In this document: positions 1-12,959 of the stretch, piece after piece
How the letters are laid out: the number at the start of each line of letters is the position of its first letter
Numbering within the stretch: position 1 is the first letter of the stretch
Assembly: GCA_046758445.1 (NCBI GenBank)
Contig: JBHIAE010000071.1
Location: 1 to 12,959 of the forward strand
Length of the DNA stretch: 12,959 bases
Reading direction: 5' to 3'
Origin: Candidatus Thorarchaeota archaeon
GTDB lineage: Archaea > Asgardarchaeota > Thorarchaeia > Thorarchaeales > Thorarchaeaceae
Notes under the pieces: model-generated
Databases searched by the model: none
Told to the model about the DNA's origin: nothing
The model's input: the letters and a program-made list of their open reading frames with translations, nothing else
Program-made: the position numbers and the translations under genes

Positions 1-459
1 GGACCTCTTGAGGACCTTGCTGAAGAGTACCAGCAGAAATGGGACAGGTATCTTAGCGATTCAAGATACGTGCTTTTGGATGAATGCAAGGAAACCCTAG
101 AAGAACTTCATAGGAGAGAAATCAAGCTGGGCATCGCATCGAACCGGTTTGGAAACCCCAGTCCATTCCTCAAGAGCGACTCAATACTGTCCCTCATGGA
201 TTCTGTTGAATATACGGCGGTTCCGGGCTACAAGAAACCCTCTCCATTCATGCTTCTGAAGGTGGCAGACGACCTTGGTATCAATCCTCGACGGTGCGTG
301 TACGTGGGCAACTATGTGCAATATGATGTAGAGGCGGCGATTCGCGCCGAGATGAAACCAATCCTGATTACATGGTGCAATCCGGAGGAGAAGGACAATG
401 CACCTCCTGATACGTTGATAATTGACCACATTCGAGAACTGCTCGACCTCTTGAAGTAG
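1..459 (+). CDS. HAD-superfamily hydrolase (phosphoglycolate phosphatase-like, family IA), 5'-truncated by the window edge
   Basis: Frame is open from base 1 (GPLEDLAEEYQQKWDRYLSDSRYVLLDECK...). It carries HAD motif II (LGIASN), motif III (GYKKPSP) and motif IV-like (VYVGNYVQYDVEAA), plus a typical C-terminus (PDTLIIDHIRELLDLL). Motif I lies outside the window. Confidence 0.85.
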   Translation, partial: GPLEDLAEEYQQKWDRYLSDSRYVLLDECKETLEELHRREIKLGIASNRFGNPSPFLKSDSILSLMDSVEYTAVPGYKKPSPFMLLKVADDLGINPRRCVYVGNYVQYDVEAAIRAEMKPILITWCNPEEKDNAPPDTLIIDHIRELLDLLK

Positions 460-514
460 TGAGGTATTGATGACCACAATGCTAATGCGTTTCTAGGTGA
501 GCAGATTCTTGTCT

Positions 515-1270
515 ATGAAGTTCAGGCTGCTTAGCATTCTCCTGTCAGTCACAATCTTGGCTTCGACTATCAACGCTGTGCCTATACGTGCCCAGACAAA
601 TCATAGTCTTCAGTGGGGTGTAGAGGTTGGCTATGAGGCCAGGTACGTTCTTCAAAGGAAGGTATTGGACCCTTCATTCGGGTCCTACCTAACTGACTAC
701 GCACCATTCATTGCCGGGTTGGACGTAGGACAGAGTCTGATTGCACTGGTAACTCATCTAGATCCCATCCCTGCTATGATCAATGAGTCGTCGCAAATGC
801 CGCGTTCCAACTGCACCCTCATACGAATGAATGATTCACAAGTGATCATGGAGGACATGTTCATGCTCGTGGTGCCCGTTGGCGACTGGGATTTCACTTC
901 AGAGATGAGCAACTTTAGCTTCTTTGAGGGCGCGTCCATTGTGGAAACAGATGATGAGTGGGGTACTGTGATTGATACGACTTTCGTCTTTGCACTGTTC
1001 CCTGTGAGCGTCTACATGGAGATGTTCTACGAGAAGACCAATGGTACTATGAAGAACATGCGCATGCGTGTCAACTTTGCTGGGAATGATATCATAGATC
1101 TCGTGTTTGCCAAGTGGTATCCAGGCATTCCCCTAATCCTACCCGGAGAGATTCAGCTCGGAACTATTATCGCAGTTGCTCTTATGGGAGTCGTTGGTAC
1201 TGTGTTAACACTCTTCGGCTATCGCAGATACAAGAAGAGGAAAGCTCTCCCACAAGAGTCCGGAGGGTGA
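515..1270 (+). CDS. Secreted, C-terminally membrane-anchored hypothetical (cell-surface) protein
   Basis: N-terminal signal peptide MKFRLLSILLSVTILASTINAVPIRA-Q (ATG 515; alternative GTG 497). C-terminal hydrophobic helix IQLGTIIAVALMGVVGTVLTLFGY followed by a basic stop-transfer tail RRYKKRK. No catalytic family recognised. Confidence 0.75.
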   Translation: MKFRLLSILLSVTILASTINAVPIRAQTNHSLQWGVEVGYEARYVLQRKVLDPSFGSYLTDYAPFIAGLDVGQSLIALVTHLDPIPAMINESSQMPRSNCTLIRMNDSQVIMEDMFMLVVPVGDWDFTSEMSNFSFFEGASIVETDDEWGTVIDTTFVFALFPVSVYMEMFYEKTNGTMKNMRMRVNFAGNDIIDLVFAKWYPGIPLILPGEIQLGTIIAVALMGVVGTVLTLFGYRRYKKRKALPQESGG

Positions 1271-1275
1271 TACTC

Positions 1276-1623
1276 TTGAAGAAAGAGATAGATGCAACCA
1301 GAAGAGTCGAATGTGGTTTTGGTGGGACTAGTGTGACTGTCCAAGTGGGAGAGAAGTTCTACTACGAGTTTCATAGACATGGTTCCGCTGGAGAGGATTC
1401 AGAGTTCGAGATCAGCGACAATACGGTCATAATGCATGAGAGGACAGAGAGCGAGTATCTGCATCCAGAGAGGATGAAGCCTGGACGGACTGGTAGGGAT
1501 GCAGAGCTCTGCAAGTGGTTCTTCAAGGCACTAAGGCCAGGCAAAGCCACACTCACCGTTCGAACAATGTATCGGTTTGAAATGAAAGATGAGTGCAGAA
1601 TCGATGTCACCGTCGTCTTCTAG
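1276..1623 (+). CDS. Small beta-rich protein, probable divergent chagasin/inhibitor I42-like Ig-fold protein
   Basis: GGAGGG (1262-1267) lies 8 nt before TTG 1276; the alternative GTG 1267 overlaps the upstream TGA. The pattern VTVQVGEKF...G..G.....W.FKALRPGKATL....YR......I.VTV resembles I42 domains. The first ~50 aa of the track ORF (1114) are only overlap with the upstream gene. Confidence 0.5.
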   Translation: MKKEIDATRRVECGFGGTSVTVQVGEKFYYEFHRHGSAGEDSEFEISDNTVIMHERTESEYLHPERMKPGRTGRDAELCKWFFKALRPGKATLTVRTMYRFEMKDECRIDVTVVF

Positions 1624-2246
1624 CCAAGAAACGAATTCTTGATTTCACTGTAGGACTTGTAGCTGAAGGGGCAGACCCTGACACAGACTGTGCAGCCATA
1701 GTACTCCATAAAGCATGGAAGACACTTCTCATTCACAATCTGCGTCACGAGACCATTCTCGTGCTCGACCGGCCTCTCAAGTATTGCTCCAGCGGGACAG
1801 TCCCTGACACACCAACTGCATGCATCACAAAAGTCCGCGACCCAGGAGTGCTCGTCCCTCTCAGCTATTGGCAATCTCTGGATGCTTGTGAGGACAGCTG
1901 CGAGCCTGGCCCTTGACCCAAATTCAGGAGTAATGATCAGACCATTCCGACCCAGCCATCCGATGCCAGCCATTTGTGCGAGAGGTGGATATAGAAGTAT
2001 CCCACCCAGCGGGTGTCCAGCCTGTACACCGTAACCATTTGATTTGAGGAAGTCTGCAATCCTATTGGCGTCTATCCCAAGATTGTCATATGCGTTCATG
2101 ATCATGTGCATGGTTTCGGAACTGGGAGCCATAGCAATCCTCTCTTGGTCCATCTCCATTGCCAACACTATTGCGTTGTCGTAGACGACACCCATTCCTT
2201 GGAAGATGATTCTCCTAGGGAGTTTCACGAACCCAATGGGACTCAC
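1620..2246 (-). CDS. 4Fe-4S dicluster protein of the epoxyqueuosine reductase (QueG)/reductive dehalogenase-like superfamily, apparently N-terminally short
   Basis: Motifs AGIGWLGRNGLIITPEFGSRARLAAVLT, FCDACSWCVRDCPAGAI and CLPCF-x4-GCTVCVRVCPF. The start is uncertain: GTG 2246 (VSPIGFVKLP, preceded by AAGGGTG) is preferred over the track start 2324. Confidence 0.75.
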   Translation of the reverse strand: MSPIGFVKLPRRIIFQGMGVVYDNAIVLAMEMDQERIAMAPSSETMHMIMNAYDNLGIDANRIADFLKSNGYGVQAGHPLGGILLYPPLAQMAGIGWLGRNGLIITPEFGSRARLAAVLTSIQRLPIAERDEHSWVADFCDACSWCVRDCPAGAILERPVEHENGLVTQIVNEKCLPCFMEYYGCTVCVRVCPFSYKSYSEIKNSFLG

Positions 2247-2997
2247 ACAAATCGACACCCTTCGAGCCCCAGACAAAGGTGTAGCCAGCTGAGTAGTCCA
2301 ACTGTTCACCTCTTTCGTAGACAAGTCTTAGCTCTCGAAGCCCCCGTTGATAGTCTTCCTCACCTATCTTGTGAAGCATAGAATATCCCATTCTCGAAAC
2401 CGTGTTCAGATAGTCCTCACCAAGAATGATGGGCGTGAATTTGAATGAGTTTGACCAGACCTCATTGAATCCACTGTTTGACATGCCTTGCTCAATCATC
2501 GGAATGTCAGGGTATCTGGCTTTGTCAACCTCAACAGTGGCAGGAAAGAACCGTGATGTCATCCTCTGCTCAATTTGCTCATGGGACTGAGTGACAACAC
2601 AGAGATGGCCACCAGGCTTTAGTACCCGCTGCATCTCCTGTAGTGCCAATTCCAAGCTCGACAAGTGATGAACTACCTCTGTCATGAACAGAATGTCGAA
2701 CAGCCCTGCAGGGAAGGGTATCGACTCTGCAAATGCTTGCACAAACTCAACCTCGGGGGCCTTTCTTACAGCCTCTACGAGCATTCCGAAGGAAGGATCC
2801 AGCCCATACATTCTTGCCCCAGTGGCTTGCTGAAACAGAAGTGTGTTGTTTCCCGTTCCGCATCCCACATCCAGGACCCTAGAGTCCGAGGATGGAGTCT
2901 TCACTTGAAGAATGTAGTAGACCATCTCGGGCTCACCCTCGCGGATTTGATCGTAGATCTTCGACACAGTATCGTAATCGATGGTCTTCTCGTTCAA
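2215..2997 (-). CDS. Class I SAM-dependent methyltransferase (Methyltransf_11/UbiE-like)
   Basis: Motif I VLDVGCGTG, GLDPSFGML, AESIPFPAGLFDIL, VVHH and RVLKPGG. TTG start with GGAG just upstream. Confidence 0.9.
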   Translation of the reverse strand: MNEKTIDYDTVSKIYDQIREGEPEMVYYILQVKTPSSDSRVLDVGCGTGNNTLLFQQATGARMYGLDPSFGMLVEAVRKAPEVEFVQAFAESIPFPAGLFDILFMTEVVHHLSSLELALQEMQRVLKPGGHLCVVTQSHEQIEQRMTSRFFPATVEVDKARYPDIPMIEQGMSNSGFNEVWSNSFKFTPIILGEDYLNTVSRMGYSMLHKIGEEDYQRGLRELRLVYERGEQLDYSAGYTFVWGSKGVDLCESHWVRETP

Positions 2998-3324
2998 ACG
3001 ACTCCACTAGTTGGGAAACTGCCAGACTGACATTTCAAGGCCTTGGTTGGATTTGCGTAACCACTGTTAGTCACAGTACCTTGATGCGTATCGCGTTCGT
3101 CTTATGGATAGTGCCAGTCTTCTTTGTGACATTCTTCTATGTGACGTTCTACATCCTTGGTTCATAGCAGATTCAGGATTCTCCACTGGCACTGCACTAG
3201 CTAGTGTGTGATGAGACTGTGGGGTTCTTTGGCTGAAAATCCAGGACGAGTCATTCGCTCACTGGTCGGTCTGTCTTGCAGGATTGAGCCAACCTCTAGA
3301 TGCAGAAGCTATTCCATTGATGCT

Positions 3325-3576
3325 TTAACTTCGTTTCTTGCGCTCGCGATCGTAGGATTCCCAGCTGTCAGCCGCTGAGGAAGCACCTCTTGACCTGAGC
3401 TCTGTAAGAACATACTCTCGAATCTCAGAACTTTCTATGGTTTCCTCAGTGCGAGAAGACAGAGAACTTGCAATCTCGCGGGCCGTGTCATAAGGGGCAC
3501 CGCTCCTGACAGCACTAACAACTACCTTCTCTGGCATGAATATCTCAGTTGATCCATCTCGTTTCTTGACTTCCAT
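3325..3576 (-). CDS. Stand-alone ATP-cone domain protein (83 aa)
   Basis: MEVKKRDGSTEIFMPEKV matches the ATP-cone signature V.KRDG..E.F...K; later IESSEIREYVLTEL. GGAGG lies 7 nt upstream of ATG 3576, so the track start 3615 is probably too long. Confidence 0.85.
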   Translation of the reverse strand: MEVKKRDGSTEIFMPEKVVVSAVRSGAPYDTAREIASSLSSRTEETIESSEIREYVLTELRSRGASSAADSWESYDRERKKRS

Positions 3577-3704
3577 CTCTTTGCCTCCTAGAAGGACAAT
3601 TGATGTTCTCCTCATTCAAGATAAGCTTGGTGGACATCAGATGCCGGACTTCTGGATCCAGTGTGTGGTACTAGGAAACAATCAGAAATCACAATGACTT
3701 GTAG

Positions 3705-4787
3705 CTATATCTTAGCCGTGCTTCTTTTAACAAGGTCCGCCATCACAACTGCGGTCAGACCTTCGACGGCTGGCATGGCTCTAGGGACTATGCATGGATC
3801 ATGCCTACCTCTTATCTCAAGAGTTGTTTCCTCCATCTTCACCACATCCACTGTACGTTGGGGTCTTGAAATACTAGGAGTCGGTTTGATGGCCAATCTA
3901 AACACCACCGGGGCCCCACTTGTGATGCCGCCTAGAACACCTCCAGCATTGTTTTGAGTCCAAGTGACTTTTCCATCCTCAATGACAAGAGGGTCGTTGT
4001 TCTCTGACCCGCGTAGCGCTGCGCCTCTGAAGCCAGACCCAAACTCTATTCCTTTGACTGCCGGAATACTAAACATGGCATGACTGACGACGCTCTCCAC
4101 TGAATCAAAGATTGGCTCTCCAATTCCAGCTGGAGTCCCAATGATGCGACACTCGATGACGCCACCAATAGAGTCGCCTTCCTGATTCACACGCTCTATC
4201 ACGGCCTTCATCCTTTCTACAGCCTCTATGTCCCCACTGCGAACCGGATTAGAGTAGACGTTGGACCTTATCTCGTCATCAGTGAGGTTTCTCTCAACAC
4301 TCACGTTCCCGATTTGTAGAACATGAGCAAGCACGTCGATGCCTCTTTCCTTCAGCAGTTGGCGTGCGATGCTTCCGCCCATGACCATTGCAGCAGTCAG
4401 TCTCCCTGAGAGAAAGCCGCCTCCACGATAGTCATTATAACCCCTGTACTTGACTCTAGCAGTGTAGTCCGCATGTCCTGGACGAGGGGTGTCCTTCATC
4501 TCCTCATATGATGATGAGTCTACGTTTCTATTGTGTATCGTCATCACCAACGGAGCGCCTGTCGTCTTTCCTTTGAAGACGCCACTTCGTATCTCAAAGA
4601 CATCAGATTCAGACCGAGGAGAAACAAGGGTCCCAGTTCCAGGTCGTCGTCGATTGAGTTCTGTCTGTATCTGAGCCATATCAATCTCAAGTCCGGGTGG
4701 GCAGCCCTCAACGACTACTCCAATACCTTCACCATGGCTCTCTCCGAATACCTGTATCTTGAAGTCCTTTCCAAACGTGAATGTCAT
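3705..4787 (-). CDS. aroC: Chorismate synthase
   Basis: FGESHG, RRRPG, PRPGHAD, RGGGFLSGRLTA, SIPAVKGIEFG, NNAGGVLGGIT, KPTPSI, RGRHDPC. GGAGG RBS and ATGA overlap with the aroA stop. Confidence 0.98.
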   Translation of the reverse strand: MTFTFGKDFKIQVFGESHGEGIGVVVEGCPPGLEIDMAQIQTELNRRRPGTGTLVSPRSESDVFEIRSGVFKGKTTGAPLVMTIHNRNVDSSSYEEMKDTPRPGHADYTARVKYRGYNDYRGGGFLSGRLTAAMVMGGSIARQLLKERGIDVLAHVLQIGNVSVERNLTDDEIRSNVYSNPVRSGDIEAVERMKAVIERVNQEGDSIGGVIECRIIGTPAGIGEPIFDSVESVVSHAMFSIPAVKGIEFGSGFRGAALRGSENNDPLVIEDGKVTWTQNNAGGVLGGITSGAPVVFRLAIKPTPSISRPQRTVDVVKMEETTLEIRGRHDPCIVPRAMPAVEGLTAVVMADLVKRSTAKI

Positions 4788-6082
4788 GTAATTCCTCCAG
4801 AATCATTCTCTTGGAGCCTCACCAGAGCTCCGATTGACTGTAAGTCCCTCATGAAGCCGGGGTAACTCTTCTTCACACACTCAATGTTCTCAACTATTGT
4901 CGGACCATCTGCCACGAGTCCTGCTATCACACAGGACATAGCTATGCGATGATCATCATGTGAGTCAAGGACAGCCCCATGGAGGGGAGTTGGACCACCT
5001 ACAACTAGACCGTCCTTTGATTCGTTTATTCTTGCACCCATCTTTCTCAACTCTTGAGATGTCGATGCTATTCTGTCACTCTCTTTGAGCCTTAGTCGTC
5101 CTGCATTGTATATCGATGTGGTACCTCTGGCCTGTGTTGCCAGAACGGTCAGCACGGGCACAAGGTCAGGGATATCAGATGCATCAATGTCAATGGCCTG
5201 AAGCTCATCGCTCTTGATTGCGAAACCCTCGCCCCCGGATCTAACTGATGATTCCATCGATTCGAGAAGATCTACGATAGCAGCATCTCCCTGAACAGAA
5301 TCAGTACGAAGTCCAGTCACGCTCACTCCTCCTGCGAGAGCTCCTGCAGCCATCAAGAAAGCAGCAGAAGAGAAATCGCCTTCGATAACGTATTCCTGCG
5401 GCCGGTATTCTTGACTGCCTTGGACCGTGAAATAGCTCCAGTCGCCTGATGGGACAGCTGCAACGCCAAACTGTTGCATAATTCCTAGAGTCATCTCAAC
5501 GTAAGGACGAGACTCTAGTCGCGTAGTCAGTTCAATCCTCGAGTCACCTTTGGCTCTTGAGCATGCGAATAGAAGTCCAGTTATGTACTGTGATGTCACA
5601 TCGCCGCGAATACTAGTCTTGCCACCCGTTAGACCTCGACCATGTATCTCTACGGGGGGTCTATCATTCCCATTTACAGATTTGGCATCTACGCCGAGCT
5701 TGCAGAGAGCTTCCAATAGATCACCCATCGGTCTTCTACGCAGGGTGTCATCACCCGTGAGCAGACATGTACCACTTGTGAGAGATGATAATGCAGTGAA
5801 GATCCTGAGAGTTGTGCCTGATCCGTGACAATCTATCTCTGACGGTGGTGCCTTGAGTTCGGATGGGCCGGTAATCTCTATGTCATCCTTCATATTCACG
5901 TCAGCACCCATCATCCTGGAAACTCGAAGTGTGATTTCGGTATCGTCGCTGAAGAGAGGGTCTCGAATTCTCGTGGTTCCACTTGAAAGGAGACCGCACA
6001 CAATAGCCCTGTGCGTGTAGCTCTTCGAGGGAGGTGCTGCCACAGATCCATCGATGACAGACCGATGAACTACGGCTCTCAG
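4784..6082 (-). CDS. aroA: 3-phosphoshikimate 1-carboxyvinyltransferase (EPSP synthase); probable CTG start at 6082
   Basis: PPSKSYTHRA, GSGTTLR, RPM, SQYITGLL, SRPYVEMT, EGDFSSA, PDL, RLKESDR, DDHRIAM, KSYPGF. The frame stays open upstream of GTG 6043 and encodes the expected first strand (L)RAVVHRSVIDGSVAAPPSKS from CTG 6082. Confidence 0.97.
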   Translation of the reverse strand: MRAVVHRSVIDGSVAAPPSKSYTHRAIVCGLLSSGTTRIRDPLFSDDTEITLRVSRMMGADVNMKDDIEITGPSELKAPPSEIDCHGSGTTLRIFTALSSLTSGTCLLTGDDTLRRRPMGDLLEALCKLGVDAKSVNGNDRPPVEIHGRGLTGGKTSIRGDVTSQYITGLLFACSRAKGDSRIELTTRLESRPYVEMTLGIMQQFGVAAVPSGDWSYFTVQGSQEYRPQEYVIEGDFSSAAFLMAAGALAGGVSVTGLRTDSVQGDAAIVDLLESMESSVRSGGEGFAIKSDELQAIDIDASDIPDLVPVLTVLATQARGTTSIYNAGRLRLKESDRIASTSQELRKMGARINESKDGLVVGGPTPLHGAVLDSHDDHRIAMSCVIAGLVADGPTIVENIECVKKSYPGFMRDLQSIGALVRLQENDSGGIT

Positions 6083-6603
6083 AGATTCAACCTCCTGATG
6101 ATTTCCTTGACAGCCTCATCGACGGTGAGTGCGTCTGTGTCTATCTCGATGTCCATTGCGTCTGAATACGTTGCTTCTCTTTCGGCGAGAAGTGCTGCAA
6201 CTCTTTGCTCGAGGTCTTCAGCCTTTTCGTTCAAGAGCGGACGAATTGCGTTAGAGGAGGTTCTGGAGAGTATAGTCTCAATGGAAGACGTTAGGAGAAC
6301 TACTGCAGAATTCTCCTTCACTAAGGCAGAGCTCGAAGGATTGAGTAGTGCACCGCCGCCTAGGCTAATCACTGATGATTTGAGTCTGTACACCTCTCTG
6401 ACAACTTCAGCTTCTATCTTCCGGAAGATACCCTCACCATCCTCCGAGAAGATACGTGAGATTGGTTTTCCCGCACGTTCCTCAATAAGAGAGTCGGTGT
6501 CGACAAACTCTCGTTTAAGTGAACTAGCGAGGGCACGTCCTATCGTTGTCTTGCCTGTGCCCATGAAGCCAATCAACGCGACGCTCCTCTTGGCAATCGT
6601 CAT
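6079..6603 (-). CDS. aroK: Shikimate kinase, bacterial (NMP-kinase fold) type
   Basis: Walker A LIGFMGTGKTT, FVDTD, IF..DGEGIFRKIE, SLGGG, RPLL, R...Y. ATGA overlap with the aroE stop. Confidence 0.96.
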   Translation of the reverse strand: MTIAKRSVALIGFMGTGKTTIGRALASSLKREFVDTDSLIEERAGKPISRIFSEDGEGIFRKIEAEVVREVYRLKSSVISLGGGALLNPSSSALVKENSAVVLLTSSIETILSRTSSNAIRPLLNEKAEDLEQRVAALLAEREATYSDAMDIEIDTDALTVDEAVKEIIRRLNL

Positions 6604-7451
6604 TCATGTCTTCCCCCTAGCGCCTCAAGTACTGCACCCCTCATGATCTCTATTGGTGGTTCTCTTCCGGTCCATAGCTCAAGGGACGCCGCCCCTTGGT
6701 GGACCAACATTCCTGAACCATCTATGGTTTTGCACCCTGCTTCCTCTGCTTCCTTCAGAAACCGGGTCCTCAGAGGATTGTATACAAGGTCCATGACTAC
6801 GAGTTCCTTTCTGAGAAGAGAGCCTCTCAGCGGAGTGCCGTTTATTGAGTGATCTCTCATGCCTACTGGTGTGCAGTTGACTAGAAGATCCGATTCCTGA
6901 AGCTCGTGCTTCGATGTGGGGAGGGCTCCAACTCGAATCTCTATGTTTCTGCCACGTTCTATGGCAGTCGCCAGCTCCTCCGCTTTGACCTGAGTACGGT
7001 TTAGGATGTCCAGTCTACGAACTCCTGCCTCAGCCAATGCAAAGGCAACGGCCTTTGCGGCACCCCCAGCACCTAGAATCGTTGCCGAGAGACCACGTGG
7101 GTCTACGTCCTGTTCCCTCAGCGCCTCATCAAAGCCTTCGATGTCGGTGTTACAACCTGTGACACCGTCGTCGTTACGGTAGAGCGTGTTCACTGATCCA
7201 ACTGCCAACCCTTCTTCAGAGATTGTCGTTAGGTGTGTCATGACTTCGGTTTTGTACGGAATAGTGATGTTGGCTCCTTCAAGTGCTCCGGTCCTTATGG
7301 ATTCCACTAATGCAGGCAGTTCGTCTTTGAGCAATGGTCTGGCCTCATAGCGGTACTCGTGCTTTAGGTCCATCGCGGCAAGAGATGCATTATGCATTAC
7401 AGGGCTCATAGAGTGACCCAATGGATGCCCAACCACGACAAGCAATTTCAT
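6600..7451 (-). CDS. aroE: Shikimate dehydrogenase
   Basis: GHPLGHSMSPVMHN, GANITIPYK, GSVNT, NTD, GAGGAA, NRT, VNCTPVGM, DLVYNP, GMLVHQG. Confidence 0.98.
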   Translation of the reverse strand: MKLLVVVGHPLGHSMSPVMHNASLAAMDLKHEYRYEARPLLKDELPALVESIRTGALEGANITIPYKTEVMTHLTTISEEGLAVGSVNTLYRNDDGVTGCNTDIEGFDEALREQDVDPRGLSATILGAGGAAKAVAFALAEAGVRRLDILNRTQVKAEELATAIERGRNIEIRVGALPTSKHELQESDLLVNCTPVGMRDHSINGTPLRGSLLRKELVVMDLVYNPLRTRFLKEAEEAGCKTIDGSGMLVHQGAASLELWTGREPPIEIMRGAVLEALGGRHE

Positions 7452-8122
7452 GGCAGAACCTCCAGAATCTTCCTCATCTCTGACAATGATATCTGGCCGG
7501 GGGCAGCCACTTCGCCGTGGTCCTGGGACACGTACATGAAAGGCGCCCCCAAGAAGAGTGCGCAGACCCTTGTGAACCTCCCAAGAGGGCCCATTCCAAA
7601 GGCTATAAGAGGCAGATTCGGCCGATTCTCCTGATCGTAGAGCCGCAATATTCTACGACAGTCGTCCTTGGTCTTAGGAGTTGTCACTAGTTTGATGATG
7701 TCCGGTTTCGCACTGCCAAGGCTGACCACCATACTCAGAAGATCAGCCTCATTGGGTGTCGAATCGTGGTAGTGCTTTGACACGATGAGACCGCATTCCA
7801 TCCTAGATGTCTGTTCTCTTACAAGTTCCAGGTGGGCCGAGTCGGTTTCAATCTCAACATCCACGTAGGATGCGCCTCCGGCCATGGCCATTAGCAGATT
7901 CCTGATACGTTGCTCCTCATTCCCATCAAAGAGTCCACCGTTCTCACGAGATCTACATGTTACAATGATTGGTTTCTCTGTTGCACGATAGATCTCCTCC
8001 AGCCGTTCGATTCGGTCCATGAAGTCCAATCTATGCTCAACCATGTCTGCCTCGGTAGATGACATGAACTCCATGCACTTCTTGGCAGTTCTCTCCGTCA
8101 GAGATACACAGAGCTTCTTCAT
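7448..8122 (-). CDS. aroD: Type I 3-dehydroquinate dehydratase
   Basis: VEHRLDF, IVTCRSRENGG, YVDVE, VSKH, IIKLV (Schiff-base Lys), MGPLGRFTR, AAPGQ. GAGGTGA RBS; ATG 8122 or adjacent GTG 8125. Confidence 0.95.
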   Translation of the reverse strand: MKKLCVSLTERTAKKCMEFMSSTEADMVEHRLDFMDRIERLEEIYRATEKPIIVTCRSRENGGLFDGNEEQRIRNLLMAMAGGASYVDVEIETDSAHLELVREQTSRMECGLIVSKHYHDSTPNEADLLSMVVSLGSAKPDIIKLVTTPKTKDDCRRILRLYDQENRPNLPLIAFGMGPLGRFTRVCALFLGAPFMYVSQDHGEVAAPGQISLSEMRKILEVLP

Positions 8123-8140
8123 CACGTCACCTCATTCTGT

Positions 8141-9220
8141 TTATTCGTTGTCTATTCGCTCTTCAGAAGACGCGACTGAAGCACCCACAAACCTCTCTGA
8201 TTCTACATACCTCGCTCGATCCGGCATGAGCCCTCCCACCTCGAGGCTTTCCATGAATTGGCGGAACATCTCAGGAGTGAGTGACTGCGCTCCGTCTACC
8301 AGGGCTTCTTCAGGCCGCGGATGAACTTCCATCATGATTCCATCCGCACCTACTGCAAGCCCACCACGAGCAAGGGGAATCACTATGTCTCTCTTGCCGG
8401 CTGCGTGGCTTGGATCCACCACTAGAGGAAGATGGGTCAGATTTCTCAAGACTGGAATGCTGCTCAGGTCCAATGTGAACCGGATGTGGTTACTGTGTGT
8501 TCTGATTCCTCGCTCACATAGGATGACGTTGTGGTTGCCTTCAGACATTATGTACTCTGCCGCGGAGAGGAGTTCAGTGAGTGTGGCCCACATTCCTCTC
8601 TTCAGCAAAACTGGTTTCATCGACCGGCCAGCACGTTTCAACAGGGAATAGTTCTGCATATTTCGAGCACCAATCTGTAGAATGTCGACATAGGTTTCCA
8701 CCGCGGCAAGGCTCTCTACATCCACTGCCTCCGATACTACCGGAAGACCAGTGCGCTCTCGGGCCTCAGCAAGAAGCTTCAAACCCTCAACTCCAAGACC
8801 CTGGAATGAATAGGGCGACGTCCGCGGCTTGAAAGCCCCTCCGCGTAGAATGTCGCCACCGATGTCCTTTACGAGCTCTGCAGACTCGATTATTTGTTCC
8901 CTGGATTCCACACTGCACGGCCCTGCAATGATCACAGGACGCTTTCCACCAATCTCGACGTCCCCGACCTCGATGACAGTGCCCTCTATCCTCACTTCGA
9001 TGTCTGCCAGCTTATACGGTTTGGTTACATGGATGACCTCCGTGACCCCAGGCAGTACTTCAAGCCTGCTTGAGTCCATCAGGTCGACGCTGCCGGTGAT
9101 GTTGATCACGGTTCGATGAGCCCCAGGATTGGGTAGTGCTTTGTATCCTAGCTCCTCGACGACTTCTATGACTCTCTCTATCTGTTCCTTTGTTGCATCC
9201 TTGTACATTACTACTAGCAT
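8141..9220 (-). CDS. aroF: DAHP synthase, type I-beta with N-terminal ACT-like (ferredoxin-like) regulatory domain
   Basis: IAGPCSVES, RGGAFKPRTSPYSFQG, QIGARNMQN, LLKRG, CERGIR, DPSH, EVHP, DGAQSL. The N-terminal ~70 aa (MLVVM...ATKEQIERV...VTKPYKLA) resemble the Thermotoga-type regulatory domain. GGAGGT lies 8 nt before ATG 9220 (alternative TTG 9226). Confidence 0.96.
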   Translation of the reverse strand: MLVVMYKDATKEQIERVIEVVEELGYKALPNPGAHRTVINITGSVDLMDSSRLEVLPGVTEVIHVTKPYKLADIEVRIEGTVIEVGDVEIGGKRPVIIAGPCSVESREQIIESAELVKDIGGDILRGGAFKPRTSPYSFQGLGVEGLKLLAEARERTGLPVVSEAVDVESLAAVETYVDILQIGARNMQNYSLLKRAGRSMKPVLLKRGMWATLTELLSAAEYIMSEGNHNVILCERGIRTHSNHIRFTLDLSSIPVLRNLTHLPLVVDPSHAAGKRDIVIPLARGGLAVGADGIMMEVHPRPEEALVDGAQSLTPEMFRQFMESLEVGGLMPDRARYVESERFVGASVASSEERIDNE

Positions 9221-9240
9221 TTTCAATTACCTCCGTTTCA

Positions 9241-10302
9241 CTAACTCAAATTGTACACCGATTCTACCACCCTTATCTCAGTCCTGCCCAGCTCGACAAG
9301 TACCGGAAGAATGAGCTGCCCATGCCGCACTTTCTTGTCCTGTCGCATGATTTCATCCAACCCTCTGACGTCCATGGATGACGGAATCTCAGTGGGCAGA
9401 CCAAACATGGATAGGATAGAAACCAGTAGTTCGCTGGACTGACTATCAAGAAGGCCCATCCTTTTAGCCAATTTAGCCTCCTCCACCATTCCCATTGCGA
9501 CTGCTTGACCATGTTGCACAGTGTGATCCGAGCAGATCTCTATGGCATGACCAATTGTGTGGCCAAAGTTTAGTATCTCCCTCTTTCTCCCCTCCTCTCT
9601 CTCATCCTGTTCAACGACTCGTGCCTTGTTCCTCAAGCATCTCTCCACAATCAGAGCGAGCGTGTCCAGATCTCTGTTGAGTATCTCATCCTTGCTGTTG
9701 ACAAGAATATCAAGCAACTCTGAGTCCATAATCATTCCATACTTGATAACCTCGGACAGTCCTGCTGTGAACTCATTTGCGGAAAGCGTCGTGAGAGTAC
9801 AGACGTCCGCTATCACAGCATGTGGCTGATAGAAGGTCCCGACCAGATTCTTCCCATCAGGAAGATTGACCGCAGTCTTGCCTCCAAGTGCTGAATCAAC
9901 CTGTGCCAGTAGTGTAGTTGGCACCTGAATCAGTCGCGTCCCTCTCTTGTATGTCGAGGCCACGAACCCGGCGATATCTCCAATGACTCCACCTCCGAGC
10001 GCGAGCACAGTATCAGACCTTGAAGCTAGATTCTCCGTTAGAAAGTCATAGAGTGCACCAGTCGTTTCCAATGTCTTGATAGACTCTCCAGCAGGGAGAA
10101 TCTTAGTAATCGCCTCTATGTCGGAACCATTCAGACCATTCAGAAGTGGATCGAGATGAATCTCTGAGATCACGCCATCAGTTATCACAAAGACTCTGTC
10201 CGCTGTATCACCTATGTGATGACCCACCTCGCCAAGGAGGTCTTGCCCGACACAGACGGGATAACGTCTGGTCTGCGTCTTTACTTCAAATGACACATAC
10301 AT
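9241..10302 (-). CDS. aroB: 3-dehydroquinate synthase (bacterial-type)
   Basis: GESIKT, ALGGGVIGDIAGF, RG...IQVPTTLLAQVDSALGGKTAVN, KNLVGTFYQP, EVIKY, LNFGHTIGHAIE, HGQAVAMGM, DKK. TAATG overlap with the tyrA stop. Confidence 0.98.
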   Translation of the reverse strand: MYVSFEVKTQTRRYPVCVGQDLLGEVGHHIGDTADRVFVITDGVISEIHLDPLLNGLNGSDIEAITKILPAGESIKTLETTGALYDFLTENLASRSDTVLALGGGVIGDIAGFVASTYKRGTRLIQVPTTLLAQVDSALGGKTAVNLPDGKNLVGTFYQPHAVIADVCTLTTLSANEFTAGLSEVIKYGMIMDSELLDILVNSKDEILNRDLDTLALIVERCLRNKARVVEQDEREEGRKREILNFGHTIGHAIEICSDHTVQHGQAVAMGMVEEAKLAKRMGLLDSQSSELLVSILSMFGLPTEIPSSMDVRGLDEIMRQDKKVRHGQLILPVLVELGRTEIRVVESVYNLS

Positions 10303-11186
10303 TATGAATCGCCCTCCGACACAGTCCCTCTCCCCATGATTTCCAGTAGGCGATACATCTCACCATACTTGTTCTCTAGGTTCATGTGCTGTTCTAGATT
10401 CGACTTTACGTTGGTGTAGAGCTCCCTAAAGTCATTGGTGTCCTGAGTGAGTGTGGCCAGTCCACTCTCAAGTTTCGATTGGAAATTCCTCAAGACACTG
10501 TCAACATGCGGATTCTCCTTGTGCAATGCTGCATGGAGGGCACAGGAATTTGACATGATACTGCCAGTGAGAAGCAGCTGGACTGCAAAGGTTGTGCCAC
10601 CCAGTCGCCTCAACGACGTCAGGTCTTCATCCGACAGGACTGAAGCTATGATCATGTTCACGAAGTATGGGAGAGAAACAGTAAGAGCCATGGCTCTATC
10701 ATGCTCTTCTCGGTCTACAGTGATGATCTGATACTTCGGGAAGAGTGCTTCAACGAGTCGCTGCTCGTCTTCTGGGTCCGATATCGGAACAAGTACCATC
10801 TTCTTATTCAATGAACGCGCACCCGGCCCAAACATTGGATGGATGGACAGAGGTCGTAACTGGAGAGCCACAATCTCATGAAGAACCTCGGGTATCTTTC
10901 CCTTTACGGATGATATCTCGCAGAGAACAGCATCTCGTTTCATGTGCGGAGCGACTTCTTGAATGACCTCGGCCGTAATCTCTATTGGCACTGAGATGAC
11001 AACCACATCAGCATTCTTCGCAGCTGCTGCATTGCTACTTGCCAGAGTCAGGTCGAATAACTCAGCTATCTCTCTCAATTCATTGCTTTGGGGATCTGAA
11101 GCTATGAGAGTGTGGCCGTGTTCATCGAAGTGTTCGAGAAGCCACCTACCCATCCGTCCTGCTCCACCGATGACTGCAATTTTCAT
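10302..11186 (-). CDS. tyrA: TyrA-family prephenate/arogenate dehydrogenase
   Basis: MKIAVIGGAGRMG Rossmann motif, VISVPI, EISSVK, SIHPMFGP, EEHDRAMA, GGTTF. GGAGGTG RBS and ATGA overlap at 11186-11183. The 39 extra N-terminal residues of the track ORF are overlap with the upstream gene. Confidence 0.93.
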   Translation of the reverse strand: MKIAVIGGAGRMGRWLLEHFDEHGHTLIASDPQSNELREIAELFDLTLASSNAAAAKNADVVVISVPIEITAEVIQEVAPHMKRDAVLCEISSVKGKIPEVLHEIVALQLRPLSIHPMFGPGARSLNKKMVLVPISDPEDEQRLVEALFPKYQIITVDREEHDRAMALTVSLPYFVNMIIASVLSDEDLTSLRRLGGTTFAVQLLLTGSIMSNSCALHAALHKENPHVDSVLRNFQSKLESGLATLTQDTNDFRELYTNVKSNLEQHMNLENKYGEMYRLLEIMGRGTVSEGDS

Positions 11187-12580
11187 CTCAACACCTCCTC
11201 CATTTGCTCCATTGCTTTGACAAGCAATTCCTTGGGCTGACAGACTGCTACTCTGAAGAATAAAGCATATTGAGAACCATAGACAGTCCCGGGCATTACA
11301 CATACGCCGGTTTCCGAGAGAAGCCGCTCTGCAAACTCCCGGCCTCGCATTAGTCCCTCGGCTAACTTAACGAAAATGTAGAAACCACCGTCAGCTTGGC
11401 GGAATGTAACCGGAAGTCTGCCCAGTAGTTTGTTGGTGATATCCAGCCTAGACTTGATCGTCGCTGCGTTGTCCTGCACTTCCTCTTCACAATCAAGTGC
11501 AGCAAGACCAGCATACTGAATGAACTCGGGAACACAGGTGACGTGCAAATGCTGCAGGCCAGCCATCTTCTTGATTGTGTCTTTGTCAGAAACTGCATAT
11601 CCCAATCTGAACCCGGTCATTCCATACGGCTTAGAGAAAGACTTGACAGTGACCTGGTTGCAATGCGGAAACTGTAGAATGCTTGTGTGGGGAGAATATG
11701 AGAATCTTGAATAGACCTCGTCGCTGACGATGCGAATGTCATTCTCTGCTGCAAGATCGACCAGCTTTCTCATTGTTGATTCGTCGAGTACTTTGCCAGT
11801 TGGATTGCATGGACTGTTCAGCATGATCATTCTTGTTGACGGGCTGACATTCCTTTGCAGAAGATCTACATCGAGATCCCAACCGTCATCTAGGTCAGTT
11901 GGAAAGTGGATAGGACGTCCGCCTACAGCTCTCACACACCTAGAATACGCCGGAAAGGACGGGTCGATGATAATGACCTCCTCCCCCGCTTGAATAGTTG
12001 TGGCCATACTTAGGAAGAGCGCATACTTGCCGCTCAAAGTCACAATGACTTCTTCCGGCGAGACATCTCGATCATATCGGGAACCGAGCTTATCGGCGAT
12101 CTTCTCCCTGAGAGATGGTATCCCAACAGACGGCGTATAGTGAGTGCATCCTGAGTCTACCGCCTCTGCCATGGCCTTCAATGCTGCTTCAGGAGGGCCA
12201 AAGTCTGGCTCACCTACTTCGAGATGGATTACTTCCCTCCCAGAACGTTCCATCTCCTTCGCTCTTACAAAGTGGGCGTGGGCATTGAATGCAACATTCG
12301 GCTCCGCGTCCTTCCTTTGTATACGAATGGAATCAGAGATGAGCTGGTTGAGCAGTCTTGCTCCGAAATCAGGATCAACACCAATCCCTCTGCATCGATT
12401 GACTACTGCCTCTCTTAGGTGAATCTCGACTTCACGATTGATGACTGGCGCTCCCAGGGCTGTTTTCTCCTTGGCCACATCTTCCACAAGCGAGTTGCGC
12501 CGTCCAACGCAATCTATGATCTCAAGTGTGATTCTCTCAATCTTACTGCGTAAGGCATCTAGCTGTGCCCTCTCTGTCAA
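11183..12580 (-). CDS. Fusion: AroQ-type chorismate mutase (N-terminal ~90 aa) + class I/II PLP-dependent (aspartate/aromatic/prephenate) aminotransferase
   Basis: N-terminus LDALRSKI...RRNSL...KEK...REVE...DSIRIQ fits the AroQ pattern. The C-terminal part has HLEVGEPDF, HYTPSVGIPSLR, NSPCNPTG, SDEVY, SFSKPYGMTGFRLG (PLP Lys) and GGFY. TTG 12580 is preferred over ATG 12628 because AAGGGGGT lies 9 nt upstream and AroQ homology begins right there. Confidence 0.9.
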   Translation of the reverse strand: MTERAQLDALRSKIERITLEIIDCVGRRNSLVEDVAKEKTALGAPVINREVEIHLREAVVNRCRGIGVDPDFGARLLNQLISDSIRIQRKDAEPNVAFNAHAHFVRAKEMERSGREVIHLEVGEPDFGPPEAALKAMAEAVDSGCTHYTPSVGIPSLREKIADKLGSRYDRDVSPEEVIVTLSGKYALFLSMATTIQAGEEVIIIDPSFPAYSRCVRAVGGRPIHFPTDLDDGWDLDVDLLQRNVSPSTRMIMLNSPCNPTGKVLDESTMRKLVDLAAENDIRIVSDEVYSRFSYSPHTSILQFPHCNQVTVKSFSKPYGMTGFRLGYAVSDKDTIKKMAGLQHLHVTCVPEFIQYAGLAALDCEEEVQDNAATIKSRLDITNKLLGRLPVTFRQADGGFYIFVKLAEGLMRGREFAERLLSETGVCVMPGTVYGSQYALFFRVAVCQPKELLVKAMEQMEEVLR

Positions 12581-12765
12581 AGACCATCGACCCCCTTTGA
12601 GATGATTACAGTCAGCTCTCTGTTGCATGACATGAATTCACTAGCCACTAGAGAGGTCCCATCGGGAATCCCAGCATTTGCAGAGTCATCAGTTAGAACC
12701 ATAGAATCACCAGAACAAGGACCTGGGGTAAACAGGTCAAAACAAGTCAGTGACTCTCGAATCAC
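12577..12765 (-). other. 62-codon bridging upstream ORF (no Tyr or Trp codons) between the leader peptide and the first operon gene
   Basis: Its GTG start (12765) overlaps the leader TGA (GTGA) and its TGA stop (12579-12577) overlaps the TTG start of the fusion gene (TTGA). No recognisable homology. Confidence 0.35.
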
Positions 12766-12787
12766 AGACTATAGCTATAACTATAGT
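12720..12787 (-). terminator. Putative attenuator RNA structures: three hairpins and a U-rich tract
   Basis: In mRNA sense: H1 ACUAUAG-UUAUAG-CUAUAGU (12787-12768, on the Tyr codons); H2 AGUC-U-GUGAUU-CGAG-AGUCAC-U-GACU (12770-12745, containing the leader stop) followed by UGUUUUGACCUGUUU; H3 GACCUG-UUUACCC-CAGGUC (12738-12720). Found by eye; no folding energies computed. Confidence 0.5.
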
Positions 12788-12860
12788 AGCCACTAAACTG
12801 ACCGGCTCTACCAGTCATGTACATGTAAGTGGCTTTCTCAGTGAACTTCGAGAGTTTCAT
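12762..12860 (-). CDS. Putative Tyr-rich leader (attenuator) peptide, 32 aa: MKLSKFTEKATYMYMTGRAGQFSGYYSYSYSL
   Basis: Manual translation of the minus strand from ATG 12860 to TGA 12764-12762 gives 6 Tyr, 2 Phe and 0 Trp, with the cluster TAC TAT AGT TAT AGC TAT AGT just before the stop. It lies between the putative promoter and a tyrosine-biosynthesis operon. Internal Met13 and Met15 are alternative starts. Confidence 0.8.
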   Translation of the reverse strand: MKLSKFTEKATYMYMTGRAGQFSGYYSYSYSL

Positions 12861-12885
12861 TAGCCGGCTTCTTCTCTACGAAGCC

Positions 12886-12899
12886 TATTATACTTTGTC
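12886..12899 (-). promoter_or_regulatory. Putative archaeal promoter (BRE-like GACAAAG + TATA-like TATAATA) for the leader/aro operon
   Basis: The minus strand reads tGACAAAG-TATAATA-ggc. The box ends 25 nt before the leader ATG, the spacing expected when transcription starts at or next to the ATG (leaderless mRNA). Confidence 0.6.
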
Positions 12900-12959
12900 A
12901 GCAGAGCGGCTCTGTTGCAAAACTGATGTAACACTCGGACAGAAAGAGTGGGAGGGGTG

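Follow-up and report, generated by a model that had tools for sequence, protein, structure and literature searches.

The window analyzed here, the whole 12,959-nt stretch of contig JBHIAE010000071.1 (assembly GCA_046758445.1), comes from a Candidatus Thorarchaeota archaeon, and its closest public relative is a Candidatus Thorarchaeota MAG (87% identity in the first enzyme); a preliminary description of this DNA had called its source a probable archaeon. As judged by Pfam assignment, the minus strand carries a nine-gene operon for the complete shikimate pathway and the tyrosine branch, in the order chorismate mutase-aminotransferase fusion, TyrA, 3-dehydroquinate synthase (AroB), DAHP synthase, AroD, AroE, a bacterial-type shikimate kinase (AroK), EPSP synthase, and chorismate synthase. 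The preliminary description had listed the Tyr steps alone, whereas the entire shikimate pathway is encoded. We took the TTG at 12580 as the start of the fusion gene, given that orthologues have TTG, ATG, or GTG in this alignment column. The pheA gene is located elsewhere in the genome, and inspection of the region upstream of it revealed no clear leader; no member of the TrpE family turned up in the genome, which is 93% complete. The operon and the features at its head are as follows.

3705..11303, minus strand: remaining operon, TyrA to chorismate synthase (Pfam matches)
11183..12580, minus strand: chorismate mutase-aminotransferase fusion, first enzyme gene of the operon (Pfam CM_2 and Aminotran_1_2)
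12580-12578, minus strand: TTG start codon of the fusion gene
12591-12595, minus strand: GGGGG, the Shine-Dalgarno site of the fusion gene itself
12762..12860, minus strand: uORF1, 32 sense codons, probably leaderless (ATG 12860-12858, TGA 12764-12762)
12771-12788, minus strand: Tyr cluster of uORF1 (further Tyr codons at 12825-12827 and 12819-12821)
12886..12897, minus strand: archaeal promoter, a purine-rich BRE-like AAAG followed by the TATA box TATAATA (12892-12886)

Re-reading of the minus strand confirmed the 32-codon ORF reported previously, with six Tyr (codons 12, 14, 25, 26, 28, and 30), two Phe (codons 6 and 22), and no Trp, as well as the 181 nt between its stop and the first enzyme gene. 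The TATA-like box described as lying directly upstream is the TATAATA listed above; its center lies about 27 nt before the ATG of uORF1, which is the usual archaeal TATA-to-start distance, and a AAAGTATAATAGG-like promoter sequence is kept at the same distance in orthologous loci, ∼24 nt ahead of the ATG or GTG in all intact leaders. Because of this spacing, transcription should start at the ATG of uORF1 or 1–2 nt before it, and the mRNA is probably leaderless at uORF1. Tyr makes up 3.1% of codons genome-wide, and among 2577 TATA-preceded short ORFs of this genome two, uORF1 included, have at least four Tyr in their last 14 codons; the Tyr richness of uORF1 thus exceeds chance. As in leader-peptide attenuators, a short ORF at the predicted 5′ end of the transcript lies ahead of the first enzyme gene and contains a cluster of codons for the end product of the operon. 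A crude TATA-plus-sORF scan for analogous leaders before other amino-acid genes of the same genome gave noise and yielded no such leader.

A Tyr-rich short ORF was, as predicted, present in orthologous operons, right behind the conserved TATA box: it occurred at the same place in 12 of 12 relatives that have the full-length fusion gene as their first gene. DNA BLAST across the family recovered few loci, and a covariance model, built on 14 leaders and then searched against genomes, was required. The model returned one match per genome in 23 of the 86 genomes of the family (6 of 16 genera) and no match in 125 genomes from 26 other families of the phylum; diverged versions of the leader, still ending in aromatic-rich residues, were seen in two further genera. 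The element is therefore restricted to one Asgard family, where it is present as one copy per genome, always ahead of the shikimate/tyrosine operon. The equivalent of uORF1 was open in 22 of the 23 matches, spanning 29–32 codons and ending in YSGYYSYYL-like residues. An unbiased sample of metagenome fusion genes yielded three further leaders, all open, two of them near-identical to genome loci and one from a new lineage; more distant fusion genes in this sample sit behind chorismate synthase and are without the leader. That the frame stays open in orthologues, at 22 of 23 genome loci and at the 3 metagenome loci, is a further property expected of a leader-peptide attenuator.

Several features of the alignment indicate that uORF1 has been maintained as a reading frame. 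The position of its start is constant in the 22 open loci, with ATG in 10 and GTG in 12. In each of the 12 GTG-starting genome leaders, codon 5 is an in-frame ATG, so that an in-frame ATG is found at codon 1 or 5 in 22 of 22 genome loci; the new metagenome lineage (L093) starts with GTG and has no in-frame ATG. The stop codon varies (TGA, TAG, or TAA) yet stays just 5′ of a conserved RNA strand (the P1 3′ strand, see below), and indels between clades within uORF1 are 3 or 6 nt long. No in-frame stop occurs in the 22 leaders, compared with 75 and 60 stops in the other two frames, and column permutation gave a mean of 8.6 in-frame stops when done globally (P(0) <0.0005) and of 5.0 when done within clades (P(0) ≤0.001), a test that is somewhat generous because the permutations break the linkage due to common descent. 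Each leader contains 3–6 Tyr, and two TAT codons are invariant among intact leaders.

The same alignment also bears the marks of constraint on the RNA. Codon-position entropy (0.75/0.87/0.87 bits) showed no third-position excess, and was set aside as a coding test, since coding and RNA constraint are inseparable by this measure. Both invariant Tyr codons are always TAT, although the genome-wide TAT:TAC ratio is 46:54, and the Ser codons beside them are AGY wherever Ser is retained, so that constraint on the RNA can explain why this stretch is conserved. The last 9–10 residues are the most conserved part of the peptide, with Y/F exchanges, and several positions vary widely (S, W, I, R; Y, T, Q, H). 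The uORF1 peptide itself is hardly constrained, and it is the frame, both of its ends, and the Tyr triplets that are retained. A regulatory leader would predict this pattern, but RNA constraints could also account for part of it.

The entire uORF1 is enclosed in an RNA fold, P1 to P3, which consists of the following elements.

12847..12855, minus strand: P1a 5′ strand, uORF1 codons 2–5 (pairs with 12753-12761)
12753..12761, minus strand: P1a 3′ strand, beginning 1 nt past the uORF1 stop (pairs with 12847-12855)
12838..12843, minus strand: P1b 5′ strand, codons 7–8 (pairs with 12763-12768, the Leu codon and the stop)
12828..12835, minus strand: P2 5′ strand (pairs with 12787-12794, Ser-Gly-Tyr codons)
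12800..12816, minus strand: P3 hairpin, nested in P2 (92% paired, three pairs changed on both sides)

Across the 25 sequences, the 29 pairs of P1–P3 were 83.9% paired, and 13 of them were changed on both sides. The covariation score of 0.32 compares with 0.156 for shuffled alignments, of which 0 of 500 reached 0.32, and with 0.03–0.09 when the partners were slid against each other. P1a was 91% paired, with four of its nine pairs changed on both sides and alternating among genera (C-G, A-U, G-C, or C-G and U-A). P1b was 64% paired overall, with three pairs changed on both sides and a shifted register in genus g5, and P2 was 84.5% paired, with a core of 5 bp that was 88–100% paired. In six sequences a G-C pair of P2 is replaced by A-U, which changes Ala to Thr in the peptide and retains the pair; the RNA pairing is therefore selected in its own right.

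A structured, conserved domain with covariation is also what characterizes riboswitches, and P1–P3 could be a structured cis-regulatory RNA (a riboswitch or a protein or tRNA site) that binds a ligand and thereby selects between P1 and the anti-Shine-Dalgarno pairing described below, the reading frame being incidental or secondary. We consider this explanation, the main rival of the attenuator reading, possible but unlikely. It draws on the strong covariation of helices that enclose all of uORF1, on conservation at the nucleotide level (the invariant TAT, the constant AGY, and the lack of a third-position excess), on the P2 swap that alters the peptide and spares the pair, and on the presence of two states 1–5 kcal/mol apart (see below), as in riboswitch expression platforms. 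However, it leaves unexplained why an ATG or GTG stands at the predicted transcription start of every intact leader, why in-frame stops are avoided and indels come in multiples of 3 nt, why the stop keeps its position as its identity changes, and why the repeated Tyr triplets match a tyrosine operon. A scan of the whole window with Rfam 15 gave no family match at an E of 1 or less, T-box models included, and hence no T-box, with its Stem I specifier loop, T-box sequence, and bulged antiterminator, and no described riboswitch. Moreover, stabilization of P1 would open the downstream ribosome site, so that the end product as a ligand would give the wrong sign of regulation.

The region between uORF1 and the fusion gene contains the elements on which the leader would act.

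12750-12761, minus strand: anti-Shine-Dalgarno strand, the P1a 3′ strand plus CAC (to 12750), pairing with 12700-12711
12720..12738, minus strand: P5 hairpin, followed by a U-rich tail at 12712-12719
12706-12711, minus strand: GGTGAT, Shine-Dalgarno site of uORF2 (within 12700..12711)
12700-12702, minus strand: invariant ATG of uORF2
12577..12702, minus strand: uORF2, a putative 41-codon relay ORF whose TGA overlaps the TTG of the fusion gene (TTGA)

A hairpin was present at the place of P5 in 25 of 25 leaders (mean z −2.4), with a sequence that differs between genera. Together with its U-rich tail, P5 fits a simple terminator pattern, but the resemblance is weak and a proven terminator was not found. 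U runs are at most 4 long, and the spacing ranges from 0 to 13 nt among genera; because of these two features, transcription termination is not relied on here. No covarying antiterminator was found in the leaders either, and transcription attenuation was set aside on the three grounds together.

Instead, the output stage looks translational, because a Shine-Dalgarno site, the relay uORF2, and a stop/start overlap with the first gene are all in place. The TTYTGGTG motif, which contains the Shine-Dalgarno match, and the ATG that follows are invariant in alignment A1 and were found in 22 of 22 intact leaders. The length of uORF2 varies from 25 to 52 codons across loci and its peptide is poorly conserved, and in 22 of 22 loci its stop lies between an ∼8-nt overlap with and a 2-nt gap from the start of the fusion gene, the junction taking the forms TTGA, ATGA, TGATG, and GTGA. 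Such an overlap or few-nucleotide distance between stop and start is the hallmark of termination-reinitiation coupling, which is described for archaea and bacteria (PMC6728339), and uORF2 was read as a positive relay because of this geometry. A bridging ORF of 62 codons that starts at GTG 12765 was rejected, as its part upstream of ATG 12702 is kept in the closest relatives alone; the conserved uORF2 unit begins at the Shine-Dalgarno site and ATG.

These features could also belong to a constitutive expression leader, in which the uORFs recruit ribosomes, shield the 5′ end, or open up the start of the first gene and no amino acid is sensed. The stop/start overlap of uORF2 is ordinary archaeal operon-coupling geometry (PMC6728339), and leaderless first cistrons are common in archaea (PMC4983044). 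Nevertheless, we regard this explanation as very improbable, given that the pathway-matched Tyr enrichment, the invariance of two Tyr codons, the two-state pairing and its compensatory changes, and the length and strong conservation of the leader would all go unexplained.

The two-state pairing arises because the P1 3′ strand is also complementary to the Shine-Dalgarno/ATG region of uORF2. In genera g1 (that of the window) and g6, this anti-Shine-Dalgarno pairing has a dG of −12 to −16.7 kcal/mol (−12.1 in the window), is significant against shuffled sequences (p ≤0.025), and is the best partner of the region anywhere upstream. Between g1 and g6, both strands of the pairing have changed together in sequence and length, that is, in a compensatory manner, so that mutually exclusive helices (P1 versus the anti-Shine-Dalgarno helix) are supported in these two genera. 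The anti-Shine-Dalgarno strand begins 5–6 nt past the uORF1 stop in both. A universal anti-Shine-Dalgarno partner across genera was rejected, as the P1 3′ strand was significant in g1 and g6 alone and pairing with it was unsupported in g5, g7, g2, and g12; in g5 the Shine-Dalgarno region pairs weakly with the post-stop stretch or the P2 5′ strand. The best folds with the P1 5′ strand free or masked differ by 1–5 kcal/mol, and the helix of the masked state extends over the uORF2 Shine-Dalgarno site, spacer, and ATG. The alternative hairpins expected next to the leader are thus present as alternative pairings, but their wiring is not of the trpL type, because the 5′ end of uORF1 pairs with sequence just past its stop.

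Equilibrium modeling with a ribosome mask placed along uORF1 gave the lowest accessibility of the Shine-Dalgarno site with the first codons masked (0.01 in g1, 0.02 in g6, and 0.05–0.07 in g5) compared with the free RNA (0.17, 0.09, and 0.22, respectively). A ribosome on the Tyr cluster gave no gain in accessibility, and accessibility peaked when the ribosome was at the stop codon (mean 0.26 versus 0.20 for the free RNA), the differences between ribosome positions being small. Hence, a simple model in which a stall unmasks the site was unsupported, and the earlier idea that stalling at the Tyr codons switches the operon on is not borne out by simple equilibrium modeling.

The accessibility maximum at the stop codon suits a different sensor, the nascent peptide. 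Here the C-terminal YSGYYSYYL-like peptide would arrest the ribosome close to the end of uORF1 in the presence of free tyrosine or a pathway intermediate, and unarrested ribosomes at the stop would melt the anti-Shine-Dalgarno helix and hand translation to uORF2, forming a positive chain that is turned off by the end product. The sign is right in such a scheme with no kinetic argument, the anti-Shine-Dalgarno strand lies just past the stop in g1 and g6, and the C-terminal residues are the best conserved of the peptide, Y/F exchanges included. However, the differences in accessibility are small, conservation of the peptide is inseparable from that of the RNA here, the highly variable positions sit uneasily with a sensing peptide, and no archaeal arrest peptide was found in the literature searched; we therefore hold peptide sensing to be improbable. 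We give similarly little credence to a eukaryote-like variant, in which, instead of hungry codons, the C-terminal uORF1 peptide in the exit tunnel would be the sensor of free tyrosine and the anti-Shine-Dalgarno/P5 hairpin would join the uORF1 stop and the uORF2 start at its base. Terminating ribosomes would then be passed across the hairpin, a structure-bridged reinitiation relay that, in an Asgard archaeon, would resemble arrest-peptide uORFs and shunting. GCN4, ATF4, and the fungal arginine attenuator peptide are examples of amino-acid-related control by serial uORFs, the second of which abuts or overlaps the main start, and this control depends on scanning and eIF2. The Thorarchaeota leader shares with such control two serial uORFs, the second at the main start codon, but differs from it in that uORF2 has a Shine-Dalgarno site and a prokaryotic termination-reinitiation geometry.

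A natural deletion shows what becomes of the leader when the operon is lost. In genome G013, the deletion of the operon runs from the uORF2 Shine-Dalgarno site up to a methyltransferase gene whose counterpart in the window (62% protein identity) follows the operon. Set against the nearest intact relative, the leader remnant (relic copy L077) has lost the TATA box and the start codon (GTG to GAG), its frame is broken by a 1-nt deletion in P1, and one P2 pair is lost. Because promoter, start, frame, and P2 decayed after deletion of the operon, the leader has no independent existence apart from it. A conserved frame of 29–32 codons could in principle code for a micro-protein, and uORF1 might be an independent small-protein or small-RNA gene that merely adjoins the operon. 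In addition to the decay where the operon is deleted, the occurrence of one copy per genome, solely before this operon, and the poorly constrained peptide sequence make this barely credible.

On balance, we lean toward the reading that the leader is a ribosome-read tyrosine-codon attenuator that acts on translation, in cis on the operon mRNA. What the sequences show is that the ORF and its helices are conserved, along with the alternative pairing in g1 and g6 and the geometry of uORF2. Of the ribosome-mediated attenuator proposed in the preliminary description, the conserved Tyr-rich ORF and the alternative pairings are retained, whereas a proven terminator was not found, the wiring is not of the trpL type, and the modeling shows no opening of the site by a stall. 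From the features described above, we infer the transcription start site, translation of both uORFs, the tyrosine response, and the sign and kinetics of the switch as follows. Transcription would begin at or next to the start codon of uORF1, which would be translated as a leaderless first cistron, and the Tyr codons would make passage of the ribosome over uORF1 dependent on charged tRNA-Tyr. Because the P1 3′ strand can pair alternatively with the Shine-Dalgarno/AUG of uORF2, the position of the ribosome on uORF1 would select either P1, with the site accessible, or the anti-Shine-Dalgarno hairpin, with the site closed. Translation of uORF2 would in turn be coupled to that of the first enzyme gene through the stop/start overlap.

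We prefer a kinetic version of the tyrosine-codon attenuator. While held up at the Tyr codons, a ribosome would sit between the P1 strands and cover neither, so that P1 could close before the Shine-Dalgarno site is transcribed, leaving the site open and the operon on. A ribosome that reaches the stop would instead keep the P1 3′ strand covered until the Shine-Dalgarno site has been made; upon its release, the local anti-Shine-Dalgarno hairpin would form and the operon would be off. This version requires that following ribosomes load infrequently. Since the equilibrium model shows no opening, stalling as the on-signal needs both the kinetic argument and a low initiation frequency, and the sign of the switch, which we infer from the kinetic version, is thus the weak point of the model.

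By analogy, the closest published system is the class of mycobacterial polycysteine leaderless short ORFs typified by Ms5788A, which act on translation and in which a stalled ribosome itself keeps the sequestering structure from forming (Canestrari et al., bioRxiv 10.1101/834739). In both systems a leaderless short ORF is the first cistron of a biosynthetic operon and carries a cluster of codons for the pathway's final product. However, the Ms5788A class is bacterial and senses Cys, whereas the Thorarchaeota leader is archaeal and would sense Tyr; moreover, in the Thorarchaeota leader the Tyr codons lie clear of the anti-Shine-Dalgarno strand, the competing strand is the ORF's own 5′ end, and a relay, uORF2, lies between sensor and enzyme gene. 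With the enterobacterial attenuators (trpL, pheL, hisL, thrL, leuL, and ilvL) the leader shares a short ORF that has cognate codons toward its 3′ end, mutually exclusive helices, and a stop codon at which a terminating ribosome covers the strand on which the choice of fold depends. It differs from them in its leaderless start and in that no proven terminator/antiterminator pair was found, and its strands are permuted relative to the trpL type, in that the competing strand lies where the ORF begins and a stalled ribosome has already passed it. Another difference is the codon that is sensed: His, Thr, and Phe are named for attenuators in PMC1262725, which lists tyrosine genes as T-box-regulated. 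Like the tyrosine T-box of Firmicutes, the element is an RNA leader of tyrosine-related genes that contains Tyr triplets, but a T-box has one specifier codon in a defined Stem I, whereas here an open frame stands at the 5′ end of the transcript. In ermC/cat translational attenuation, too, a hairpin conceals the Shine-Dalgarno site of the following ORF and is refolded according to where a ribosome sits on the leader ORF; the trigger there is an antibiotic together with the nascent peptide, not amino-acid supply, and there is no relay uORF. No archaeal leader-peptide attenuator was found in the literature searched, a search that had much subscription literature outside its scope and leaves absence unproven.

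The leader is compact (∼280 nt) and comparatively well-defined, with natural compensatory variants and a natural decayed copy, which makes it accessible to direct tests in reporter or cell-free systems. Leader peptides that are read by ribosomes are textbook knowledge for bacteria, and Asgard archaea are the closest known relatives of eukaryotes. If the leader works as proposed, the order of its strands would depart from the trp paradigm, and the device would be assembled from archaeal parts, namely a leaderless first cistron and coupled downstream cistrons led by Shine-Dalgarno sites. Overall, amino-acid sensing by translating ribosomes would then be present in Asgard archaea too.

The inverted repeat GGCTTC-N8-GAAGCC lies at positions 12866-12885 of the window, in the stretch that separates the TATA box from the start codon of the Tyr-rich leader ORF (uORF1), and is found in the closest relatives only, being absent from other genera. 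On the far side of the TATA box, a Cys-rich, zinc-ribbon-like ORF of sister loci is lost to the contig end in the window. In a sister locus (L011:61-189), this ORF lies upstream of the TATA box on the same strand, and the distance from the end of this ORF to the TATA box in sister loci is ∼80 nt.

We found that the 3'-strand motif of P2, a helix within uORF1, is repeated (AGTGGCTAG): a second copy is present on the minus strand at 12640-12649, within the relay ORF (uORF2), and in several orthologues a TAGTGG-like sequence recurs near this position. The second copy could pair with the 5' strand of P2 once the first copy is masked.

At the opposite end of the operon, chorismate synthase is adjoined on its downstream side by a same-strand ORF of 96 amino acids (3325-3615, minus strand), the sole domain of which is an ATP-cone (Pfam E value 9e-8). 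A stand-alone ATP-cone protein beside a biosynthetic operon could act as a nucleotide-sensing regulator. With respect to the tryptophan branch, a search of the whole genome (G000, 92.7% complete) did not find the anthranilate synthase family (PF00425); this family was found in 14 of 14 control genomes. The result suggests either tryptophan auxotrophy or a missing contig.

In the genome from which the operon has been lost, a decayed relic of the leader persists (L077:1455-1760, contig G013:C148). Here the deletion removes the operon, from the Shine-Dalgarno site of uORF2 to a methyltransferase gene, and the relic carries mutations in the TATA box, the start codon, the reading frame, and one P2 pair.

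A diverged leader (L082:895-1100 and L088:1-200) lacks an open Tyr frame, retains motifs resembling TAGCCACT and TTTTGGTG, and scores against the leader covariance model on the opposite strand only (35 bits). A metagenome relative (L080:150-535; 52% identity in the chorismate mutase-aminotransferase fusion) is without the Tyr-rich uORF1 and retains a uORF2-like frame of 41 codons, including 4 Tyr and 2 Phe, the stop codon of which overlaps the TTG start (TTGA). In this lineage, the sensing codons may have shifted into the relay ORF.

Follow-up and report, generated by a model that had tools for sequence, protein, structure and literature searches.

At the head of the tyrosine operon of this Asgard archaeon (Thorarchaeia) lies a conserved leader in which a short ORF (ORF1), enriched in codons for the operon's own amino acid, is followed just past its stop codon by a box (C) with two possible partners, the opening bases of the ORF (A) and a downstream block (E) containing a Shine-Dalgarno site. 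These parts are kept among relatives, the helices P1 to P3 covary, the two pairings of C are mutually exclusive and nearly iso-energetic, and ribosomes stalled on the Tyr codons are predicted to shift C towards E. We give somewhat less than an even chance (roughly 0.45) to the reading of the leader as a ribosome-mediated tyrosine attenuator, for which we infer where transcription starts, that ORF1 is translated, that ribosomes stall on its Tyr codons and what the output is. The attenuator reading is suggested by a Tyr-specific operon whose invariant leader codons are Tyr; by a leader that is single-copy, limited to this operon head and decayed where the operon is absent; by the covariation of P1, P2 and P3 and the joint change of A, C and E between clades; and by a geometry in which the Tyr codons end 1-3 codons ahead of the stop and C lies 1-6 nt past it.

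The window, that is, the whole stretch of 12,959 nt that was analysed, is one complete contig of a 3.25-Mb archaeal assembly (93% complete). The features discussed below are:

12886-12899, minus strand: archaeal promoter, a TATA-like box (12886-12892) with a purine-rich upstream flank, conserved in orthologs
12762-12860, minus strand: leader ORF1, 32 codons plus stop with six Tyr codons, from the ORF list and ortholog comparison
12847-12856, minus strand: A box, 5′ strand of P1, nt 5-14 of the predicted transcript, pairing with 12753-12761
12788-12834, minus strand: inner helices P2 (12828-12834 with 12788-12794) and P3 (12811-12817 with 12799-12805), from covariation and minimum free energy (MFE) folds
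12768-12788, minus strand: Tyr/Ser codon cluster including the H1 palindrome (z -3.6), with a conserved consensus
12746-12761, minus strand: post-stop C box, containing the 3′ strand of P1 (12753-12761) and overlapping a Shine-Dalgarno-complementary segment (12749-12757)
12720-12738, minus strand: hairpin H3, from folding against shuffles and its identical position in every lineage
12700-12719, minus strand: block E, conserved, with a pyrimidine-rich tract (12712-12719), the Shine-Dalgarno site GGTGAT (12706-12711) and the ORF2 ATG (12700-12702)
12577-12702, minus strand: ORF2, 41 codons and present in all related loci, with a TGA that overlaps the TTG start of operon gene 1
11183-12580, minus strand: operon gene 1, chorismate mutase fused to a class I aminotransferase (Pfam), TTG start

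The tyrosine operon and its leader ORF

Pfam assignments show that the minus strand of the window is one operon of tyrosine synthesis, in the order mutase-aminotransferase, prephenate dehydrogenase, dehydroquinate synthase, DAHP synthase and dehydroquinase (genes 1-5), followed by shikimate dehydrogenase, shikimate kinase, EPSP synthase and chorismate synthase (genes 6-9), with seven shikimate-pathway genes 3′ of prephenate dehydrogenase. Its content is Tyr-specific, both the Phe and the Trp branches being absent from it. The prephenate dehydratase gene of the same genome (pheA, G000:C3:87147-87677) has no comparable leader upstream, and anthranilate synthase (Chorismate_bind, trpE) was not found in the whole genome, at the 93% completeness of the assembly. 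A Phe-rich small ORF on contig C42, followed by an ORF that looks ureohydrolase-like by eye, was considered as a sister leader and rejected as probably a chance occurrence. The genome also encodes a eukaryote-like actin (match of 439 bits), in keeping with its placement in Thorarchaeia.

The first TATA base lies 31-33 nt from the ORF1 start codon in every ortholog locus, and this start codon, ATG or GTG, has no Shine-Dalgarno site ahead of it in any of the loci; a leaderless leader transcript is predicted. Between the TATA box and the leader start, an inverted repeat (12866-12885), flagged by the scan as terminator-like on the plus strand, is kept only within the three-member subclade of the window; it may serve as an operator, or as the terminator of an upstream gene that has since been lost. 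Upstream of the promoter, the contig end (12900-12959) is repeated with 92-100% identity at at least four other contig ends and inside two more contigs, and probably marks the end of a repeat or mobile element at which the assembly breaks; the close relatives L009 and L010 have a small zinc-ribbon-like ORF in its place.

Four of the six Tyr codons of ORF1 fall in its final eight codons. Across 22 related loci the ORF is 29-32 codons long, with 3-5 Tyr within its last 9-11 codons; every indel inside it keeps the reading frame, its length being a multiple of three, and the orthologs differ in their stop codon, of which all three kinds occur. Two TAT codons are invariant (19/19 leaders) within a cluster of consensus Y-S-G-x-Y-x-Y, in which the codons between the fixed Tyr vary (Ser, Trp, Ile, Arg) and the Ser codon is always AGY, compared to about one third genome-wide. 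The ortholog alignment has no third-position substitution pattern in ORF1, variability being flat across the codon positions.

The ortholog set comprises the 22 of 87 genomes in the same order that have the fused mutase-aminotransferase, nearly all of which carry a small upstream ORF ending in the same Tyr cluster. A covariance model built from 19 leaders has a single match in each of 23 genomes out of the 87, and its matches sit only at this operon head, save one in a genome without the operon. In such a genome of the same genus, a leader copy (L154, G013:C148:1985-2086) has decayed: its TATA box is mutated, the start codon is lost, stops interrupt the ORF and the Shine-Dalgarno site is replaced, with P1 and H3 still recognisable. 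Upstream of the most divergent ortholog (L018 in G022, 40% identity) the model gives no match; the TATA box there precedes a small ORF of another kind, in which Trp, Tyr and Phe are abundant. The fused genes of Nitrososphaeria lie directly behind aroC and have no leader. Metagenomes searched with a first pattern gave no loci, and a second pattern gave five, all genuine near-copies of known leaders; a wider scan of the genome contigs did not have the family itself among its matches. No Rfam family, the T-box, known leaders and riboswitches included, matched anywhere in the window at gathering thresholds, nor in 12560-12959 at a permissive threshold (E up to 10).

Helices competing for the post-stop box

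P1 is a long-range helix that joins the first bases of ORF1 to the box just past its stop. The duplex has -9.9 to -14.6 kcal/mol in 18/19 loci, and five of its 11 pairs have double compensatory changes. P2 and P3 both appear in the per-sequence MFE folds. In P2, 85% of cells are paired and three pairs have changed on both strands; in P3, the figures are 84% and four pairs. Taken together, the three helices are paired in 82.9% of cells, compared to 32-40% in slid-partner controls, and include 12 pairs changed on both sides; their covariation score of 0.289 (at most 0.079 in controls) was reached by 0/500 shuffles. Unguided RNAalifold recovers P1 and P3. Instead of P2, it favours a pairing of the invariant P2 segment GUGGC with the Ser/Tyr codons GCUAU (about 12771-12793; alignment columns 68-72 with 86-90). 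Since both partners are invariant, covariation cannot choose between this pairing and P2, and GUGGC/GCUAU may be a further alternative helix within the leader.

The leader ORF with the post-stop box (12751-12860, 110 nt) folds at -42.5 kcal/mol (z -5.0, 0/200 shuffles), and the segment from the stop to the second ATG (12699-12762, 64 nt) at -19.5 kcal/mol (z -2.8). The whole stretch of 301 nt (12580-12880), the folding of which had been suggested as a check in a preliminary description of this DNA, does no better than its shuffles (z -0.87); as the sub-domains are significant, the signal resides in them.

In most clades the C box begins 1-6 nt past the ORF1 stop; in one genus a 15-nt insert carries the Shine-Dalgarno-complementary segment. 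C pairs either with A, forming P1, or with E, and the two helices share 5-6 nt, so that mutually exclusive helices meet on one strand beside the leader stop. In the window C:E is formed by 12749-12757 with 12703-12711, with H3 stacked on top. Its energy is -12.7 to -20 kcal/mol in the genus of the window and one other clade; in this second clade it is the stronger (-16 to -20 kcal/mol), and A, C and E have all changed together. It beats its shuffles in these two clades only (mean z -1.3 overall), and because elsewhere it is no better than shuffles, C:E is less secure than P1.

Between C and E lies H3 (-7.1 kcal/mol, z -3.3, 1/200 shuffles), a hairpin already proposed for the window, which is kept in every lineage. 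The H3 sequences are unrelated between clades, with z from -4.5 to +0.2 and mostly below -1. No conserved competitor for H3 was found, which argues that H3 itself is not switched.

Block E has a conserved order, a pyrimidine-rich tract followed by GGTG(A/G)T and ATG. GGTGA and GGAGG are strongly enriched 6-15 nt ahead of start codons genome-wide, which implies that the motif in E is a real ribosome-binding site. The ATG opens ORF2, which has 25-52 codons across the related loci and an unconserved sequence, and which always ends -5 to +14 nt from the start of the first gene, often in TTGA or ATGA; ORF2 is predicted to act as a relay or decoy ORF. A '62-codon bridging ORF', a fusion of ORF1 and ORF2 by frameshift or read-through, was rejected, the frame relation being 0, 1 or 2 among orthologs. 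In some genera ORF2 has a Tyr cluster of its own: L017 (G023) carries a second Y-F-S-G-Y-Y copy, and the clade of L044, L048 and L049 has three Tyr within eight ORF2 residues. These lineages may sense tyrosine twice. No conserved helix of E with downstream sequence (a '3:4' helix) was found among the orthologs.

Predicted response to ribosome position and possible outputs of the switch

For the choice made by C, we used the free energy of downstream minus upstream pairing of the C core, computed from constrained ensembles and given as the median. In free RNA this difference is +1.6 kcal/mol, the two states being nearly iso-energetic. With a ribosome on the first, middle or last Tyr codon it is +0.6, 0.0 and -1.0 kcal/mol, respectively, and it drops to -7 kcal/mol when the first 18 nt are masked. 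The predicted accessibility of E is 0.38 with a ribosome at the stop and 0.35 in free RNA; it falls to 0.28-0.30 when a ribosome stalls on Tyr and to 0.26 when the start is masked. The Shine-Dalgarno site of E has a pairing probability of 0.32 with the C box and of 0.40 with variable downstream sequence. These equilibrium effects are small and vary between orthologs. The shifts in ensemble and accessibility suggest an RNA that is poised, in which stalling, and more so a ribosome queue, would push C onto E, and in which a finishing ribosome, or none, would leave E exposed.

In the attenuator reading, the operon transcript would begin at the ORF1 start codon or one or two bases from it. With no ribosome, ORF1 would close into the P1-P3 domain and a small hairpin over the Tyr codons, with C paired with A, and a ribosome arriving at the stop would cover C; in both situations the tract, the Shine-Dalgarno site and the second ATG of E would be exposed. 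A ribosome held on the Tyr codons would melt the inner scaffold and abut P1, and queued or initiating ribosomes would cover A. C, freed by the stalled ribosome, would then pair with E, with H3 as the clamp that brings them together. Since a biosynthetic operon needs negative feedback, with the stalled state being ON, hiding E would have to mean ON. The most likely variant of the output, though itself doubtful, is that exposed, ribosome-free E permits early factor-dependent termination or polarity of the FttA/aCPSF1 type, with C:E as the antiterminator. Archaeal termination relies on U-rich RNA and FttA/aCPSF1 instead of hairpins (PMC7515710; PMC13681488). Within the window, T runs in the tract do not exceed 2, and genome-wide the regions after genes show hardly any enrichment of T runs, so these data hold no evidence of the tract as a termination signal. 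In another variant, which we regard as improbable, exposed E would drive the translation of ORF2, which would occlude the start of the first gene.

A role as a ribosome-binding site accounts for E in full, so OFF is just as plausible a meaning of its hidden state. A translational attenuator with exposed E as ON is an unlikely but substantial alternative: stalling would let P1 form first and keep C off E, ORF2 would be translated and would hand ribosomes to the first gene via the overlapping stop and start, and C:E would hide the ORF2 Shine-Dalgarno site. E indeed combines a good Shine-Dalgarno site with an ATG at the genome-wide spacing, ORF2 always ends at the start of the first gene (the usual layout of positive coupling), and holding C in P1 raises the predicted accessibility of the Shine-Dalgarno site from 0.26 to 0.38. 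In addition, P1 would keep more ribosomes from loading at the leaderless start, and leaderless poly-Cys ORFs that free a sequestered ribosome-binding site are a bacterial precedent (10.1101/834739). However, this alternative requires P1 to win on stalling, whereas ribosome-masked folding goes the opposite way, with a stall or queue favouring C:E and a ribosome at the stop exposing E; under exposed E as ON, this direction would give positive feedback. Tyr codons, used as a test of direction, are moreover not depleted in ORF2 overall (25 observed compared to 27 expected).

Alternatively, the P1-P3 domain could itself be the sensor, riboswitch-like, T-box-like or a protein-binding site, with the ORF incidental or secondary. 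Such a domain would fit the riboswitch-like layout, in which covarying stems surround unpaired bases that are invariant and the closing helix shares its 3′ strand with an expression platform, as well as the flat codon positions of ORF1 and the fixed AGY Ser codons. We nevertheless give it little probability, as in all loci the start codon lies at the predicted transcript start, the ORF1 indels are in frame, the stop, by whichever of the three codons, always just precedes the C box, the Tyr codons stay fixed as the intervening cluster codons vary, and no Rfam family matches even at E 10.

The preliminary description had proposed a switch set by ribosome position and resembling a terminator/antiterminator pair, drawn with H3, a hairpin over the leader stop (H2) and a pairing of AGAGUCA with UGACUCU. 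Read as a bacterial-type intrinsic attenuator, with H3 and its U-rich tail as the terminator and either H2 or the pairing of AGAGUCA as the alternative structure, this is very improbable. All of its pairings, including H1, are present in the sequence where they were placed, and the consensus scan flags the conserved H3 as terminator-like. H1 (12768-12787, -6.7 kcal/mol, 1/200 shuffles) is a significant fold, but this form needs a 6-nt insertion private to the subclade of the window; in other clades, small hairpins unlike H1 span the Tyr codons. H2 (12745-12770, -9.1 kcal/mol) is marginal against shuffles (z -1.8, 7/200 as good), and among 23 leaders (mean z -0.6) only those of the window and of the two relatives nearest to it have such a hairpin over the stop; it is absent in orthologs with a TAG stop because TAG cannot form it. 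The pairing of AGAGUCA with UGACUCU (12751-12757 with 12682-12688) is an exact 7 bp, but it is clade-private (mean z -0.6), and together with H2 it is confined to the three closest related leaders, the window included. The U-rich run directly past H2 is not conserved either: the conserved tract lies directly 5′ of the ORF2 GGTG. The tail of H3 is weak and not always adjacent, with 7-9 non-U bases between H3 and the tract in one clade, and no GC-rich hairpin with a U run that an alternative helix would block was found. In addition, C:E cannot form until the tract has left the polymerase, and so could not control a hairpin-dependent terminator.

What the comparative data do bear out is the broader idea of an RNA switch at the leader stop that is set by ribosome position, with a hairpin and a pyrimidine-rich tract, both conserved, downstream of it. 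The particular switch that was drawn fails, H2 and the alternative pairing being clade-private and H3 having no conserved competitor; the competing helices that have covariation support, A:C (P1) and C with the Shine-Dalgarno region, were not part of it. Factor-dependent archaeal termination, suggested at the time in place of a bacterial-type terminator, is a live option. It had been overlooked that a Shine-Dalgarno site adjoins the tract and opens a second small ORF, itself conserved, which makes translational control a serious alternative to termination.

A constitutive structure that does not sense tyrosine, such as an mRNA-stabilising 5′ domain, would suit the small predicted regulatory amplitude and is scarcely probable, as it leaves unexplained the invariant Tyr codons, the geometry of stop and C box, the exclusive association with the Tyr operon and the near iso-energetic competing helices.

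Known leader systems and what an archaeal attenuator would mean

The trp, phe and his leaders of Enterobacteria share with the tyrosine leader a short ORF rich in cognate codons before a biosynthetic operon, regulatory codons just ahead of the stop, and a post-stop segment which is covered by the terminating ribosome and otherwise chooses an upstream or a downstream partner. In contrast, the host here is an archaeon, the start is predicted to be leaderless and a second small ORF precedes the first gene; the upstream partner is the very 5′ end, in a helix that closes the whole ORF; and there is neither a 3:4 terminator hairpin with a U run nor a match to an Rfam leader.

The tna operon of E. 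coli is controlled through Rho-dependent termination, governed by events at or just past the stop of the TnaC leader; TnaC senses the free amino acid and stalls at its stop, and the operon is catabolic. To our knowledge, Rho is absent from archaea. In the termination reading preferred here, the likeness lies in a factor-dependent rather than hairpin-dependent termination that would be set at or after the leader stop, and the difference in the factor, Rho there, for which the archaeal analogue would be FttA/aCPSF1 (PMC7515710; PMC13681488).

The leaderless poly-cysteine ORFs of mycobacteria (10.1101/834739) likewise head biosynthetic operons as sensory ORFs, work via ribosome pausing and have the Shine-Dalgarno site of the next ORF in an alternative helix. 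There, the stalled ribosome directly blocks the sequestering strand. In the tyrosine leader, a ribosome on the Tyr codons would not reach the complementary strand with its footprint, and the folds predict that stalling increases sequestration instead of reducing it. Translational attenuation of the ermC/cat type is similar in that the position of the leader ribosome rearranges the helices that hold a downstream Shine-Dalgarno site; it depends on drug-dependent, peptide-specific arrest and four segments, compared to amino-acid codons as the trigger and three conserved segments here.

According to an explicit statement in the literature, archaea have no known case of attenuation or antitermination (PMC8448881), and no archaeal attenuator that would be a later counter-example was found in the literature searched. 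The tyrosine leader looks like leader-peptide attenuator logic, so far described only in bacteria, in a new domain. Its architecture is distinct: the closing helix contains the start, which is predicted to be leaderless, a terminator hairpin that has a competitor is lacking, and a putative relay ORF is present. That a ribosome stalled on Tyr codons makes C hide the pyrimidine-rich segment from FttA/aCPSF1, with C:E as an antiterminator helix acting against factor-dependent termination without a terminator hairpin, and that this is the first attenuation mechanism in Archaea, in an Asgard lineage, is a tentative and rather unlikely proposition.

The leader, at about 165 nt, is a compact and mutable object for tests of transcription-translation coupling, FttA-type termination and RNA structure in archaea. 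If the attenuator reading is true, ribosome-sensed control by an amino acid exists in the domain closest to eukaryotes, and it makes use of components typical of archaea, with transcription from a TATA promoter, translation from a leaderless start and a relay ORF as the coupling to the first gene.
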